A DNA stretch of 64,000 nt from a virus. The notes under the pieces are model-generated. The model searched no databases and was not told the origin of the DNA. It saw only the letters and a list, made by a program, of their open reading frames with translations. The position numbers were made by a program, and so were the translations under genes. Below are positions 1-64,000 of the stretch, piece after piece. The DNA lies in IMG/VR virus record IMGVR_UViG_3300021963_005267, positions 32,001 through 96,000 of that record. The stretch is one strand, 5' to 3'. Numbering within the stretch: the first letter of the stretch is position 1; each line of letters opens with the position of its first letter.

Positions 1-1
1 T

Positions 2-3000
2 GTGATAGAAACAGGATTGGCCTATACCACTAATCAAACCATAAAAGTAAGCTACAATCCCAGCAATTATATGACTATGAATATCGTCAGCTATAATGAT
101 ATTACCGGAGGTATTGAAGCTACAGTTTACAACAGTACAGGCACAGGCACTTATACAAGTTGGGTAGTAAATTTAGAAGGGGCAGTAGGAGAAGTAGGAT
201 ATACAGGCAGTCAAGGTTATACTGGCAGCTCAGGTGCGTATGCTGCTGTGGGATACACAGGTAGTCAAGGTGTAGGATATACAGGCAGTCAAGGCAATAC
301 TGGGTTTGTAGGTAGTCAAGGTCCAGCCGGGGGTTATACTGGCAGCGCAGGCTTTACTGGTAGTCAAGGATACACAGGCAGCGGATCATCTGTAGCTGGT
401 TCTAATACACAAATACAGTACAACAACAATGGGGTACTTGGCGGCAGTGCTAACTTAACTTGGAACCAGACTACGACTACGTTAACTGTAACAGGAAATA
501 TTTACGCACCAAGTGAAGCTAATGCATCTTATCCGGGTGCATATAGAGCTGGATTTTTTGGCAGTGATGGATTTCTAGAAAGCAATTTTAGTGCAGGTAA
601 TGGACAAAATGTTTACATAGCACAGGGTTTAACTTCAGGTCCAGGTGTACCAGCTACCAGTTTGTATCTTGGTCCAGATATGAATTTAAACCCCGCCAAC
701 AATGCCAATTCCAATATCTATATAGGTGGTGGGAATAACACCTCCCAGATCTATTTGAGAGGTACGTCGTATTTGAATAATACAATGACGTATGGGCCGG
801 CAGTTACCGGTGCGCCAACTGGTTATACTGGTGCTACATATAGAGTTGGTGCTCTTTATTCAGATGGCACATTGCAGTCGTTCTTTAGTGCAGGCAATGG
901 AGTAAATTTTTATCTAGCACAGGGATTAACTGCAGGACCAGGTGTAAATCCTACCAGTTTGTATCTTGGTCCAGATATGAATTTTAATCCTGCTAATAGT
1001 GCCAATGCTAATATCTATATAGGTGGTGGGAATAACAACTCAAATTTATATTTGCGTTCTAATGTATATTTTCCAAATGAAGCTAATGCATCTTATCCGG
1101 GTGCATATAGAGCTGGATTTTTTGGCAGTGATGGATTTATAGAAAGTAACTTTGGTGCAGGTAATGGACAAAATGTTTACATAGCACAGGGATTAACTAC
1201 ATCAACAGGTCCAGCACCTACTAATTTATATCTTGGTCCAGATATGAATTTCAATTCAACTGGTAATGCCAATGCCAATATCTATATAGGTGGTGCTAAC
1301 AACAACTCTTTGATTTATTTGAGAGGTGTACCATATTTCCCAAATGAAGCCAATCCCGCATATCCGGGTGCATACAGAGCTGGGTTTTTTGACAGTGCTG
1401 GTGGTTTTGAAAGTAATTTTAGTGCAGGTAATGGACAAAATGTTTACATAGCACAGGGATTAACTGCAGGACCAGGTGTACCAGCTACCAGTTTGTATCT
1501 TGGTCCAGATATGAATTTAAACCCCGCCAACAGTGCCAATGCCAATATCTATATAGGTGGTGCTAACAACACCTCTCAGATCTATCTACGTGGGAGTAGC
1601 TACCTACAAAATACTTTGACCTATGCACCGGCTGCTACCAGTGTTTCAACTGGTTATACTGGTACTACATATAGAGTTGGTGCTCTTTATTCAGATGGCA
1701 CATTGCAGTCGTTCTTTAGTGCAGGCAATGGAGTAAATTTTTATCTAGCACAGGGATTAACTGCGGGCCCAGGTGTAAATCCTACCAATTTGTATCTTGG
1801 TCCGGATATGAATGTAAACCCCAACAACGGCGCTAGTGCCAATATCTATATAGGTGGTGCTAACAACAACTCTTTGATCTATCTACGTGGGATACCATAT
1901 TTCCCAACTGAAGCAGCACCTACATATCCAGGTGCATATAGAGCTGGGTTTTTTGACAGTGCTGGTGGTTTTGAAAGTAATCTTGGTCCAGCAAATGGAC
2001 TAAATGTTTACATAGCACAGGGATTAACTGCAGGACCAGGTGTACCAGCTACCAGTTTGTATCTTGGTCCAGATATGAATTTTAATCCCAACAACGGCGC
2101 CAATTCCGTTATCTATATAGGTGGTGCTAACAACAACTCTTTGATTTATTTGAGAGGTGTACCATATTTCCCAACTGAAGCAGCACCTACATATCCGGGT
2201 GCATACAGAGCTGGGTTTTTTGACAGTACTGGTGGTTTTGAAAGTAATTTTAGTGCAGTAAATGGACAAAATATTTACATAGCACAGGGTTACACCGCAG
2301 GTCCAGGTGTACCAGCTACCAATTTGTTGATTGGTCCGGATATGAATATGAGTCCCGTAAACAACGCCAATTCCGTTATCTATATAGGTGGTGCTAACAA
2401 CAACTCTTTGATCTATCTACGTGGGATACCATATTTCCCAAATGAAGCCAATCCCGCATATCCAGGTGCATATAGAGCTGGGTTTTTTGACAGTACTGGT
2501 GGTTTTGAAAGTAATTTTAGTGCAGCAAATGGACAAAATGTTTACATAGCACAGGGGTTGACTGCAGGTCCAGGTGTACCAGCTACCAATTTGTATCTTG
2601 GTCCGGATATGAATATGAGTCCCGTAAACAACGCCAATGCCAATATCTATATAGGTGGTGCTAACAACACCTCTCAGATCTATTTGAGAGGTAATTCTTT
2701 AGTAGCACCTTTATCTGGTGTAGGTAACAGAGCTGTGTACAGTAATGCTAGCGGATCTTTAACTAATTCATCTTCTGACATTACTCACAAAACCAATATC
2801 AGAGCTTTACCTTATGGATTAGATGAAATATTACAATTAATACCTGTAATTTTTAATTGGGTAAATCAAACTAAGTATGGATCACAGGAAGAACTTGGTC
2901 TTATTGCCAATCATGTTGAACAAATTATTCCAGAATTAGTATCTACTAACAATGATGGATCGAAATCTTTAGATTATCCAAAACTAGTTGCACCTATAAT

Positions 3001-3052
3001 TAAAGCCATACACCAGCTTGCAGAAAAAATCAATGTATTAGAAAATAAATAA
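2..3052 (+). CDS. Long tail fibre (5' end outside window): GYTGS collagen-like repeats, eight 89/99-aa repeats, C-terminal intramolecular chaperone (Peptidase_S74-like)
   Basis: C-terminus SSSDITHKTNI...GLIANHVEQIIPELV...SLDYPKLVAPIIKAIHQL matches the S74 autocleaving chaperone pattern (Ser with Lys at +5); Gly/Asn/Thr-rich repetitive body. Confidence 0.85.
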   Translation: MIETGLAYTTNQTIKVSYNPSNYMTMNIVSYNDITGGIEATVYNSTGTGTYTSWVVNLEGAVGEVGYTGSQGYTGSSGAYAAVGYTGSQGVGYTGSQGNTGFVGSQGPAGGYTGSAGFTGSQGYTGSGSSVAGSNTQIQYNNNGVLGGSANLTWNQTTTTLTVTGNIYAPSEANASYPGAYRAGFFGSDGFLESNFSAGNGQNVYIAQGLTSGPGVPATSLYLGPDMNLNPANNANSNIYIGGGNNTSQIYLRGTSYLNNTMTYGPAVTGAPTGYTGATYRVGALYSDGTLQSFFSAGNGVNFYLAQGLTAGPGVNPTSLYLGPDMNFNPANSANANIYIGGGNNNSNLYLRSNVYFPNEANASYPGAYRAGFFGSDGFIESNFGAGNGQNVYIAQGLTTSTGPAPTNLYLGPDMNFNSTGNANANIYIGGANNNSLIYLRGVPYFPNEANPAYPGAYRAGFFDSAGGFESNFSAGNGQNVYIAQGLTAGPGVPATSLYLGPDMNLNPANSANANIYIGGANNTSQIYLRGSSYLQNTLTYAPAATSVSTGYTGTTYRVGALYSDGTLQSFFSAGNGVNFYLAQGLTAGPGVNPTNLYLGPDMNVNPNNGASANIYIGGANNNSLIYLRGIPYFPTEAAPTYPGAYRAGFFDSAGGFESNLGPANGLNVYIAQGLTAGPGVPATSLYLGPDMNFNPNNGANSVIYIGGANNNSLIYLRGVPYFPTEAAPTYPGAYRAGFFDSTGGFESNFSAVNGQNIYIAQGYTAGPGVPATNLLIGPDMNMSPVNNANSVIYIGGANNNSLIYLRGIPYFPNEANPAYPGAYRAGFFDSTGGFESNFSAANGQNVYIAQGLTAGPGVPATNLYLGPDMNMSPVNNANANIYIGGANNTSQIYLRGNSLVAPLSGVGNRAVYSNASGSLTNSSSDITHKTNIRALPYGLDEILQLIPVIFNWVNQTKYGSQEELGLIANHVEQIIPELVSTNNDGSKSLDYPKLVAPIIKAIHQLAEKINVLENK
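197..385 (+). repeat. GYTGS(QG) collagen-like Gly-rich peptide repeats
   Basis: Repeated GYTGSQG/GFTGSQG/GFVGSQG in translation. Confidence 0.85.
515..2692 (+). repeat. Eight tandem intragenic repeats of 267/297 nt (89/99 aa)
   Basis: GPDMN codons start at 671, 968, 1235, 1502, 1799, 2066, 2333 and 2600 (spacings 297, 267, 267, 297, 267, 267, 267); long near-identical DNA stretches. Confidence 0.95.
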
Positions 3053-3065
3053 ATTTGGAGATTAT

Positions 3066-3404
3066 ATGACTATTAATTTTGAAACTTCAAACATAACGCC
3101 TACTGTGTTATCTGAATACCGAGGTAATCAAAATGTACTCAAAGAGATAACTTACTGTTTACTTGCTACCAATACAGAAAGTGGTGCGCAGGCATATGTG
3201 ACTAGAGTGCATACCTTAGACATTGATAGAGAATACACTGCTGAAAATCCTTTTATTCCATTTGAAAATTTTACTGCTGAACAAATAAATTCAATAATTC
3301 AAGAAGCTATTCATACCTGCAGTTGGGATAAATTTTTGGAAAAAAAACTTCAAACGATTGCTGCTGAATCTAACAACATTAAAACTTTTTCATTTCAAGA
3401 TTAA
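3066..3404 (+). CDS. Hypothetical protein, likely tail-fibre associated
   Basis: GGAG SD; directly follows the fibre gene; FIPFENFT motif common in small fibre-adjacent phage proteins. Confidence 0.55.
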   Translation: MTINFETSNITPTVLSEYRGNQNVLKEITYCLLATNTESGAQAYVTRVHTLDIDREYTAENPFIPFENFTAEQINSIIQEAIHTCSWDKFLEKKLQTIAAESNNIKTFSFQD

Positions 3405-3451
3405 AAATCATATGTTGATCTCCTAATAAATATTTTTATCTAGGAGGTAGA

Positions 3452-3655
3452 ATGAATCAACATCAAATGCAAAGCAAATTAACTGCAATGAAACTTCAAC
3501 AAGAAGAGTTGTTAAAAACTCTTGCACAAAAAGACAGAGAAGTACATCAAATTAGAGAAAATGTTCTCAAAATACAAGGTATAATTGATTTTTTAACTTT
3601 AGAGCTAGAACCCGAATCATCTAGTGATCATAAATTAGATATCAATGGCTCTTAA
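3452..3655 (+). CDS. Small coiled-coil protein
   Basis: AGGAGG SD; ATAAATA at 3426; heptad Leu/Ile pattern. Confidence 0.6.
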   Translation: MNQHQMQSKLTAMKLQQEELLKTLAQKDREVHQIRENVLKIQGIIDFLTLELEPESSSDHKLDINGS

Positions 3656-4202
3656 TAATCAGTTATTAAATAACAATTATCTTGTTATTGATAATCTAAT
3701 ATCTGCCGAACAGGCAAATGTCATTTATAAAGATTTCAAAAAATTCTGTGATCTTGCTTTATTTGGAAATTTCGGAGATTCTCAAGCTCCGAAAAGTCCA
3801 TATGTATACAATTATCATCCATTCTTAGAAATTTTAATTGACAAAATACCAGTAGTAAAAGAATATTCTAATGAATCAGTTTTTCCAACTTACACATATG
3901 GAAGAATTTATAAACATAATGAAGAACTCAAAATTCATACAGATAGAGAGGCTTGCGAAATTAGTATAAGTCTGCATCTATGGGGCGATAAAGAATGGCC
4001 TTTCTGTATCAGGACCAGTCAAGGTGAAACTAAAGAAATATTTCTCAATCCTGGGCAGGCAGTTTTGTATCTAGGATGTGCTGCAGAACATTGGAGACCA
4101 AAATTTTACGGTTACAATTATGGTCAAGTATTTTTACATTATGTAAGATCTAACGGACCAAACGCCTGGGCCTATTTTGATAAAATTAAAAAACCTCAAT
4201 GA
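3645..4202 (+). CDS. 2OG-Fe(II) oxygenase
   Basis: HTDREACEISIS (HxD) ... AEHWR ... QVFLHYV. Confidence 0.8.
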   Translation: MALNNQLLNNNYLVIDNLISAEQANVIYKDFKKFCDLALFGNFGDSQAPKSPYVYNYHPFLEILIDKIPVVKEYSNESVFPTYTYGRIYKHNEELKIHTDREACEISISLHLWGDKEWPFCIRTSQGETKEIFLNPGQAVLYLGCAAEHWRPKFYGYNYGQVFLHYVRSNGPNAWAYFDKIKKPQ

Positions 4203-4759
4203 AAGAATTATCCGATTATATTAAAGTTTTTGACAATATAGTTCCGTTAGATGTTTGCGACAATATTGTTTCAAGTTTAAAAGACAGTCCATTGTGGACT
4301 CCAGCAGTTATTGGAAAACGCGGTCTAACAGATAAGTCAATTAGAAATCTTGATATAATTTCTATGTCTAACAAATCTATTAAAGACCAATCCAAATTTA
4401 TTAGAGAGATTGATGACAAATTTGTAGTATACAGTTTAAAAGCTATTAAACGCTATAAACAAGAATTTGATAAAGTAATGATCAATAACGACACCGGTTA
4501 TGATCTATTAAGATATAATGAAGGATCTTTTTATACTACTCACACTGATAGTTTTTTAGAAAGACCAAGAACAGTAAGTTGTAGTTTTGCTCTCAATGAA
4601 GATTTTGAAGGGGGAGAGTTTGCATTTTTTGATCGAGAACTTACTTTTAAACTAAAAAAAGGATCTGTAATAATGTTTCCAAGTAATTTTATGTTTCCGC
4701 ACGAAATTTGTAAAGTAATTTCAGGAACACGTTATTCAATTATAACCTGGTATGTTTAA
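4199..4759 (+). CDS. 2OG-Fe(II) oxygenase, prolyl-4-hydroxylase-like
   Basis: YTTHTD, LNEDFEGGEF, FPSNFMFPHEI, GTRYSIITW. Confidence 0.9.
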   Translation: MKELSDYIKVFDNIVPLDVCDNIVSSLKDSPLWTPAVIGKRGLTDKSIRNLDIISMSNKSIKDQSKFIREIDDKFVVYSLKAIKRYKQEFDKVMINNDTGYDLLRYNEGSFYTTHTDSFLERPRTVSCSFALNEDFEGGEFAFFDRELTFKLKKGSVIMFPSNFMFPHEICKVISGTRYSIITWYV

Positions 4760-4764
4760 AAAAT

Positions 4765-7700
4765 ATGAAACTGGCAATAATAGATATAATTGGTATTCCT
4801 TATGATGGAAATACAGTATTCAAACAAGGTCTAGGTGGTTCAGAAAGTGCTGTAACCTATATCAGCAAGGACCTTGCTAAATTAAATTTTGATGTTACAG
4901 TGTTTAATAACTGTGATCTAGATCACGCTCGTCCAGGAGTATATGATTCAGTTACCTATCGTCCGTTATCTGACCTATCTCAAGATCACGATTTTGACAT
5001 AGTGATCAGCAGCAGAACTGTGATACCTTTTCTCACAGACACACAGTTTCAACAGGTAGGTGACATTAGAGCACTGCCATTTGCTGATAAACTAATTTAC
5101 CAACGCATTCTCAGCAGAGCCAAGCAGCGTATCTTATGGATGCACGACACATTTTGTCTCGGCGACAATCTCATCGAAGATCTAGTTACCTCGGATAAAA
5201 TTACCACTGTATTCACCCTCAGTGATTGGCATTTGACCTATGTGTTGAATTGCCATCACGGACGTAGGCGTAACTTTGAAGTGTTGAAACACAAAACATT
5301 CATCACACGCAATGGTGCATACCTACATAAACAAGAAGTAGACATAAAAGCCAAAGATCCCAACAGATTTGTCTATAACGCTTCAGTTACCAAAGGTATG
5401 ATTCCTTTGGTCAAAGAAATTTGGCCCAGAGTCAAACAACAGCTGCCTCAAGCCAAACTCACTGTGATTGGTGGCTACTATAGATTCACAGTCAACGGAC
5501 AGCCAGATCAACAGGAACAAGACTGGCGTCAAATGGCCAATGATCCTGCAAATCTACAATTGGATATAGAATTCACTGGTGTTATTCCTCAAAGCGAAAT
5601 AGCTGATAGATTGGCCGGTGCTAACTTTATGATTTATCCTGCTGCTTTCCCAGAAACATTTGGCATCAGCACACTAGAAAGCATCTGTTACAACACTCCA
5701 GTTATAACCTGTAGATTTGGAGCCTTAGAAGAAGTGGCTCTGTCAGGTGCCTGTTATCTGTTAGACTATGCCATAGAGCCAAATGTTCTGTTTCAAGACA
5801 TCAACACACAGCAGCAGATTCAAAAGTTTGTAGAGCTCACTGTCAATGCCTATCACAACACCTATCTACATCAACAGAAACAGTACTATGCCAACATAGT
5901 TAAACCTATAGCCGGGTGGGACACAGTGGCTCTGCAATGGAAACAGTTTTTCTATAAAAACTGCGGGCTTTATCTCAGTCTAGAAGAATATCGAAGAGTC
6001 TCTAAGATAAATCGCAGAGTTCATAAGATCTACAATAGACGATATCACAACGTTGTGGAATTAGAAAATTACAAATCCAACAGTGAACAAAAGATCAACA
6101 TAGTCAGCACATTCTACAACAATCAAAATTATATTGCAAGGTGTATTGAAAGTGTAGCTAGCCAAGACTATGACAATTATCATCACTATCTAATCGATGA
6201 CGCCAGCACAGATAGCACAGTGTCTGCGGTCAAACAGTGTCTAGAACAACTACCACAACATCTACAGAATAAATTTACTCTAATTGTCAACGATCAAAAT
6301 CAGGGTGCTGTGCGCAATCAAGTAGATTTATTTAGAACTCTAGAAACTGACAGTATCATAATGATTCTAGACGGCGATGACAGTCTGGTTAATGACAATA
6401 CTGTGTTATCCTACTACAATACTCTGTATCAGGATGATCTAGAATTTACCTATGGTAGTTCTTGGAGTATGGTTGATAACATTCCTCTAATCAGTCAGCC
6501 CTATCCAGAACAAGTAAAACAAAATAAGAGTTATAGACAGCATCATTTTAATTGGATACTGCCTTATACTCATCTGCGTACATTTAAAAAATATCTTATA
6601 GATGCCTGTACCGATGATCAATTCCAAGACAGTCAGGGAAAATGGTATCGTGCAGGAGGTGATGGCTCTGTGTTTTATGCACTGATAGAACAGGCTGAAC
6701 CCAACAAGATACTCTGTATACAAGACATAGTTTATAATTACAACGACACTAATCCATTAAATGACTACAAGGTAAACGCAGATGAACAAAATCGTTCAGC
6801 AAAAGAAATTATAGGAAAAACACAGATGCCAAAAAAAAAGATATTGATAGCCATACCCACAGCCAAGAATATAGAACCGGATACATTCAAGAGCATCTAC
6901 GATCAGATCATACCAGAGGGTTTCGAAACCACATTTCAATTCTTTTATGGATATAGAATAGACCAGGTACGAAATCTCATTGCTGATTGGACTATTAAAG
7001 GATTTGATTATCTTTGGGCCGTAGACTATGACATGTCGTTCCCTCCCGATACCCTAGCAAAATTATTAAGTTACGATAAAGATGTTGTTACTGCTTTATA
7101 CAGACAGCGTAAACAAGAACAGATTTTAGAAGTATACGAATCAACTGACTGGGGCGGAGTCACACATATACCGTATCATAAAATACAAAATCAGGGATTA
7201 ACAGAAGTTGCTGCTTGTGGATTTGGATGTGTATTAATTAAATCTGATGTGTTTAAAGTTGTAGGGTACCCTCAATTTGAATATCATGTTGCTCTTGACC
7301 ATGCTAATACTGTTAGCGAAGATGTTGATTTTTGTCGAAAAGTTAAAAATCGAGGATTTAGTATCTGGGCAGATACTACAATTTTATGCAGACACATAGG
7401 TCAATTTTATTTTGACATTGTATCAGAAACAACGCCGGCTACTAAAATTATAGACTATACCTCTAGACTTAGAGAATTGGGTAGTCAGCGACTTATTCCT
7501 TCTCAACACGTAGAATTTTTACAATCGCTATCTATAGAACCTAAGGTAATATACGACATAGGCGCCTGTGTATTGCACTGGACTAATGAAGCCAAACGAA
7601 TATGGCCATCTGCTGAATATGTAGTGTTTGAAGCTATGCCAGAATGTGAATTTTTATATAAAGAAAATAATTTATTATATCATGTTGGAGTGTTAAGCAA

Positions 7701-8109
7701 CAGCACAGGAAAAGAAATAGAGTTTTATCAAAATACATATCATCCAGGCGGCAATAGTTATTATCGTGAAAATGTAGAAATTAATCCTGAAGCTAATGAT
7801 TATTTTAACGAAAATCATCGTAGAACATATACAACTGTAACACTAGATGCTGTGGTTAATCTTAAAAAAATGCCTTTGCCTGATCTAATTAAAATGGATG
7901 TTCAAGGAGCAGAATTAGATGTATTAATGGGTGCTCAGGAAACTCTAGCTCAATGCAATCATGTTATTTTAGAGTGTCAAAGCGTAGAATATAATAAAGG
8001 AGCTCCTTTAAAAGAAGAAGTAATAGCATTTATGCAGGGTTTGGGTTTTAAAAACAATGGTCTATTTTGTTCTAACGGTCCAGATGGAGATTACTATTTT
8101 ACCAGATAA
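4765..8109 (+). CDS. Multidomain glycosyltransferase (GT4 + GT2 + GT2-like) with C-terminal FkbM-family methyltransferase
   Basis: GLGGSE and FPETFGISTLES (GT-B); IDDASTD and LDGDD (GT-A); VDYDM, GFGCVLIK, SEDVDFC; IYDIGA and LIKMDVQGAELDVL (FkbM). Confidence 0.85.
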   Translation: MKLAIIDIIGIPYDGNTVFKQGLGGSESAVTYISKDLAKLNFDVTVFNNCDLDHARPGVYDSVTYRPLSDLSQDHDFDIVISSRTVIPFLTDTQFQQVGDIRALPFADKLIYQRILSRAKQRILWMHDTFCLGDNLIEDLVTSDKITTVFTLSDWHLTYVLNCHHGRRRNFEVLKHKTFITRNGAYLHKQEVDIKAKDPNRFVYNASVTKGMIPLVKEIWPRVKQQLPQAKLTVIGGYYRFTVNGQPDQQEQDWRQMANDPANLQLDIEFTGVIPQSEIADRLAGANFMIYPAAFPETFGISTLESICYNTPVITCRFGALEEVALSGACYLLDYAIEPNVLFQDINTQQQIQKFVELTVNAYHNTYLHQQKQYYANIVKPIAGWDTVALQWKQFFYKNCGLYLSLEEYRRVSKINRRVHKIYNRRYHNVVELENYKSNSEQKINIVSTFYNNQNYIARCIESVASQDYDNYHHYLIDDASTDSTVSAVKQCLEQLPQHLQNKFTLIVNDQNQGAVRNQVDLFRTLETDSIIMILDGDDSLVNDNTVLSYYNTLYQDDLEFTYGSSWSMVDNIPLISQPYPEQVKQNKSYRQHHFNWILPYTHLRTFKKYLIDACTDDQFQDSQGKWYRAGGDGSVFYALIEQAEPNKILCIQDIVYNYNDTNPLNDYKVNADEQNRSAKEIIGKTQMPKKKILIAIPTAKNIEPDTFKSIYDQIIPEGFETTFQFFYGYRIDQVRNLIADWTIKGFDYLWAVDYDMSFPPDTLAKLLSYDKDVVTALYRQRKQEQILEVYESTDWGGVTHIPYHKIQNQGLTEVAACGFGCVLIKSDVFKVVGYPQFEYHVALDHANTVSEDVDFCRKVKNRGFSIWADTTILCRHIGQFYFDIVSETTPATKIIDYTSRLRELGSQRLIPSQHVEFLQSLSIEPKVIYDIGACVLHWTNEAKRIWPSAEYVVFEAMPECEFLYKENNLLYHVGVLSNSTGKEIEFYQNTYHPGGNSYYRENVEINPEANDYFNENHRRTYTTVTLDAVVNLKKMPLPDLIKMDVQGAELDVLMGAQETLAQCNHVILECQSVEYNKGAPLKEEVIAFMQGLGFKNNGLFCSNGPDGDYYFTR

Positions 8110-8198
8110 ATATCAAAAAGATCTTTGTAAATCAAATTATGACCTACAGAAAGTATATAAACATCATCGGCGAGAGTATACTCTAAAGGAGCAAACAA

Positions 8199-8834
8199 AT
8201 GAGCTTCTTAGTAGCAAATCTTCCCCCAATACACTGTTTCGTTCGTAAAGAATTTTTATATGATTTCCAAAAAGGACACGGTGAGTATGAACCTTGCATA
8301 TGGGTTAGTATCAAAAGTCTACGAAGTCAAGCATTTAGGATTGAATCATATTTGCCGCGTTATGGCGCACTTTATGACAAACTACCTTTACATGCGTTTG
8401 TGTCACGCACAGAAGATCTTGAACCAGAAAAGTTTTTACCTCTAGACACATTACAGATTTGGGATTGTTTCAGTTACGATATCGCGATTATACAGAAAGC
8501 TTTCTTGCGTAATCTCAGCTGTAAGTTTTACGCCAAAGACAAACAGATGTACGGCGGCGACTATATGTTTACTGTGGACAATGCCAGTCCAGATCTTAAT
8601 ATAATCGATACCAGTTACAGTGAATGGCCAGAAGATCATAAGAGCTTTAACTTCATACAACTGGACAACGGGCAGTATGCGGCACAGCCTAACAACCGTT
8701 GTTTGTTCTTTGATGCAGCCAGCAATCCTAAGGAAATTCAGTTCCCAGACTTCAAAGTTTGCACTAAGAAATACGTAGTAGAAACTAATCCAAAATGGAG
8801 ACTCGGTGATAGCGATACAGTAACATACGAATAA
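8199..8834 (+). CDS. Conserved hypothetical protein
   Basis: AAGGAG SD; LDNGQYAAQPNNR motif; no function recognised. Confidence 0.7.
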   Translation: MSFLVANLPPIHCFVRKEFLYDFQKGHGEYEPCIWVSIKSLRSQAFRIESYLPRYGALYDKLPLHAFVSRTEDLEPEKFLPLDTLQIWDCFSYDIAIIQKAFLRNLSCKFYAKDKQMYGGDYMFTVDNASPDLNIIDTSYSEWPEDHKSFNFIQLDNGQYAAQPNNRCLFFDAASNPKEIQFPDFKVCTKKYVVETNPKWRLGDSDTVTYE

Positions 8835-8859
8835 ATACAGTTATTATTTTGGAATAACA

Positions 8860-9672
8860 ATGAAAAAACTGCTACTATTATTATCTTTATTCGTATCTAC
8901 TGCATTTGCCTGGGATCAAAGACCCCCGCTTCCAGTAGAAAGCTGCCAAGTTCATAGCCCTTATGGATTTGCCCAAACAGCAAGAGCAGCACAGCCAATC
9001 TGTAGGGAAGCATATCTTGTAGCATACGATCCCCCTGCTAAGATCCCTATGTATGTTGCTTATACATTACTTCCACAAAATGCCTTAGGATGCTTTCCAC
9101 GTACGAACGCATTCGTTGCGGATCAATCAATACAGGGCGGTCCACGTCCAGATGATTACGCAGGCACAGGTTACGACAAAGGACATGCTGCTCCCGATGG
9201 TGATCTTAGCTGGTCACAGATTGTGGAGTATGAAAGTTTCTTGATGACAAATATGTATCCACAACATGGAAGTTTAAATCGTGGAATTTGGAAGCTTCTG
9301 GAAACATCAGTGCGTGGGTGGGCGGTTCAGCAGAACAACGCTTTTACTATCTACGTGGGGGCATACTATGGAGCTGGTAATGAAACTATTGGCAAAGGTG
9401 TTATAGTTCCTCATGGTTTCTACAAGATTGTTATCAACAACAACACAGGTGCAGTAGCAGGTTGGGCTTTCCCTCATACCAAACCTTACGTCAATCTAGG
9501 CAACGACCTAACTAAATTCCGTGTACCGGTTGCACAGATTATGCAACAGGCAGGAGTTAATTTTGCATTTCCTCCTAACGCAAAAGAATTACAACCTGGC
9601 GGCGAATGGCCGGTAGACTACGGTGCATTGACTAATGCCAAACGTGCCAAGTGTGGGAAGAATGCCGAATGA
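8860..9672 (+). CDS. Secreted DNA/RNA non-specific endonuclease (NucA/EndoG family)
   Basis: Signal peptide MKKLLLLLSLFVSTAFA; GYDKGH, NMYPQ..SLNRGIWKLLE, VPHGFYKIV. Confidence 0.9.
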   Translation: MKKLLLLLSLFVSTAFAWDQRPPLPVESCQVHSPYGFAQTARAAQPICREAYLVAYDPPAKIPMYVAYTLLPQNALGCFPRTNAFVADQSIQGGPRPDDYAGTGYDKGHAAPDGDLSWSQIVEYESFLMTNMYPQHGSLNRGIWKLLETSVRGWAVQQNNAFTIYVGAYYGAGNETIGKGVIVPHGFYKIVINNNTGAVAGWAFPHTKPYVNLGNDLTKFRVPVAQIMQQAGVNFAFPPNAKELQPGGEWPVDYGALTNAKRAKCGKNAE

Positions 9673-10505
9673 AATCCTTTAAAGACTATCTAGAAGAAGC
9701 AGATCGTAAACGCCAGGATGCTGAAGACGATCCAGAACGTCCTAAAAAGACCAAAGAAAAAGATGACACTGACTGGAGCGGCCTAGACGATCTGTTTTCT
9801 CCAAAAGCAGATAATCCTCTAGTGCCTCAAGAACCAGAGAGGAATCAAGAACGCCCCGAAGAGCCCGGCGGTGAGGATCCTCGTAGAAGAGCTAGCCAAC
9901 GAGATACACAAAGAGCAGCAGGCAATGTAACTCCTAACGATCGTATGCGTGATCTATTAAGCCGCATGCGTGACATTGAAAATGATCCAGATGATCCAGG
10001 GTATCCAGAACCAGAGAACCCAGATGTGCCTGCTATAAGAGTTGATACACAAAACTTGCCCGCAGTAGCCGGACAAAACTTACAGGCAGCTGGAGTACAG
10101 AATCCAGACTTCCATCAGGTAGCTAACTTACCGGGTAACATGAATCGTGCTATCCGTTCGCTAGGACGTCAGTTATTCCGCTCATTTACAAGAACAGAAA
10201 CAAATGATATTTGGATGATTGGAAACCTAGGTGGTCAAGGTCCTAACAGCACACAAGAAGTTAATGCTGTGGCAAATTGGGTTAGAGAAAACGGAGATGA
10301 TATCGGTACTGGTAATATAGATTTTGATACCAGCATCCCAGGATATTCTGCAGATATTAGACAATACTCTGCGGGCGGTATTAGATGGTTGTTGGTTAAT
10401 GATGAATTTGGAAGATACATTTACAGCTGGCCAGAACAGGACAGTGTGCAGCAGGCAAATGCTCCTGCTCTAGGTAATGATCGTCCTCGCTTACCTAACC
10501 GATAA
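9669..10505 (+). CDS. Hypothetical acidic protein, possible internal head protein
   Basis: ATG 9669 overlaps the previous stop; N-terminus MKSFKDYLEEA resembles T4-type capsid-targeting sequences. Confidence 0.6.
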   Translation: MKSFKDYLEEADRKRQDAEDDPERPKKTKEKDDTDWSGLDDLFSPKADNPLVPQEPERNQERPEEPGGEDPRRRASQRDTQRAAGNVTPNDRMRDLLSRMRDIENDPDDPGYPEPENPDVPAIRVDTQNLPAVAGQNLQAAGVQNPDFHQVANLPGNMNRAIRSLGRQLFRSFTRTETNDIWMIGNLGGQGPNSTQEVNAVANWVRENGDDIGTGNIDFDTSIPGYSADIRQYSAGGIRWLLVNDEFGRYIYSWPEQDSVQQANAPALGNDRPRLPNR

Positions 10506-10507
10506 AT

Positions 10508-11392
10508 ATGACTATGAGAAAAGAATCATTACAAGAATTTGCTCAGCTATGCGAAACCTTTATTGCAGAAGCTAGCACCTCAATGGATCTTGTCAGGTCC
10601 AAGAACGGCGGTCCTCAGGTTATCAAAAAATTGCATAGCCAGGGGCTATCACACGAACAAAGCTATCAGCCTATAGAAAAGATCAGTTGGAGTGAGCTCA
10701 AAGGCAACTACAATAACAACTGGGTTATCATTGTCGGTGATCGTGGAGTTGGTGCAATCAAAGCCAGCGAACGAGATTATGAAGCATTAGCTAGTTCAGG
10801 TGGCGATGTTCTATCTAAGAGAGACGATCGTGGCGGTAACATATTAGATTTCTTAAAAGGTAACATAGGAGGTCTACGTAAATTTTATGTAGGTAGAGGA
10901 TCTAGTGATGTTAAAGACAAAAAGAAACAACGTGCTGATCTTAAGAAACAAGCAGATGCTACTACAGTTACTAGAAAAGATATCGTAAAGAAATTTAAAC
11001 CTTTGTGGGATAAAGCATTAGAGCAGGCCTATGCCGATGTTAAAGGCATGGCTGTTACAATGATCAAGAACGATGCTTTTGAAAAGGCTAAAAAGAAACT
11101 ATCCCAATTAGATTATATCACAAACGCTAGAGAACACATTGAATCTGGAAATACAGACTTCCCAGAATATGTAGAAAGTGCTGTACAGACAGCTATCTCT
11201 ATGGCAGCAGTATATCACTATCCAGAATTATCCGGAGAAATACAAACCTCTCGATACGGTTACAGATCCTCGGGATATACAACAACAAATGACGAAGGCC
11301 CTCGCAAGTTACTTCAGGACATAGCTAACGGAGATACTGCAAAGTTAGGATCTATATTGGCATACTTCAAGAGGAGCTTAGTATCAGGATGA
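10508..11392 (+). CDS. Hypothetical protein (start may be 10514)
   Basis: Long ORF directly after ATAAATA (10502). Confidence 0.65.
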   Translation: MTMRKESLQEFAQLCETFIAEASTSMDLVRSKNGGPQVIKKLHSQGLSHEQSYQPIEKISWSELKGNYNNNWVIIVGDRGVGAIKASERDYEALASSGGDVLSKRDDRGGNILDFLKGNIGGLRKFYVGRGSSDVKDKKKQRADLKKQADATTVTRKDIVKKFKPLWDKALEQAYADVKGMAVTMIKNDAFEKAKKKLSQLDYITNAREHIESGNTDFPEYVESAVQTAISMAAVYHYPELSGEIQTSRYGYRSSGYTTTNDEGPRKLLQDIANGDTAKLGSILAYFKRSLVSG

Positions 11393-12597
11393 GATTAATT
11401 ACAGATTTAGAACCAACATTTGAGCAAGCTCTAACAGAAGCAAACATAGCTTCTAAGATCAAAGATCCTCAAAAGATTAAATTACTAAGATTAGCAGTGC
11501 TTCACGATTCAACATTTCCTAAGCATAAGATAGCGGCTTTAGGACCAACGGCATTTCGTCAAGACCAGGATCCCAAGAAGCAAGCAGAGAACGATCAACA
11601 AATTCTACAGCTCTGGAGCGACACCATTGATAGATTATTATCAAACACTGAGTTTGGAGACCTTAGCGCAGACGGCAAGTTTGACGATTGGTTGTTTAAT
11701 CTTTATATTAAAGGTGCAGCAGACTACGAAGATATCTCGGGTGAAGCTGTTAATGCGTTAGGCATCTGGAAAGTATTGAGCAGGCGTGGTAAACTCAAGC
11801 CAATCGATCAGGACTTTAATAAATTTAAATCTATCAAGACTCTACAAAGAATTCGCAATGACAGAGATTATAGAAGAGAACTAGATCGTATTAAGGACTC
11901 AGAACGTATTGAAGCTCTTAAGCGTGATGCCAAACAGACTGTGTTAATTGACGATAATCGTTTCTATGTTATTGTTCCATTGAACTTCGGTAGTTGCTAT
12001 GTAACAGATAGAGGACAAGGATATACTCCTAACTTCTGTACAAGTTCTAGCAATGGTCACGAATGGTTCCAGCGTTATGCTCCAGACGGCATTATCGTAA
12101 ATGTAACAGATAAACAAAACATAGATGCTGAAGATGGCAAGTGGCAGATGCATGCTGCTACTAATCAAATCGTCAGAGGAGATCAGGAACGCAGACACGA
12201 TGTATCTTATAACGATCAACGATTTGCAGATCTGTTTCCAGGTCTAATGAAACGAATACTAGCAGCCTTAGCCAGCAAAGCAGATGAAATTAAACAAGGA
12301 TCTGTTAATCTAACCCGAAGCGGCGAAGGTTACGATGTACAGGCCAACATTGACATGATGAAACGCAAGTTCCCAGCATCATTTGCATCAGAAGCTCCGG
12401 CAGAAGAAGAAGAGGATACTGGTCCAGGAACTTATTTGATCACGCATACAACATCTGGCAGAACAGCACGAATCACAGCAGAAAGCAAACAAGATGCTAT
12501 TGACAAATTGTTAGCTAGACATCCAGACGTAAACCTAGAAGAGTTTACTATCAAGAAGCAAAAAGAAGAACCTACTGACGAGGATCTAATTCAGTAA
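11389..12597 (+). CDS. Hypothetical protein
   Basis: 402-aa ORF coupled by ATGA overlap. Confidence 0.7.
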   Translation: MRLITDLEPTFEQALTEANIASKIKDPQKIKLLRLAVLHDSTFPKHKIAALGPTAFRQDQDPKKQAENDQQILQLWSDTIDRLLSNTEFGDLSADGKFDDWLFNLYIKGAADYEDISGEAVNALGIWKVLSRRGKLKPIDQDFNKFKSIKTLQRIRNDRDYRRELDRIKDSERIEALKRDAKQTVLIDDNRFYVIVPLNFGSCYVTDRGQGYTPNFCTSSSNGHEWFQRYAPDGIIVNVTDKQNIDAEDGKWQMHAATNQIVRGDQERRHDVSYNDQRFADLFPGLMKRILAALASKADEIKQGSVNLTRSGEGYDVQANIDMMKRKFPASFASEAPAEEEEDTGPGTYLITHTTSGRTARITAESKQDAIDKLLARHPDVNLEEFTIKKQKEEPTDEDLIQ

Positions 12598-12692
12598 CAC
12601 CTACCTTAGGACGTTATCGTTACATAGGTGTGCCCGGCTGCTGGGCAGAGCGTTATGGGAGTCGTGCCCCGGAATGGCGCTCTAAGTGAGCA
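12597..12692 (+). ncRNA. Candidate structured RNA of unknown family between convergent genes
   Basis: GC-rich patch with three adjacent stems: ACACCTA/TAGGTGT, GCCCGG/CTGGGC, AGAGCGTTAT/ATGGCGCTCT. Confidence 0.45.
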
Positions 12693-12899
12693 TTACCAAT
12701 GTCTAATAGTATTTGCTATAATAAAACAGCAAGTCACTACGTGTATAACTACCCAGAATGTTTTTAAGAATAATGCTATCCTAGCTTCTCGGATAGTTAA
12801 TACAGGTACTGTGGGCCGATCCTCGTCGGTGTGACCCATTAGATGACCAGTGGCTCTGGCCCATATCCGTTCAAGACTTCTGACCGGTGATGATTTCAT
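12693..12899 (-). CDS. Small membrane protein
   Basis: C-terminal hydrophobic helix IALFLKTFWVVIHVVTCCFIIAN. Confidence 0.55.
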   Translation of the reverse strand: MKSSPVRSLERIWARATGHLMGHTDEDRPTVPVLTIREARIALFLKTFWVVIHVVTCCFIIANTIRHW

Positions 12900-13461
12900 A
12901 TACTTCTCGCCAATTTTTAACTACAGGATAGGTACATTCGTGATGCATATTGTGCCCGTGTTCAATAAGAATCGAGCTCAATCCCAATTCGTGCCCAACA
13001 TCAGCATTAGCCGGCTTATCTTCGATCCACCACATACCGCTTTGCTTATAAGGAGATAACGCACCGTCTTTATCTGCTCCGGTATCTAGACAAATCACAT
13101 CTTCGATAGCATTACCAAACAACTTACGCAGATTCATTTCTCGAAGTCTTTGTGCGTTTTTGTCTAGGCTCAAGCTAGTAATGACCCGGAACTGATATCC
13201 GTGCTCTTCGTGGAGCCGTTTAACATAGAACGTGCTGTCTCTTAATGCAGGAAGAAATCCAATGGCTGCTGATTCGTTAAAAGTCTTTACAACCTTCTTA
13301 GCGTCTTTCTCGTCTAATTCATTGTAGTGATGATGCAGGTAATAACTTTTCTTGTTGTCTGCGGTAAGTGTGTAACCACGTTCTTGCATCCAAACTGAGA
13401 ATGCCCATTCCCAATCAAGTAATACGCCGTCTGCGTCTGTGAGTATGATTTTGTTTTTCAT
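12871..13461 (-). CDS. HAD-superfamily phosphatase / 5'-nucleotidase-like
   Basis: ILTDADGVLLDW (DxDGV motif I); WIEDKPAN. Confidence 0.8.
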   Translation of the reverse strand: MKNKIILTDADGVLLDWEWAFSVWMQERGYTLTADNKKSYYLHHHYNELDEKDAKKVVKTFNESAAIGFLPALRDSTFYVKRLHEEHGYQFRVITSLSLDKNAQRLREMNLRKLFGNAIEDVICLDTGADKDGALSPYKQSGMWWIEDKPANADVGHELGLSSILIEHGHNMHHECTYPVVKNWREVYEIITGQKS

Positions 13462-13670
13462 TTATAAAAAAGTCCAAAAATGTAAATTGCCAATAGTCCA
13501 CCGTTAATAACCACAAGGTTCCATTCTTTGATCCTTAAACTCCAAATCAAATAAAGAAATGCTCCTGCGTTTAATAACCAAATATTGGTTGGGTCTATTC
13601 GTAAACTAGTGCAGACTGCACCAGCTAGCGTTACAAAACACGCAGCCCATTTTAAGATAGAGTCTAACAT
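13458..13670 (-). CDS. Small 3-TM membrane protein, leaderless start
   Basis: Start reassigned to MLDSILKW (13670), placed by the promoter; three hydrophobic segments. Confidence 0.65.
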   Translation of the reverse strand: MLDSILKWAACFVTLAGAVCTSLRIDPTNIWLLNAGAFLYLIWSLRIKEWNLVVINGGLLAIYIFGLFYK

Positions 13671-13676
13671 AATCCT

Positions 13677-13705
13677 ATTATATACACAGTTATAGATCTT
13701 GTCAA
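13677..13705 (-). promoter_or_regulatory. Consensus sigma70 promoter
   Basis: TTGACA-17 nt-TATAAT on the minus strand; ATG follows after a 6-nt gap. Confidence 0.85.
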
Positions 13706-13763
13706 GTAGTTTGTTCCAGTTGCTGCCCTGCCATAAATACTGGGTCATATTAAAGGAGACCCC

Positions 13764-14972
13764 GTGAAACAAAGAAATTACACACAAGACACAGTCCGCA
13801 AGTTACAAGGCTCATTACAAATTGAGCATACTTTAGCAAAACGTGGCGCATACAAACTACGCGAGCTATTAGCAAACGAACCATACGTTAATACGCTAGG
13901 CGCATACAGCGGTCAACAAGCCGTTCAACATGCCAAAGCAGGACTCAAAGCAATTTACCTATCAGGCTGGCAAGTAGCCGCAGCCGCAAACACAGCAAAC
14001 CAAACATATCCAGATCAAAGTTTATATCCAGTAAACTCTGTCCCAACAATCGTACGACAAATTAACAATGCTTTCCGTCGTGCTGATCAAATTGAATACT
14101 CAGAAGGTAATGCGACTACAGATTACTTCTTACCAATTGTAGCAGATGCTGAAGCAGGCTTTGGTGGTGCGTTAAACGCATATGAACTAATGATGGCAAT
14201 GATTGAAGCAGGAGCCGCAGGCGTACACTTTGAAGATCAATTAAGTTCAGAAAAGAAATGTGGACACTTAGGTGGTAAGGTTTTAATTCCTACTAGCCAA
14301 GCAATTCGCAACCTACAGGCCGCACGTCTAGCAAGTGACGTAGCAGGTGTTGACACAGTTATCATGGCACGTACAGATGCCGAATCTGCTACACTGATCA
14401 CTAGCGATCATGACCCATTAGACAAGGATTTTATTATTAATGAACGTACTGACGAAGGTTTTTACAAATTTAAAAACGGGCTTGATGCTTGTATTAGGAG
14501 AGGTCTTGCTTATGCCCCTTACGCTGATCTCCTTTGGTTCGAAACTAGCACACCTGATATCAAACAGGCTAGAGTCTTTGCTGAAGCGATCCGTGCCCGT
14601 TATCCTGATCAAATGCTTGCTTATAATTGCAGTCCTAGTTTTAATTGGCAAAAGTTTTTAAGCATTGAAGAATGTGAAACATTCCAACGTGAACTAGGCG
14701 AACTAGGTTATAAGTTTCAGTTCATAACACTAGCAGGCTTCCACTCGGTTAATCTTGCTACATTTGAACTTGCTGAAGCATATCGTTTACGTGGTATGGC
14801 TGGTTATAGCGAAATGCAACAACGTGAGTTTGAAGCACAGGCTCGTGGCTTTACTACTGTTAAACATCAACGTGAAGTTGGCGTTGGTTACTTTGATTTA
14901 ATTAGTGAAGCAGTTGGTGCTACATCTACAGTTGCTAACAAGAGCTCTACAGAAGCAGATCAGTTCCACTAA
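13764..14972 (+). CDS. aceA: Isocitrate lyase
   Basis: [33 protein letters not shown] (catalytic KKCGH), [16 protein letters not shown]; GTG start with AAGGAG SD. Confidence 0.97.
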
Positions 14973-14979
14973 ATATTAA

Positions 14980-15687
14980 ATGGAAACTATTATAGCAACG
15001 TTAGTGATGACGCACATCACAATAGTGTGCGTCACACTATACCTGCATCGTGGACAGGCTCATAGAGGCATAACCTTTAATTTTATATTTGAACATCTAA
15101 TACGTTTTTGGTTATGGCTTACTACTGGTATGGTCACAAAACAATGGGTGGCGATACATCGTAAGCATCACAGATTTAGTGATGAACAAGGCGACCCGCA
15201 TAGTCCGCACGTATACGGTATTTGGCGTGTGTTGTTTAAAGGTGCTGTATTATATCATACTGCAAGTAAAGATTCTGAAATGATTCAACAATACGGAGTT
15301 GGTACTCCAGACGATTGGATCGAACGTAATTTGTATACCCCACACAGTCGCTGGGGGATTCTCTTAATGTTGGTCATAGACCTTGTTCTTTTTGGACCTG
15401 TAGGACTAGTAGTTTGGGGTATACAAATGCTTTGGATTCCTTTCTGGGCCGCAGGAGTAATTAACGGCCTTGCTCATTGGTGGGGGTACCGCAATGGTGA
15501 AACAAAAGATAGATCTAGAAATATATTTCCTATTGGCATTATCATTGGTGGTGAATGCCTTCACAATAATCATCATCTTGAGCCTGCTAATCCCAAACTA
15601 AGTCGTCGCTGGTTTGAGTTTGACATAGGATGGATGTGGTTTAAAATCTTTAATTTATTAGGATTGGCTAAACTTAGAAATGTTTGA
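14980..15687 (+). CDS. Membrane fatty acid (delta-9 acyl-CoA type) desaturase
   Basis: Three His boxes HRGQAH, HRKHH, HNNHH; TM segments; FDIGW. Confidence 0.93.
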   Translation: METIIATLVMTHITIVCVTLYLHRGQAHRGITFNFIFEHLIRFWLWLTTGMVTKQWVAIHRKHHRFSDEQGDPHSPHVYGIWRVLFKGAVLYHTASKDSEMIQQYGVGTPDDWIERNLYTPHSRWGILLMLVIDLVLFGPVGLVVWGIQMLWIPFWAAGVINGLAHWWGYRNGETKDRSRNIFPIGIIIGGECLHNNHHLEPANPKLSRRWFEFDIGWMWFKIFNLLGLAKLRNV

Positions 15688-16303
15688 ACGTGTGCCTGAG
15701 CCAGAGCTGATGCTGGACAAAGAACAGTGTGAGACATACAATCAAGAGTTCATAGACGATCAATCAATAGTAGAAGATTTCGTTAACTCCTACAAACAAT
15801 GCATAGGACTTGATCAAGGGTCTGTTGTTGATCTAGGGTCCGGATCTTGTAACTTTATTATTGCACTGGCTAACGCCTACCCAGGTTTAACTTTTACCTG
15901 TTATGAAGCCAGCGATGAAATGATAAAGATAGCAACAAACAACATAAGGTCTGCAGGGCTGGCCGACAGAATACAACTAGTACAACAAGACTTCTTTAAC
16001 GCCACTGGACAATTTGATGTAGCAATTGCTAACAGAGTATTACATCACGTAAACGATACAGAAAGTTTTTGGAATCTAATTTCTAAACTAGGAAGCAAAG
16101 TCTTAGTATGTGATTTGGAAAGACCTTATACTTCGGAATTCTTAAACTATACCCTTCCTGCAGATTTTATTAATTCTTTAAAATCTGCATACACTGTGCC
16201 GGAAGTATCGGATCAAATAGTTAATTACGATTACACCATAGAGAAGAAATCGTTACCAGCTGATCTGTCCAGATTCACAGTGTTTACCAAAAAAGATAAG
16301 TAA
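15680..16303 (+). CDS. Class I SAM-dependent methyltransferase
   Basis: VVDLGSGS; FDVAIANRVLHHV; DLERP. Confidence 0.85.
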   Translation: MFERVPEPELMLDKEQCETYNQEFIDDQSIVEDFVNSYKQCIGLDQGSVVDLGSGSCNFIIALANAYPGLTFTCYEASDEMIKIATNNIRSAGLADRIQLVQQDFFNATGQFDVAIANRVLHHVNDTESFWNLISKLGSKVLVCDLERPYTSEFLNYTLPADFINSLKSAYTVPEVSDQIVNYDYTIEKKSLPADLSRFTVFTKKDK

Positions 16304-17000
16304 CATCGCCTTTGACTACTGCGTAGGCCTGCAGGGTCATTCGTTGATCTTTAGTCCCATTAATATCTGCGTGTCCTACTCTGTGCAGTATCTTTTTTGT
16401 TTGTATCAACAAAGATCCTTGTGTGTAATGCACAGTTTGAAATTCTTTTAATTTACAATCAGGATTACCGCAATCGTCTCCGAGCAAATCGTGATGATTC
16501 TCACACAGCGGAGTTTCTGGTGCGTTTCGATCTGAAGTAAATTCCGCTTCTGTTTCTGGAAAATAATCGAAGCTAGACTCTGATCCAGAGATCATTAGTC
16601 CTAGTACATAGTATCGATCAAAGTATGTATCAAACTTATCGTAATCCGGAAACTCTACATTGTAAGGGTATCTAATTAAGATCTTGTCATAGTGCCATAC
16701 ACAGGGTCTATTGGAAAAATCTCTTTCTATTATCTGAAATCCTGGACGAGCAAGGTATTGGCAGAATCTAACTTCTTTTTGAAAAAGTGATGATACTTTT
16801 TTACAGAATAAATCAACGGTAGCAAAACTGTATGTGTTATTGTTTAGATAGCTGTCGTTTTGATTTCTTAAATAGCTGTTGCCCAACACAAACATATCTG
16901 TGTCCGGACATCGGATCCACTTATCTTTATGTTCTGTTATTTCTTTTGCAGCATCTGTGCATTCTTGTGCAGTAAAGAAATTTTCTATTAGGTTGATCAT
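16284..17000 (-). CDS. Hypothetical protein, possible 2OG-Fe(II) oxygenase fold
   Basis: VWHYD ... ILHRVG ... RMTLQ (HxD...H...R spacing). Confidence 0.55.
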   Translation of the reverse strand: MINLIENFFTAQECTDAAKEITEHKDKWIRCPDTDMFVLGNSYLRNQNDSYLNNNTYSFATVDLFCKKVSSLFQKEVRFCQYLARPGFQIIERDFSNRPCVWHYDKILIRYPYNVEFPDYDKFDTYFDRYYVLGLMISGSESSFDYFPETEAEFTSDRNAPETPLCENHHDLLGDDCGNPDCKLKEFQTVHYTQGSLLIQTKKILHRVGHADINGTKDQRMTLQAYAVVKGDVTYLFW

Positions 17001-17015
17001 ACCCTATTTAACAGA

Positions 17016-17035
17016 AAGCCCCCTTGCGGGGGCTT
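17016..17035 (-). terminator. Intrinsic terminator hairpin, possibly bidirectional
   Basis: AAGCCCCC-GCAA-GGGGGCTT followed by TCTGTT on the minus strand. Confidence 0.75.
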
Positions 17036-17066
17036 ATTCTTATCATATACGCTCTATGAGCTTATA

Positions 17067-17336
17067 TTATTTCTTCACGCCGGCATTAACAAATGAGTAC
17101 ATTTTTTCGGCGGCTTCTAATACTTTATCGACACCTGGATATTCAGGCATACTAACTGTTGTTACGATCTGACCAGTCTTCTCATCACGAGAAGCAGTCA
17201 TTTCCCAACCGTGTAACTTAGCGTGGAATTCACCCTGGATGTGATCCTTAGCCAATGCTAAGATGTCGGCACGGATTTCGTAACCGTTTTTATTAAATTT
17301 AACTTCTGGTAGTTTAGGTGTTTCAAATTGTGACAT
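17067..17336 (-). CDS. Conserved hypothetical phage protein
   Basis: AAGGAG SD; KNGYEIR...YP..DKVLEAAEKMYSFV. Confidence 0.7.
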   Translation of the reverse strand: MSQFETPKLPEVKFNKNGYEIRADILALAKDHIQGEFHAKLHGWEMTASRDEKTGQIVTTVSMPEYPGVDKVLEAAEKMYSFVNAGVKK

Positions 17337-17365
17337 AATGTTTTCTCCTTTGTGTGTATGTCTGT

Positions 17366-17596
17366 TTAAGCCTTAGAGCTGGCTTCTGCTTTCTTTGGAA
17401 ACAGTACCTTGGATACTGATTCTACGGAATACTTAGTCATGTCGATAGTGTTGTTAACAGCCATCTTGGCAAATTGTGTTTGCGCATCAATGTATGCGTG
17501 GGCTGCTTTGTTTAAAGAGGGATCTTTAAAAATCTGATCAGTGATGATCTTTTTAGTAGTTTGAAAACTATCGATGTAAAAGTGTGGTGTAAACAT
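17366..17596 (-). CDS. Phasin-like small helical protein
   Basis: AGGAG SD before MFTPHF; amphipathic helices, YIDAQTQFAK. Confidence 0.5.
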   Translation of the reverse strand: MFTPHFYIDSFQTTKKIITDQIFKDPSLNKAAHAYIDAQTQFAKMAVNNTIDMTKYSVESVSKVLFPKKAEASSKA

Positions 17597-17672
17597 AAAA
17601 TTCTCCTGTGTGTTTAGTATGTGTAACATTATATATCTCTATCCTATGTAAATGCAACTATATATGGCTAAA

Positions 17673-17792
17673 TCAGTCTCTTAACATCAACTGTTTAGCT
17701 AGGTCTGGATGACCTCTTCTTGCTAATTCCGCCGCTGCTCTGGCTCTGCCCATCGATTCAAAGAACGCCTTGATGTAAGACAACAAGTTCAT
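17673..17792 (-). CDS. 39-aa hypothetical protein (MNLLSYIKAFFESMGRARAAAELARRGHPDLAKQLMLRD), not in ORF track
   Basis: ATGA overlap with the upstream gene; AGAGGA upstream. Confidence 0.5.
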   Translation of the reverse strand: MNLLSYIKAFFESMGRARAAAELARRGHPDLAKQLMLRD

Positions 17793-17971
17793 AGCATAAA
17801 TCCTCTCTGTTTGTCGTAGCCGTATTGAACACTCCAGTGTTCTACATCTGCGGCACTCTGTGGGTACTTCGATAGGATGTAGCGTTCTAGTTCGCTTTGA
17901 TAGTGTTGCTTTGGGAACATCTCTGCTAGCCGCTCTAAAAGCAATAGCATTTTTTCTGATAATTGTTTCAT
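17789..17971 (-). CDS. Small hypothetical protein, DUF3563-like
   Basis: LERYILSKYPQSAADVEHW; AGAGGA SD. Confidence 0.5.
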   Translation of the reverse strand: MKQLSEKMLLLLERLAEMFPKQHYQSELERYILSKYPQSAADVEHWSVQYGYDKQRGFML

Positions 17972-18102
17972 TGTGTTATCCTCTGTATGTGTGTAGACTC
18001 AGTGTTTCTACTGATTTATTTATGCTGCGATCGCACGAACTCTAAATAATTTTGGACATCAGAAATGATTTAAGGTAAATACTACATTAGATAATTACAT
18101 TT

Positions 18103-18372
18103 ATGAAACTAAGCACTCGATCAATACTTCAAGAACTTAACTCGATTGCCGAGGTAAGGCACACTGATTCTGTGTTTGAAAGCAGGGCAGTTAATATCAT
18201 TAACTCTGCGATCAACCTTATAGAATCTATGAAGAAGCACTATACAGCTGAAGAAGCAGATGAGCTAGAGCGCAGACTGTTGAATTCTATCAAAGGGCAG
18301 GATGCTGCCAAATTTACCCGAGGCATACGTAAAGTTGCCGAAGATCGCAAATCCCGCAAAAAAATGGTCTAA
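18103..18372 (+). CDS. Hypothetical protein
   Basis: ORF after GTAAATA motif. Confidence 0.65.
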   Translation: MKLSTRSILQELNSIAEVRHTDSVFESRAVNIINSAINLIESMKKHYTAEEADELERRLLNSIKGQDAAKFTRGIRKVAEDRKSRKKMV

Positions 18373-18448
18373 GACCCTGGTTCTCCAATAATCGGATAAA
18401 TAACTATGGCGACCTCTGAGCGAGGTTATTTAAAAGGAGAACTTTATC

Positions 18449-18823
18449 ATGCCAAATACATATTCAGATCTAACAAGCGAAACAGTTGCAGCCAATTATG
18501 GCAAGCACGTTATCAACCAAGCTGACGTAGGCCGCGAGCTTATCGTTAAAGTTGCACTAACAAACATGACCAATGCAAACGTTACATCAATCCGTAACGC
18601 AATCACTCTACCAGGTGGTTCTGGTGGTACTTTACCAGCTAACACTGGTGATGCATTCACTGTAGCAGCTATCGGTACAGCAGATGGTTCAGCTTTTGTA
18701 AGCGGTACCACTGACGTTATCTATATGCGTGTACAAGGTACTGGTACATTTGACACAACAGACGCAGCAGCAGGCACAGGTGCTACTGTTACCGTTGAGG
18801 CAGTGTTTACACCAGCAATGTAA
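18449..18823 (+). CDS. Putative virion structural protein (Thr/Ala/Gly-rich)
   Basis: ATAAATA at 18396, AAGGAG SD, terminator downstream. Confidence 0.6.
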   Translation: MPNTYSDLTSETVAANYGKHVINQADVGRELIVKVALTNMTNANVTSIRNAITLPGGSGGTLPANTGDAFTVAAIGTADGSAFVSGTTDVIYMRVQGTGTFDTTDAAAGTGATVTVEAVFTPAM

Positions 18824-18845
18824 TTTTCCTAGGGATGGGAAGATG

Positions 18846-18871
18846 AGGGCGGATTTATTCCGCCCTTTTTT
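18846..18871 (+). terminator. Intrinsic terminator
   Basis: AGGGCGGA-loop-TCCGCCCT followed by a T tract. Confidence 0.8.
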
Positions 18872-18895
18872 GTTGGCCATAAATAGTAGCACATT

Positions 18896-19303
18896 ATGGC
18901 ACGATACACTGTAATCACTTTTGTAGATATCACACGGACCAATCCCACAAGGTCCGAGACTGATAAACTTAAACTAGCACAACAATCAAACTTCAATAGT
19001 TTGTTGCAGGCCATTGGTCTTAGATCCAATGTCAATTGGGAAGAAGATCCTAAAAAATTATCTGGGTGCTATCACAGTGTGTTTGAAGGCAAAGCCAATC
19101 ATTGGGTTTGGACATTCGATACTGAACGTGATGATGTATTCTTGCAAGACGATGATCCTGTAGCACTATTAGTAGAAGACCTACACGGAGTACCCATAAT
19201 AGATCAATTAGAAAATACAGTAGATATCTACCCTGCGGTGTTTAAAACTCGAGGTGACGACATCAACACCTGGATCAAAATACCATTCGATATAAATAGT
19301 TGA
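18896..19303 (+). CDS. Hypothetical protein
   Basis: ATAAATA at 18879; 135-aa ORF. Confidence 0.65.
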   Translation: MARYTVITFVDITRTNPTRSETDKLKLAQQSNFNSLLQAIGLRSNVNWEEDPKKLSGCYHSVFEGKANHWVWTFDTERDDVFLQDDDPVALLVEDLHGVPIIDQLENTVDIYPAVFKTRGDDINTWIKIPFDINS

Positions 19304-19386
19304 TACAGGCAAACATTTTAGGCATTCTTAACTTAGGCACATGTCCATAACGGACCTTGACTTAACATACAGGAGAACGGCCTAGA

Positions 19387-19776
19387 ATGGCTAGAGTAAC
19401 AGCACTGCAACCAGTCGCGGAGCGAGTAAGCGTACTGGAGACTAAAGTTGAAAACATAGACGAAAAACTCGACGATCTCAAAGCAGACGTTAAAGATATG
19501 CACGATTGTTTAGATCGTACTAGAGATTTGATTGATACTAAGCTCGATAATATGTTAGATGAGTATCGCATCAATAGGGACAAGTTTTACGAGCATGCCG
19601 ACAAGCTCAACTCAGAGCAGACTGCACAGCACAACGAACTTGCAGCTAAATTATCGGAGTTAGAAAAGGTCAAGCACAAATTTATGTTGTACGCTATGGC
19701 TGGATTAGCATTTGCAGCCGGCGCTGGATGGATCAATCATTTGGATCTAGATAAGCTAGTCAAATTCTTTTTATAA
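19387..19776 (+). CDS. Coiled-coil protein with C-terminal TM helix
   Basis: Heptad repeats then FMLYAMAGLAFAAGAGWI; AGGAG SD. Confidence 0.65.
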   Translation: MARVTALQPVAERVSVLETKVENIDEKLDDLKADVKDMHDCLDRTRDLIDTKLDNMLDEYRINRDKFYEHADKLNSEQTAQHNELAAKLSELEKVKHKFMLYAMAGLAFAAGAGWINHLDLDKLVKFFL

Positions 19777-19796
19777 TATAATAACAACATTTAAAT

Positions 19797-19819
19797 AAAG
19801 GAACCCCGGTTCCTTTTTT
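19797..19819 (+). terminator. Intrinsic terminator-like hairpin
   Basis: AAAGGAAC-CCCG-GTTCCTTT plus T tract. Confidence 0.6.
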
Positions 19820-20260
19820 ATGTCCAATATAAACCGTAATCTTAAAACGGTAATTGAAAACACCCATAAGAGGCTGTACGAAAATTACCAAATAATGCCT
19901 GTGAAAACAGAACAGGGCATTCTGGTAGGTACGGTTTTGATAGTCAGCAACGAATCGGTAAAAGATCTTTACCTTAAAGAACAACTGGTTTACAAAGATG
20001 TAAGTCTAAATCAGGTAGTCATAAGATTAGCTAACATATTAGCCAAGGACGGGAAAACTGCTAGGGCTGATGTGATATATAGGGCAGATCAGGAGTATGG
20101 CAAGTTCCTAACAGAAAGCCAACTATTACGTAGACAGTATCAAAAATCTCGAGAATCACAAGATCACGATAGGGCTGATATGCTATTAGCCCGGTACTGC
20201 ACAGCCCGCGACAAAGCCCTATCAGCTAAAAAACAAGTTTTGTCTTTGGTCGCGTTCTGA
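19820..20260 (+). CDS. Hypothetical protein
   Basis: 146-aa ORF in the + strand block. Confidence 0.65.
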   Translation: MSNINRNLKTVIENTHKRLYENYQIMPVKTEQGILVGTVLIVSNESVKDLYLKEQLVYKDVSLNQVVIRLANILAKDGKTARADVIYRADQEYGKFLTESQLLRRQYQKSRESQDHDRADMLLARYCTARDKALSAKKQVLSLVAF

Positions 20261-20291
20261 ATAAATATACAATAATTCTGGATTTATAAAC

Positions 20292-21353
20292 ATGAAAACA
20301 TTTCAAATATTAACTAGAACTTCCAGCAAGCAGATGAACGAATCGTTTGAAAAAACGTTCGGATCCAAGCTAAATCTAGAAGGTTTCAGCTTGACTCAGC
20401 TAGAAGATGCTAGAAATAGGCTACGCACAAAGATCAGCCAGGTACGTGCAGAAGCAAACTTTAACGAAACAATCGAAAACGAAGATGTAACTAAAACACA
20501 GTGGATGTTAGACATCATCAACAAAGAGATTTCAGAAAGAACTGAACAACAGGTTGATGAGTCCGATCCTGCAGAAATGTTCAAAGGCATCGACATCGGA
20601 GAAGCTTCGCCAGGCGATGACGACGATATGGCAAAAGATACCGATTACGATGATAAGGATTCAGAGTATGACGACGAGGACGGAGAACCTCGAGGATCAT
20701 ATGACAGCAGCGATGATGCAGAAGCCCTAGCATCTGCAGGTTTTGGATCGGATGAAGACTATGGGCATTACGGCGATGACGAATCGTTTGGAATATATGA
20801 CAGTTACGATTTTAATACTGGACAACCAATTGGAGAAAGCATGAAAAAAATCAACGAAAGTGAATTAAACAAAGCATCCGCTGTTGTTTCTGCAAAGAGC
20901 ATGGTGGACAAAGTAAGCCGCTGGATCGAAGAACTAGCAGGCATGGAGAATGACACCCTACTAACACTAGGTGATAGTATCCGTGATGAAATGGGACAGG
21001 AACAGGCCAAACAGTTTTTAAGCACTGTTGCTCCTTCTATCCAAGCAGCATTAGATACACTAAAGACTGCTCGTGAAACGATGGCTTCTGGTGTAAGAGG
21101 ACTGACAGGTGAAGAACAATCTGCAGAAATGATTGGCGCAGAACCAGAAGGCGGAATGGGTGCAGAGCCAGCAGCTGATTCAATGGCTGATGCTGGTGCC
21201 GATTCAATGAATGATGCTGATGCTGCGAACAATGCAGAACTAGACAACTTTGCGGCAGCAGAACCAGCAGCAGGTGGACTAGAGGCAGCTGGACGTGAGA
21301 AGCGTGAAAGCATCAATCGTCAAACTCGTTTAATGAACATTCTGGCAGGCTAA
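20292..21353 (+). CDS. Acidic helical protein, possible prohead core/scaffold-like
   Basis: ATAAATA at 20261; very acidic linkers; several xNES/xxE motifs. Confidence 0.55.
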   Translation: MKTFQILTRTSSKQMNESFEKTFGSKLNLEGFSLTQLEDARNRLRTKISQVRAEANFNETIENEDVTKTQWMLDIINKEISERTEQQVDESDPAEMFKGIDIGEASPGDDDDMAKDTDYDDKDSEYDDEDGEPRGSYDSSDDAEALASAGFGSDEDYGHYGDDESFGIYDSYDFNTGQPIGESMKKINESELNKASAVVSAKSMVDKVSRWIEELAGMENDTLLTLGDSIRDEMGQEQAKQFLSTVAPSIQAALDTLKTARETMASGVRGLTGEEQSAEMIGAEPEGGMGAEPAADSMADAGADSMNDADAANNAELDNFAAAEPAAGGLEAAGREKRESINRQTRLMNILAG

Positions 21354-21844
21354 TGAGACTAGACGAAATTGTTTCCGAAAAGGAACGCCAACAGTTAGAT
21401 GAGATATTACCTGCGTTAGCAGCTGGTGCTGCCATTGCAGGTAGAGTAGCGTTAGGCGGTGCTCAACTAGTTGGTAGAGGTGCTATGGCAGCTGGTCGAG
21501 CAGTAGGTAGCCTAGCAGCTCGAGGCGCTAATGCCTTGGGGCAGGCAGTTAAATCTGGTGCCCAAGCAGCAGGCCAAGCAGTTAAGACTGGAGCACAAAA
21601 CGCTGCTACCAATGTAGCCAAAGGTGCAAGCCAGCTAGGTCAACAAGTAGGTAAAGCCGCAGCAACGTCAAACATGGCACAGGCTGTAGCAGGTGGCAGT
21701 GCATCGTCTGAACTGGATAAAAAACAAAAAGAGTTAGACGATAGAGAACAGGCAATACAACAAACAACACAGCAACAACAGATTCAGATGCAGCAATTAC
21801 AAAAAGCTTTAGATGACTTCAAAAAACAAACAGGCCTAAAATGA
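21353..21844 (+). CDS. Ala/Gly/Gln-rich protein, possible internal virion protein
   Basis: MRLDEI N-terminus and QLDEILP motif; TAATG overlap. Confidence 0.55.
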   Translation: MRLDEIVSEKERQQLDEILPALAAGAAIAGRVALGGAQLVGRGAMAAGRAVGSLAARGANALGQAVKSGAQAAGQAVKTGAQNAATNVAKGASQLGQQVGKAAATSNMAQAVAGGSASSELDKKQKELDDREQAIQQTTQQQQIQMQQLQKALDDFKKQTGLK

Positions 21845-22236
21845 GATTTAAAGAATTTGCACCAATCTTTGAAGCTGATGCAGTTGCTGGTGATCAGTTC
21901 GTTCTAGCATTGAATAACTACATTAACACAGCAGCTTTAAAAGACAAAGAACAGGGACTTCCTATGAAGTTCAACTGGAAAGGTTTTGCTAACCTAATGA
22001 AGCATTATGGTTACGAAATGGCAGCAGATTACGAAACATTCAAAGTCATCTATGACGGCTCTCCAGAAGCTGTTAAGGCTAAGATCAAAGACTTCAATCG
22101 TGATTATATCGAATTAGAAGTACCCGGCATAACTAATGATAACCCAGAGTTAGCTCCAGGTCAGGATTCGCAAAACGCGGTTAACCAAATGGCCGCAAAA
22201 GCAGCCGATAAACAGTTGAAACAAGCAGCCGCTTGA
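21841..22236 (+). CDS. Hypothetical protein
   Basis: MRFKEF N-terminus; ATGA overlap. Confidence 0.6.
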   Translation: MRFKEFAPIFEADAVAGDQFVLALNNYINTAALKDKEQGLPMKFNWKGFANLMKHYGYEMAADYETFKVIYDGSPEAVKAKIKDFNRDYIELEVPGITNDNPELAPGQDSQNAVNQMAAKAADKQLKQAAA

Positions 22237-22269
22237 TGCTAAACTGTTTGATATAATCAAACAATAATT

Positions 22270-22944
22270 ATGACACTACTCGTAGACAAATACAAATACC
22301 CCGCCACCACACGCGAAACAATCGATGGTAAGAGACATTATGTTTCAGAAGGCTTAGATCCTGTACCTAGCGTTACAACTATCTTAGATTCCACAAAAGA
22401 TAAAACTTTTCTTATAGCCTGGAGAAAACGGGTAGGAGAAGAAAAAGCTAGACAAATTACTACTGAAGCAGCAGGTGTGGGCACTTCAATGCATACTTAC
22501 TTAGAAAAGTATGTCAAGGGTGAAACTATTAAAGCAGGCTCTAATCACGTACATCAGCAGGGCTTTAAAATGGCTGAAATAGTTATAGCCAAAGGACTAA
22601 GTCAAGTCAATGAACTTTGGGGCAGTGAAGTTAGCCTTTACTACCCGGGTTTATACGCAGGAACTACTGACGGAGTTGGTGTCTTTAACGGTAACCCTGC
22701 TATCATTGACTTCAAGCAAACTAACAAACCTAAGAAAGAAGAATGGGTTGAAGATTACTACCTACAGTTGGTAGCATACGCAATGGCCCATAACGAGATG
22801 CACGGAACAGATATCCGTGAAGGGCACGTTTTAATGTGTTCTAGAGATCTAGAATATCAACAGTTCGATTTAACCCCAAATCGCTGGAATGAGTACCAGG
22901 ACAAGTGGTTAGCAAGGGTTGAACAATACTATGCTAGCAGATAA
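22270..22944 (+). CDS. PD-(D/E)XK exonuclease (RecB-family, MGME1-like)
   Basis: PSVTTIL, GTSMH, SEVSL, YAGTTD, IIDFKQ, QLVAYA. Confidence 0.9.
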   Translation: MTLLVDKYKYPATTRETIDGKRHYVSEGLDPVPSVTTILDSTKDKTFLIAWRKRVGEEKARQITTEAAGVGTSMHTYLEKYVKGETIKAGSNHVHQQGFKMAEIVIAKGLSQVNELWGSEVSLYYPGLYAGTTDGVGVFNGNPAIIDFKQTNKPKKEEWVEDYYLQLVAYAMAHNEMHGTDIREGHVLMCSRDLEYQQFDLTPNRWNEYQDKWLARVEQYYASR

Positions 22945-22968
22945 ATACCCAATAACGGGAAATTATCT

Positions 22969-24720
22969 ATGGCAGTAGTGCAAATATCCAAAATACAAGT
23001 TCGCAAAGGCGAAAAATTAAAGACAGGAATTCCACAGTTATCAGGGGGCGAGTTTGCGTGGGCTGTAGATACGCAAGAATTATACATCGGTAATGGAAGT
23101 GTTGCCGACGGAGCACCTGCTGTAGGAAATACCAAGATCCTCACAGAGTTCGATAACATATTAGATCTTTCTAGATCTTATAAATTTGAAGAGGCTAATC
23201 CTTCTATCACAAACAGTATAGGTAGGAGTCTCCAATCCAAGTTAGACGACTTTGTAAACGTAGCAGATTATGGTGCAGTCCCAGATGTCAGCACAGATTC
23301 TACCGCTGCATTCCAAGCAGCGTTGAATGATCTATACATAGGGGCTAGCAATAACACAAAGAAAAAATTATATGTTCCACCGGGGCAATATAATTTTCTT
23401 ACTAACCTAACGATTCCCACAGGTGCGGTAATACAGGGAGAATCTGTAGATTCAGTAGTATTAAACATCGAAGCAAACAGTATTGTTACTTGCACAGCGG
23501 TAGGTACTATTTTAGGTTTGTTCACCTCCACTGATAGACCAGAAAACATAACAGTTTCAAATTTAACTGTTAAACGCTCAACTGGTCAACTAGTTCTAAC
23601 TGGTGTTAGAAATGCCTACATACAAAATGTAAAATTCCAGGGCGAATATATTATCGGAAGTTCTAGCGGTAGTTCTGCGGTTACTTGGCAGAACTCTACA
23701 GAAGGAACAAAGGTAGATGACATATTCTTTGACAGATGTCAATTTGAATCTGTACCTATTGGTGTGTATGCTATCTCCTCAACATCTCTTGAGACCGGTG
23801 TGAAATTTAAAGATTGTAAGTTCTATGTAAACTACAACGGAATTTATGTATCTGGAATAACTGATCAAGTGTATCGTTGGAAGATCGAAAACTGTATATT
23901 TGATACCATCACTGCTGCTGGTGTATATTCTACAAATGGTGTAGGAACAAAGATATTAAATTCTACTTTTAGATTAGTAGGCAACGGCGGTAGTGGCGGT
24001 CCGACTAGTCCTCAAACTCCAATGGTATACTTTAATCAATCAATTAATAATCAAGTAATTGATTGTTGGTTTGATAGATCACAAGCATATAATATTGTTA
24101 ATTCTAATCTAAGAGCATCAGTACCAGAAGTACTAGGAGCAGGACACGTTAAGGTCGGAAATCAAATCAAATCAGATATTGTTAAGACTGATGCATTCAG
24201 ACCTCTAGCAGTATTCAGTTGCCTTAATAGAAAAGTAAATCTTGATTATGTTTTAAAATTAGGCGACTATGTAAGACAAGGACAACTGACCATTGCCATC
24301 CAACCAGATCTTGCTGCCGCTGCGTTATCAGATCATTATCAATATACAACTACCCAAGCTAACTTCACAGGTTCGATAACTGGTAGCATATTGACTGTAA
24401 CAAATATCACCAACGGGCAGATTAATGTCAACGACGTTATTGTTGGCACCGAAGTACAGGGTGGTACTAGAATAACTGCTATTTTAACGGGATCGGGAGG
24501 TGTTGGTACATTCTCTGTAGATCTTTCACAAACATCGGTATCATCAGCTATGAGAACAGCAGGTTCAGGAGCATCAGTTATGTTTAATTTTGATTTTGGT
24601 TATGAGATTAGAGACAATGATGCAGACTCGGGTGCTGAGACTCTTGTTCTCACATATAAAAATCCGTTAGCAACAGGACAAACAGGCGCAATAAACTTCT
24701 TCGTATCATACGGTGTTTAA
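22969..24720 (+). CDS. Tailspike/fibre-like protein with beta-helix (pectate-lyase-like) domain
   Basis: N-terminal IQVRKG..LSGGEFAWAVDTQELYIGNG attachment motif; VNVADYGA..DSTAAFQAAL..LYVPPGQY beta-helix start. Confidence 0.8.
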   Translation: MAVVQISKIQVRKGEKLKTGIPQLSGGEFAWAVDTQELYIGNGSVADGAPAVGNTKILTEFDNILDLSRSYKFEEANPSITNSIGRSLQSKLDDFVNVADYGAVPDVSTDSTAAFQAALNDLYIGASNNTKKKLYVPPGQYNFLTNLTIPTGAVIQGESVDSVVLNIEANSIVTCTAVGTILGLFTSTDRPENITVSNLTVKRSTGQLVLTGVRNAYIQNVKFQGEYIIGSSSGSSAVTWQNSTEGTKVDDIFFDRCQFESVPIGVYAISSTSLETGVKFKDCKFYVNYNGIYVSGITDQVYRWKIENCIFDTITAAGVYSTNGVGTKILNSTFRLVGNGGSGGPTSPQTPMVYFNQSINNQVIDCWFDRSQAYNIVNSNLRASVPEVLGAGHVKVGNQIKSDIVKTDAFRPLAVFSCLNRKVNLDYVLKLGDYVRQGQLTIAIQPDLAAAALSDHYQYTTTQANFTGSITGSILTVTNITNGQINVNDVIVGTEVQGGTRITAILTGSGGVGTFSVDLSQTSVSSAMRTAGSGASVMFNFDFGYEIRDNDADSGAETLVLTYKNPLATGQTGAINFFVSYGV

Positions 24721-25138
24721 TCTTCATAAAGAAGATAGGATCAAAGCGTGGAAAGACTTCAGAGAAACCCTAGAGACAAGTGCCACTCCGCTGGAGGATG
24801 TGGCACTGTTCTGGAGCCACTGCCCGTTTGTTAATCACTATCTGAATCCACAAGATCCAGCAAGCTGGCCAGATCCCTGGAAGCTAATCATTGACGGAAA
24901 GTTTGATAATTTAGCTATTGCTCTTGGTATGCTTTATACGTTAAAATTAACTCAGCGGTTTATTGAGAGCGAATGCGAGATACATATGTCTATGTCCCCC
25001 AACGAAAAAGAACACGATTATTTTTTAGTTGTTGACAAGAGTCACGTTCTTAATTTTGATTATGGAAAGTGCTCACCGTTATCTGCCGTCGCAAGCGGCT
25101 CTTCCAGCATCATTTGGTCCGGTCGAGAATTACCATAA
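24713..25138 (+). CDS. Hypothetical protein
   Basis: GTG start overlapping the previous stop; WPDPWKLI motif. Confidence 0.6.
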   Translation: MFNLHKEDRIKAWKDFRETLETSATPLEDVALFWSHCPFVNHYLNPQDPASWPDPWKLIIDGKFDNLAIALGMLYTLKLTQRFIESECEIHMSMSPNEKEHDYFLVVDKSHVLNFDYGKCSPLSAVASGSSSIIWSGRELP

Positions 25139-25169
25139 ATATTCCATTATAATAAAAAATAGAGGCGAT

Positions 25170-27515
25170 ATGACAACGATTACTGTTATTAAAAGAAACG
25201 GAAAGAAAGAGCCACTGACATTAGAAAAGTGGCAGACACAGGTAGCAAAAGTATGTAAAGGTATCGCTGACGTCAGTCAGTCGATGATAGAAATCAAAGC
25301 TCAACCTCATTTTTACGATGGCATTACCACAAATGAAATTGATGAAATAACTCTACGTGCTATCGTAGATTTAATTGATGTTGAACACAATCCCGATGTG
25401 GGTCATACCAATTATCAATATGTAGCAGGCAAGCAACGTTTGTCTATGCTACGTAAGGATGTATATGGTGAATACGATCCTCCCCACCTTTACGAAATCG
25501 TAAAGAAAAATATCTCAGTTGGTCTTTACACTCCAGAACTTCTTAAGTGGTATTCAGAAGATGATTGGAACAAGATGGACGACATGCTAGATCACGAAAA
25601 AGATGAAGATTACTCGTATGCTGCGATTGAACAGTTAATAGAGAAGTATTTGGTACGCAATCGTGCGACAAAAGAAATTTATGAAACCCCACAAGTTAGA
25701 TACATGGTAGCGGCTGCTACTGTGTTCCATAAAGAAGAGCCTAATAGTGCTCGCATGAAGTTCATTAAGGAGTATTACAATGCGGCTTCAGACGGTTTAT
25801 TTACTCTCGCTACTCCTGTTCTTGCTGGGCTTGGGACTCCCACTAAGCAGTTCAGTAGTTGTGTTCTCATTCGCAGTGATGATGATCTTGACTCCATTTT
25901 TGCTTCTGGCGAAATGATGGCTAAGTATGCTAGTAAACGTGCTGGCATTGGTTTAGAGATTGGCAGACTTCGTCCACTAGGTGCACCTATTAGAGGTGGC
26001 GAAATTATGCACACTGGCATGATTCCTTTTTTGAAGAAGTGGTTCGGTGACTTACGTTCTTGCTCACAAGGCGGCATTCGAAATGCGAGTGCTACAGTTT
26101 TTTATCCTATTTGGCATCATCAGTTTGACGACCTTATTGTGCTTAAAAACAATCAAGGAACTGAGGAAACTCGTGTACGACACATGGACTACGGAGTTGT
26201 ACTATCAGCGTTCTTTTGGCGTCGTTTTAAAAACAAAGAAGATATTACTTTCTTTGATCCTAACGAAGTACCTGATCTGTACGAGGCCTTCTATCAAAAT
26301 ACAGAATTATTTGAACAGTTATATGTAAAATACGAAAGACAAAAAGGTCTACGTAAAAAGACAATGAATGCCGAGGAAGTGTTTAAATCCGGCATCTTAA
26401 AAGAGCGCACTGATACTGGTCGTATCTATCTAGTGTTTATTGACAACGTGATGAACCAAGGACCTTTTGATCCTGAGTATCATACAATTTATCAGAGTAA
26501 CCTTTGCTGTGAAATTCTATTACCTACTAAGCCCTTTAAACGTTTGGATGACCCTGATGGTCGTATCGCTCTATGCACGTTGGGATCGATCAACTGGGGT
26601 GCTTTCCGTAATCCGGAAGATATGCGTCGCGCTTGTCGTATTCTTCAGCGTAGCCTTTGCAATATATTGGACTACCAAGACTTTCTATCAATACAATCTA
26701 GACTCAGCAATGATGAGATACAACCACTAGGCATTGGTGTAACTAACCTAGCTTATTGGCACGCCAAACGTGGACACAAGTACGGCGAGAAAGATGCTCT
26801 GGCTGAAGTTAAGAGTTGGATGGAGCATCAGGCTTACTACCTAACAGAAGCTACAGTTGAATTGGCTAAAGAGCGTGGCAAGTGCCTACATTCAGATCTT
26901 ACTAGATATGGTAAGGGAGAATTTCCTTGGGAGCATCGTGCCAAAGGAGTTAACGAACTCACAGACTTTAAACCAGAATTAGATTGGGAACCTCTACGCA
27001 AGGATATGAAACAATATGGTGTACGCAATGCTACACTTATGGCTATTGCTCCAGTCGAGTCTAGTAGTGTTGTTATTAATAGCACAAATGGAATAGAAAT
27101 GCCAATGAGCCTTATCTCTACTAAAGAGTCAAAGGCCGGATCGTTTACTCAAGTAGTACCAGACTTCCAAAGATTGAAAAACAAATATCAATTGATGTGG
27201 GAACAAAAAGACTGTTTAGGATATCTTAAAACAGCAGCAGTGTTAGCAGCATATGTTGATCAAAGTATCAGTACTAACACATTCTACAATCCAGCGCACT
27301 TCCCAGAGCGCAAAGTTCCAACTACAATGATCGCTAAGAATCTAATGTTAGCACATCATTGGGGTATCAAGACTTTCTACTACAGTTTGATTAACAAAGC
27401 AGGTAGTAAACAGCAAGACCCCGAGCCGAAATTAAACGGACATCATATAGCAGAGTTAGAAGCTAATGGATTTAGTGTCGACATAGAAGATGACTGCGAG
27501 GCATGTAAGTTATGA
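25170..27515 (+). CDS. nrdA: Ribonucleoside-diphosphate reductase class Ia, alpha subunit
   Basis: ATP cone (VIKRNG), TPVLAG, FSSCVL, QGGIRN, SNLCCEI, APVESSS, C-terminal CEAC; start reassigned to 25170. Confidence 0.97.
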   Translation: MTTITVIKRNGKKEPLTLEKWQTQVAKVCKGIADVSQSMIEIKAQPHFYDGITTNEIDEITLRAIVDLIDVEHNPDVGHTNYQYVAGKQRLSMLRKDVYGEYDPPHLYEIVKKNISVGLYTPELLKWYSEDDWNKMDDMLDHEKDEDYSYAAIEQLIEKYLVRNRATKEIYETPQVRYMVAAATVFHKEEPNSARMKFIKEYYNAASDGLFTLATPVLAGLGTPTKQFSSCVLIRSDDDLDSIFASGEMMAKYASKRAGIGLEIGRLRPLGAPIRGGEIMHTGMIPFLKKWFGDLRSCSQGGIRNASATVFYPIWHHQFDDLIVLKNNQGTEETRVRHMDYGVVLSAFFWRRFKNKEDITFFDPNEVPDLYEAFYQNTELFEQLYVKYERQKGLRKKTMNAEEVFKSGILKERTDTGRIYLVFIDNVMNQGPFDPEYHTIYQSNLCCEILLPTKPFKRLDDPDGRIALCTLGSINWGAFRNPEDMRRACRILQRSLCNILDYQDFLSIQSRLSNDEIQPLGIGVTNLAYWHAKRGHKYGEKDALAEVKSWMEHQAYYLTEATVELAKERGKCLHSDLTRYGKGEFPWEHRAKGVNELTDFKPELDWEPLRKDMKQYGVRNATLMAIAPVESSSVVINSTNGIEMPMSLISTKESKAGSFTQVVPDFQRLKNKYQLMWEQKDCLGYLKTAAVLAAYVDQSISTNTFYNPAHFPERKVPTTMIAKNLMLAHHWGIKTFYYSLINKAGSKQQDPEPKLNGHHIAELEANGFSVDIEDDCEACKL

Positions 27516-27742
27516 TAAATTGGAAAAAAGAAGGCGAAGTGGTTCGTCAAGGATTTAGCTTTTATCATCCTAAAGACGAATACAGTGCAGGTGGATGTTT
27601 ACGCATCGGAAATCGGTTATGGAGAGTGCGTTACTCAAAGTTTGCAAAAAAATGGTTTGTTGGATACGATAAAATAGATTCAAATGCCCTACGAAAGTGG
27701 GAAGAACAAAACGGATATAAAAATGAGCAAGGCACAGTATAA
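27512..27742 (+). CDS. Small hypothetical protein between nrdA and nrdB
   Basis: Overlaps both neighbours; no nuclease motif. Confidence 0.5.
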   Translation: MINWKKEGEVVRQGFSFYHPKDEYSAGGCLRIGNRLWRVRYSKFAKKWFVGYDKIDSNALRKWEEQNGYKNEQGTV

Positions 27743-28823
27743 TTTAAACACAAAGACAGACTATCTAAGTCGTAAGATGTTCTTGGATCCAGCAGGTCCA
27801 GTTACTATACAACGATTCGAAGAAGTCAAATACAACAAGATTGCAGACTTTGAAAAAACTGCACGTGGTTTCTTTTGGGTACCAGAAGAGATCAGCTTAA
27901 CCAAAGATGCACAAGACTTTAAGGAGGCCAGTGATGCAGTTAAACATATCTTCACTAGCAACCTGCTTAGGCAAACTGCTCTTGACAGTCTGCAAGGTCG
28001 CGGCCCAAGTCAAATCTTTACTCCGGTCGTAAGTCTACCAGAACTAGAAGCACTAGTCTACAACTGGACATTCTTTGAAACTAACATTCATAGTCGTTCA
28101 TATAGTCACATCATTCGTAATATCTATAACGTGCCTAAGGAAGTTTTTAACACTATCCACGACACACAAGAGATCGTAGACATGGCAAGTAGTGTTGGAA
28201 AATACTATGATAGATTACATACAGCCAATTGTAATATAGAAGCTGGATTACACGTAGATGAAGACTATCATATTAAATCAATTTATCTAGCTCTACATGC
28301 TTCGTATGCGTTAGAAGCATTCCGCTTTATGGTATCATTTGCTACAAGCCTAGCAATGGTTGAGAACAAGATCTTTATTGGTAATGGTAATATCATTAGC
28401 CTAATCTTACAGGATGAACTGCTACACAAAGGGTGGACTGCTTTCTTGATTAATCAAGTAGTCAAAGAAGATCCTCGTTTTGCAAAAGCAGCGCAGGAAT
28501 GTCAAGAAGAAGTTCTACAGATTTACAGAGATGTTATCGCTGAAGAAAAGTCCTGGGCCGATTATCTATTCAAGAAAGGCCCTGTTATTGGCCTTAATGC
28601 TAATATCCTAAAAGATTTTGTTGATTACACAGCAGTTGGCGCATTGAAAGATATCGGAATCAAATATTGGAATCCTGCTCCAAAGAGCACACCTATTCCT
28701 TGGTTTAACAAACATAGCGATACTAGCAAGAAGCAAACAGCATTACAAGAAAACGAAAGTACAAACTACGTAATCGGCGTAATGAGTGATGCAATAGATT
28801 ATGATGAGTTGCCTGCCCTATAA
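27723..28823 (+). CDS. nrdB: Ribonucleotide reductase class Ia, beta subunit
   Basis: FFWVPEEI, LDSLQGR, ETNIHSRSYSHI, LEAFRFMVSF, DELLH; start at MSKAQ. Confidence 0.96.
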   Translation: MSKAQYNLNTKTDYLSRKMFLDPAGPVTIQRFEEVKYNKIADFEKTARGFFWVPEEISLTKDAQDFKEASDAVKHIFTSNLLRQTALDSLQGRGPSQIFTPVVSLPELEALVYNWTFFETNIHSRSYSHIIRNIYNVPKEVFNTIHDTQEIVDMASSVGKYYDRLHTANCNIEAGLHVDEDYHIKSIYLALHASYALEAFRFMVSFATSLAMVENKIFIGNGNIISLILQDELLHKGWTAFLINQVVKEDPRFAKAAQECQEEVLQIYRDVIAEEKSWADYLFKKGPVIGLNANILKDFVDYTAVGALKDIGIKYWNPAPKSTPIPWFNKHSDTSKKQTALQENESTNYVIGVMSDAIDYDELPAL

Positions 28824-28834
28824 ATAGTTTTACT

Positions 28835-29020
28835 ATGAAATGGCAAGAACTCACAAATCAACAGAAACTATACCTAATAACAATCAGAGTTAAGGAACCC
28901 GGATACAGTCGTTTGATAAAAACAACTGTATTCGCGGCTAATGTCGACATGGCTAAGAAATTAGCCAAAGCACAATATCCAAATTGTAATTTAATCGGAA
29001 TCCCAAAGGAGATAAAATGA
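28835..29020 (+). CDS. Small hypothetical protein
   Basis: TATAAATA 8 nt upstream of ATG. Confidence 0.55.
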   Translation: MKWQELTNQQKLYLITIRVKEPGYSRLIKTTVFAANVDMAKKLAKAQYPNCNLIGIPKEIK

Positions 29021-30528
29021 CACCCGTTGTAAGGAGCAAGCATAAGGCTCTCCTCTTCCTCATCGCGAGAGAAGGCGAAGCAGGAAGATCCGGTGGTGGT
29101 CATCGTATCGCAACTGAAATCAGAAAACACGGTTGGGATGTTGAAGTAGTTGATTTTTTTCGATTTTGGACATTTGAGGAAATAAAGCAACTGTTAATCT
29201 CCAGGATCGACGAAGATATGAAATTTATTGGTTTTGGATCATTGTTCTTGCAATGGCCAGAAATCGCCGAACAAACAGCAACCTGGATAAAAGAAAATCA
29301 TCCAAACTTATTGATCATCTATGGTTCGCAAACATATGCAGAAATTAATACCAAACATATAGATTATCAGATATGTGGTTATGCTGAAACAATTTTTATA
29401 AAATTATTAAAGTATTTGTTTGCTTCAGGTGATCCAGTACAGTACATAACCATTAAAGGAACTAAAGTCATACAAGGCGGATGGGATGCTGCTCCCTGGA
29501 GAGATCCCGATATCATCTATGAAGATAGAGATTTCATACAGCCCTATGAATGGCTTTCTATAGAATTCAGTAGAGGGTGTAAGTTTGTATGTGACTACTG
29601 CAATCATCCTATGATCGGTGTTAAAGGAGATTGGACCAGAGATGCTGACAGCTTTGAAAGACAGATAAAAGATACCTATGATCGATTCGGATCTACAAGG
29701 TACATGATTAGCGATGAAACTTTTAACGATCGCACTGAGAAAATTACAAAGTTTGCCGATGTCGTAGAGAAGCTAGACTTCCAGCCTTTCTTCTGGGCAT
29801 TCATACGCCCGGACCTGTTAGTAAAGAGAGGACAGAAGGAATGGGACGAACTGATACGAATGCAGGTAGTTTCTCATCTGTACGGTATAGAAACATTTGG
29901 TCACGAATCGGGAAAAGCCATTGGAAAAGGCATGCATCCAGATATTCTAAAGCAAGGATTGATCGATGCCAAGAATTATTTCCACGAAAAGAATGACGGA
30001 CTCTACAGAGCAACTATCACACTCATAGCAGGTCTTCCTCACGATACAGAAGAACAAGTAGAAGCAAACTTCCAGTGGATGATAGACAACTGGCAAGGTG
30101 AAAATGTAGTTTCGAATGTGCTAGACATTCCTCGTAAGAATGAATTCCATTTCTTAAATCAGAATTCAAAGATGACAATGGATTATGCAAAGTACGGATA
30201 TGAACAAGTATCTGAAGAAGAAGAAAAGCAGATCTGGGAAATGTTAAAAAAATATGAAAATTATAACTATGTTACTGGTTTCCGACCAGATAACATGATA
30301 TGGAAAAATAAACATACCAACTGGGGAAGAATGGCAGAGTGGGTAGAGCTAATGTATTATAGATTTCACGAACACGATATTAGATATCCGATACAACGTT
30401 TCTTTTATACTGCACCCGATTTGCCAATAAAAGAATTATTGTCTTATAATTATAAAAAAGGTTCACCGAAGCTTAATCTTAATTATGAAATGATCAATAA
30501 TTATAAGAATAAAAAATTAAGTGTGTAA
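29017..30528 (+). CDS. B12-binding-domain radical SAM protein
   Basis: IEFSRGCKFVCDYC (CxxxCxxC), SDETFND, YGIETF..SGKAIGKG, LIAGLPHDT. Confidence 0.85.
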   Translation: MTPVVRSKHKALLFLIAREGEAGRSGGGHRIATEIRKHGWDVEVVDFFRFWTFEEIKQLLISRIDEDMKFIGFGSLFLQWPEIAEQTATWIKENHPNLLIIYGSQTYAEINTKHIDYQICGYAETIFIKLLKYLFASGDPVQYITIKGTKVIQGGWDAAPWRDPDIIYEDRDFIQPYEWLSIEFSRGCKFVCDYCNHPMIGVKGDWTRDADSFERQIKDTYDRFGSTRYMISDETFNDRTEKITKFADVVEKLDFQPFFWAFIRPDLLVKRGQKEWDELIRMQVVSHLYGIETFGHESGKAIGKGMHPDILKQGLIDAKNYFHEKNDGLYRATITLIAGLPHDTEEQVEANFQWMIDNWQGENVVSNVLDIPRKNEFHFLNQNSKMTMDYAKYGYEQVSEEEEKQIWEMLKKYENYNYVTGFRPDNMIWKNKHTNWGRMAEWVELMYYRFHEHDIRYPIQRFFYTAPDLPIKELLSYNYKKGSPKLNLNYEMINNYKNKKLSV

Positions 30529-30530
30529 CT

Positions 30531-31673
30531 ATGCTTTTTATCCACGACACTGTAAGTCTTTGTAATACCTGCTACAGGCACGTTCCTGCTTTTGTGTTTG
30601 AACGTGACGGACAAATATTCCTAAAAAAGAAATGTCCATTCCACGGAGAAAGCGAAATATTAGTTGAGCCTGATGCTGCATTATTCCATAGTTTAGAATA
30701 TGTGTCTAGAGATGATCAGTCTATACTATTTGAAATCACTGATAAGTGCCAGCTAGAGTGTCCGCACTGTTATCACTTACCAGACAACAAAACACAAGAT
30801 AGAACGATAGATGATATACTTGAACAATTAAGGTCATTTCCAAAAGAGTCTTTTATAGTAATGGCTGGTGCCGAACCATCACTAAGACCCGACTTCATTG
30901 AAGTAGTAAAATCAATAAGCAGCATGAATCACTTTAATGATAATGCTGTTAACATTCTAACAAACGGTATTAAATTTAGCAGTGTGTCTTTTTGCGAACG
31001 AGCAGTAGATGCTGGGCTGAATAGTGCATTTATAGGATTGAATCATTATTCATATAACGGACCTAATGTGCATCAGCAGCAACTTACCGGAATACACAAC
31101 TTTATTAAAAGCGGCGGTAGAGTTGATATTGTTTCGTATACATTAGAAACATTAGATCATATACCTGATATATTAGACGAAGTTGCTAGTTTAAAAAATT
31201 CAGGTGTTGGACAGTTTAGAATACGATGCGGCAGTTTTATCGGACGCAGTTCTGATAGTCAACGTAGTTACATTAGCAACACGATAAAAGCTATCGAAAA
31301 CTATGTAGGTAAAGAAAATCTCAAGATGATACCGGGAACTGATCACAATCTGTATCACATTAATTTAATGTGGAATGGAGCGATGTTACGGATCATACAA
31401 TGGCCCGATGTTCAATCTATAGACATGGAAGAACTTAACATGGGTCCATACTGTCAGTTCTATGGAAAGCCGATAACAAATTTCGTTCATCAGGTTATAG
31501 TAAGAGATATCTACAAAAATATGAAATTTCCTTTGTATGACGGAGTTCCGAATAAGTTTACGATTTACGGAGATAAAACTTACTGGAGAGATACCTTTAC
31601 TGGTATGAAAGAGATTAGCGATTACGATTACAAATCTAATACATTGTTAGCAGATCGTGTACCCCAATTTTAA
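30531..31673 (+). CDS. Radical SAM protein with N-terminal Cys/His metal site
   Basis: TVSLCNTC...KKCPFHG; ITDKCQLECPHC; AGAEPS; LTNGI. Confidence 0.85.
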   Translation: MLFIHDTVSLCNTCYRHVPAFVFERDGQIFLKKKCPFHGESEILVEPDAALFHSLEYVSRDDQSILFEITDKCQLECPHCYHLPDNKTQDRTIDDILEQLRSFPKESFIVMAGAEPSLRPDFIEVVKSISSMNHFNDNAVNILTNGIKFSSVSFCERAVDAGLNSAFIGLNHYSYNGPNVHQQQLTGIHNFIKSGGRVDIVSYTLETLDHIPDILDEVASLKNSGVGQFRIRCGSFIGRSSDSQRSYISNTIKAIENYVGKENLKMIPGTDHNLYHINLMWNGAMLRIIQWPDVQSIDMEELNMGPYCQFYGKPITNFVHQVIVRDIYKNMKFPLYDGVPNKFTIYGDKTYWRDTFTGMKEISDYDYKSNTLLADRVPQF

Positions 31674-31675
31674 AA

Positions 31676-32272
31676 ATGAAGATAGCGATAACCGGACATA
31701 CAAACGGAATAGGTAAAGAACTAGATCTTTATTATCATAATAAAGGAATAGAAACTAAAACCTATAGCAGATCAACAGGGCACGATATATCAGATATCAG
31801 TGTTAGAAATAAAATTATCAGTGAAACACTAGACTGTGATGTGTTTATTAATAATGCATACGATACAGTTGGACAAACTGACATAGCCTCTAGATGGTTT
31901 GAAGAGCATAAAAATTCTCCTCACTTGTTAGTAAACATCAGCAGCATTGCACCCATAGCTGACAGATATATTAGTCCCAGGATAAAGCCTGTAGAGTATA
32001 CAGACTATGTTACACAAAAAAATGAGCTTGATAAAATCAGTTGGGATATTAATTTTGCAGGATTAGCTGCCAAGTGTATAAATGTGTCACCGGCTCTAGT
32101 CGACACAGACATGGCACATCCAGTCTATATCAAAAGATTTAAAGAGAATAACACTGTTATTAGTCCTAATGAATTGGCCACGATGATTGGCGAGTTAGTA
32201 GATCAATACTTTAACAAAAAGTGGTTTGTGCCGCACGTTTATCTAATAAACAACGATGCGTTCATTCAATGA
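31676..32272 (+). CDS. Short-chain dehydrogenase/reductase
   Basis: IAITGHTNGIG, VFINNA, VNISS, YVTQK (YxxxK), VSPALVDT. Confidence 0.85.
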   Translation: MKIAITGHTNGIGKELDLYYHNKGIETKTYSRSTGHDISDISVRNKIISETLDCDVFINNAYDTVGQTDIASRWFEEHKNSPHLLVNISSIAPIADRYISPRIKPVEYTDYVTQKNELDKISWDINFAGLAAKCINVSPALVDTDMAHPVYIKRFKENNTVISPNELATMIGELVDQYFNKKWFVPHVYLINNDAFIQ

Positions 32273-32919
32273 TCTGTTGAAAATAAACTAAGCGATAAAT
32301 TCAAACGCCTCTTGGTGTTATCCATATTTTCTACACTGTGTATTTTTGTTACGTCTAATCTATACCATTCGTCTTTCTGACAAATAACAGAATCAACTTT
32401 TTGTATGCGATCATATGGTATACAGGTCCTAGGAGTAATTTCTAAATGAGCAAATTCTGGCTTAGGATCATAAAAAACTGTTTCTACGTTATCACCGCCA
32501 GTATCTATGATGTAATTGTATGCAGTGCTCCTCATCAAATCCACGTGTGGAAAAAATATGTTTCCTCCGCGGAATTCGTGGACACTGGCAAAGATTTTAC
32601 CTAACGGTAAGTTTTCGCTCAGCCATTGATGCACACGGTCTGACACTGTCATAACACTAAAATAACAAACAGCATCACCAAACATCCATTCTGCTTCACC
32701 GCTGGGCACACCGAGATTGTTGTCTAAGTTTACATCTAATGGATGCTCGTTGTCTACATCATCTTGCAGTCCCGGAAGCATTAGAAATCTTTTGTATTCT
32801 GTTATAGGAATAAAAGATTGACGGCAACGTTCGAAATCGTTTATAATATCATCGATAATATATTGCGGTAACTTTGGAAAGTTTGTTTTTTCATATCGCA
32901 TAGTGAAATATTTATGCAC
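32266..32919 (-). CDS. Hypothetical protein, possible 2OG-Fe(II)/cupin fold
   Basis: FFPHVD ... IHSVEN ... RLNLSL. Confidence 0.55.
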   Translation of the reverse strand: MHKYFTMRYEKTNFPKLPQYIIDDIINDFERCRQSFIPITEYKRFLMLPGLQDDVDNEHPLDVNLDNNLGVPSGEAEWMFGDAVCYFSVMTVSDRVHQWLSENLPLGKIFASVHEFRGGNIFFPHVDLMRSTAYNYIIDTGGDNVETVFYDPKPEFAHLEITPRTCIPYDRIQKVDSVICQKDEWYRLDVTKIHSVENMDNTKRRLNLSLSLFSTDH

Positions 32920-32957
32920 AAAAAAACGATCATAAATATACCAATAAAGGAACTATA

Positions 32958-33197
32958 ATGAAAGCTATTGTATGGAGTAAGTATAACTGTCCCTACTGCG
33001 ATCAAGCAAAAGCACTGCTGACTGCAAAGGGCATTCAATTTGAAGAGCGTAAAATTGGTGACGGATTTACTAAAGAAGATTTATTAGAGGCTGTGCCAAA
33101 TGCTAGAACAGTACCTCAGGTATTTCTAGACGAAAAATTAATAGGTGGCTTCAACGAATTAAGAGCCCACTTGCAAAAGGAACAACATGCTAATTGA
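32958..33197 (+). CDS. Glutaredoxin
   Basis: CPYC, RTVPQVF, IGGF. Confidence 0.95.
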   Translation: MKAIVWSKYNCPYCDQAKALLTAKGIQFEERKIGDGFTKEDLLEAVPNARTVPQVFLDEKLIGGFNELRAHLQKEQHAN

Positions 33198-33477
33198 TAA
33201 AGGCGTTGCAGCCGGAGAAGTAGTAACATTGAAACTTTCTTCCGGAGAAGAAGTTATAGCCAAATTGATTGAGGAAACGGCGAATGGTTATAAAATTACC
33301 AAACCGTTAGTCCTTAGTATGAGTCAAAAGGGTGTAGGAATGATTCCTTATTTGTTTACCGTTAATCCTTCTAAAGAAATCGTTATCAACAAAACCCAAG
33401 TGACTGTTGTTGCACCAACAGACAAAGACTTTGCCACTCAGTATATAGAAGGTACTACTGGGATAGCGTTAGCATAA
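33187..33477 (+). CDS. Small Sm-like-fold phage protein
   Basis: VTLKLSSGEEVIA motif; beta-rich. Confidence 0.55.
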   Translation: MLIDKGVAAGEVVTLKLSSGEEVIAKLIEETANGYKITKPLVLSMSQKGVGMIPYLFTVNPSKEIVINKTQVTVVAPTDKDFATQYIEGTTGIALA

Positions 33478-33478
33478 G

Positions 33479-34537
33479 ATGTCAGGCCGTCCTGCTCAAC
33501 GTCTAACTGACAAAAACAGCGCCGGTGGTGTTATAGTTAACACCGACGGTAATACCAATGTTTATACAAACAATCTGTTATCGTCAGTTGACACTAGCGT
33601 CGTAGACTATCAGCCAGGAAATACAGCCACAGCCAGCGGTAGTGGCGTTGTGTTTATTGCCAATCAACCGTTTAACTATACTGATAATGCAGACGAAGAT
33701 GGTGCTGTGAGAATCGGTGGTAGTGACAGTGTATATGTGGGCGATGATATAGATCAGGACACAATAGAAACAAGAGCAGTTAATGAAGGTGACGAAGAAG
33801 ATCTATACGAACCAGATCCAGTGGCGCCAGGACAGCCACAACCTACTAGTCGTGGCCAGGTTTACATGGAGAAGCAGGTTGCACAAGGTAAAGTTAGCCA
33901 GAAAGAATTAAACAAAGCTAACACACCCGTAGAAGGTAATACTGACTCTAAGCCGCCAAACAATCCTACAACATTTGATAGCAACTGCGCTGATATACAT
34001 TTAATATTCAATCCTATTCCTCCTGCTGTTGCACCGACAGGAGATGCAATTGATGCCGTGCCGTTAACTACAGGATGGACTGTAGGTAGACTTACGCGAA
34101 GACCTAATGTAACTTTCAATCATCCATTGAGGGCACCTAGTGTAGGTTTAAGTGTTGAAGAGATTGTATGCAATCTTAAATTGCTCACAGTAAATTGCAT
34201 CGTCCCTATAAAGGCTAGGTTTCCAAATGTGTTCATAACTAACACGTTTAGACCATCGGGCATTGGTTCTCCTACTAGTCAACATCCTAGGGGACAAGCT
34301 GCTGATATGCAGTTCAGGGGCGTGACTAAAAAAGACTATTTTGAAATAGCACAGGTCATTAAGGATCTAGTACCGTATGACCAATTGTTGTTAGAATATA
34401 AAACTACAGGTTCAGGGTTACCCTGGATACATATAAGTTTTAACAAAGCAGGTAACCGAAGGCAGGTTTTAACGTTCTTGAACGATAGAACTTATGCACA
34501 AGGTTTAAAAGATTTATCAGGGACAGCATTACAATGA
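33479..34537 (+). CDS. PAAR-like N-terminal domain fused to C-terminal M15-family zinc peptidase
   Basis: PAQRLTD...TASGSGVVFIANQP...GGSDSVYVGD; C-terminal FRP..SQHPRGQAADM (HxxxxxxD) and WIHIS. Confidence 0.75.
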   Translation: MSGRPAQRLTDKNSAGGVIVNTDGNTNVYTNNLLSSVDTSVVDYQPGNTATASGSGVVFIANQPFNYTDNADEDGAVRIGGSDSVYVGDDIDQDTIETRAVNEGDEEDLYEPDPVAPGQPQPTSRGQVYMEKQVAQGKVSQKELNKANTPVEGNTDSKPPNNPTTFDSNCADIHLIFNPIPPAVAPTGDAIDAVPLTTGWTVGRLTRRPNVTFNHPLRAPSVGLSVEEIVCNLKLLTVNCIVPIKARFPNVFITNTFRPSGIGSPTSQHPRGQAADMQFRGVTKKDYFEIAQVIKDLVPYDQLLLEYKTTGSGLPWIHISFNKAGNRRQVLTFLNDRTYAQGLKDLSGTALQ

Positions 34538-34944
34538 AAAAATTATTTTGGAACGTATTAGGATTTTTAAGTTTAGGAATGGCCTATATTGGTGTTATTA
34601 CTCCGGGCATTCCCTACAGTCCGTTCGTAGTATTTGCCGCATATTGTTTTAGCAAAGGCAGCGAACGCATGCACCGTTGGATTTATAATCATAAGTTATT
34701 TGGACCATTCCTAACTAATTGGAATACCAAACGTGTATTTCCACAAAAGATGAAATACTTTATGATCGGTATGATGTCATTAAGTTTAATACTAATGTAT
34801 ACTGGAGGTGTTAAGCCAATTGGTATCGTTAGCACAGCTATATTCATGGCATTAGTAGCAATTTGGGCTTGGAGATTTCCAAGCAGTGTTGAAGAACACG
34901 ATCGTAGAAAAGAAGCAGGGGAGAAAATAGGTTGGCTAAAATAA
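34534..34944 (+). CDS. YbaN/DUF454-family inner membrane protein
   Basis: IGVITPGIPYSPFVVFAAYCFSKGSERMHRWI..HKLFGP. Confidence 0.85.
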   Translation: MKKLFWNVLGFLSLGMAYIGVITPGIPYSPFVVFAAYCFSKGSERMHRWIYNHKLFGPFLTNWNTKRVFPQKMKYFMIGMMSLSLILMYTGGVKPIGIVSTAIFMALVAIWAWRFPSSVEEHDRRKEAGEKIGWLK

Positions 34945-35189
34945 CTATAGAAGAACTTTGCGATATCGCATTCGCTGCTGAAGAGGGCGACCCAATTGAT
35001 TGGGGAGTGTTTGCAGATGGCAAAGAACAGGCAATGAGAATGATTGGTACTAGCATTTTGGACCAATTTGACAAAGATATTGTAACGGACGAAGATCGTT
35101 TGATTATGCTGTCTACTATTACTAAGTTAGTAACAGAAAATTTCGTTTTGAACGCAAAGCTCTTGCAATTAACCAAGAAAGATAGTTAA
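34932..35189 (+). CDS. Hypothetical protein
   Basis: TTG start with GGGGAG SD. Confidence 0.55.
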   Translation: MAKITIEELCDIAFAAEEGDPIDWGVFADGKEQAMRMIGTSILDQFDKDIVTDEDRLIMLSTITKLVTENFVLNAKLLQLTKKDS

Positions 35190-35192
35190 ATA

Positions 35193-35276
35193 ATGTTGTT
35201 AGATCTTTTATTTTTAGCAATCATTGGTGCCGCTTTCTATTGGTGGATTGATTGGCGCAACAAACATAAGGAATGA
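35193..35276 (+). CDS. 27-aa single-TM peptide (MLLDLLFLAIIGAAFYWWIDWRNKHKE), not in ORF track
   Basis: Hydrophobic N-terminus with basic tail; fills the gap before the next peptide. Confidence 0.45.
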   Translation: MLLDLLFLAIIGAAFYWWIDWRNKHKE

Positions 35277-35278
35277 TT

Positions 35279-35362
35279 ATGGGACGATTAGTTCAAAAAA
35301 GAGCAGCAAAGACGAAAAAAGCTCAACGTCAAAAAGATACACGCAGAGCTCGTAGTAAGTAA
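35279..35362 (+). CDS. 27-aa basic peptide (MGRLVQKRAAKTKKAQRQKDTRRARSK), not in ORF track
   Basis: TAAGGA SD upstream; 11 Lys/Arg residues. Confidence 0.6.
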   Translation: MGRLVQKRAAKTKKAQRQKDTRRARSK

Positions 35363-35364
35363 TC

Positions 35365-35442
35365 ATGGCTAGAAAATGGCGAGCACATCATAAGAGCTCT
35401 GTTCGTGCAACAGCACGTAGAGTTCTTAAGAAACGTAAGTAA
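35365..35442 (+). CDS. 25-aa basic peptide (MARKWRAHHKSSVRATARRVLKKRK), not in ORF track
   Basis: Starts 2 nt after the previous stop and ends just before the tmRNA. Confidence 0.55.
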   Translation: MARKWRAHHKSSVRATARRVLKKRK

Positions 35443-35797
35443 AGAATTGTTGTAACTCCTTCAAAGCGAAGGACTCTTGGACGCGGGTTCGACTCCCGCC
35501 AGGTCCACCATAAAATGTTTTTGTTGAGCTTGATGCTTTGACTGATCAACATAGCTACATAGGGTAGATAAGAACATTTTATAATGGGCCTGCACTGGTT
35601 TCGACAGGGGTAGATAGTAGAGACGGCAACACGGTAGGCGATGACCGTAAATCAAGCAAAACAAGTAAACGCAAACGCATTTACATCACAAGAGTTATTC
35701 GTAGTTAAAAGCGTTAAATTCGCTGCTAACGACGAAATGCTACAAGCAGCCTAATAAGCAACTCCGGGGCAGTTATGCCTTGTTACCCAAAATAACA
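35443..35797 (+). ncRNA. ssrA: Circularly permuted two-piece tmRNA: acceptor piece ending CCA at 35510, intervening segment 35511-35585, coding piece from 35586, tag frame 35671-35754; outer ends approximate
   Basis: T-arm GCGGG-TTCGACT-CCCGC then CAGGTCC-A-CCA; downstream GGGCCTG completes the acceptor stem with G3:U70; TTCGAC then AGGGGT pairs with ACTCTT; pk1-like ACGGT/ACCGT; TAAAC-GCA resume context; tag ends AA followed by two stops. Confidence 0.92.
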
Positions 35798-35826
35798 GAA
35801 ATGGCTACTTCGGTAGCCATTTTTTT
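35798..35826 (+). terminator. Intrinsic terminator after tmRNA
   Basis: AATGGCTAC-TTCG-GTAGCCATT plus T tract. Confidence 0.9.
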
Positions 35827-35827
35827 A

Positions 35828-35856
35828 TTGACAACATCCTAAAAGTATCATACACT
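35828..35856 (+). promoter_or_regulatory. sigma70 promoter
   Basis: TTGACA-17 nt-TACACT. Confidence 0.75.
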
Positions 35857-35897
35857 TAACCCGTAAACACATTTATCAACTCTTTTTGAAAGCTTTT

Positions 35898-36974
35898 ATG
35901 TCTTACTTTCTTAAATCAGGAAACACGTTCAAAGTCAGCACCAAAGAAGCAATGGATCTACACGATCACTTGCCCGTTGGTACTTACACAGTTGGCTTTG
36001 ACAAAATGAACGGTAATTTCTTCCTAGAGGAAATTGATTCATTTGAAATCAAAGGCAAGCTCTACGGAGATACCACACGTCATGCAGATCGAATCATTAG
36101 GACCTTTAATGATCGAGGTGCCAGCACCGGTGTAATGCTTACTGGTGAAAAGGGCAGCGGTAAAACACTACTGACCAAGCAGATCGCTATTAATGCTGCC
36201 AAAGAAGGTGTACCAACTATCGTTATCAATCAACCATGGTGCGGTGAAGGATTTAATGCTTTTATGCAAATGATCGAGCAGCCTACTATTGTGTTGTTTG
36301 ATGAGTTTGAAAAAGTGTATGATCGTGATGATCAGGAAAAGATGCTGACCTTGCTTGACGGTGTATATCCTAGCAAGAAACTGTTCTTGTTGACCTGTAA
36401 CGACAAGTGGCGTGTAGATAGCCATATGCGTAATCGTCCAGGCCGTATCTTTTACATGATTGACTTCAAAGGCCTTGACATGGATTTCATCAAAGAATAC
36501 TGCGAGGATAATCTAGAAGCCAAAGAACACATTATGACTATCTGCCGTATCGCTAGCTTGTTCGGCCAGTTTAACTTTGATATGCTCAAAGCAATGGTTG
36601 AAGAAATGAATCGCTACGGCGAAACTCCTCAAGATGTTCTTAAGCTGTTGAATGCTAAACCAGAGTTCAGCGATGAATCTCGTTACAAAGTTGAACTGCA
36701 AGTTGATGGTATTGATATCAAAGACGAAGTTGTTGAGACTCGCGAATGGCATGGTAATCCTCTCATCAAAGGTGTTAGCATTGATTACAAAAAGATCGAT
36801 GGCAAAGATGATGACGGTGATGATGTTTGGGATTGGGAACACTTGGCATTTACTACTAACGATCTTAAGCAGGTCGATCCTAATACTAACAAGTTCATTT
36901 TTATGGATGACGATGGTAACCGTTTGGTGCTGACTAAGATCAAAGAAAAGAGCTGGCACTATGATGCTTTCTAA
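35898..36974 (+). CDS. AAA+ ATPase
   Basis: Walker A GEKGSGKT, Walker B VLFDEFEK, LLTCN, RNRPGRI; start reassigned to MSYFLK. Confidence 0.9.
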   Translation: MSYFLKSGNTFKVSTKEAMDLHDHLPVGTYTVGFDKMNGNFFLEEIDSFEIKGKLYGDTTRHADRIIRTFNDRGASTGVMLTGEKGSGKTLLTKQIAINAAKEGVPTIVINQPWCGEGFNAFMQMIEQPTIVLFDEFEKVYDRDDQEKMLTLLDGVYPSKKLFLLTCNDKWRVDSHMRNRPGRIFYMIDFKGLDMDFIKEYCEDNLEAKEHIMTICRIASLFGQFNFDMLKAMVEEMNRYGETPQDVLKLLNAKPEFSDESRYKVELQVDGIDIKDEVVETREWHGNPLIKGVSIDYKKIDGKDDDGDDVWDWEHLAFTTNDLKQVDPNTNKFIFMDDDGNRLVLTKIKEKSWHYDAF

Positions 36975-37632
36975 AAGTATTTGGGATCTAGAGGTTGCAG
37001 TTGAGGAAGTATTTGAAACTTCCTCGACTGAGCCAATAGAGGAAAAAAGCATACAAAAGTTTGCTACAGTCCACCCTGATGATTTTGAGCCTGTAACTAT
37101 TGTTTCTCCCGATCTTAAGAATGGACCTTGGATCGCCGGAGGAGCAGTGTTACAGTGGTATCAAGGTCAGCCTGTTAATCACAGCGACATAGATATATTC
37201 TGCAAGGACGAGAATCAGATTGCAGATCTGTTGAATACATTTTATTCTAGAGACCATAGTAAAAAATGGTCTAGTGATAATGCAGAAACGTTTGATTACT
37301 ATCGAAGAAAAGATAATAAAACCTGGAGGATCCAGGTAATCAAAAGACGTACCTTTAAATCTATACAAGATGTTATTGACAGCTTTGATATCAGTGTATG
37401 TCAGATTGCCACTGCTGGCAATGAGTATATCACCGGATCAAAAACTATCGAGGATATAAAAAATAAGAAGTTACGATTCAAATATCCTCTACAGCCCGAT
37501 GCTGTAAAAAGATATACCAAATATGTTTGTTATGGTTATCTTCCCGATCCAGATCTTTGTAAAGCCATAGCAGAAAATGAAGATTCCAAATGGAATTTTA
37601 ATATGCAGGAAGATTACAACAATGCGTTCTGA
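36961..37632 (+). CDS. Nucleotidyltransferase head-domain protein (CCA-adding/poly(A) polymerase-like)
   Basis: WIAGGAV...SDIDIF; DSFDISVCQIA. Confidence 0.7.
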   Translation: MMLSKSIWDLEVAVEEVFETSSTEPIEEKSIQKFATVHPDDFEPVTIVSPDLKNGPWIAGGAVLQWYQGQPVNHSDIDIFCKDENQIADLLNTFYSRDHSKKWSSDNAETFDYYRRKDNKTWRIQVIKRRTFKSIQDVIDSFDISVCQIATAGNEYITGSKTIEDIKNKKLRFKYPLQPDAVKRYTKYVCYGYLPDPDLCKAIAENEDSKWNFNMQEDYNNAF

Positions 37633-37993
37633 ACACAGTTGGAGTTTGTTGACTCCTAAACCAATACACTTGTTTTTAAAATCACACGGCGAATACATTA
37701 CTTTCTGGAATGGAATAGTAATGCCATATAGTGCAGCTCTGTGCGTAGGACTAGAACTGATAGGCATATGGCCTAGTCCTGAAATGAAAGAAAAGATACA
37801 TCAAACCTTTGAAAAACTCTACTATACAGGAGCATTTCAAAATAGGAACTGGGATAGAATTGCAGAAAGCAAAGATATCCTTAATTACTACAAGCGAAAA
37901 ATGCAACCTCACGTAGTAAATCATTTTAAAAATTACACAGGGCCCGAGTTATTTGAAATGTTTGATTTGACAAAAGCGAGAGTTGAAGAATGA
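37622..37993 (+). CDS. Hypothetical protein
   Basis: Likely start MRSEH with GGAAG upstream. Confidence 0.5.
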   Translation: MRSEHSWSLLTPKPIHLFLKSHGEYITFWNGIVMPYSAALCVGLELIGIWPSPEMKEKIHQTFEKLYYTGAFQNRNWDRIAESKDILNYYKRKMQPHVVNHFKNYTGPELFEMFDLTKARVEE

Positions 37994-38217
37994 ACGAAAT
38001 TTTGCAATATATTTTAGTCAGTTTGGCAGTGTTGGTCATCGTTGTTAATATAGCCACTACCCTAAGTCCGAGGTTCCGTCGATGGGTATATTCTAAAGAT
38101 TAGAAATTAAATTCGGTAAGAAATTTTACACACACATAGACTAATAGATATATAAACTCATACTTTGCCGCGAAGTCAGAGACACACAAACAGTGGCAGG
38201 TATTCATTAAAAAGGAA

Positions 38218-38781
38218 TTGAAAATGAAAAAATTAGTAATCTTAGCCTCATTTTTGGCTGCAAGTACAGCATTTGCCGGTGGATTCGGCAGTGTTGAGTA
38301 TAGTGATCGCGACGGAGTGAACGGTAATGCAGATGCTCGTGCAACGAAAGTGACCATGGGTACAGATATTAATAGCATGCTCAAAGCTGATATTAGTTTA
38401 CGTCAAAAGACCAACACCAGCAACGATCTCAGCGACACACGTCTAGAAGCTGGTCTAACTGCTACACAACCAATTGGTGGTACAGGCCTTAGCGTTTACG
38501 GCCGCGGTGCTATTGGTGAAAAGTTTAAGACTTCAACAGACTATACCTACTACAGCGTAGAACCAGGCTTGAAGTATGCAGTAACACCAGCACTTTCAGT
38601 TAAAGCAGGATATCGTTATCGTGCAGCTACTGACAGCGTGAATGCAGATACAACACGTACCTGGAGAGCAGGAGTTGAGTATGCTGTAACTAAAAACTAC
38701 TTTGTTGGTCTAGGATATGACCGTGTTCGTGGCGACAGCGAATACAATGCAACAAACTTTGTAGTTGGTTTCAAGTTCTAA
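38218..38781 (+). CDS. Outer-membrane beta-barrel (porin-like) protein (start probably ATG 38224)
   Basis: Signal peptide ...ASTAFA; amphipathic beta strands; C-terminal VGFKF BAM-type signal. Confidence 0.85.
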   Translation: MKMKKLVILASFLAASTAFAGGFGSVEYSDRDGVNGNADARATKVTMGTDINSMLKADISLRQKTNTSNDLSDTRLEAGLTATQPIGGTGLSVYGRGAIGEKFKTSTDYTYYSVEPGLKYAVTPALSVKAGYRYRAATDSVNADTTRTWRAGVEYAVTKNYFVGLGYDRVRGDSEYNATNFVVGFKF

Positions 38782-38798
38782 TTGAAACTACTTCACAC

Positions 38799-38819
38799 AA
38801 GGCCCTTAGGGGCCTTTTT
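38799..38819 (+). terminator. Intrinsic terminator
   Basis: AAGGCCC-TTAG-GGGCCTT plus TTT. Confidence 0.8.
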
Positions 38820-38834
38820 ATTTCTAAATTTGAT

Positions 38835-38912
38835 ATTGATTTTTTCAATTACGGTAATAGAAATAATTATTAAAAAAACCTATTGAAATTGCATTTTAAT
38901 AGGATATATAAT
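38835..38912 (+). promoter_or_regulatory. OxyR-box-like site and sigma70 promoter for ahpC
   Basis: ATTG-N7-CAAT-N7-ATAG-N7-TATT, then ATTA-N7-CTAT abutting TTGAAA-18 nt-TATAAT. Confidence 0.55.
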
Positions 38913-38967
38913 GTACATACACAACAAAATGTTGTAGAAGTTTTCAAACACAGACTAAGGAGATACT

Positions 38968-39507
38968 ATGAAAACAGTTGGTGATAAATTAGATGCATTT
39001 GCATTAGTAGGCGTTAAGCCAGGACAACCAGAAGATGCTTTCTTTGACATTACAGAAAAGTCATATGAAGGCAAGTGGAAAGTAATCGTTTACTATCCAA
39101 AAGATTTTACATTTGTATGCCCAACCGAGATCGTTGCCTATGACAAGCTGGCAAAAGATTTTGAAGACCGTGATGCTGTATTGCTTACTGGTAGTACAGA
39201 CAACGAGTTCTGTAAAGTTTCATGGCAAAATGCTCATAGCGATCTTAAGAAAATCAAGCACGTTCAGTTTGCTGACACACAGCGCGGAGAACTAAGCCTA
39301 ATCAATCAGTTAGGTGTGTTCTATGCTCCTGCTGGTGCCGCACTTCGTGCAACATTCATTGTTGATCCTAACAACGAAATCCAGCACGTTACTGTCAACA
39401 ACTTGAACGTTGGTCGTAGTCCAGAAGAAACACTTCGTGTATTAGATGCGCTACAAACTGGCGAACTATGTGCATGTAATCGTGCTGTAGGCGGAGAGAC
39501 ACTATAA
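38968..39507 (+). CDS. ahpC: Peroxiredoxin AhpC
   Basis: YPKDFTFVCPTEI, RATFIVDP, VGRSPEETLRVLDALQTGELC. Confidence 0.95.
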   Translation: MKTVGDKLDAFALVGVKPGQPEDAFFDITEKSYEGKWKVIVYYPKDFTFVCPTEIVAYDKLAKDFEDRDAVLLTGSTDNEFCKVSWQNAHSDLKKIKHVQFADTQRGELSLINQLGVFYAPAGAALRATFIVDPNNEIQHVTVNNLNVGRSPEETLRVLDALQTGELCACNRAVGGETL

Positions 39508-40025
39508 TGACTGCTTGGGTAGATGCACTTAAAGAACAAAGTATCCCAGAATATGCCAAGGATACTAAATTAAATCTTGATGCTGTTATCAAGCGTAGTA
39601 GTCTACCTGTAGAAGAAGCAGAAGCTGTTGCTCTAGCAGCGGCTTTTGCCACAGGCAATAGCAAACTATGGACCTGGGTACACTCACAGATTGCAGACAG
39701 AAAAGAAGCAGACGCAGCATTGACCGCAGCCAGTATCATGGCACAAAACAATATCTGGTATCCCTATGTTGAAATGGCAGACGATGAACAACTCAAAGGA
39801 CTCCCAGCTCAATTGAGGATGAATGCCATCGCCAGCCACGGTGGCACTACCAAAGCTAGATTCGAAGCATATAGTCTAGCAGCCAGCATTGTTGGTAAAT
39901 GTCATTTCTGTGTCAAGGCACACTATGATACTTTGAAGCAAGAAGGATACACAACAGAACAACTCCGTGATATCGGACGCATAGCGGCAGTAATAACAAG
40001 TGTATCTAGAGTATTGAGTAGCTAA
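39507..40025 (+). CDS. ahpD: Alkyl hydroperoxide reductase AhpD
   Basis: PEYAKDTKLNL, MAQNNIWY, ASIVGKCHFCVKAH (CxxC); TAATG-coupled to ahpC. Confidence 0.93.
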   Translation: MTAWVDALKEQSIPEYAKDTKLNLDAVIKRSSLPVEEAEAVALAAAFATGNSKLWTWVHSQIADRKEADAALTAASIMAQNNIWYPYVEMADDEQLKGLPAQLRMNAIASHGGTTKARFEAYSLAASIVGKCHFCVKAHYDTLKQEGYTTEQLRDIGRIAAVITSVSRVLSS

Positions 40026-40132
40026 ATTATTGAGATCATTTTAATGATTTTAACTATGTTTCGATTGGTGTTTTCCTTGTAAAATTGTGATACATACTGA
40101 CACACAGGTATGTTTTTACAAAGGAGAACACT

Positions 40133-40204
40133 ATGTGGTCTAAACCAGAAGCAATTGAAATGCGCTACGGTTTCGAAATCACGATGTATATCGCGAATCG
40201 ATAA
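40133..40204 (+). CDS. pqqA: PQQ precursor peptide PqqA (MWSKPEAIEMRYGFEITMYIANR), not in ORF track
   Basis: 23 aa with the PqqA pattern MWxKP...RxGFE-I-T-M-Y (ExxxY) and NR end; AAGGAG SD; terminator follows. Confidence 0.92.
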   Translation: MWSKPEAIEMRYGFEITMYIANR

Positions 40205-40216
40205 GGTGCTATAAAT

Positions 40217-40244
40217 ATAGGGGACTTAGATCCCCTATTTTTTT
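40217..40244 (+). terminator. Intrinsic terminator after pqqA
   Basis: ATAGGGGA-loop-TCCCCTAT plus T tract. Confidence 0.8.
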
Positions 40245-40253
40245 GAAAGCACT

Positions 40254-40832
40254 ATGGAAAAATATCTTGTAGTTAGTCCCGGTAGGTCAGGTAGCACTAC
40301 CTTCAGGAACCACATTAAAAATTCATTAGAAAAAAAAGGTGTTCCTTATTATGTGGAACAACTAGAAATGCCTATGCTTTGGCCTGAGGCCGAAGAAAAT
40401 CCCCAGGATTGGAACATTGTTATATGTTATAGAAGAGACATGTTAGCACAAGTGCTAAGTTTCTATACAATAGTTCTATCTAAACAAACTCAGAAATGGA
40501 AAGACATTGAACTAGAACCTTTTGTGGTTCCTAGAATACCTTTCTGGATGTTTGCACACGGAATATTATTTTTTCATTACCGAGTTTTTGGCATAAAAGA
40601 ATGGCCCAAGTTTAAGAGCATACATTGGTTTGTATATGAAGATATGTTTGATGATTGGAATGCCGTCGGTAAACAATTAGGATTTGATGATTGGTCTAAC
40701 AAATCAGAAGGCCATGCCATAGGTTATGGTTCAGTGTGGGACAAGGTCATTAATAAAGAAGAAGTGTTAGGCTGGGTTGAAGAATTGCAAAAGCATTATC
40801 AATTTACCGTTGATCTAACCCGATACAAATAA
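40254..40832 (+). CDS. Sulfotransferase-like protein
   Basis: SPGRSGSTT (5'-PSB loop); YRRDMLAQVLS (3'-PB); VYEDM. Confidence 0.65.
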   Translation: MEKYLVVSPGRSGSTTFRNHIKNSLEKKGVPYYVEQLEMPMLWPEAEENPQDWNIVICYRRDMLAQVLSFYTIVLSKQTQKWKDIELEPFVVPRIPFWMFAHGILFFHYRVFGIKEWPKFKSIHWFVYEDMFDDWNAVGKQLGFDDWSNKSEGHAIGYGSVWDKVINKEEVLGWVEELQKHYQFTVDLTRYK

Positions 40833-40842
40833 AGGAACATAA

Positions 40843-41634
40843 ATGACAAAACGTATTCTTATTATGGGATTGCCAGGTGCAGGTAAAACGTATCTAGCAG
40901 AACAGCTAAAGAAATCTCTCGAAGCAGAAGGCAAAACTGTAGGTTGGCTCAATGCTGACGAAGTCCGTCGTCACTTTGACGATTGGGATTTTAGTAAAGA
41001 AGGACGCATTAGACAAAGTCATCGTATGCGTGAGCTGGCTGATACTAGTAACACAGACTATTGCATTGTAGATTTTGTTGCTCCATTAGTTGAGATGCGT
41101 AATAACTTTAGAGCCGATTGGACTATTTGGGTAGATACTATCGATGCCGGGCGGTTTGAAGATACCAACAAGATGTTTGTTGAACCCGAAGTCTATGACT
41201 TCCGCATTACAGAACAATGGGCAGAAAAATGGGCTCCGTTTATTGCAGAACATATCGTAGACGATCGCAGACGTCCGCAATGGGACAATCGTAAAGAAAC
41301 TGTACAGATGCTAGGACGCTGGCAACCCTGGCACACCGGACATAGAGCACTATTTGATCGTGCGATCGCCAAAACTGGACAAGTGTGCATTATGGTGCGC
41401 GATTGCCAGGGATGGCAAGGATCAAATCCGTTTGATTTTTATCAGGTCACACGAGCGATCAAGCGAGATCTAGAACCCGTATATCAAGGGCAGTTTCAAA
41501 TAGTGTTAGTCCCTAATATAGTGAACATTACCTACGGTCGTGATGTAGGTTATAAAATTGAGCAAGAGAGCTTTGACGAAACAATAACCAGCATTAGTGC
41601 TACGAAAATTCGCAAAGAAATGGGTCTTGAGTGA
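40843..41634 (+). CDS. Adenylyl-sulfate-kinase-like domain fused to HxGH nucleotidyltransferase domain
   Basis: GLPGAGKT, LNADEVR..DWDFSKEGR, FVAP; GRWQPWHTGH...ISATKIR. Confidence 0.8.
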   Translation: MTKRILIMGLPGAGKTYLAEQLKKSLEAEGKTVGWLNADEVRRHFDDWDFSKEGRIRQSHRMRELADTSNTDYCIVDFVAPLVEMRNNFRADWTIWVDTIDAGRFEDTNKMFVEPEVYDFRITEQWAEKWAPFIAEHIVDDRRRPQWDNRKETVQMLGRWQPWHTGHRALFDRAIAKTGQVCIMVRDCQGWQGSNPFDFYQVTRAIKRDLEPVYQGQFQIVLVPNIVNITYGRDVGYKIEQESFDETITSISATKIRKEMGLE

Positions 41635-41830
41635 TACTAATCTAAGAAGTCTAGTTAAAACTATCAGTTGGCGATTTACTGGTAGTTTTAGCACATTCCT
41701 TATATCTTTTTTAGTTACCGGAAGTTTTGCTCTAGCTGGATCTATTGCTGTAGTCCAAATTGTTGCTAATACTGTACTTTATTTTATTCACGAAAGAATT
41801 TGGAATAAAGTCAAATGGGGCAAACACTAG
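41627..41830 (+). CDS. DUF2061-like small membrane protein
   Basis: RSLVKTISWR...LYFIHERIWNKVKWG; TTG start. Confidence 0.75.
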   Translation: MSDTNLRSLVKTISWRFTGSFSTFLISFLVTGSFALAGSIAVVQIVANTVLYFIHERIWNKVKWGKH

Positions 41831-41831
41831 A

Positions 41832-41860
41832 TTGACATACCAAACTTCTTAATGTAAAAT
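41832..41860 (+). promoter_or_regulatory. sigma70 promoter
   Basis: TTGACA-17 nt-TAAAAT. Confidence 0.8.
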
Positions 41861-41879
41861 AACATCATAAGGAGATTTT

Positions 41880-42254
41880 ATGAGTATGCATCTTGAAGGT
41901 CCTTGGCTGTCAACCACAGGCAAGAAAAAAGGCAAACAGAAATTTCGTAACGCTGAACAGGCACGTAAGTCACGAGAGCTCGATGAAGCTTGGAAAGAAT
42001 TGTTGAGCCGTTATGATGTTAAACCTAGCAAATCAAAATCTAAGTTTGAAACTTATGTCCCTTCTAAGGATACCTTGCGTCGAGAAACTGAAAAATATCC
42101 TAGCCTACCTTTTACTGGCGGACCTTGTACTAAGCCTGAGCAAAAAGTTTATACTGGCAACAAGATTAAAGGAATTGGTACCATGCATAAGAGCAATGCC
42201 GTTCCAATCTTTTCAGACGAAGAGGCCGTTGATATTGCCAAAATGCGTCGATAA
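41880..42254 (+). CDS. Basic conserved phage protein
   Basis: AAGGAG SD; YTG..IKGIGTMHKSNAVPIF..DIAKMRR. Confidence 0.75.
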   Translation: MSMHLEGPWLSTTGKKKGKQKFRNAEQARKSRELDEAWKELLSRYDVKPSKSKSKFETYVPSKDTLRRETEKYPSLPFTGGPCTKPEQKVYTGNKIKGIGTMHKSNAVPIFSDEEAVDIAKMRR

Positions 42255-42361
42255 TTACCTATTTTCGTGCTATAATAACTAACTTATGCTATATATTACT
42301 ACGTTTCGCAAAGAAACTAAGATAGTTGGTTGGTAAGAATGGAAAATATTTTTATCAATCC

Positions 42362-42502
42362 GCGAGTCTTGGCCTATGAGAAACCCGTGAGATTCGGGAA
42401 GCCATGCTCGCCAAAGGTACTGAGTGTTATGAGCATTCGGTGGCTGATGGAGACGACTACACGAACCCAGGGTTCTTTCAAGAGCCTCGTGAAGTTTACT
42501 CC
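42362..42502 (+). ncRNA. Candidate structured RNA / 5' leader of the cell wall hydrolase gene
   Basis: Nested stems GCGAG/CTCGC, TGGC/GCCA, CCCG/CGGG; ACTGAGTGTT/AGCATTCGGT; GGAG/CTCC enclosing CACGA/TCGTG and GGGTTCT/AGAGCCT. Confidence 0.5.
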
Positions 42503-42569
42503 CTTAATGTAATGTTGATGATGAACAGTCTATCGTTTTGATTCGACACCAAATGAAAGGAGAACTAAT

Positions 42570-43109
42570 ATGGAAATACTTTTAAGACCAATCATCTTGG
42601 TCATCGGTTTGATTTTAACTGCAATGGCGATACAATCCGTTACTACAAATAAAATCAATCAATTGAAATTAACAGCAGGAGTCTACAGTAGTGACATCAT
42701 CACTATCAAGGATCGTGAACGTCAGTTAGATTGCCTGGCAAAAAATATCTATCACGAAGCTGCTTCAGAACCATTTGAAGGAAAAGTTGCAGTAGCACAG
42801 GTAACAATGAATCGTGCTGCTAGCGGTAAGTTCCCAAATGATGTATGCGCAGTTGTTTATCAGAAAAATGTAATCTACGAAAAGGTCGTGTGCCAGTTCT
42901 CATGGTATTGCGAAAATGGTGGAAAGCCTCCAATTCGTAGCAAAGAAATGTACGACGAATCATATAAAGTAGCTAAGAAAGTCTTGCTGGAAAACTTTAG
43001 ACTTGACGTTATGAAAGATGCGTTGTATTATCATGCTGATTATGTCAACCCTCGTTGGGGTAAAGAGAAAATTGGTAAAATTGGTCGTCATATTTTTTAT
43101 AGGGATTAA
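42570..43109 (+). CDS. Cell wall hydrolase (SleB/Hydrolase_2 family) with N-terminal anchor
   Basis: CLAKNIYHEA, VAVAQVTMNR, FPNDVCAVVYQ, CQFSWYC, ALYYHADYVNPRW, IGRHIFY. Confidence 0.93.
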   Translation: MEILLRPIILVIGLILTAMAIQSVTTNKINQLKLTAGVYSSDIITIKDRERQLDCLAKNIYHEAASEPFEGKVAVAQVTMNRAASGKFPNDVCAVVYQKNVIYEKVVCQFSWYCENGGKPPIRSKEMYDESYKVAKKVLLENFRLDVMKDALYYHADYVNPRWGKEKIGKIGRHIFYRD

Positions 43110-43111
43110 GA

Positions 43112-43423
43112 ATGGAAAAGTTTGAGCTGTTGTTTAATAAATGTAGAGATTTTTTGGCAACTAAATTAAATCATATTAGTAGCGAAGCTTTGGGTTGGTT
43201 GGCTACTATCGTGATTCATGCAAGTACTCTTCCGACATTCCTAGCAGTAATGATGGGATTGAGTGATAAGCTTCCGGGCGTAGATATCATCCTAATGGTT
43301 TGGGGAGGACTAACACTATTGTTCTTCCGTGCAGTTTTGATTAAAGATATGCTTAATGTGGCTACTATTGGATTTGGATTTATCCTACAGGCTACGATGA
43401 TGGCATTGATATTTTTCAAATAA
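43112..43423 (+). CDS. Small 3-TM membrane protein
   Basis: Three hydrophobic segments; follows the hydrolase. Confidence 0.65.
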   Translation: MEKFELLFNKCRDFLATKLNHISSEALGWLATIVIHASTLPTFLAVMMGLSDKLPGVDIILMVWGGLTLLFFRAVLIKDMLNVATIGFGFILQATMMALIFFK

Positions 43424-43440
43424 CGGTTTACCAAAATAGG

Positions 43441-43469
43441 TTGACAGCCTAAAGCCTCTACAGTATATT
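43441..43469 (+). promoter_or_regulatory. sigma70 promoter
   Basis: TTGACA-17 nt-TATATT. Confidence 0.7.
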
Positions 43470-43514
43470 AATGCTGTAGAGGTTTTTGTTTTAACACACA
43501 CAGAAAGGCAACTT

Positions 43515-43637
43515 ATGAAGGCAATTGTAGTTTTAATCTTGGCACTGAATATCACCGCCTGCTCAACAGTAGCAGGTGCTGGTAAAGATCTAACCAGTGC
43601 TGCCGAATGGACCAAAGACAAAATGGGTGGCAAATAA
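43515..43637 (+). CDS. Entericidin-like lipoprotein (MKAIVVLILALNITACSTVAGAGKDLTSAAEWTKDKMGGK), not in ORF track
   Basis: Lipobox ITAC followed by STVAGAGKDL, the EcnA/B pattern; TAATG-coupled to the next gene. Confidence 0.75.
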   Translation: MKAIVVLILALNITACSTVAGAGKDLTSAAEWTKDKMGGK

Positions 43638-44212
43638 TGAAGAAACTTATTACACTAATTCCTGTAGTTGCTATCCTAGCAGCCTGCGGAACAACTGATC
43701 CCTATCAAAAACGTGCTGATGCAGAACGTGAGCGTCAAGAGAAATATGCTGAACGATCGCTAGACAAGGCTCCTAAGTGGATGACTGATCTTCCTAAGTC
43801 TACCGCTGCCGTCTATGCCAACGGCACTTCAGTTAGTGCAGACATGGCTATGGCAGATGAAAAAGCCAAAGTCATCGCTTTTGGCAAACTGTGTATGAGC
43901 GCAGGTGGTGAAGTTGACAAACAGAGCCGAGTGTTCCGTAATGACATCGGTGAAAGCTCAAACGAAAACAGTGAAATGGCTATTCGTAGCATGTGCCGTA
44001 AGGTAGACATGACGGGTGCCGAAATCACTGAGATCAAACGTATCACTGAAGGTACACGCTATCGGACTTATGTATTGGTAGCTATGCCCTTTGGAGATGC
44101 TAATCCTCTAAAGAAACAAAAGATCGAAACAGAAATGCGTCGCGAATCCGCTCGCCGTTCTACAGAAGCATTCCGCGAACTTGATAACGTAACTGTACAA
44201 CCCGTACGATGA
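43637..44212 (+). CDS. Lipoprotein, LPP20-like
   Basis: MKKLITLIPVVAILAAC lipobox; APKW; start reassigned to 43637. Confidence 0.7.
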   Translation: MKKLITLIPVVAILAACGTTDPYQKRADAERERQEKYAERSLDKAPKWMTDLPKSTAAVYANGTSVSADMAMADEKAKVIAFGKLCMSAGGEVDKQSRVFRNDIGESSNENSEMAIRSMCRKVDMTGAEITEIKRITEGTRYRTYVLVAMPFGDANPLKKQKIETEMRRESARRSTEAFRELDNVTVQPVR

Positions 44213-44865
44213 AACGTTACCTATTAGGACTGTGCCTACTGCCCTGTGCAGTTTTGGCACAGTCAAATATCTGCACCAACAAAGAAAAGACTATAGTTAG
44301 TCAGGATGAGCAGGGTAGGCAGGTAGTAACAAAATTGCAAGAAACTACCTGCATTGATACTGACGGACGAACTAAAGGTCTTGGCTTAGCACCTAATTGT
44401 GCGTTGCCTGCTAAAGGATACGGTGTCGCTAACATGAACAGTGTTTCTTGCATTCTTCCTGATCGTGTTTGGGAACAGTTTGATGCAAGTCCGCAAATAG
44501 ATCAATTTGTTGATGACAAATATCGTGCAGAAGATATATTCCTTTTAGACTATTCTAGTCCAGCAGATAATTCTATTTGGTCTAGACTAGCAGGTTCTTT
44601 TAGGAAGTTAGATCCCTATCAACAAGAAGCACATAATGTAGCTATAATCAAAGCTATTAAAGAGTCAAAAACAGGACAAAAAGTAACCTGGAAACACGGT
44701 GATGCTAGTGGGTATGCGGTTCCTGTAGCAGTAATCCCTAGTAGTCAGGGGTATTGCAAGCGTATACACGTCAGTGTATGGGCTTTTGACCAACAAAATA
44801 TAGGTTCTAAAACTATTTGTTATAACAATTCCGATGGCCGTTGGCGCTGGCTCCGCGATAAATAA
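44209..44865 (+). CDS. Secreted protein with C-terminal 17-kDa surface-antigen-like domain
   Basis: Signal peptide; GQKVTW..ASG...GYCKR...ICYNNSDGRW. Confidence 0.6.
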   Translation: MKRYLLGLCLLPCAVLAQSNICTNKEKTIVSQDEQGRQVVTKLQETTCIDTDGRTKGLGLAPNCALPAKGYGVANMNSVSCILPDRVWEQFDASPQIDQFVDDKYRAEDIFLLDYSSPADNSIWSRLAGSFRKLDPYQQEAHNVAIIKAIKESKTGQKVTWKHGDASGYAVPVAVIPSSQGYCKRIHVSVWAFDQQNIGSKTICYNNSDGRWRWLRDK

Positions 44866-44885
44866 GATATCAAGGAGATAATTTT

Positions 44886-45584
44886 ATGGCTTCAGGATTT
44901 CAGCAAGATACCAATCAGCTAAACCCAAATTTTTACAGAATTTCTATTGACCTAAGTGGTTACGATTCAACAGCGGCCAATACTACAGCAGGTGGTGTCG
45001 AGCCATCCAGCGGAGATTCATTTACAACATTGAATACTACACTGGCAAATTCTCAACGCCGTGCTAGAGGCAATTTACGTTGGGATGCTGTTCTACAGCA
45101 ACTACAGCGTTTTGGCGATTGCAAGATTTTAGACGTGACCGCAACAGAAGGATCTAGCGATCCGTTAGACGTTGCAGATGACGTAACAACAGGTCTAGCA
45201 TTCACAGTTATGTATGAAAGAGATGCTTTCATTCTTCCAGCTGTGCAAGCTATGTTAATCGCAGAAGGTAGAGTAAGTGGTGGCAATGCAAAATTGTCAG
45301 ATAACGCTACATTAGCTAGCGCCACAACTTGTTCTTCTACAGCGTTAGCAGTGCAAGAGCTAGTGGTCAGAGGAATCACAAAAGGTTACAGAGACTACAC
45401 CGCACCAGGTACCGCAGTAAGTTCAACTCTAGATGTTTTCACAAAATCAGCAAGAGTTTACGACGGTTTGGCAGGCGGTCAAGAAAAGCTCACAGTAGCT
45501 TCTCCAGTAACTCCTGTAGTGGCACACACTGATGTGACTGTATCATTAATCACAACCACTACTTTGGTAACAGCGGACTATTGA
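44886..45584 (+). CDS. Putative virion structural protein
   Basis: ATAAATA at 44858, AAGGAG SD, Thr/Ala-rich. Confidence 0.6.
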   Translation: MASGFQQDTNQLNPNFYRISIDLSGYDSTAANTTAGGVEPSSGDSFTTLNTTLANSQRRARGNLRWDAVLQQLQRFGDCKILDVTATEGSSDPLDVADDVTTGLAFTVMYERDAFILPAVQAMLIAEGRVSGGNAKLSDNATLASATTCSSTALAVQELVVRGITKGYRDYTAPGTAVSSTLDVFTKSARVYDGLAGGQEKLTVASPVTPVVAHTDVTVSLITTTTLVTADY

Positions 45585-45609
45585 CCTTTGTCTAATTAGA
45601 CATTAAACT
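45581..45609 (+). promoter_or_regulatory. sigma70 promoter giving a leaderless mRNA
   Basis: TTGACC-17 nt-TAAACT; ATG 45616 follows after a 6-nt gap, no SD. Confidence 0.65.
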
Positions 45610-45615
45610 AACTTA

Positions 45616-46866
45616 ATGCTAGTAGGATTACTTACACTTCTAAGTGCGCTTTCCATTTCGGTCGTCGCAATCTATTATTCCGTAGTAGGTTTGACGGCCA
45701 TTTTCTCCGCGGCGGCATTGGCTATTATGATTATGGGCGTGTCGCTAGAGGTTGGAAAATTAGTAACAGTTGTTTGGTTACATCAGAATTGGAAGACAGC
45801 CCCTAGACTAATCAAAATATATTTGAGCACTGCATTGGTAGTGCTGATGCTGGTTACCTCTATGGGTATCTTTGGATTCTTATCTAAAGCACACATGGAT
45901 CAAAGTGTACCTACTGGCGATGTAGCAGATAAAGTTGCGTTGTATGATGAAAAGATTAAAACGCAAAAGGAGAACATCGATGCATATCGCAAAGCTCTTC
46001 GTCAAATGGATGAATCTGTTGATCAAGTTATGGCAAGATCCTCAGATGAAAAAGGAGCCGATAAAGCAGCGGCCCTTCGTAGAAGTCAGCAAAAAGAGCG
46101 TAACCAATTACAGGCTGACATTGGCAAGGCACAGGCAGAAATTGCAAAGCTCAATAATGAACGTGCCCCGATCGCCAAAGAGTTACGCAAAGTTGAAGCT
46201 GAAGTAGGCCCAATCAAATACATAGCTAACTTCTTCTATGGTGATACTGATCAATCAATTTTAGAAAAAGCTGTAACCTGGGTAATACTTACTCTTATAT
46301 TTGTATTTGATCCATTGGCAATTGTATTGTTAATTGCCGCACAGGTAAGTATCAAACAAGCATTGGATAAAAAGAAATCACAACCTAAGGAAGAACCTCC
46401 AGTCTATGAAGACGATGGATTTAGATTCTTAGCAGATGAGAAAGATCTTTATCCCGAGGATGCTCCTGTAGAGCGTAAATCTTTTTGGCCTACTGCTACA
46501 AGTCTTTGGCCTTTCCCTAAGAAAGAAAAAGTAGAAGAGCCAATAGTAGAAACTGTTCTTCCCGACACTGACTTAGAGCCTGATCTTTTAAAGCAGGCTG
46601 AAGAACGTGTTAAAGAAAATGTAGAAAAAGCGGAAGAAGAACACGCCCTCGAGCAATGGAACAAAATGATTGAAGAGGCTGAAAAAGAAGCCGAAGAGGA
46701 ATCTAAGCGTCTGCAAGAAAAACGCCTTAAAGATGATGCAGCCGAAGAAGCTAAGAAATGGGCTGAAGAACAAGAAGCCATTGCAGAAGAAGAAGCCAAA
46801 AAAAAAGAAGTGACATATCTCGAGAAGGACGGGAAGAATCAAATCCTGAAGATCAGCGAGAAGTAA
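45616..46866 (+). CDS. Membrane protein: N-terminal TMs, coiled coil, TM, acidic tail; probable frameshift-extended isoform to 47147
   Basis: Hydrophobic N-terminus, heptads, EAEVGPIKYIA, IFVFDPLAIVLL. Confidence 0.8.
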   Translation: MLVGLLTLLSALSISVVAIYYSVVGLTAIFSAAALAIMIMGVSLEVGKLVTVVWLHQNWKTAPRLIKIYLSTALVVLMLVTSMGIFGFLSKAHMDQSVPTGDVADKVALYDEKIKTQKENIDAYRKALRQMDESVDQVMARSSDEKGADKAAALRRSQQKERNQLQADIGKAQAEIAKLNNERAPIAKELRKVEAEVGPIKYIANFFYGDTDQSILEKAVTWVILTLIFVFDPLAIVLLIAAQVSIKQALDKKKSQPKEEPPVYEDDGFRFLADEKDLYPEDAPVERKSFWPTATSLWPFPKKEKVEEPIVETVLPDTDLEPDLLKQAEERVKENVEKAEEEHALEQWNKMIEEAEKEAEEESKRLQEKRLKDDAAEEAKKWAEEQEAIAEEEAKKKEVTYLEKDGKNQILKISEK

Positions 46867-47147
46867 CATATCAACAAAACAGCGAGCAATCTCAAAGCAC
46901 TATTTGGAAACGTGTACAAGAGAAAAAAACTTCTAAACCTGATAACTTTCTACCATTAGATAGAATATACAGGAATCTCAGCAAAGACAATCTTAGCGCA
47001 TTGGACCTTGAAATATACGATCAGGACGATCCTGAGTTTACAAGAATACTAGAACTAATCAAACGATTAAGAGATAGAACACTTCGACCAGAGGAATTAT
47101 CAGAAGTAGATGCTGAGATCATAGCTGAAGTGCTAACTAAGATATGA
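46798..47147 (+). other. Slippery A9 run and ATG-less -1 frame extension of 113 codons
   Basis: GCC AAA AAA AAA G at 46795-46807; -1 frame open 46767-47147, its TGA overlapping the next ATG. Confidence 0.65.
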
Positions 47148-47539
47148 TGAATAAAATTACCTTAGTAACTCCCCCAGACGATATATCTCAAGATGGTTTG
47201 AGGATTTTATGCGTATCTTTAACTCCTGATCAGGATCAGGTAGTATCACAAGCCATTACTAAACAGTCAGATCTTCCCAATACTATAATATATGTTTGGA
47301 AAAATGGAGAACCATTAGAATGGCTGTTTGACAAAAAATTAAAAAGTAATATAATAATTTTTAATGGCTGTTCTGATAGCGGAGAAATAAATGGCTATTT
47401 GGCAGCACAACCAAATTCTTATTATTTCGGTCCAGTAAAAAATTTAATACTGGTCAATGATAGGGATATATATGATGTTGAAACTTGTTTTGAGATTATT
47501 AAGAACTACATAGACATTTATGGCAAAAAATTTATCTAA
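47144..47539 (+). CDS. Hypothetical protein
   Basis: ITLVTPPD N-terminus; coupled to rpsU. Confidence 0.65.
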   Translation: MMNKITLVTPPDDISQDGLRILCVSLTPDQDQVVSQAITKQSDLPNTIIYVWKNGEPLEWLFDKKLKSNIIIFNGCSDSGEINGYLAAQPNSYYFGPVKNLILVNDRDIYDVETCFEIIKNYIDIYGKKFI

Positions 47540-47759
47540 ACCGTCCGGATCTTCTGTATTAGTAAAAGAAGGCGAAGATATCAACAGAGCCCTTAAACGT
47601 TTTAAGAAGAAAGTAGAAGATAGTGGCACACTAGAAACTCTTAGAAAAAAAGAATTCTACGAAAAGCCAACTACTGAACGTAAACGTAAGAAGGGTGCTG
47701 CTCGCGCACGTTGGCAAAAGAAACTCAAAGACCAACAACTACCACAGAAACTATTTTAA
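47520..47759 (+). CDS. rpsU: 30S ribosomal protein bS21
   Basis: VKEGEDINRALKRFKKKVEDSG..LRKKEFYEKPTTERKRKK. Confidence 0.93.
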   Translation: MAKNLSKPSGSSVLVKEGEDINRALKRFKKKVEDSGTLETLRKKEFYEKPTTERKRKKGAARARWQKKLKDQQLPQKLF

Positions 47760-47771
47760 GAAAGGTATCCG

Positions 47772-48791
47772 ATGCGTATCGAAGACGAAGTCAAATTAGA
47801 CTTCCGTGATGTGCTGATTCGTCCTAAGCGTTCTACGCTTTCAAGCCGCAAGGAAGTAGATCTCACCCGTACATATAAATTTAAGCACAGTAGATTCCAA
47901 TGGACCGGTGTTCCTGTAATGGCCGCTAACATGGACGGTGTGGGCACTATAGAAATGGCTAGGAAACTTTATAAGCATCAGATGTTTACCTGCCTAGTTA
48001 AAAACTATGCCGAAGACGATCTTTTTGATCTAACTGGTAAGTTCGGTGGAAATTATTTTGCCGTTAGTACCGGAATCAGTGATAAAGATTTTCTAAAACT
48101 AAGACAGATATTAAATGCCTATCCAGAAATTCATTTCATCTGTATTGATGTGGCCAATGGATATAGTGAACACTTTGGTGAATATGTTTCTAAAGTTAGG
48201 CAAACATATCCTGAACACACTATTATCGCAGGTAACGTTGTTACCGCAGACATGACACAGGAGTTAATTTTACGTGGAGCAGATATTGTTAAAGTTGGGA
48301 TTGGCCCTGGCAGTGTCTGTACGACTCGTATACAGACTGGTGTTGGGTACCCTCAACTTTCTGCTATCATCGAGTGCGCTGATGCTGCTCACGGTCTTGG
48401 TGGCCATATCGTGGCTGATGGCGGGTGTACTTGCCCCGGTGATGTGGCTAAAGCGTTTGGTGCTGGGGCAGACTTCGTAATGCTTGGAGGTTTGTTAGCC
48501 GGACACGACGAAGGCGGCGGTGACATTAAAGATGGTAAAGTTACATTCTATGGTATGAGTTCAGACACTGCAATGAACAAACACAATGGCGGGGTTGCCG
48601 AATATAGAAGTTCAGAAGGCCGCACAGTTGAGATTCCTTATAAAGGAGCAGTCCAAGATACAGTTCTAGATCTACTAGGAGGCTTACGCAGTACCTGCAC
48701 TTATGTTGGTGCTCCTAGTCTTAAACAACTATCCAAATGCACAACATTCATCCGAGTTAATAAACAAATTAATGATGTATTTGTAAAATGA
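47772..48791 (+). CDS. guaC: GMP reductase
   Basis: [61 protein letters not shown]. Confidence 0.95.
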
Positions 48792-48820
48792 TTGACGGGT
48801 ATAATAAAAGAAAGTACAAT
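48792..48820 (+). promoter_or_regulatory. sigma70 promoter giving a leaderless mRNA
   Basis: TTGACG-17 nt-TACAAT; ATG 48827 follows after a 6-nt gap. Confidence 0.7.
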
Positions 48821-48826
48821 AATAGT

Positions 48827-49402
48827 ATGAATACTGATATAATGATTGATTTAGAAACTCTGGCCACATCACCAGACAGTGCCATTTTAACAATTGGTGC
48901 TGTAAAATTTGATCCATTTGGACAAGAATTAAAAGAACCAGCAATGGATAGCTTTTATCTTAAAGTGGATTTAGACAGTTGCCACGCACTAGGTTTAGTC
49001 GTAGCCGACGATACGATTAAATGGTGGTCTCAACAAGATCCCGAAGCACAGGAAGAAGCATTTGGCACCGAAGGGCGTGTTAGCATAACTGACGCACTCA
49101 ACCGATTGTATAAATTCTGTTGGGGTGCTAACCGTGTTTGGAGCCACGGTGCTGGATTTGATATTGTAATTTTAGAAACTGCTTTCCGTAAAATTGGTAA
49201 AGGTTATCCTTGGCAATTTTGGCAAGTTAGGGACACTAGGACTATTTACGATATTGGTATAAATCCAGATCGTCCCGAAGTACTAAAACATCACGCACTG
49301 CACGATGCTTATAATCAAGCTATAGGTGTCCAAAATGTGCTAAGAAAATTAAGATGCGCTACATTAGGTAGTGAATATATTACGCCACTCTCTCAAAGAT
49401 GA
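48827..49402 (+). CDS. DEDDh 3'-5' exonuclease
   Basis: IMIDLETL, WSHGAGFD, RDTRT, HHALHDA; start reassigned to MNTDIM. Confidence 0.88.
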   Translation: MNTDIMIDLETLATSPDSAILTIGAVKFDPFGQELKEPAMDSFYLKVDLDSCHALGLVVADDTIKWWSQQDPEAQEEAFGTEGRVSITDALNRLYKFCWGANRVWSHGAGFDIVILETAFRKIGKGYPWQFWQVRDTRTIYDIGINPDRPEVLKHHALHDAYNQAIGVQNVLRKLRCATLGSEYITPLSQR

Positions 49403-49416
49403 GAGATAAATAAATT

Positions 49417-49483
49417 TGCAGTAAGCACCTAATGGGCTTGCTGTAGAGCATAAGCTCAAACGATTCTTACTTTATAAGGAGAT
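49417..49483 (+). promoter_or_regulatory. Three-hairpin ROSE-like 5' leader of dnaK (candidate RNA thermometer)
   Basis: Same architecture and identical loop and SD-hairpin sequence as the hsp20 leader. Confidence 0.65.
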
Positions 49484-49489
49484 AAAATT

Positions 49490-51397
49490 ATGTCTAGAAT
49501 CATCGGTATTGACCTCGGCACTACCAACTCATGCGTTAGTGTTATCGAGAACGGAATCCCCAAAATTATTGAAAATGCAGAAGGTGCAAGAACTACACCT
49601 AGCGTCGTTGCCTATACTGAAAACGATATCTTAGTAGGTGCCCCTGCTAAACGTCAATCAGTCACAAATCCAAAAAATACTCTTTATGCTGTAAAACGTC
49701 TAATCGGACGTAAGTTCAAAGAGGAAGCAGTGCAAAAAGATATTGACCTTATGCCATACCAAATCGTCGAAGCTAAGAACGGCGATGCTTGGGTTAAGGC
49801 CAATGACAAAGAACTAGCACCACCACAGGTCAGTGCAGAAGTTCTAAGAAAAATGAAAGAAGCAGCCGAAGCACATCTCGGCGAAAAAGTAGATAAAGCA
49901 GTTATCACAGTTCCAGCTTACTTCAATGACAGTCAACGTCAAGCAACTAAAGATGCAGGTAAGATTGCAGGCTTAGAAGTAATGCGTATTATCAATGAAC
50001 CAACAGCGGCTGCATTGGCATATGGTGTTGATAAGAAAGATGGCAAGGATCGTAAAGTTGCTGTCTACGACTTAGGTGGTGGTACATTTGATATTTCAAT
50101 TATTGAAATCGCAGAAGTTGACGGCGACAAGCAGATTGAAGTGTTGTCCACGAACGGTGACACATTCTTAGGTGGTGAAGACTTCGACCAACGTATCATG
50201 GACTACATCATCGATGAGTTTAGAAAAGAACAAGGCGTTGATCTAAGCAAAGACGTGTTGGCCTTACAGCGTCTAAAAGATGCTGCTGAGAAAGCTAAGA
50301 TTGAACTTTCTAGCAGTTCACAGACAGAAGTGAACTTACCTTATGTTACTGCTGACGCAAGTGGTCCTAAGCATTTGGTAGTTAAAATCACTCGTGCTAA
50401 ATTAGAAAGCATTGTTGATGAACTAATCCAACGCAGTATCGAGCCTTGCAAGATTGCTATGACAGATGCTAAAGTCACAGCCGCAGACATTGATGAAGTT
50501 ATTCTTGTTGGTGGTATGACACGTATGCCTAAGGTGCAGGAAGCAGTTGAAAAGCTGTTTGGTAAGTCACCACGTAAGGATGTTAATCCAGACGAAGCAG
50601 TTGCCGCAGGCGCTGCCATCCAAGGTGCTGTTCTAGCAGGAGATCGTAAAGACGTTCTGTTGTTAGACGTTACTCCATTAAGCCTAGGCATCGAAACACT
50701 AGGCGGCATCATGGCCAAGGTTGTGAACAAGAACACAACTATTCCTACCAAGGCTAGCCAAACATTTAGTACTGCCGAAGACAATCAGCCAGCAGTTACT
50801 ATCCGTGTGTTCCAAGGCGAACGTGAACGTGCCAATGCAAATAAGATGCTAGGTGAATTCCATTTAGAAGGAATTGATCCAGCACCGCGTGGTATGCCAC
50901 AGATTGAAGTTACATTTGATATCGATGCAAACGGTATCCTAAATGTAAGTGCCAAAGACAAGAACACCGGTAAAGAAAACAAAATCACTATCAAAGCCAA
51001 CTCTGGTATCAGCGACGATGAGATCAAGAAAATGATCAAAGAAGCTGAGGAGTTTGCTGAAGAAGATAAGAAGTATAGAGAAACTGTAGAAGCACGTAAC
51101 AAGTGGGAAGCAGAAGTCTATACAATGATGAAAGAGTTAGAAGCTGAAAAGGATCTAGCTACTGAGGAAGAATGGAAAGCTATCGAAGATGCTAAACAGG
51201 CAGCTTTAGATTTTGTTAAAGCAAATGAAGACGGCGAAGCAATGAAGGCAGAAGTGTTTAAGATTGCCGATGTTGCTAAACCTTTGTTTGATAAGATCAA
51301 AGCTAAACGTGATGCAGAAACGGCAGCTAACCAGCCTGCACAAGAACCAGCACAAGGCGAAGTTATTGATGCAGAGTTTAAAGAGACCAACAAGTAA
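49490..51397 (+). CDS. dnaK: Hsp70 chaperone DnaK
   Basis: [49 protein letters not shown]; C-terminal VIDAEFKE. Confidence 0.98.
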
Positions 51398-51411
51398 CAG
51401 TTGGTAAATAT

Positions 51412-51480
51412 GATTGTGATTGCACCTAATGGGCAATCACAATCGGGCAATGCCCATTGATTCTTACTTTATAAGGAGAT
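51412..51480 (+). promoter_or_regulatory. Three-hairpin ROSE-like 5' leader of hsp20 (candidate RNA thermometer)
   Basis: 12-bp perfect stem with ACCTAATGG loop, 4-bp stem, then GATTCTTACTTTATAAGGAGAT pairing over the SD. Confidence 0.7.
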
Positions 51481-51484
51481 TATC

Positions 51485-51925
51485 ATGAATCAACATTTAG
51501 TACGTTTAGACACAAATGCTCTTAACAGAGCTCTTATTGGCTTTGACACGATGTTCGATCACTTAGAGCGTCGTTTTGCAAATGCATCAACCAATAACTA
51601 TCCACCACACAATATCCTGCGCCTAGGCGACAACGATTACGCCATCCAAATCGCAGTGACTGGTTTCGATAAAACAGAAATTTCTGTTACTGTCGAAAAT
51701 AATGTATTAGTAGTCAAAGGCGAAAGTATGACTACTGATCATCCTCCAGAATCATATCTATATCGTGGCCTAGCAACTCGTGATTTCACCAAAGAGTTTC
51801 CTCTTGCAGAACACATTGAAGTTGTGGGAGCAGAAACAAAGAATGGTATGTTGACTATTAAATTGGTCCGTAACGTTCCTGAATCTGCCAAGCCCAAAGT
51901 CATTGACATTGTGGATGTGAAGTAA
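51485..51925 (+). CDS. Small heat shock protein (Hsp20, IbpA-like)
   Basis: IGFD..F, NYPPHNI, IAVTGF, YLYRGLATRDF, NGMLTIKL, KPKVIDI. Confidence 0.95.
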   Translation: MNQHLVRLDTNALNRALIGFDTMFDHLERRFANASTNNYPPHNILRLGDNDYAIQIAVTGFDKTEISVTVENNVLVVKGESMTTDHPPESYLYRGLATRDFTKEFPLAEHIEVVGAETKNGMLTIKLVRNVPESAKPKVIDIVDVK

Positions 51926-51929
51926 TATA

Positions 51930-51956
51930 ATAAGGGGGAAGGTAATTCCCCCTTAT
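51930..51956. terminator. Strong hairpin after hsp20 (terminator or stabiliser)
   Basis: ATAAGGGGGAA-GGTAA-TTCCCCCTTAT, no long T tract. Confidence 0.5.
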
Positions 51957-51971
51957 GACACTGGAGATATA

Positions 51972-52274
51972 ATGACTACTGAAGTTCAAATTGAGAAAAC
52001 AACAAAGGTTGCACTTAACCCACCTCGCAAATGGAAAGTGCTTTTTCTCAATGACGATCAAACCCCTATGCAATTTGTGATCGAATTGTTGACTACTATC
52101 TTTCGACACGATCTACAAACAGCAGAAGAATTAACAATGGAGATCCACAATACTGGCAGTGCCGTAGTTGGACTCTATACACACGAAGTAGCAGAACAAA
52201 AAGGTATTGATGCTACATCACTGGCCCGAGAAAACGGTTTTCCATTGCAGGTAACAATCGAAGAAGACAAATAA
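51972..52274 (+). CDS. clpS: ClpAP adaptor ClpS
   Basis: WKVLFLNDDQTPMQFVI, MEIHNTGSAVVG..EVAEQK, GFPLQ. Confidence 0.93.
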   Translation: MTTEVQIEKTTKVALNPPRKWKVLFLNDDQTPMQFVIELLTTIFRHDLQTAEELTMEIHNTGSAVVGLYTHEVAEQKGIDATSLARENGFPLQVTIEEDK

Positions 52275-52276
52275 AA

Positions 52277-52534
52277 ATGACAGCCGATGAGTTTAAGTTC
52301 ATAAGATACATGAACGCAAAAACTAATCGGTTTTCTTTTTGGGTAATTTTTCAAGACAAGAGAAATTATCATTTGGGTCAAAAAGGAAGGAAAGAATTTA
52401 TTAAATTCTTTTCCGAACAATTAGGTCCGTTAGGAGATCGCTGGGAATATGAAAAGACAACTTCAACTTTTTGTATTAAACTGAATAATGAATCAGATGC
52501 CACAATGATGACCTTGCGTTATGCCAACAAGTAA
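52277..52534 (+). CDS. Hypothetical protein
   Basis: 85-aa ORF in operon position. Confidence 0.5.
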   Translation: MTADEFKFIRYMNAKTNRFSFWVIFQDKRNYHLGQKGRKEFIKFFSEQLGPLGDRWEYEKTTSTFCIKLNNESDATMMTLRYANK

Positions 52535-52544
52535 ATAATCAACT

Positions 52545-53087
52545 ATGAGCTTAAGAGAACTTACCGCACAAAAACACAAAGAAGCCGAGGAAACTGCGTT
52601 TTCTCAGAAACTAGTATCAGGGCAACTTTCACAAGAAGCCTATGCAGACTACCTTTATCAAATGTTTCTAATCTACACAGGACTAGAAGCTGCTTGCTCT
52701 CAAAATGGTTTTTTGAGAGACATGGAAGGAATCCAACGTAGTCCACATATCTATGCAGATTGGCTAGAATTAAAAAGTGATAAAGAATATGAGTGGTTAC
52801 CAGAAACACATGCTTACTGGAATCACATAATGAATCTAAACGGACCAGAAAGATATCATCTATTAAGAGCACACCAATATACTAGATATCTTGGAGATCT
52901 TTACGGCGGTCAAATGATTGCTAGAGTAGTTCCCGGAGAAGGTCGTTGGTACCATTTCGATAATGCTAAACAACTAAAAGAAACTTTAAGATCACATCTC
53001 ACAGATGATTTAGCAGAAGAAGCTAATCTTAGTTTCGACATGACTATTGCTATCTTTAACGCATTGGATAAGAAACACAGTGAGTAA
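52545..53087 (+). CDS. Heme oxygenase
   Basis: LRELTAQKHKEAE (proximal His); HQYTRYLGDLYGGQMI (distal helix); EEANLSF. Confidence 0.92.
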   Translation: MSLRELTAQKHKEAEETAFSQKLVSGQLSQEAYADYLYQMFLIYTGLEAACSQNGFLRDMEGIQRSPHIYADWLELKSDKEYEWLPETHAYWNHIMNLNGPERYHLLRAHQYTRYLGDLYGGQMIARVVPGEGRWYHFDNAKQLKETLRSHLTDDLAEEANLSFDMTIAIFNALDKKHSE

Positions 53088-53760
53088 AGTTTGGGATACA
53101 TTGATCAGTGTACAACACCTATTAGAAAAAAGATTTAGTGAAACAGGTGTTGAAACATTTGAACCTGGAATGGATCGTTTTAATCAACCAGGTTGGGTAA
53201 ATAGAGTTTGGTGCAGTGATCATTATCGTAGAGCTCATGTCGATGTAGTGGACGCCCGAGAAACTAAGGGCCTCTGGATGATGCATTGCTGCATCTTTCC
53301 TCATATTCATAATACAGCACCTATATTCGGTTTTGATGTAATTGCAGGTAAAAATAAAATCACAGGTTGTTTTATTGATTATAGTCCGACAGCAGATAAA
53401 CAACATCCTATGATTGATTATTTTGCAGAGGAAGTTAGCAGATACGAATGGATTAAAAAACGAGAACTACCAGAATGGGCACAGCGTATTTTTAGTCCCT
53501 ACATGATAGCCGCAGGTAATGTACAAAATGAAGATGAATTAAGCCAGATCAGCAGCCTAGCACACATACTGGTAAATCATTACTTAGAAACAGTAGGTGA
53601 AACTAACAATCGAACTTCAGATACTACATTTGAGCAAAACTACTATGCTCAAAATCAAAAACAAAATCCTCATACTCCTAGAGTTATGACTAGTTTAGGA
53701 TTAGATGAAGAAGATGTTCGTGTTTTTATCCAGAATTGTCTGTTCCCAGAAATAAGATAA
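53080..53760 (+). CDS. Ferredoxin-dependent bilin reductase (PcyA family, PcyX-like)
   Basis: YRRAHVDVVD, MHCCIFP..APIFGFDVIAG, DYSP, RELPEWAQRIFS, QNYY..QKQNPHTPRVM; GTG start overlapping the HO gene. Confidence 0.85.
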   Translation: MSKVWDTLISVQHLLEKRFSETGVETFEPGMDRFNQPGWVNRVWCSDHYRRAHVDVVDARETKGLWMMHCCIFPHIHNTAPIFGFDVIAGKNKITGCFIDYSPTADKQHPMIDYFAEEVSRYEWIKKRELPEWAQRIFSPYMIAAGNVQNEDELSQISSLAHILVNHYLETVGETNNRTSDTTFEQNYYAQNQKQNPHTPRVMTSLGLDEEDVRVFIQNCLFPEIR

Positions 53761-53767
53761 ATACTTG

Positions 53768-53986
53768 ATGCGTTTAAGTGAAATCGAATCAAGACCTAAA
53801 CTAGTCAAATTACATTACTTCAGTGTTACAGATATTATCGCTGCCGAAGAATTAGGTATGCGTAAAGACCGTAACGGTAATTGGTTCCTCCCCCAATACG
53901 ATCGTAGTGGTTCTGGTTTTGATAGAAAAGCTGTTTCTGCCATGCGAATGTTTGGTCGTCCATATAAAACAGTTAATCTAGATTAA
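53768..53986 (+). CDS. Small hypothetical protein
   Basis: ATAAATA 4 nt upstream; MRLSEI N-terminus. Confidence 0.55.
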   Translation: MRLSEIESRPKLVKLHYFSVTDIIAAEELGMRKDRNGNWFLPQYDRSGSGFDRKAVSAMRMFGRPYKTVNLD

Positions 53987-54047
53987 ACTCATCTTATAAT
54001 TTCTTTCCAATTTGCTCTAAATACTATTACGGTATTCCGGGAGCGAA

Positions 54048-54590
54048 TTGATGTTAAAAAAAATAATAATAACACTAGCATTGCCTTCATTGGCAATAGC
54101 TGCACCTATTGGCGATTTCCAGTTTAAAAGTCCTTCTTTTAATGGTGCCGGTTATAGTTCTCACGTTTTAACTATTGATAATCTAGAACGTACTAGAGAA
54201 AAAGAACGTGCGGATAAACTACAGGCAGCAATAGATAAAGAAATTGCTGATAAAAAAAATACAAATCTTGCTAAGTTTGTTAACAATTTAGAATCACGCA
54301 TATATGCACAAATCTCGCAAAACGTAGCGACTGCTATGTTTGCCAATAATAATTGCACAGCCAGTTCAAATACAAATTGTACAGGTGCTATAGACTTCCA
54401 AGGCAATTATATCAGTTGGTCAAGAGTAAGTAGTGCCAATGATGCAAACTGTTCAACAGCATATGGTTATTGCATTATGCTGAAAGTGGCAGATCCAACA
54501 GCAACTAATCCTAGTACAGCAGCCTGTACCGACACAGGAATGAGTTGTGTCTATGTTCCATTACAATCATTTCAAATGCCGGGGAACTAA
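54048..54590 (+). CDS. csgF: CsgF-like curli assembly protein
   Basis: Signal peptide then DFQFKSPSFNG (CsgF FxFxxPxF motif); FVNNLESRIYAQIS; directly upstream of csgG. Confidence 0.75.
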   Translation: MMLKKIIITLALPSLAIAAPIGDFQFKSPSFNGAGYSSHVLTIDNLERTREKERADKLQAAIDKEIADKKNTNLAKFVNNLESRIYAQISQNVATAMFANNNCTASSNTNCTGAIDFQGNYISWSRVSSANDANCSTAYGYCIMLKVADPTATNPSTAACTDTGMSCVYVPLQSFQMPGN

Positions 54591-54593
54591 GAT

Positions 54594-55802
54594 ATGAAAA
54601 AGACTATTTTATCCCTAGCAATTGTAAGTTTATTATCTGGCTGCGCTGTGATGCAGGCTACTGGACATCTAGAAAAAGATCCAGAACTTGCACGTTCTAA
54701 TAAATCTGTTCAGAAAGAGTTTGATACTATACCTGGTCCACAAGCAGGTAAGCCATTAAGTGTAGCGGTATACAGTTTTACTGATAAGACTGGACAAAGA
54801 CGTCCACAGGCAAATATTGCCAGCTTATCAACAGCAGTTACACAAGGTGCAGAAACATTTCTAATACAGGCCTTACAAAATGTAGGGCGCGGAGAATGGT
54901 TCGATGTTGTTGAACGTGTTGGTATTGATAATTTAACTAAAGAACGTTTAATAATCCGTCAGATGCGAGAAGCATATGAAGGCAAGGATGCAAAACCATT
55001 GTTACCTATGCAATTTGCAGGTATTATCTTAGAAGGTGGTATTATTGGTTACGATCAAAGTACTACTAGTGGAGGATTAGGACAGCGTATATTTGGAATT
55101 GGTAAACAGACACAATGGAGTACAGACACAGTAACAGTGAGTTTAAGAGCAGTCAGCGTAAACACAGGAAAGGTATTAGCGACAGTAACAGTGCAGAAAA
55201 CTATCTTGAGTTCAGCAGACAGTGTAACTGCATTGAAGTTCTTTGATGCCGGAACGAAAGCGTTTGAAGCAGAAGCAGGCTTAACAATCAACGAGCCCGG
55301 AACTTATGCTACAAAAGCAACTATTGAAATGGCCGTAGTAGAACTTATTAAAGAAGGGCAACGCAAAGGTATTTGGGAATATAAACAACCTCAACCACCT
55401 GTTCCTCTAGCGCCAGTACCTCAAAAGGAAGAAGTTAAAGCACCAGTAATTTCTTCCGAAATAAAACAAACAGAGGAGAAGAAAGATGAGTTGGTTCAAT
55501 CACAAACCCTCCAGACACCCGAAAGAGCCGTCAGCACACCAGCCCCACAGGCTGAGTCCAGCGACGGACAAGATACTAAAGCAGACCAAGGAGAACGTAA
55601 GGCCTCTGAAAGTAAGCAAGAAAAAACAGTAATCTCTAAAGGCCTAACAAATGTTAGAGAAAGCGAAAAAGCTGGTTCGACAATAATTGCCTTATTGCAG
55701 CCAGGACAAGAAGTAAAAGTAATAGAAGAAAAAGATTTACTCTTTTGCATCGAATTACCAAATGGCAAGAAAGGTTGGATAGGAAAAACAACAGTAAAAT
55801 AA
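54594..55802 (+). CDS. csgG: CsgG curli secretion lipoprotein with Pro-rich linker and C-terminal SH3b-like domain
   Basis: Lipobox LSGC; VAVYSFTDKTGQ, STAVTQGA, WFDVVER..NLTKER.IIR, EGGIIGYD, DTVTVSLRAV, NEP; tail TNVRE...KKGWI. Confidence 0.9.
   Translation: MKKTILSLAIVSLLSGCAVMQATGHLEKDPELARSNKSVQKEFDTIPGPQAGKPLSVAVYSFTDKTGQRRPQANIASLSTAVTQGAETFLIQALQNVGRGEWFDVVERVGIDNLTKERLIIRQMREAYEGKDAKPLLPMQFAGIILEGGIIGYDQSTTSGGLGQRIFGIGKQTQWSTDTVTVSLRAVSVNTGKVLATVTVQKTILSSADSVTALKFFDAGTKAFEAEAGLTINEPGTYATKATIEMAVVELIKEGQRKGIWEYKQPQPPVPLAPVPQKEEVKAPVISSEIKQTEEKKDELVQSQTLQTPERAVSTPAPQAESSDGQDTKADQGERKASESKQEKTVISKGLTNVRESEKAGSTIIALLQPGQEVKVIEEKDLLFCIELPNGKKGWIGKTTVK
55486..55632 (+). CDS. Candidate 48-aa overprinted basic peptide in the +1 frame of the csgG linker
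   Basis: GAGGAG 7 nt before ATG; MSWFNHKPSRHPKEPSAHQPHRLSPATDKILKQTKENVRPLKVSKKKQ. Confidence 0.4.
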   Translation: MSWFNHKPSRHPKEPSAHQPHRLSPATDKILKQTKENVRPLKVSKKKQ

Positions 55803-55844
55803 CGGTACACCAAAAAAAATTATAAAGTACCAAGGAGCGAAAAA

Positions 55845-56888
55845 ATGCATAAAACAGATATTAGATTAATGGCCTTTGTAGCAAGCGCCATGTTTTGGGG
55901 TTCTGGGTATGCTGCGGACAACAGCATCTATATTGATCAGTCAGGAGACAATAGTACTATAACTATGACTCAGGATGGATCTGGAAACAAAGTAAAAGGA
56001 ATACTGGCAAACGGCACAGCAGGAGGCACAACAGATCCTGCCAAATTGACAGGTAATGCACAGACAATAAATGTTGAACAAATAGGACAAGGCAATTCAT
56101 TAGCTCTAGGAGCAAACACTACGCAAGGCGGAAGTGTATCGGGATATGCCAACGTAGGAGTTCACTTGAATTATCAAGCAACTGGCAATCTCAACACAGC
56201 ATTAATAAACATCAACAATAATGGCACTGGGACTGCCGCAGGTAATGTAGTAGATATACAACAAAGCGGAAATACCAACACAACCACATTGAGGATGACT
56301 GGAACTTCAAATCAATTTACAGTTAATACCACTGGCGGCAACAGCAATACAATAACAGCAGATGTTAATGCCAGCAATACAGTAACAACAATCAATCATT
56401 CCGGCGGTGGCGGAAATAATACCACAGTTGATATGACAGGCAACAGCGGTCAAGTTAGTGTGACTACCGTGGGAGCTAGTAATACAACCAGTGTGACACA
56501 GAGTGCATACAGTTCATTGGGATCACAGACACTAATTGATATAACAGGCTCAGGTAATACAACTAATGTAACACAGAGCGGCGTAGCCGATCATTACACT
56601 AACATTAAATTATATTCAGGCAGCAATGATAATAATATTACAGTTTCCCAATCTGGAACTTATAATCATTCTGCCGATATAACTTTAAGAGCAGGTAGCA
56701 GCACTAACACTATAGGTATTACACAAAGCGGTGGCGGAGCCTCTGGTGGTCAAACTGCCGTGTTAGAACTATTGGCTGGCAGTAGCAACAACAACGTTAG
56801 TATTACCCAACAAGGATCTGTTTCTAACTTGTCTAATATCAGGTTAAGTGGAAATAGCAACAACTATACTATTTTACAGAAAAATTAA
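55845..56888 (+). CDS. Secreted curlin-repeat protein (CsgA/B-like)
   Basis: Signal peptide; many (I/V)xQxGxxN repeats; very N/G/S/T-rich. Confidence 0.8.
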   Translation: MHKTDIRLMAFVASAMFWGSGYAADNSIYIDQSGDNSTITMTQDGSGNKVKGILANGTAGGTTDPAKLTGNAQTINVEQIGQGNSLALGANTTQGGSVSGYANVGVHLNYQATGNLNTALININNNGTGTAAGNVVDIQQSGNTNTTTLRMTGTSNQFTVNTTGGNSNTITADVNASNTVTTINHSGGGGNNTTVDMTGNSGQVSVTTVGASNTTSVTQSAYSSLGSQTLIDITGSGNTTNVTQSGVADHYTNIKLYSGSNDNNITVSQSGTYNHSADITLRAGSSTNTIGITQSGGGASGGQTAVLELLAGSSNNNVSITQQGSVSNLSNIRLSGNSNNYTILQKN

Positions 56889-56897
56889 GAGGGTTAC

Positions 56898-58007
56898 ATG
56901 AAATTATGGATGGTAATACTATGCGTTCCGTTGCTCAGTATATCGTCAAAAGTAAACGCAGCAATAGGGAAAGTAACAGAACAGGTAAATGCCCCGCCGA
57001 CCATTACCAGGCAGAATTCGACACTAACGGGATCGAAAGGGACTGGAGTGGAGATGAACGACGCCATAAAAACCCAACAGGGAAAGGTAGGAATAACTTT
57101 TGAGGATGATACTAAAGTACAGGTAAACGAAAATTCAAAATTAGTTATAGATGATTTTGTTTACGATCCTAAAAGTAAAAGTGGCAAACTAGGAGCTAAA
57201 ATAGCACTAGGCACCGTTCGTTACGCCAGTGGACAGATTGCTAAAAACAGTCCACAGAACGTAGCACTTAATACCCCAAGTGCAACAGTAGCCGTTCGAG
57301 GCACTGACTTTACAGCAACAGTAGAGGAACTAGGAGAAAGTACTATAATACTTTTACCTAGTTGCCCTAACGACCGTCCCACAAGATCTGTTAGAGATAT
57401 CGAAACCAATTGTAAAACAGGAACAATCGAAGTTAGCACAGACGTAGGTACTGTTATTTTAAATCAACCTTTCCAGGTTACTAAAGTTTTAAGTAGAACA
57501 CATCCTCCCACAGCACCTAAAGTTTTAAACTTATCTGAAATGGCTATCAGCAATCTGTTAATCATTAGTCCACCCGCAGAGGTTAAACGTGCTGTACAAG
57601 AACAGCATAAAATGTTTAATCCATTAGAATTTGATTTCTTAAAAGAAAAAGGATTAGAGAACTGGCTTGATATGCAGGCTAATTCATTTTATGATGATAA
57701 GTTTGCTAAAAACTTTTTAGATAATGGATTCTTAGCCAGCCTATTTGATATAATTGGTAATGCACTTGATGAAAAGTTTTTAGAACCAGTGGACCCAGTA
57801 CTCCCAGACTATAGAAAATCTAGTGGCATAGTAGCTTTTAAAGATGAAATGAGTGTTGAATTATGTAGAGACAATGGGGCGGATATTCAATGTGTCAAAA
57901 CACCATTAGCGCAAAACAGTACAATTTATCAAACACAAGGCACACTAGAATTTAAAAATCGTGTTAACCAAGGCGGTAATACTATTATTACCTTGATACA
58001 GAAATGA
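56898..58007 (+). CDS. Secreted FecR-domain protein
   Basis: IGKV, VEMNDAIKT, ITFEDDTKVQVNENSKLVIDDFVYDP, TPSATVAVRGTDF, GTIEVST. Confidence 0.85.
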   Translation: MKLWMVILCVPLLSISSKVNAAIGKVTEQVNAPPTITRQNSTLTGSKGTGVEMNDAIKTQQGKVGITFEDDTKVQVNENSKLVIDDFVYDPKSKSGKLGAKIALGTVRYASGQIAKNSPQNVALNTPSATVAVRGTDFTATVEELGESTIILLPSCPNDRPTRSVRDIETNCKTGTIEVSTDVGTVILNQPFQVTKVLSRTHPPTAPKVLNLSEMAISNLLIISPPAEVKRAVQEQHKMFNPLEFDFLKEKGLENWLDMQANSFYDDKFAKNFLDNGFLASLFDIIGNALDEKFLEPVDPVLPDYRKSSGIVAFKDEMSVELCRDNGADIQCVKTPLAQNSTIYQTQGTLEFKNRVNQGGNTIITLIQK

Positions 58008-59767
58008 CAAAAAGAATACTGCAATTTTTATTTGGATTGATGTTTTGCATCAGCGCATATAGCCAAGCTGTAACATACAATGCTATCGCTACCGCCTATG
58101 TAACTACAACTATCAGTCAGTATGTAGTATTTGACAGTAATATGCAACAGGGTGGAACTTTCACTATGAGTGTATTAGCACACAACGGTGGAGGTCGTGC
58201 TGGACAAAGCGACACGGCTAACGTAAAGATTGAATTCTACAACGCAAGCGGCGGACTGATAACTAGTGCAAATTCAACTTACAATGCTAACCTTCCAAAC
58301 CCCAATGCAGTTTGTGGCAACCCTTGTATTGACACTAGTGTTCCTTGGTCGACATTAACCATTAGCAAAAGTTTAACATCTGCTGAAGCCGCAAACGTTG
58401 CGTATGCTCGAGTTAGTATGTATGGTATTGACGGAAGTTATTGGGCAGGTGACTACGGTCCTTGGTATCGTGCTCCTACCTTTCAACAAAATGGTGGCGG
58501 TAACTTATTGTATAACCCAGAGTTTGGACCATACAATGGTATAACAGCACAAGGTTGGACAAGTAATCCAGGCTTTGGTGCTTGCCAAGGTGCGTGGGGT
58601 GGTAGCAATGCCTGTATTGTAAACAGCGATGGTGTTCCAGGATCTAGCACAGTAGGCCTAGTTGCTAACGCTAACGGCGGCGGCCCAAGTGCTACTGGTG
58701 GTACAACAAGTGGACAGCCAGGCGGGTACAATAATACAATGAGTGTAACCAATGCTGGTACAGGCGCAACAGCGGGCACAGCACCAAGTGCTCCTACAGT
58801 TACATCAACTACTACATCGTACACTTATAGAACAGTAGTCACTGGTAATACTACACGAGTATATAGAACTCTAGTAACTACAACAAATTACAGTGATGGA
58901 ACTAGTACATCTAGCAATGGAACAGAAGAATTGTATTACACAGCCGTAGTGACAACTAGCGAAACAAACGGTATTGTTGGCGGAAACCTCGCAACTACTA
59001 CAACCACTACAACTACTACAACATATAACAACGGAACACAGACAGTATCATCAAGCAACTCATATGTTTATTATGGCACAATTAATCAAACTAATGCTCC
59101 TGGAGATCAAATAGTTACAAGCGGCCCTGGTAGTACAGCAGGATACACAGGAACACAACAACAAAACCGTGTAGATAACTGGAACAATGGATCTGGACAA
59201 AATAAAAACAATTATTTGTATATTGATCAGGTTAGCGGAGATTCAAATACTGTGAGTGTGACACAGTCTACAACATCAGGAAAGAATCATACTGAAGCAA
59301 CTTTCTCTGGAGCCGGTAGTAATAATATCAACATTACACAAACAGGAACTAACTATCTTAGTCTTGAAGTCAATGGAGCATATAATACCGTAACTAGCCA
59401 ACAGTCAAATAACAGTACCTCTAGTAACTTTAAAGAAACTACAGTTATAGGTAGCAACAACATAATCAATACGAATCAAAAAGATAACGCTAATAAAATA
59501 ATGTTCACTACTGTTACAGGCAGCAACAATTCTGTCACAGCAGTCCAAGAAGGATCGGGAAATCACTATCTAGAAAATGTATTAACAGGTAACGGGCACA
59601 CAGTCACAGTAAATCAGAGCGGAAGTACAGCGAATAATGCCAGCTTGAATTTGACCAACTCCGGAGGTGCTGCTAGTGTAGATCTGCAACAGTCAGGCGG
59701 GAAGTCGTTCAATCTAATACAGAGCTGCACTAACCCTGCGGGCTGCACAACAGTGGTCCGCCAATAA
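58004..59767 (+). CDS. Large secreted protein: Cys/Trp-containing head domain, Thr-rich linker, C-terminal curlin repeats
   Basis: Signal peptide; LYIDQVSGDSN, ITQTGTN, VQEGSGNH, VNQSGSTANN. Confidence 0.75.
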   Translation: MTKRILQFLFGLMFCISAYSQAVTYNAIATAYVTTTISQYVVFDSNMQQGGTFTMSVLAHNGGGRAGQSDTANVKIEFYNASGGLITSANSTYNANLPNPNAVCGNPCIDTSVPWSTLTISKSLTSAEAANVAYARVSMYGIDGSYWAGDYGPWYRAPTFQQNGGGNLLYNPEFGPYNGITAQGWTSNPGFGACQGAWGGSNACIVNSDGVPGSSTVGLVANANGGGPSATGGTTSGQPGGYNNTMSVTNAGTGATAGTAPSAPTVTSTTTSYTYRTVVTGNTTRVYRTLVTTTNYSDGTSTSSNGTEELYYTAVVTTSETNGIVGGNLATTTTTTTTTTYNNGTQTVSSSNSYVYYGTINQTNAPGDQIVTSGPGSTAGYTGTQQQNRVDNWNNGSGQNKNNYLYIDQVSGDSNTVSVTQSTTSGKNHTEATFSGAGSNNINITQTGTNYLSLEVNGAYNTVTSQQSNNSTSSNFKETTVIGSNNIINTNQKDNANKIMFTTVTGSNNSVTAVQEGSGNHYLENVLTGNGHTVTVNQSGSTANNASLNLTNSGGAASVDLQQSGGKSFNLIQSCTNPAGCTTVVRQ

Positions 59768-59789
59768 ATACTTTTTTAAGGAGTATGCC

Positions 59790-60083
59790 ATGCGTACAGT
59801 TGCCGTGGCGTTCCTATTCTGCCTAGCAAGCTCTATAGCCAACGCACAATCATTCCAGAGCAATAAACCCGTAGTTTGTGATAACGTACAAAAAGTAATA
59901 AAAGCACTTGGTGAAAATTACGAAGAAAAACCCATTTGGATGGCTTCGGGCGAAAATACTAAATTTTCTCTATTTGTTAATCAAAGTACAGGAAGTTGGA
60001 CGATCATACAGTTTACTTCAGAAGTAGCCTGTATTTTGGGTGTTGGAAACGATAGCAAACTAGTACTAGGCAACCCGGTTTAA
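59790..60083 (+). CDS. Small secreted protein
   Basis: AAGGAG SD; signal peptide; KPVVC...TGSWTII...ACIL. Confidence 0.7.
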   Translation: MRTVAVAFLFCLASSIANAQSFQSNKPVVCDNVQKVIKALGENYEEKPIWMASGENTKFSLFVNQSTGSWTIIQFTSEVACILGVGNDSKLVLGNPV

Positions 60084-60100
60084 CATCAAATAAATAGTTG

Positions 60101-60244
60101 ATGTTAAGAAAAATCTTAATCATCAGCATAATTTTAACCATCACTGGATGTGCGGGAATCCGTTTCTGTAGCAAAGAAGAAAGCACTAAAACTGGATGTA
60201 AATCCTGGGACCCTGCCACTACGACCGGAGCCGCAAGTAGATGA
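60101..60244 (+). CDS. 47-aa lipoprotein (MLRKILIISIILTITGCAGIRFC...), not in ORF track
   Basis: Lipobox ITGC; ATAAATA 4 nt upstream; ATGA overlap with the cyclase gene. Confidence 0.6.
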   Translation: MLRKILIISIILTITGCAGIRFCSKEESTKTGCKSWDPATTTGAASR

Positions 60245-62292
60245 AAATCAATCTCAAAAAAATCTTAGTTAACCCTTGGACAGCACTACTCACTTTAGTA
60301 CTGATACTGGGGGTGAGATCTACAGATCCTACATTTGTTGAAAGTGTAAGATTACGTTACTTTGATACCCTAATTACTGCTAAAGAACCTACATATAATA
60401 ATATTGTCACGGTTAACATAGACGAAACAGCACTAGACAAGCACGGACAATGGCCGTTACCTAGAGCCGAGTACGCACATATTATAGAAGATCTATATTC
60501 TAGAAATGCAGGACTAGTAGTATTAAACATTCTTATGCCGGAAAAAGATAGAACAGGTGGAGATGCTGAACTAGCAAAATTACTCAAACAATACCCTGTA
60601 GTGTTAGGCTCTGCGCCCGCACAGCAGACAAAGAATCAACCACGTGTTCCCGGCTCAGCTGTTCTTAATCCGGAATGGTTGGATCAAATAGTACAGTATC
60701 CAGGATTAATTGCTAACATTCCTCAACTAGAAAATGCTGCGGCAGGTGTTGGTATAACAAATACACTACCAGAAGTTGACGGTGTTAATCGTCGTATGCC
60801 ATTGATCGTAACAGTAGATGACAAATTATATCCCGCACTAAGTTTAGAAACTCTTCGTGTTGCCGCAGGTGATTCAACATTCCAGGTTAAGCTGTTTGAG
60901 GGTGGAGTTGAGAAAATGCGCATTCCTAAGTTTGGTCCTGTAACTACAGACAATCTAGGACGCATATGGATTGACTGGAGTCAACAGTCACGCAGCTTTA
61001 GTTTAACTAAATTACCCAAAGACTTAGAAGGTGCTATTGTTATAGTAGGACCTACAGCGGCAGGGATAGGTAATCCATTGCCAACTAGCAAAGGAGCAGT
61101 ATGGCCGCACGAAGCACAGGCAGCTGTGATTGGAACAATGGTAAATGGTGTTGTTATAGAACGTCCTGATTATGCTGACGGTGTTGAATTACTTGCAATT
61201 GGATTAGCAGGTATACTTTTATTATTTTTAACAAGGTGGGTATATGTTGGATTGGCAACGACTATTATGTTGGGTGCTGGCGGTTATTTTATCAGCCAGT
61301 ATCTTTTCACTAATTTTCTATTCTTATTCGACGCTACTGCGTTTACCGTTGGAACAATATTGGTCGCTTTGCATGCCTACGGTGTCAAGTTCGTCTCAGA
61401 GTTCTTACAGAAGCAAGCCATAAAGAAACAGTTTGCTGGATACTGTTCTAAGGAAGTAGTAGAGATGTTACAAAAAGATCCAGACCTGATCAAGCGTGGT
61501 GTGCGTAAAGACGTTAGTGTTATGTTCAGTGACCTACGTGGCTTTACTCCTATTGGTGAACACTATGGTGATGATGTTGCCGGCCTAGGCAAATACATGA
61601 ACGGATACATGGATGCTATCAGTCGTCCTATTATGGACAACAAAGGAATGGTCATTAAGTATGTAGGCGATGCGAGTATGCACATACACGGTGCACCTAT
61701 CGAAGACCCTAACCACGCTCGTACAATTGTTGCTGTTGGTTTACAAATGTTAGACGCAGTTGATGCCTACACTAAAGAAATGGAGGCACAAGGTTTACCT
61801 CCTGCTGCAATGGGTTGGGGCTGTAACACTGGTATTGGCTTTATTGGCGAAATGGGCTCAACAGACAGACATAGTTACGACATTCTAGGCGACATGGTTT
61901 CAACAGCCGCACGTTTAGAAGCACGTTGTAAAGCATATGGTGTGCTATGTATTATTGGTGCTGAAACATACAACCGTACTAAAGATGATTTCTTCTATTT
62001 GTGCATTGACAACTTACAACCAAAAGGCAAGTCAGTGGCAGACTTGATCTATACAGCACTACGTCCTAACGGCGAGGATTGGACTAAGGATTTAGAACGT
62101 TACAATGAAATGCAAACACTGTATAAGTCTAAGAAATTTGACGAAGCGGCTGCTATGTGTAAGAAATTAAAAGGCACATTCGGAGGACAGATGGACAAGT
62201 ACTATAAGATATGGATCGAACGCTGCGATTTTATGAAACAGCAAGATCTACCAGATAATTGGAACGGCGAATTTATCGCTCACGAAAAATGA
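60241..62292 (+). CDS. CHASE2-domain membrane class III adenylate/guanylate cyclase
   Basis: IVTVNIDE..GQWPLPR, EVDGVNRRMPL (CHASE2); three TMs; MFSDLRGFT, IKYVGDA, GCNTG, YDILGDMVSTAARLE. Confidence 0.92.
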   Translation: MKINLKKILVNPWTALLTLVLILGVRSTDPTFVESVRLRYFDTLITAKEPTYNNIVTVNIDETALDKHGQWPLPRAEYAHIIEDLYSRNAGLVVLNILMPEKDRTGGDAELAKLLKQYPVVLGSAPAQQTKNQPRVPGSAVLNPEWLDQIVQYPGLIANIPQLENAAAGVGITNTLPEVDGVNRRMPLIVTVDDKLYPALSLETLRVAAGDSTFQVKLFEGGVEKMRIPKFGPVTTDNLGRIWIDWSQQSRSFSLTKLPKDLEGAIVIVGPTAAGIGNPLPTSKGAVWPHEAQAAVIGTMVNGVVIERPDYADGVELLAIGLAGILLLFLTRWVYVGLATTIMLGAGGYFISQYLFTNFLFLFDATAFTVGTILVALHAYGVKFVSEFLQKQAIKKQFAGYCSKEVVEMLQKDPDLIKRGVRKDVSVMFSDLRGFTPIGEHYGDDVAGLGKYMNGYMDAISRPIMDNKGMVIKYVGDASMHIHGAPIEDPNHARTIVAVGLQMLDAVDAYTKEMEAQGLPPAAMGWGCNTGIGFIGEMGSTDRHSYDILGDMVSTAARLEARCKAYGVLCIIGAETYNRTKDDFFYLCIDNLQPKGKSVADLIYTALRPNGEDWTKDLERYNEMQTLYKSKKFDEAAAMCKKLKGTFGGQMDKYYKIWIERCDFMKQQDLPDNWNGEFIAHEK

Positions 62293-62459
62293 TATATACT
62301 CCACTTGATTGGTGGATTGATTATTCAGTCTGGCTTATGCTACAATACAAGTTCATGATGCCTGCTAAAATAATTGGCATCAATGACGATATGCAAGAAT
62401 ACCTAAAATGTTTTAGTCTAAATGGAATAAAGCAACATAATATCTGTAGAGGATAAAAA

Positions 62460-63107
62460 ATGAAAGGCAGAATAGCCTTATTTGTGCATCAACCTAAATG
62501 TTCTGTTCAAAGCGGCAACGGAATAATAAAAGCTTTAAGCCCGCACTATAATTTTAAAATCTTTACAAAACATGAATTAGAAAAAGATTTCTTCGACGAT
62601 GTAGATATCGTATGCATTCCCGGTGGTATCGGTGATAGTGAAAGTTACAGATATCTAATGAAAGAACACAAAGACAAGATAAGACAGTTTGTCAGACGAG
62701 GTGGAAAGTACCTTGGAATATGCATGGGAGCATACTGGGCTGACAAACACTACTTTGATCTACTGTGCGATATACGTGCGGATCAATACATAACTAGGCC
62801 GGGTGCCGACACACGCAGGCCACATGCTAAAAATCAACGAGTATTATGGAAAGGTGAAGAATATAAAATGTTCTTCTACGACGGTTGTGCATTTTACGGA
62901 ATGGGTTTAGATACAGCTAAGATATGGTCATTATATCCCAACGGTGACCCTATGGCCATAATACAAGGACGTCTAGGATTGATAGGTTGTCATCCGGAAA
63001 GTGAACCACACTGGTATAACAGTTGGAGTTGGATGAACGGGAAATACCACAACGGTGAACATCACAAACTTCTGTTAGAGTTTGTAGATGAGCTTATGAA
63101 AAGTTAA
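62460..63107 (+). CDS. BPL_N / class I glutamine-amidotransferase-like protein
   Basis: CIPGG, GGKYLGICMGAY, GCHPE. Confidence 0.8.
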   Translation: MKGRIALFVHQPKCSVQSGNGIIKALSPHYNFKIFTKHELEKDFFDDVDIVCIPGGIGDSESYRYLMKEHKDKIRQFVRRGGKYLGICMGAYWADKHYFDLLCDIRADQYITRPGADTRRPHAKNQRVLWKGEEYKMFFYDGCAFYGMGLDTAKIWSLYPNGDPMAIIQGRLGLIGCHPESEPHWYNSWSWMNGKYHNGEHHKLLLEFVDELMKS

Positions 63108-63463
63108 TTCTTCTTTTCTTCTTTTTCTTTATTCTTTGCGCCGATGTTATCAGCTTCTTCCATTGCATCGTGAAACTTAGCGTTAGCCTTAGCCTCTACG
63201 ATAGCAGTCTCCATAACGCGGTCTGATTCAATCATTTTACCGCGTATGGTCAACACCGTATTAACTTTCTGATTTAGACGAATCAGATCGTTGTCTAGCA
63301 TACGGATACGATCAATTAGTGCTATAAGCACAGTATTGGCGTCACTGATAACGGGCTTAACTTCTTTTGTTGCCCATTCCCAAACATATTTGATAATGAA
63401 GCCCATTCCAACTGCCATCACAATCGGAAATCCATACTTATTGACTAACTCTACTACATCCAT
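63104..63463 (-). CDS. Membrane-anchored coiled-coil protein
   Basis: KYGFPIVMAVGMGFIIKYVW TM; LIDRIRMLDNDLIRL. Confidence 0.65.
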   Translation of the reverse strand: MDVVELVNKYGFPIVMAVGMGFIIKYVWEWATKEVKPVISDANTVLIALIDRIRMLDNDLIRLNQKVNTVLTIRGKMIESDRVMETAIVEAKANAKFHDAMEEADNIGAKNKEKEEKKN

Positions 63464-63467
63464 GTTC

Positions 63468-63668
63468 TTATCCTATTAATGGTTTGAAACAATTTACTAT
63501 AGGTTTAAATGCCCATTCATAGCCTACAACTACACCTATAACAAATCCTATGCCTACTCCGAACATTAATGATTTAAACATGTCACGGTCGTGCCATATG
63601 GGTTGACGTTTTAAATATTCTTGCATCTGGGGATTAAGGCTATCCCACCATTGCTTATACTTGCTCAT
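63468..63668 (-). CDS. Small membrane protein
   Basis: WWDSL..QEYLK.QPIWHD then TM helix. Confidence 0.55.
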   Translation of the reverse strand: MSKYKQWWDSLNPQMQEYLKRQPIWHDRDMFKSLMFGVGIGFVIGVVVGYEWAFKPIVNCFKPLIG

Positions 63669-63852
63669 TGTCTATCGATCCTTTTACGATAAATTTTTCT
63701 AGGTCTCCGACTTTGCGCAGCATCTGGCGACCGTTGATATTAACCAACTTGAAATAATCTCCGCCCTTCCATCCGAGCTTGTCACTGTCGAATTCCTCAT
63801 CTAAAATGATTCCTTCTTTGTCACAATTCCAGGAGTAGTCTACATACAACAT
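63655..63852 (-). CDS. Small hypothetical protein
   Basis: LDEE..DKLGWKGGDYF, AbrB-like beta pattern. Confidence 0.5.
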   Translation of the reverse strand: MLYVDYSWNCDKEGIILDEEFDSDKLGWKGGDYFKLVNINGRQMLRKVGDLEKFIVKGSIDNEQV

Positions 63853-63995
63853 TATCTACCCTGTCCTCTATAGGCTTTGTGCGTTTTTCTTTCAGTCTTG
63901 TTCATAGAACTAGTTTTAACTCTGCCGCCCTGTTTTGTTCTTTTTACAACAGAGTTATGTGTCTTTCCAGATGTGCTACCTTTTGCTTTAGCCAT
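63852..63995 (-). CDS. 47-aa basic protein ending KAYRGQGR, not in ORF track
   Basis: MAKAKGSTSGKTHNSVVKRTKQGGRVKTSSMNKTERKTHKAYRGQGR; TAATG overlap with the next gene. Confidence 0.65.
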   Translation of the reverse strand: MAKAKGSTSGKTHNSVVKRTKQGGRVKTSSMNKTERKTHKAYRGQGR

Positions 63996-64000
63996 TAGTC

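What the first reader, a model, noticed from the sequence alone, without database searches (positions are those of the whole stretch)
35279..35442. Two tiny Lys/Arg-rich peptides directly upstream of the tmRNA resemble eL41/bS22-type ribosomal peptides
Seen: back-to-back ORFs MGRLVQKRAAKTKKAQRQKDTRRARSK (27 aa, good SD) and MARKWRAHHKSSVRATARRVLKKRK (25 aa), ending where the tmRNA begins. Established: eL41 is a 25-aa basic helix starting MRAKWR and, in yeast, ending RARSK; mycobacterial bS22 starts MGSVIKKR and occupies an equivalent rRNA pocket. Peptide 2 starts MARKWR; peptide 1 starts MGRLVQKR and ends RARSK. Inference: phage ribosome-binding micropeptides co-expressed with tmRNA, modifying host ribosomes or rescue. 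Low complexity makes chance similarity a real possibility.
Basis: partly seen in the sequence, partly recalled or inferred. Interest (0 to 1): 0.7.

Follow-up and report, generated by a model that had tools for sequence, protein, structure and literature searches.

The report
Conserved basic micropeptide genes before phage tmRNA
Two tiny, very positively charged peptide genes just upstream of a huge phage's tmRNA are real, conserved genes of a previously unannotated phage-only family, but they show no demonstrable kinship to eL41 or bS22 and their target is still unknown.

Summary
They end 5 nt before a permuted, betaproteobacterial-type tmRNA in a fragment of a huge phage.

They are not chance ORFs. 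Homologues occur in more than 50 other viral contigs. Nearly all have Shine-Dalgarno sites, and synonymous change far exceeds non-synonymous change (pS 0.27-0.87, pN 0.09-0.42). Variation sits at third codon positions, and only this frame is open in all 29 pep2-type variants.

The family (21-35 aa, net charge +9 to +14, predicted helix) forms one tandem array of 1-4 paralogues per genome. About half of the arrays lie directly upstream of a tmRNA with no room for a separate promoter. The rest mostly abut iscU-iscA genes.

The pep2-type motif has no exact match in 185,579 prokaryote genomes, and tblastn found neither pep1 nor a pep2-type homologue in GenBank phages. eL41, bS22, bL35, Pfam, NCBIfam and PDB profiles give no significant match. 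The "eL41-like" details are not conserved among homologues.

Best reading: trans-acting polycationic RNA-binding micropeptides of a phage RNA/translation module. Ribosome binding is possible but unshown.

The scan had not noted this family on other DNA.

The parts
35193..35276 (+). 27-aa hydrophobic (transmembrane-type) micropeptide gene at the head of the small-gene cassette
   Evidence: ORF. Homologous 31-36 aa peptides with the W-W-I-x-D-W motif hold the same slot before basic peptides or the tmRNA in L111, L178, L093, L129 and L206.
35267..35271 (+). Shine-Dalgarno (AAGGA) of pep1
   Evidence: Read from the sequence and scored. Homologues carry GGAG, AGGAG or AAGGA at the same distance.
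35279..35362 (+). pep1: 27-aa basic micropeptide, 'A type' (MGRLV... start), net charge +11
   Evidence: Homologues in L111, L178 and L220-L222. pS 0.54-0.70 against pN 0.29-0.35 versus L111 and L178. Only this frame is open in all 5 variants.
35365..35442 (+). pep2: 25-aa basic micropeptide, 'B type' (core ...S-V-R-A-T-A-R-R-V-L-K-K-R-K), net charge +11, probably translationally coupled to pep1
   Evidence: The B-type motif is in 41 viral contigs. There are 29 distinct coding variants, and only this frame is open in all of them. Heterozygosity at codon positions 1/2/3 is 0.13/0.07/0.42. pS 0.48-0.56 against pN 0.16-0.18.
35448..35825 (+). Permuted (two-piece) tmRNA: acceptor piece first, then coding piece. 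Tag reading frame 35671-35757, coding a 27-residue tag.
   Evidence: Rfam RF04321 and RF01850, ARAGORN. Alignment with relatives' tmRNAs shows a ~45-nt insertion in the tag frame.
35799..35830 (+). Terminal hairpin of the tmRNA followed by a T-run: end of the transcription unit
   Evidence: Sequence. The hairpin was detected, and it is the last helix of RF01850.
35828..35856 (+). Next sigma-70-like promoter (TTGACA-17-TACACT) for the AAA-ATPase gene; it bounds the cassette
   Evidence: 10 of 12 matches.

Best explanation
pep1 and pep2 are two paralogous members of a phage-only family of 21-35 aa polycationic, helix-forming micropeptides. Each genome carries them as a single tandem array of 1-4 genes, at the head of a small operon in an auxiliary RNA/translation/Fe-S gene region of freshwater huge phages. 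In this phage the operon runs: hydrophobic micropeptide, pep1, pep2, two-piece tmRNA, terminator. The peptide cistrons are therefore the translated 5' leader of the tmRNA precursor. The most likely action (inferred, not shown) is in trans. The abundant, strongly basic helices would bind structured RNA, as arginine-rich motifs and the tails of small ribosomal proteins do. The likely targets are the phage's own tmRNA, as a folding or annealing aid for a molecule made of two RNA chains, and/or host ribosomal RNA. They are not detectable homologues of eL41 or bS22.

Shown: the ORFs exist; they are under purifying selection as protein; there is one array per genome; they are frequently fused to a tmRNA transcription unit; no cellular or database homologues were found.

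Inferred: translation, co-transcription, RNA binding, and the target.
For: Coding: Shine-Dalgarno sites occur before almost every member. pS is 0.27-0.87 against pN 0.09-0.42 in 16 pairs; for example 32 of 35 residues are identical despite 26 nucleotide differences. Third-position variation dominates, and this is the only frame open in 29 of 29 variants.

Specificity: a family HMM hits only these ORFs among 60,422 and then 70,710 stop-to-stop ORFs of 1.8 Mb of phage loci.

One array per genome. The family is absent from five large tmRNA-bearing relatives.

Linkage to tmRNA: 21 of 34 distinct arrays lie upstream of a tmRNA. With ascertainment independent of tmRNA, 16 of 36 B-type loci do. L107 is a minimal unit of promoter (11 of 12 matches), peptide, tmRNA and terminator. 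In the window there is a 5-nt gap and no internal promoter.

Trans rather than cis action: the same peptide types precede both a non-coding RNA gene and protein genes (iscU).

Nucleic-acid-binder chemistry: net charge +9 to +14, at most one acidic residue, mean hydrophobicity -0.5 to -0.86. The conserved core is predicted helical, pLDDT 83.

Company kept: CspA-like RNA chaperone genes fill the same slot, directly before the tmRNA in 19 of 100 loci and within 700 nt in 35 of 100, sometimes together with the peptides.

No phage SmpB was found, so I infer that the phage tmRNA depends on host factors.
Against: There is no expression or binding data. The RNA runs covered only conserved tmRNA parts, so they are uninformative. 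About half of the arrays are not next to a tmRNA, and in G013 the tmRNA lies about 7.6 kb away. A dedicated tmRNA partnership is therefore not required. Most tmRNA-bearing relatives (about 85 of 100 loci) lack the family entirely. High positive charge fits DNA binding as well as RNA binding. The tmRNA-linked sample was partly ascertained through the tmRNA itself.
Confidence: 0.45

Rival explanations
1. One reading: the peptides are eL41/bS22-type ribosomal micropeptides, either homologues or specific mimics. They would occupy the h44/h45 pocket of the host small subunit and modify ribosomes or rescue.
For: Size, charge and helicity match this class. The pep1 type shares a 9-residue N-terminal pattern with bS22: hhalign P=0.011, and 1 of 200 column shuffles reaches the score. 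The family core shares a 12-13 residue motif with the N-terminal rRNA-binding arm of bL35: P=0.004-0.018, and 0 of 200 and 1 of 150 shuffles reach the score. Huge phages are known to carry translation genes (PMC7162821).
Against: Pfam Ribosomal_L41, COX24_C/bS22 and Ribosomal_L35p find nothing at E <= 10, though the bS22 and L35 models pass their cut-offs in control genomes (the eL41 model does so in none). Pfam, NCBIfam and PDB searches are empty. hhalign probabilities are only 2.6-8.7%, obtained after trying several candidates. The whole family against bS22 gives nothing. The eL41-like start and end of the window's peptides are not conserved in homologues. The family is missing from most related phages, and half of the arrays are unlinked to the tmRNA.
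Confidence: 0.12
2. The peptides are protamine-like DNA binders. They would neutralise or condense DNA, either the host nucleoid or the phage genome for packaging, and their position next to the tmRNA is incidental.
For: The cationic charge is extreme with almost no acidic residues. In some relatives an Hc1-like histone-like 64-aa gene lies just upstream of the array (the likeness to Hc1 is from my own knowledge and was not tested). The family is accessory, as many host-takeover genes are.
Against: The arrays sit in a metabolic/RNA region (NrdAB, radical SAM, iscUA, csp, tmRNA), not in a virion module. Non-basic positions are strongly conserved (for example A-H-H-P-R-S and K-A-T-A), which argues for a specific partner rather than bulk charge neutralisation.
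Confidence: 0.15
3. The ORFs act mainly in cis. As efficiently translated leader cistrons, they would protect the transcript, drive translationally coupled expression of iscU, or time the folding and processing of the tmRNA 5' strand. The peptide product itself would be secondary.
For: The stop codon overlaps the iscU start (TAATG) in L220-L222. The pep2 stop codon lies 5 nt before the first helix strand of the tmRNA, so a terminating ribosome would cover that strand (the ribosome footprint is established knowledge). Of 100 tmRNA loci, 75 have some ORF ending at the tmRNA edge.
Against: Purifying selection acts on the amino-acid sequence along the whole peptide, while synonymous sites are nearly saturated. 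The same peptide types are kept before unrelated downstream genes. Tandem arrays of 2-4 diverged paralogues are hard to explain by a cis role.
Confidence: 0.12
4. The peptides are membrane-active cationic peptides (lysis 'disruptin' or antimicrobial type) that work with the neighbouring hydrophobic micropeptides and the endolysin-like gene.
For: An endolysin-like M15 peptidase gene (33479-34537), a DUF454 membrane protein and a hydrophobic micropeptide lie just upstream.
Against: Mean hydrophobicity is strongly negative. Hydrophobic residues make up 24-41% and are mostly alanine, unlike membrane-lytic peptides. In relatives the arrays occur without any lysis genes nearby.
Confidence: 0.05

Closest known systems
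bS22 / mS38 / eL41 class of tiny basic ribosomal peptides (Pfam PF08213, PF05162)
   Same: Length of 25-33 aa, pI above 12, single helix. The pep1 type shares an M-G-x-hydrophobic-hydrophobic-x-x-R start with bS22.
   Different: No profile match. hhalign probability is at most 3.9% over 9 columns. The family is phage-only and accessory, occurs in tandem paralogue arrays, and its eL41-like details are not conserved.
N-terminal rRNA-penetrating arm of ribosomal protein bL35 (Pfam PF01632)
   Same: The family core K-x-K-[ST]-V-[KR]-A-x-A-[KR]-R parallels bL35's K-x-K-T-x-x-G-A-a-K-R-F. Against E. coli L35, 13 columns align at 62% identity, and shuffles rarely reach the score.
   Different: Only 12-13 residues align, at probability 2.6-8.7%. 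The Pfam L35 model does not hit the contigs. The peptides lack the rest of L35. I picked this candidate after the fact, so the resemblance is a lead, not kinship.
Arginine-rich-motif RNA-binding peptides (lambda N / P22 N type)
   Same: Short Ala/Arg/Lys-rich helix encoded by a phage; the chemistry suits binding of RNA hairpins (my own knowledge).
   Different: N proteins are about 100 aa with extra domains and act in antitermination. No boxB-like partner was identified and no sequence test was run.
tmRNA genes and translation genes of huge phages (Al-Shayeb et al. 2020, PMC7162821)
   Same: A huge-phage contig with a tmRNA. The paper reports tmRNAs and SmpB among huge-phage translation genes.
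   Different: In the passages read, that paper does not mention peptide cistrons fused to the tmRNA transcript. This phage group carries no SmpB.

Membership tests
eL41 (Pfam PF05162 Ribosomal_L41) | Sequence matches the family profile | tested here: not met
   Six-frame search of the phage contig gave 0 hits at E <= 10. Pfam scans of both peptides and of 21 family members at E <= 10 gave none. PDB phmmer and profile searches gave no eL41 chain.
eL41 (Pfam PF05162 Ribosomal_L41) | About 25 aa, extremely basic, single helix | tested here: met
   pep2 is 25 aa, 44% K+R, net charge +11. The family core is predicted helical. This feature is generic and does not discriminate.
   pep2 homologues begin M-A-K-[FW]-[KR]-A-H-H-P-R-S; the W is not conserved. 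pep1 homologues end R-R-R-N-K or R-R-K-N-K.
eL41 / bS22 | Occupies the rRNA pocket near h44/h45 at the subunit interface | not testable with these tools
   Needs ribosome binding assays or cryo-EM.
bS22 / mS38 (Pfam PF08213 COX24_C) | Sequence matches the family profile | tested here: not met
   0 hits at E <= 10 in the contig, while one control genome exceeds the cut-off. No hit for any of 21 members.
bS22 / mS38 (Pfam PF08213 COX24_C) | Profile-profile similarity to authentic bS22 | tested here: inconclusive
   14 distinct bS22 sequences came from 80 actinobacterial loci. The whole family against bS22 gave nothing. The pep1 type aligned 9 N-terminal columns at P=0.011, probability 3.9%, and 1 of 200 column shuffles reached the score.
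bL35 (Pfam PF01632) | Sequence matches the family profile | tested here: not met
   0 hits at E <= 10 in five peptide-bearing contigs, while 10 controls exceed the cut-off.
bL35 (Pfam PF01632) | N-terminal K-x-K-T...A-a-K-R-F arm motif | tested here: inconclusive
   hhalign against E. coli L35 aligned 13 columns at 62% identity, P=0.018. Against a 30-sequence L35 profile, P=0.013; against its N-terminal 30 columns, P=0.004. Shuffles reaching the score: 0 of 200, 0 of 200 and 1 of 150. Probabilities are only 2.6-8.7%, and the candidate was chosen post hoc.
C-terminal mRNA-channel tail of ArfB | Similarity to the basic tail motif (K-S-S-V-K-A-M-R) | tested here: not met
   hhalign P=0.096; 20 of 200 shuffles reach the score.
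Permuted tmRNA (Rfam RF04321 / RF01850), the neighbouring gene | Covariance-model match above the gathering score | tested here: met
   129.5 bits against a threshold of 47, and 121.8 bits against 84. ARAGORN calls a permuted tmRNA.

The most novel reading that the evidence does not exclude
The family could be a set of phage-made 'add-on' ribosome or rescue peptides. Produced from the tmRNA precursor's own leader, they would dock onto host rRNA, perhaps through the bL35-arm-like or bS22-like motif, or onto the two-piece tmRNA. That would bias translation or trans-translation toward the phage. It would be a new class of virus-encoded ribosome-modifying micropeptides that gene callers miss.
Probability: 0.2. 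Interest if true: 0.85.

Novelty: new variant of a known kind. Interest (0 to 1): 0.6.

Why it matters
Gene callers skip ORFs under about 30 codons. This family appears in public protein sets only as four mis-extended representative clusters among 1.84 billion cluster representatives. It is nevertheless strongly conserved: pep2-type copies share 19-22 of 24 residues while synonymous sites are about half changed.

Its repeated fusion to the tmRNA transcription unit makes a testable link between virus-encoded micropeptides and ribosome rescue or RNA folding. If the peptides bind ribosomes or tmRNA, they would add a new layer to how large phages take over host translation. If they bind DNA or act in cis, they still mark a recurrent, compact small-gene cassette (hydrophobic micropeptides, Csp, basic peptides, tmRNA) that has not been described.

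Tried and rejected
- **Synteny via the AAA-ATPase gene.** In 60 related loci the cassette is not syntenic. The closest syntenic locus, L019, has a CUA-anticodon tRNA plus other genes in its place.
- The search for related loci and the search for homologous proteins.
- **Empty database searches.** The profile search of 1.84 billion representative proteins returned only four mis-called copies of the same phage ORFs. The ESM Atlas scores were all below 0.9 and uninformative. tblastn of a pep2-type homologue (L106) and of pep1 against GenBank phages found no match, though the low-complexity filter was on.
- **Weak HTH_3 match.** The 35-aa type matches HTH_3 below threshold (E about 0.001, 18 bits against a cut-off of 23). 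It covers only a fragment of that domain, so I did not pursue it.
- **ArfB-tail mimicry.** Rejected. The ArfB homologue search returned only near-identical E. coli sequences.
- **SmpB N-terminus.** A likeness to the E. coli SmpB N-terminus was recalled from memory only and was not tested.
- **A -1 frameshift fusing pep1 to pep2.** A TAG at 35353-35355 in the pep2 frame blocks it.
- **Expression evidence.** The three RNA-labelled runs laid on 34900-36000 covered only conserved tmRNA parts, apparently from relatives, and not the peptide region. This gives no verdict on expression.
- **Opposite-strand ORFs.** None is open across homologues.
- **Unpublished genomes.** G023 and G040 appeared.

Full report
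**What is there**

The window is part of a 106.6-kb IMG/VR virus contig that CheckV estimates as 30% complete, so it is a fragment of a huge phage. The two ORFs are at the stated coordinates with the stated products.

- pep1 is 35279-35362, 27 aa, with an AAGGA Shine-Dalgarno 7 nt upstream.
- pep2 is 35365-35442, 25 aa, and starts 2 nt after the pep1 stop codon.
- A 27-aa hydrophobic ORF (35193-35276) directly precedes them.
- Five nucleotides after the pep2 stop codon a permuted tmRNA begins. RF04321 covers 35448-35754 at 129.5 bits; the betaproteobacterial two-piece model RF01850 covers 35413-35825 at 121.8 bits; ARAGORN agrees.
- The tmRNA ends in a hairpin plus T-run. A strong promoter for the next gene follows at 35828-35856.
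- No promoter is predicted between the peptides and the tmRNA.

Neighbouring genes are NrdA, NrdB, a radical-SAM protein, an endolysin-like M15 peptidase, a DUF454 membrane protein and an AAA ATPase. This is an auxiliary region, not a virion module.

**Are the ORFs genes?**

Loci found through the ATPase neighbour did not share the cassette. I therefore searched viral contigs for a 32-nt stretch of the tmRNA's tRNA-like domain.

In about 15 of the 112 loci with enough upstream DNA, small K/R-rich ORFs lie just before the tmRNA. They include clear homologues of pep1 (L111, L178) and of pep2 (L106, L126, L146), plus further types.

- Nearly all have GGAG, AGGAG or AAGGA sites at the right distance.
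- In 16 pairwise comparisons, synonymous divergence is 0.27-0.87 per site against 0.09-0.42 non-synonymous. One pair keeps 32 of 35 residues despite 26 nucleotide differences.
- Searching viral contigs for a degenerate pep2-type motif, independently of any tmRNA, gave 41 contigs.
- Among the 29 distinct coding variants, only the proposed frame is open in all. Heterozygosity is 0.13, 0.07 and 0.42 at codon positions 1, 2 and 3.
- A family HMM hits only these ORFs among 60,422, and later 70,710, stop-to-stop ORFs.

Chance ORFs are excluded.

**Anatomy of the family**

Members are 21-35 aa with net charge +9 to +14, at most one acidic residue and strongly negative mean hydrophobicity. AlphaFold2 predicts the conserved core, [ST]-V-[KR]-A-x-A-[KR]-R-x-x-[KR]-[KR]-[KR], as an alpha-helix with mean pLDDT 83 for the 35-aa type.

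Several paralogous types exist. They form one tandem array of 1-4 genes per genome, often with overlapping or abutting stop and start codons. The own contig has only these two copies. Five large tmRNA-bearing relatives, two of them at least 97% complete, have none at all, so the family is accessory.

The pep2-type motif has no exact match in one genome each of 185,579 prokaryote species. tblastn found neither pep1 nor a pep2-type homologue in GenBank phage records. In 1.84 billion representative proteins the family appears only as four mis-extended ORF calls.

**Relation to the tmRNA**

Of 34 distinct arrays, 21 lie upstream of a tmRNA on the same strand, 11 lie directly upstream of iscU-iscA genes, and 2 are in other contexts.

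Without tmRNA-based ascertainment, 16 of 36 informative pep2-type loci have a tmRNA within about 0.8 kb downstream. Of the six pep1-type loci, three precede a tmRNA and three overlap the iscU start (TAATG).

In L107 the unit is minimal: an 11-of-12 sigma-70 promoter, one 23-aa peptide gene, the tmRNA and a terminator. So the peptide cistrons often are the translated leader of the tmRNA precursor.

This layout is not special to the basic peptides, however. In 75 of 100 distinct tmRNA loci some ORF ends at the tmRNA edge:

- a CspA-like gene in 19 loci;
- a 22-aa hydrophobic micropeptide in 18;
- a basic peptide in 7;
- iscA in 1;
- other ORFs in 30.

A csp gene lies within 700 nt upstream in 35 of the 100 loci. 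Where the peptides are not adjacent to a tmRNA, the phage can still carry one several kb away. None of the genomes tested encodes SmpB.

**Comparison with eL41, bS22 and other small basic RNA binders**

Pfam, NCBIfam, PHROG and PDB searches gave nothing for either peptide or for the family profile, even at E <= 10. Six-frame searches of the phage contig with Pfam Ribosomal_L41 and COX24_C (the bS22/mS38 family, as the bS22 preprint 10.1101/2023.03.31.535098 states) gave no hit. The bS22 (COX24_C) model passed its cut-off in one control genome; the eL41 model passed its cut-off in none, so its negative result lacks a working positive control.

I fetched 80 actinobacterial bS22 genes, which gave 14 sequences for the profile. 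Profile-profile comparison with the whole family found nothing. With the pep1 type alone it aligned 9 N-terminal columns at P=0.011, probability 3.9%, and 1 of 200 column shuffles reached that score.

- **ArfB tail.** Likeness to its mRNA-channel tail is at chance level.
- **bL35 N-terminal arm.** This was the best resemblance I found. Twelve to thirteen columns align, at 62% identity to E. coli L35. hhalign gives P=0.004-0.018, and shuffles almost never reach the score. However, the probability is under 9%, the Pfam L35 model does not hit the contigs, and I chose the candidate after the fact. It is a lead, not kinship.

**Mechanism**

Several facts point to a trans-acting peptide with a specific, conserved nucleic-acid partner:

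- selection acts on the amino-acid sequence along the whole peptide;
- diverged paralogues are kept side by side;
- the same types sit before both an RNA gene and protein genes;
- the chemistry is that of a polycationic, poorly hydrophobic helix.

The repeated fusion to the tmRNA unit and the company of Csp RNA chaperones favour RNA over DNA. The candidates are the two-piece tmRNA itself, whose two chains must find each other, or host rRNA. I put this at about 0.45, of which a true eL41/bS22-site ribosomal role is about 0.12.

DNA condensation, a mainly cis leader role and membrane activity are the rivals. One structural point follows from the sequence: a ribosome terminating at the pep2 stop codon would cover the 5' strand of the tmRNA's closing helix (35448 onward). 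Translation and tmRNA folding on one transcript are therefore coupled in time. Whether that matters is untested.

**What could not be done**

No expression evidence could be obtained. No RNA-peptide modelling tool was available. The host is unknown; the betaproteobacterial tmRNA type and the freshwater and estuarine holders only suggest a freshwater betaproteobacterium.

**Verdict**

The specific eL41/bS22 interpretation is not supported. The family is a new, unannotated set of phage micropeptide genes of a broadly known chemical kind, with an unresolved target.

Noticed in passing
L011-L013, L019-L022, L024, L028-L030, L041, L048 (e.g. L019:2764-2839): Many related huge-phage loci carry a tRNA with a CUA anticodon (ARAGORN labels it 'Pyl') near the AAA-ATPase gene. 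In L019 it sits where the window has the peptide-tmRNA cassette. This suggests amber suppression or TAG recoding in relatives.
   Followed up: no
window 35671-35757: The tmRNA tag frame codes 27 residues because of a ~45-nt insertion relative to relatives, whose tags have 10 residues. Comparably long tags occur in L106, L146, L197, L206 and L213, so long-tag variants are a conserved subgroup.
   Followed up: partly
window 35193-35276; L093, L111, L129, L178, L206: A conserved 27-36 aa transmembrane-type micropeptide with the motif W-W-I-x-D-W-[HRK] heads the cassette in several phages.
   Followed up: partly
L063, L073, L079, L085, L091, L092, L094 and others: A different 22-aa very hydrophobic micropeptide (M-K-A-Y-Q-F-I-V...) ends exactly at the tmRNA edge in 18 of 100 loci, usually after a cspA-like gene. 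It resembles type-I-toxin-like peptides in size and composition.
   Followed up: no
L064, L069, L071, L077, L081, L084, L087 and others: A 67-aa CspA-like cold-shock gene lies directly upstream of the phage tmRNA in 19 of 100 loci and within 700 nt in 35 of 100. This suggests an RNA-chaperone/tmRNA module.
   Followed up: partly
L187, L189, L190, L195, L202, L208, L212, L220-L222; L068: Phage iscU- and iscA-like Fe-S assembly genes follow the basic peptide arrays, with stop and start codons abutting or overlapping. In L068 iscA itself abuts the tmRNA.
   Followed up: partly
L189, L190, L220-L222 (about 20-430 nt upstream of the peptide array): A 64-aa basic protein whose central motif recalls Hc1-type histone-like proteins (from my own knowledge, not tested) lies a short way upstream of the arrays in iscU contexts.
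   Followed up: no
window 33479-34537: This 352-aa protein has a weak PAAR-like N-terminus and a peptidase-M15/endolysin-like C-terminus (PHROG endolysin, E=2e-12). Its C-terminus is also found next to the cassette in L173.
   Followed up: no
L217, L185, L193, L204, L210: ARAGORN missed permuted tmRNAs that blastn against known relatives detected. Counts of phage tmRNAs based on ARAGORN alone are therefore underestimates.
   Followed up: yes

Follow-up and report, generated by a model that had tools for sequence, protein, structure and literature searches.

Does a curli-type gene block carried by a phage work as one device, in which fibre export is linked to a signalling enzyme, or does it bring together genes with separate tasks? 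This question is raised by a stretch of viral DNA of 64,000 nucleotides, referred to here as the window (positions 32,001 to 96,000 of IMG/VR record IMGVR_UViG_3300021963_005267), in which a first-pass annotation had described eight tightly packed envelope genes and proposed that they form a complete sensing and cyclic-nucleotide signalling system rather than an orphan biofilm gene set.

Gene content and conservation of the block

The description of the eight genes and their domains was borne out: 8/8 ORFs lie on the plus strand, spaced −4 to 42 nt apart, and all eight products are envelope proteins (Table 1). A signal peptide or lipobox can be read from the translations of csgF, csgG, both curlins, FecR, and the 97-aa and 48-aa proteins, and the C-terminal strings quoted earlier (NNYTILQKN, NTIITLIQK, CTTVVRQ) occur exactly in the translations. 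The reported absence of csgE also held, with no CsgE (PF10627) in the 106-kb record, itself about 30% complete. For csgF, the ATG 3 nt downstream at 54051 is a more likely start than the TTG at 54048, and for the small lipoprotein, whose stop overlaps the cyclase start, the ATG at 60101, 3 nt downstream of 60098, is the more likely one.

Table 1. Genes and putative regulatory signals of the curli-type block (window coordinates)
Feature	Position	Strand	Description
Late-type promoter-like motif CTAAATAC	54017..54024	+	~25 nt 5′ of csgF; one-base variant, putative role
csgF	54048..54590	+	180 aa from TTG; signal peptide; Pfam CsgF E 1.7e-6; phrog_35372 E 3.8e-41
csgG lipoprotein	54594..55802	+	lipobox LLSGC; Pfam CsgG (PF03783) E 5.6e-47
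First curlin-repeat protein	55845..56888	+	347 aa; signal peptide; end ...NNYTILQKN; Pfam Curlin_rpt E 1.6e-4
Exported FecR-domain protein	56898..58007	+	369 aa; signal peptide; Pfam FecR E 4.1e-9, aa 56-148
Second curlin protein	58004..59767	+	587 aa; signal peptide; C-terminal Cys pair; end ...CTTVVRQ
ATAAATAC motif	59764	+	own motif of the 97-aa gene
97-aa secreted protein	59790..60083	+	signal peptide; phrog_25396 E 7.7e-4
ATAAATAG motif	60090	+	5′ of the lipoprotein-cyclase pair
Small lipoprotein	60098..60244	+	48 aa (47 from ATG); lipobox ITGC
CHASE2 - transmembrane - class III nucleotidyl cyclase	60241..62292	+	683 aa; Pfam CHASE2 E 1e-39, Guanylate_cyc E 1.3e-14
Weak terminator-like hairpin	62300..62326	+	just 3′ of cyclase stop; consensus scan only

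csgF and csgG, both assigned by Pfam match, are immediate neighbours with a 3-nt gap. CsgG ends in an SH3b domain (aa 352-399, nt 55647-55790; Pfam SH3_3 E 3.3e-7) preceded by a Pro/Glu/Lys-rich linker; this C-terminal extension varies between relatives, and phages Melnitz and HTVC008M lack it. The first curlin matches the NCBIfam models of CsgB (E 1.6e-5; 24.7 bits, cut-off 165) and CsgA (E 1.5e-3), both below cut-off. The second curlin has no Pfam match, and is laid out as a beta-sandwich head (aa ~34-162), a Gly/Thr-rich linker, beta ribbons (266-341) and curlin-like repeats (396-587), the last of which align with the first curlin (BLASTP E 0.001-0.005); some of its relatives do contain PF07012. 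Its head has 373 homologues, some with added F5/8 type C or PA14 domains, and the weak fold matches of its AF2 model suggest that it may be lectin-like. FecR matches phrog_37870 over its full length (E 2.8e-118) and the cyclase matches phrog_35576 (E 6e-187). Homologues of the 97-aa protein were found in 6/46 related loci, as were those of the 48-aa lipoprotein (6/46). Upstream of csgF lie genes for heme oxygenase, bilin reductase and a 73-aa ORF, and no histidine kinase was found among the upstream genes examined.

Motifs of the [AG]TAAATA type occur 24 times on the plus and 6 times on the minus strand, mostly immediately 5′ of gene starts, and such late-type promoter motifs precede csgF, the 97-aa gene and the lipoprotein-cyclase pair. 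The cyclase thus apparently has its own promoter motif, so the two halves of the block may be expressed separately, which counts against a coupled sensor. Terminator-like sites, among them the hairpin 3′ of the cyclase, do not exceed the shuffled expectation in total number.

Gene order argues for a conserved unit, as had been proposed, since it is kept in viral loci seeded with either FecR or CsgG; across viral relatives FecR and the cyclase co-occur with csgFG almost without exception. The arrangement csgF-csgG-curlin-FecR is kept in 46/46 FecR-seeded loci. Among 79 CsgG-seeded viral loci, csgF lies 5′ of csgG in every one (79/79), FecR is present wherever at least 3 kb of downstream sequence is available (59/59), and the cyclase is found in 44 of the 46 loci with at least 8 kb. 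The first curlin sits without exception between csgG and FecR (46 FecR-seeded and 59 CsgG-seeded loci), and more than 100 viral loci share the core order csgF-csgG-curlin-FecR-(curlin)-cyclase. The interval between FecR and the cyclase, by comparison, holds 0.5-5.3 kb of unrelated cargo in relatives (glycosyltransferases, phosphoesterases and others), which again counts against coupling.

Annotations of Pelagibacter phage HTVC008M and Methylophilales phage Melnitz show the order csgF-csgG-curlin-FecR-curlin-cyclase, and Wittmers et al. 2022 described a conserved viral module made up of the T8SS, FecR and adenylate cyclase and reported its transfer, as one block, between phage families (PMC9599517). 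The first-pass annotation had noted csgF and csgG as already described in some marine myoviruses; what was published in 2022 is the whole module, including FecR and the cyclase (PMC9599517). The block at 54048-62292 is an intact copy of this viral curli module and is not new, and the window on its own is mainly a confirmatory result. Its carrier is a T4-like phage of roughly 300-340 kb, with Gp23-encoding relatives of 328-338 kb, from estuarine, fresh-water and other aquatic samples. The module abounds in aquatic phages, SAR11 and OM43 phages among them, and supplies hosts with a secretion system otherwise missing from them.

The FecR protein and the cyclase

The FecR protein carries a cleavable signal peptide and, of the FecR architecture, the periplasmic domain alone, with neither an anti-sigma N-domain nor a membrane span; ECF sigma region 2 (PF04542) and the TonB-receptor plug (PF07715) were absent from this record and from two near-complete relatives. 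Residues ~150-369 form a phage-only C-terminal part of 220 residues ending in ...NRVNQGGNTIITLIQK, whereas in the bacterial partner FecR proteins the match is confined to HMM positions 4-150. This tail had been described as curlin-like. The conservation of its last strand across phages stands, as seen in an alignment of 37 unique sequences together with Melnitz and HTVC008M; the likeness to curlin is short, covering 11 columns (hhalign P 0.014), and BLASTP of the tail against curlin gave no significant match. In the AF2 monomer model, aa 300-369 form six beta strands with pLDDT of 77-86, placing the tail within a small beta domain rather than as a free strand, which argues against the coupled sensor, and a fold search with the tail model returned no curlin-like match.

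Among bacterial CHASE2 cyclases, 15/63 have a FecR-domain gene directly upstream and 14/58 a cAMP phosphodiesterase downstream, and csgF, csgG or curlin genes were found within 9 kb of none of 80 loci. Given the 15 bacterial pairings, none near curli genes, FecR and CHASE2 appear to be a borrowed bacterial sensor pair. The functional link between FecR and the cyclase that the first-pass annotation had proposed is likely, given that bacterial loci free of curli genes repeat the pairing (PMC5192318, PMC5498481).

In the cyclase, CHASE2 (PF05226) occupies aa 18-325, flanked by an N-terminal span and a membrane block, with hydrophobic stretches read from the sequence at aa ~12-30 and 316-385. Alignment with solved cyclases, e.g. 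CyaB 3R5G, and residue mapping placed the catalytic positions at D431, K473, D477, D547, S554 and R558. The metal-binding pair D431 and D477 is invariant; the adenine-specifying pair is K473 and D547, where bacterial relatives have Thr or Ser in place of the Asp; the transition-state Arg is kept (R558) and the Asn is replaced by Ser554. Ser occupies this site in 28/38 phage sequences, in contrast to Asn in 80/80 bacterial relatives, which all read D-K-D-(T/S)-N-R (80/80), and the Asp/Ser type is common to the Melnitz cyclase. The Thr-to-Asp, Asn-to-Ser variant is restricted to phages, with a single origin and spread through domain swapping. With Ser in place of the transition-state Asn, activity could be lower or changed, a further point against the coupled sensor, and this phage-only variant makes product and activity uncertain even though the metal Asp residues, Lys and Arg are kept. 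A search of six phage records, including two with a completeness of 92% or more, gave no cNMP_binding domain.

Coupled sensor or separate modules

The block is a viral T8SS module of the published type, with FecR and an adenylate-cyclase-type enzyme; our tentative reading is that export of the fibres is probably linked to an envelope sensor, and sensing across the whole envelope is plausible. Late in infection, the phage would insert CsgG/CsgF into the outer membrane of the host as a pore, perhaps tethered in this phage through the periplasmic SH3b domain, and the two curlin-repeat proteins, one with a putative lectin-like head, would be exported through it to form adhesive fibres on the cell. 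Together with the CHASE2 cyclase, the exported FecR-domain protein would form a bacterial-type periplasmic sensor pair. The FecR C-terminal module, presumably acquired in phages and closing on a curlin-like strand, may dock this sensor onto the curlins or the pore apparatus, such that the state of fibre or pore would set cyclase output. With no cNMP receptor in the six phage records, the cyclic nucleotide would then act on one supplied by the host. We consider unlikely the strict version of a true fibre-coupled trans-envelope sensor, in which the phage-only FecR module reports the curlin fibre or pore state to CHASE2, the once-arisen Asp/Ser domain, swapped onto several sensor backbones, alters the output (nucleotide or kinetics), and the infected cell reacts to contact or superinfection.

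It is possible, if doubtful, that two independent modules travel together without physical coupling: curli fibres serving aggregation ('sibling capture') or as a superinfection shield, and a FecR-CHASE2 sensor that reprograms the host via cAMP on a periplasmic cue. Such independence would fit the curli-free bacterial pairs, the unrelated cargo that separates FecR from the cyclase in many relatives, the separate promoter-like motifs and the published fibre-centred hypotheses (PMC7029224, PMC9599517), but it sits poorly with the constant position of FecR between both curlin genes, directly after the first, with near-perfect co-occurrence, with a C-terminal FecR module not seen in the bacterial partners, and with block-wise movement between phage families (PMC9599517). 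Buchholz et al. 2022 instead proposed for Melnitz, on structure modelling and synteny, that CsgG/CsgF has been turned into a gated pore, akin to a pinholin or secretin, which sets the time of lysis, its opening regulated by the cyclase and FecR (PMC9004378). The late-type promoter motifs and the missing CsgE gate would agree with this proposal, which we nevertheless regard as improbable: CsgG is an outer-membrane lipoprotein by its lipobox, and a pore there leaves the inner membrane polarised; two curlin-repeat substrates, not recognised as fibre genes by these authors, are conserved alongside, and a lectin-like head on the second suits an external fibre.

Very improbable, in our view, is a role of the pore in taking up iron chelates or cofactors, with FecR as an iron-citrate-type regulator, which is one suggestion in PMC9599517. 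The name of the FecR domain, the potential passage of small solutes through ungated CsgG, and the heme oxygenase and bilin reductase genes just upstream point that way; against it stand the domain make-up of the FecR protein, the lack of ECF sigma and TonB-plug domains noted above, and the similar stand-alone bacterial FecR proteins that partner CHASE2 sensors (PMC5192318). A role of the curlin-repeat proteins as fibres of the virion, with the rest of the block incidental, is hardly credible: repeat-rich sequences with lectin-like heads recall tail-fibre logic and the module adjoins structural genes in HTVC008M and Melnitz, yet each curlin carries a Sec signal peptide and their genes are flanked by those of a secretion pore and an exported protein, whereas virion proteins assemble in the cytoplasm, and the repeats match CsgA/CsgB models, below cut-off, with no PHROG fibre match.

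Returning to the module with a probable link between fibre export and sensor, three points sharpen the vague 'regulatory' label into specific experiments in the cultured phages Melnitz and HTVC008M: the phage FecR with its extra docking-type module, the borrowed FecR-CHASE2 sensor pair, and the derived, recombining catalytic domain in most phage cyclases.

Comparison with known systems

With the FecI/FecR/FecA ferric-citrate system, the periplasmic FecR Pfam domain is the sole common feature, as the window lacks the anti-sigma domain, membrane span, ECF sigma and TonB-dependent transducer. Bacterial curli (CsgG, CsgF, CsgA/CsgB, CsgE, CsgC/H, CsgD) share with the block a CsgG lipoprotein, CsgF, and substrates of curlin-repeat type whose last strand ends in Gln; in contrast, the window has no CsgE, its repeats match the CsgA/CsgB models below cut-offs only, and it adds FecR, the CHASE2 cyclase, SH3b and head domains.

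The Burkholderia 'BiofilmReg' operon (response regulator - LysM/FecR protein - CHASE2 histidine kinase - DUF4136; PMC5192318) also places the gene of an exported FecR-domain protein directly 5′ of a CHASE2 sensor gene, but its output is a histidine kinase, LysM replaces the phage C-terminal module, and curli genes are absent. In the Sinorhizobium meliloti NsrA-CyaD1/CyaD2/CyaK system, the CHASE2 inner-membrane cyclase architecture is shared and the FecR-domain gene smc02177 is listed beside cyaD1 (PMC5498481). There, the outer-membrane protein NsrA is required to relay the outside signal to the CHASE2 cyclases (PMC7529298), and CyaD1 without its CHASE2 domain synthesizes cAMP constitutively (PMC5498481). 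However, that outer-membrane partner is a large beta-barrel receptor rather than a CsgG pore, curlins are absent, and the cyclases are of the canonical type, unlike the Asp/Ser variant of the window.

The podovirus version of the module has a histidine kinase before csgF, a gene that the myovirus form does not require and that is absent here. The pelagiphage T8SS region (HTVC008M gp014-019, Melnitz gp99-104; PMC9599517, PMC7029224, PMC9004378) is identical in gene order, domain content and CsgE absence, with protein identities to the window of 37-43% for FecR, ~46% for CsgG and 36-45% for the cyclase. The copy described here differs in its much larger T4-like carrier, the CsgG-SH3b fusion, a 340-aa putative lectin-like head on the second curlin and two extra small envelope genes 5′ of the cyclase.

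Organization and conservation of the envelope gene block

The window covers bases 32001-96000 of a 106,583-bp IMG/VR virus record, estimated by CheckV to be ~30% complete, and contains eight plus-strand envelope ORFs with intergenic gaps of −4 to 42 nt. Pfam matched a CsgF domain, CsgG together with a C-terminal SH3_3 domain on one protein, one Curlin_rpt in a 347-aa protein (curlin 1), a FecR domain in a 369-aa protein, and CHASE2 plus a class III cyclase domain in a 683-aa protein. NCBIfam matches of curlin 1 to CsgB and CsgA were both sub-threshold; the 587-aa protein (curlin 2) had no Pfam match, and its final 190 residues align repeatedly with curlin 1. Read directly from the ORF sequences, each of the eight products carries a signal peptide, a lipobox or membrane spans. 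The first-pass annotation of an eight-gene envelope block holds for ORFs, domains and packing, while two of its start codons more likely lie 3 nt downstream.

Features of the window discussed in the text
Feature	Window position	Strand	Description
Eight-gene envelope block	54048-62292	+	csgF, csgG, curlin 1, FecR, curlin 2, 97-aa, 48-aa lipoprotein, cyclase
Cyclase catalytic half	61420-62292		Asp/Ser type
Heme oxygenase and ferredoxin-dependent bilin reductase	52545-53760		upstream of csgF
BPL_N/class-I glutamine amidotransferase-like gene	62460-63107		215 aa; 3' of cyclase
[AG]TAAATA motif, example	3045
[AG]TAAATA motif, example	13733
[AG]TAAATA motif, example	22941
[AG]TAAATA motif, example	44858
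[AG]TAAATA motif, example	59764

A FecR-seeded search of IMG/VR gave 46 loci, all of which keep the order csgF-csgG-curlin-FecR; the cyclase gene follows downstream on the same strand in 35 and lies on the opposite strand in 1. Nine of the loci without a cyclase run out of sequence within 3 kb, and the remaining one, L039, is cyclase-free over 5.3 kb downstream. A CsgG-seeded search, blind to FecR and cyclase, gave 79 loci, every one with csgF. All 59 loci with 3 kb or more of downstream sequence had FecR, and a full or contig-truncated cyclase followed in 44 of the 46 with at least 8 kb (the scripted tally of 45 included one short upstream match and was corrected to 44). The genes form a conserved unit, as had been proposed, and the contrary outcome, csgFG without FecR and cyclase in relatives, was not encountered.

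Between FecR/curlin 2 and the cyclase lies a variable stretch of 0.5–5.3 kb, a slot for unrelated cargo; a search with the 97-aa and 48-aa genes found homologues of each in only 6 of 46 relatives. In L026, L027, L029, L046, L136, L140, L173, L176 and other loci, slot cargo includes GT4 glycosyltransferases, RimK-type ATP-grasp enzymes, sugar epimerases and, in 4 loci, calcineurin-like phosphoesterases that may act as cNMP phosphodiesterases. Signal peptides, counted crudely over the ORFs of this slot, showed no clear pattern. Homologues of the BPL_N/amidotransferase-like gene occur beside or within the slot in several relatives. The heme oxygenase and bilin reductase genes recur in loci L004-L032, 0.1–2 kb upstream of csgF in most lineage relatives, a position that we read as lineage synteny with no sign of cassette membership. 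About 12 of the 79 CsgG-seeded loci encode a stand-alone protein of ~100 aa adjoining csgF and homologous to the cyclase C-terminal tail (profile positions 565-665); it lies just upstream of csgF in L134, L143, L149-L151, L154, L155, L165, L183, L193 and others, and is absent from the window.

Two further features mark this lineage. The C-terminal linker and SH3b domain of CsgG are found in some relatives only; from the location of the CsgG C-terminus, the domain is predicted to be periplasmic and may bind peptidoglycan. The head of curlin 2 (residues 22-345) has 373 homologues, all within this phage group, and relatives add F5/8 type C or PA14 domains. Its model is a beta-sandwich with long ribbons, for which Foldseek returned nothing at E ≤ 0.001 and only weak lectin-like jelly rolls, and the protein atlas gave CBM_4_9 and galactose-binding hits below 0.9 that serve as leads only. 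An adhesive tip is plausible.

The motif [AG]TAAATA occurs 24 times on the plus strand and 6 times on the minus strand of the window, mostly 10–40 nt before gene starts, and is probably the late promoter of this phage. It precedes csgF (as a variant copy), the 97-aa gene and the lipoprotein-cyclase pair, a distribution that suggests late expression of the cassette as two or three transcription units. No enrichment was seen for the exact T4 late motif TATAAATA, and scans for sigma-70 promoters and terminators gave counts at or below shuffled expectation.

Catalytic variants of the cyclase

Catalytic residues were mapped with a check against solved cyclases. No variation was seen at the two metal Asp residues, the Lys that sets specificity or the transition-state Arg. 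The canonical set D-K-D-(T/S)-N-R is found in all 80 bacterial relatives, in the Pelagibacter phage HTVC008M and in nine other phage sequences; D-K-D-D-S-R, the Asp/Ser type, is found in the window, in the Methylophilales phage Melnitz and in 26 others. Phage CHASE2 cyclases come in these two types (loci L002, L013 and L040 versus L019, L036 and L003). In the tree built from the catalytic half, the Asp/Ser sequences form a single clade (support 100) that lies within those of phages; on the tree of the CHASE2/membrane half the type requires four changes, a single clade there being rejected (AU test, delta lnL 522, p 0.0004). Pairwise identities run the same way: between the window's cyclase and that of L019 the sensor half is 71% identical and the catalytic half 45%, and between the window's and that of Melnitz the values are 33% and 61%, respectively. 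The scatter of the Asp/Ser clade over the sensor tree indicates repeated domain swapping.

A pattern search of 185,579 species genomes gave ten Asp/Ser matches, all on short MAG contigs of mixed taxa. We regard these as binned phage DNA because cassette genes lie upstream in all four with a usable flank: three carry csgF, csgG, curlin and FecR, and the fourth, on a contig starting inside the block, curlin and FecR. In genuine bacterial contigs of the same collection the Asp/Ser type was not found, and the derived catalytic domain looks phage-restricted and exchanged between sensor backbones. These phage cassette contigs in GTDB species genomes (L209-L218) had been assigned to MAGs of Chitinophagaceae, Rhodobacteraceae, Pirellulales, Pelagibacter and other taxa; they probably reflect misbinning and should not be taken for bacterial curli-cyclase operons. 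No cNMP_binding domain was detected in the window's record or in five relatives, two of them at least 92% complete, so the cyclase output would have to act on a host protein or an unrecognised domain.

The FecR protein and proposed signalling across the envelope

None of the 80 bacterial loci nearest to the phage cyclase had a csgF, csgG or curlin homologue within 9 kb. The ORF directly upstream of the cyclase encodes a FecR domain in 15/63, FHA in 16/63 and HlyD in 8/63 (Pfam), and the downstream ORF encodes a class-II cAMP phosphodiesterase (MBL fold) in 14/58, consistent with cAMP production by the canonical enzymes. Published cases point the same way: a LysM/FecR protein gene in Burkholderiales and P. 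aeruginosa precedes a CHASE2 histidine kinase (PMC5192318), and in S. meliloti the FecR-domain gene smc02177 adjoins cyaD1, whose product synthesizes cAMP constitutively once CHASE2 is deleted (PMC5498481). Judged by gene neighbourhood, FecR and CHASE2 are a bacterial pair.

In these bacterial FecR proteins, similarity to the phage FecR profile is confined to positions 4-150; residues ~150-369, comprising a Cys-pair region, a helical linker and a C-terminal beta domain, are phage-only. The last strand (consensus NRVNxGGxTxITLxQ, then K, R or N) ranks with the best-conserved parts of a 32-sequence alignment, and it is kept in Melnitz (...EVTIIQIN) and HTVC008M (...AITINQTN) at ~40% overall identity. 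In both curlins, the first curlin repeat (QSGDNSTITMTQ and GDSNTVSVTQ) resembles this strand, a statistically weak likeness; comparisons of the FecR and curlin tails were marginal or not significant (hhalign, BLASTP), and a motif pattern matching only the window's three proteins, drawn up after viewing them, is descriptive only. AF2 confidently placed six strands in residues 300-369 (pLDDT 77-86) and modelled the rest poorly, with a mean pLDDT of 51.9 over the FecR domain. A wide PDB fold search with this model stayed at Z < 7 throughout, its matches being Ig-like or tailspike-like beta folds, with neither curlin nor FecR structures among them; the search is uninformative and counts against neither fold. 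Given the weak tail likeness, the poor model outside residues 300-369 and the unhelpful fold search, an adaptor role for the C-terminal module is something we can only infer.

Other functions have been assigned to these genes. FecR was taken as an iron regulator by Wittmers et al. 2022 (PMC9599517). FecIRA-type iron signalling is rejected here, the FecR protein having no anti-sigma domain; neither an ECF sigma factor nor a TonB plug was found in three phage records. CsgGF as a possible lysis-timing pore was discussed by Buchholz et al. 2022 (PMC9004378); we considered and rejected the lysis-pore reading, and likewise that of the curlins as virion fibres. The trans-envelope signalling device proposed in the first-pass annotation is partly borne out, by the conservation of the unit and by the pairing of FecR with bacterial CHASE2 cyclases; the relay from fibre to cyclase and its stimulus are a plausible proposal. 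Together with the published cases above, the NsrA system, in which this outer-membrane protein is needed for signal passage to CHASE2 cyclases (PMC7529298), is a real precedent for the logic of the first-pass annotation, leading from the outer membrane through a CHASE2 cyclase to cAMP.

Carrier phage and published relatives

Related contigs reach 212–338 kb, one of 338 kb having terminal repeats, and the window's own FecR protein is recorded on a 295-kb contig. A T4-type Gp23 capsid protein is encoded by relatives of 328 and 338 kb, and near-identical DNA occurs in estuary and aquatic metagenomes from several studies. Contig sizes, Gp23 and these sources point to a giant T4-like aquatic phage as the carrier.

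At the nucleotide level the 8.2-kb block had no match among GenBank phages (megablast); protein searches alone brought up relatives. CsgF, CsgG, the FecR protein (396 bits) and the cyclase (624 bits) have full-length PHROGs families, and tblastn matched cyclase and CsgG in Melnitz and HTVC008M, whose records show the order of the window: csgF, csgG, curlin, FecR/hypothetical, curlin/hypothetical, cyclase. A curli cluster in pelagimyophages was reported by Zaragoza-Solas et al. 2020 (PMC7029224). Wittmers et al. 2022 explicitly described T8SS with FecR and adenylate cyclase, joined by a histidine kinase in podoviruses, as a conserved, expressed, ocean-wide viral module of alphaproteobacterial origin without CsgE and CsgD (PMC9599517). 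CHASE2 is unmentioned in PMC7029224, PMC9004378 and PMC9599517. The module is already published, and the window adds a member with some variant features from a giant T4-like phage lineage, separate from that of the marine pelagimyophages of ~140–150 kb.
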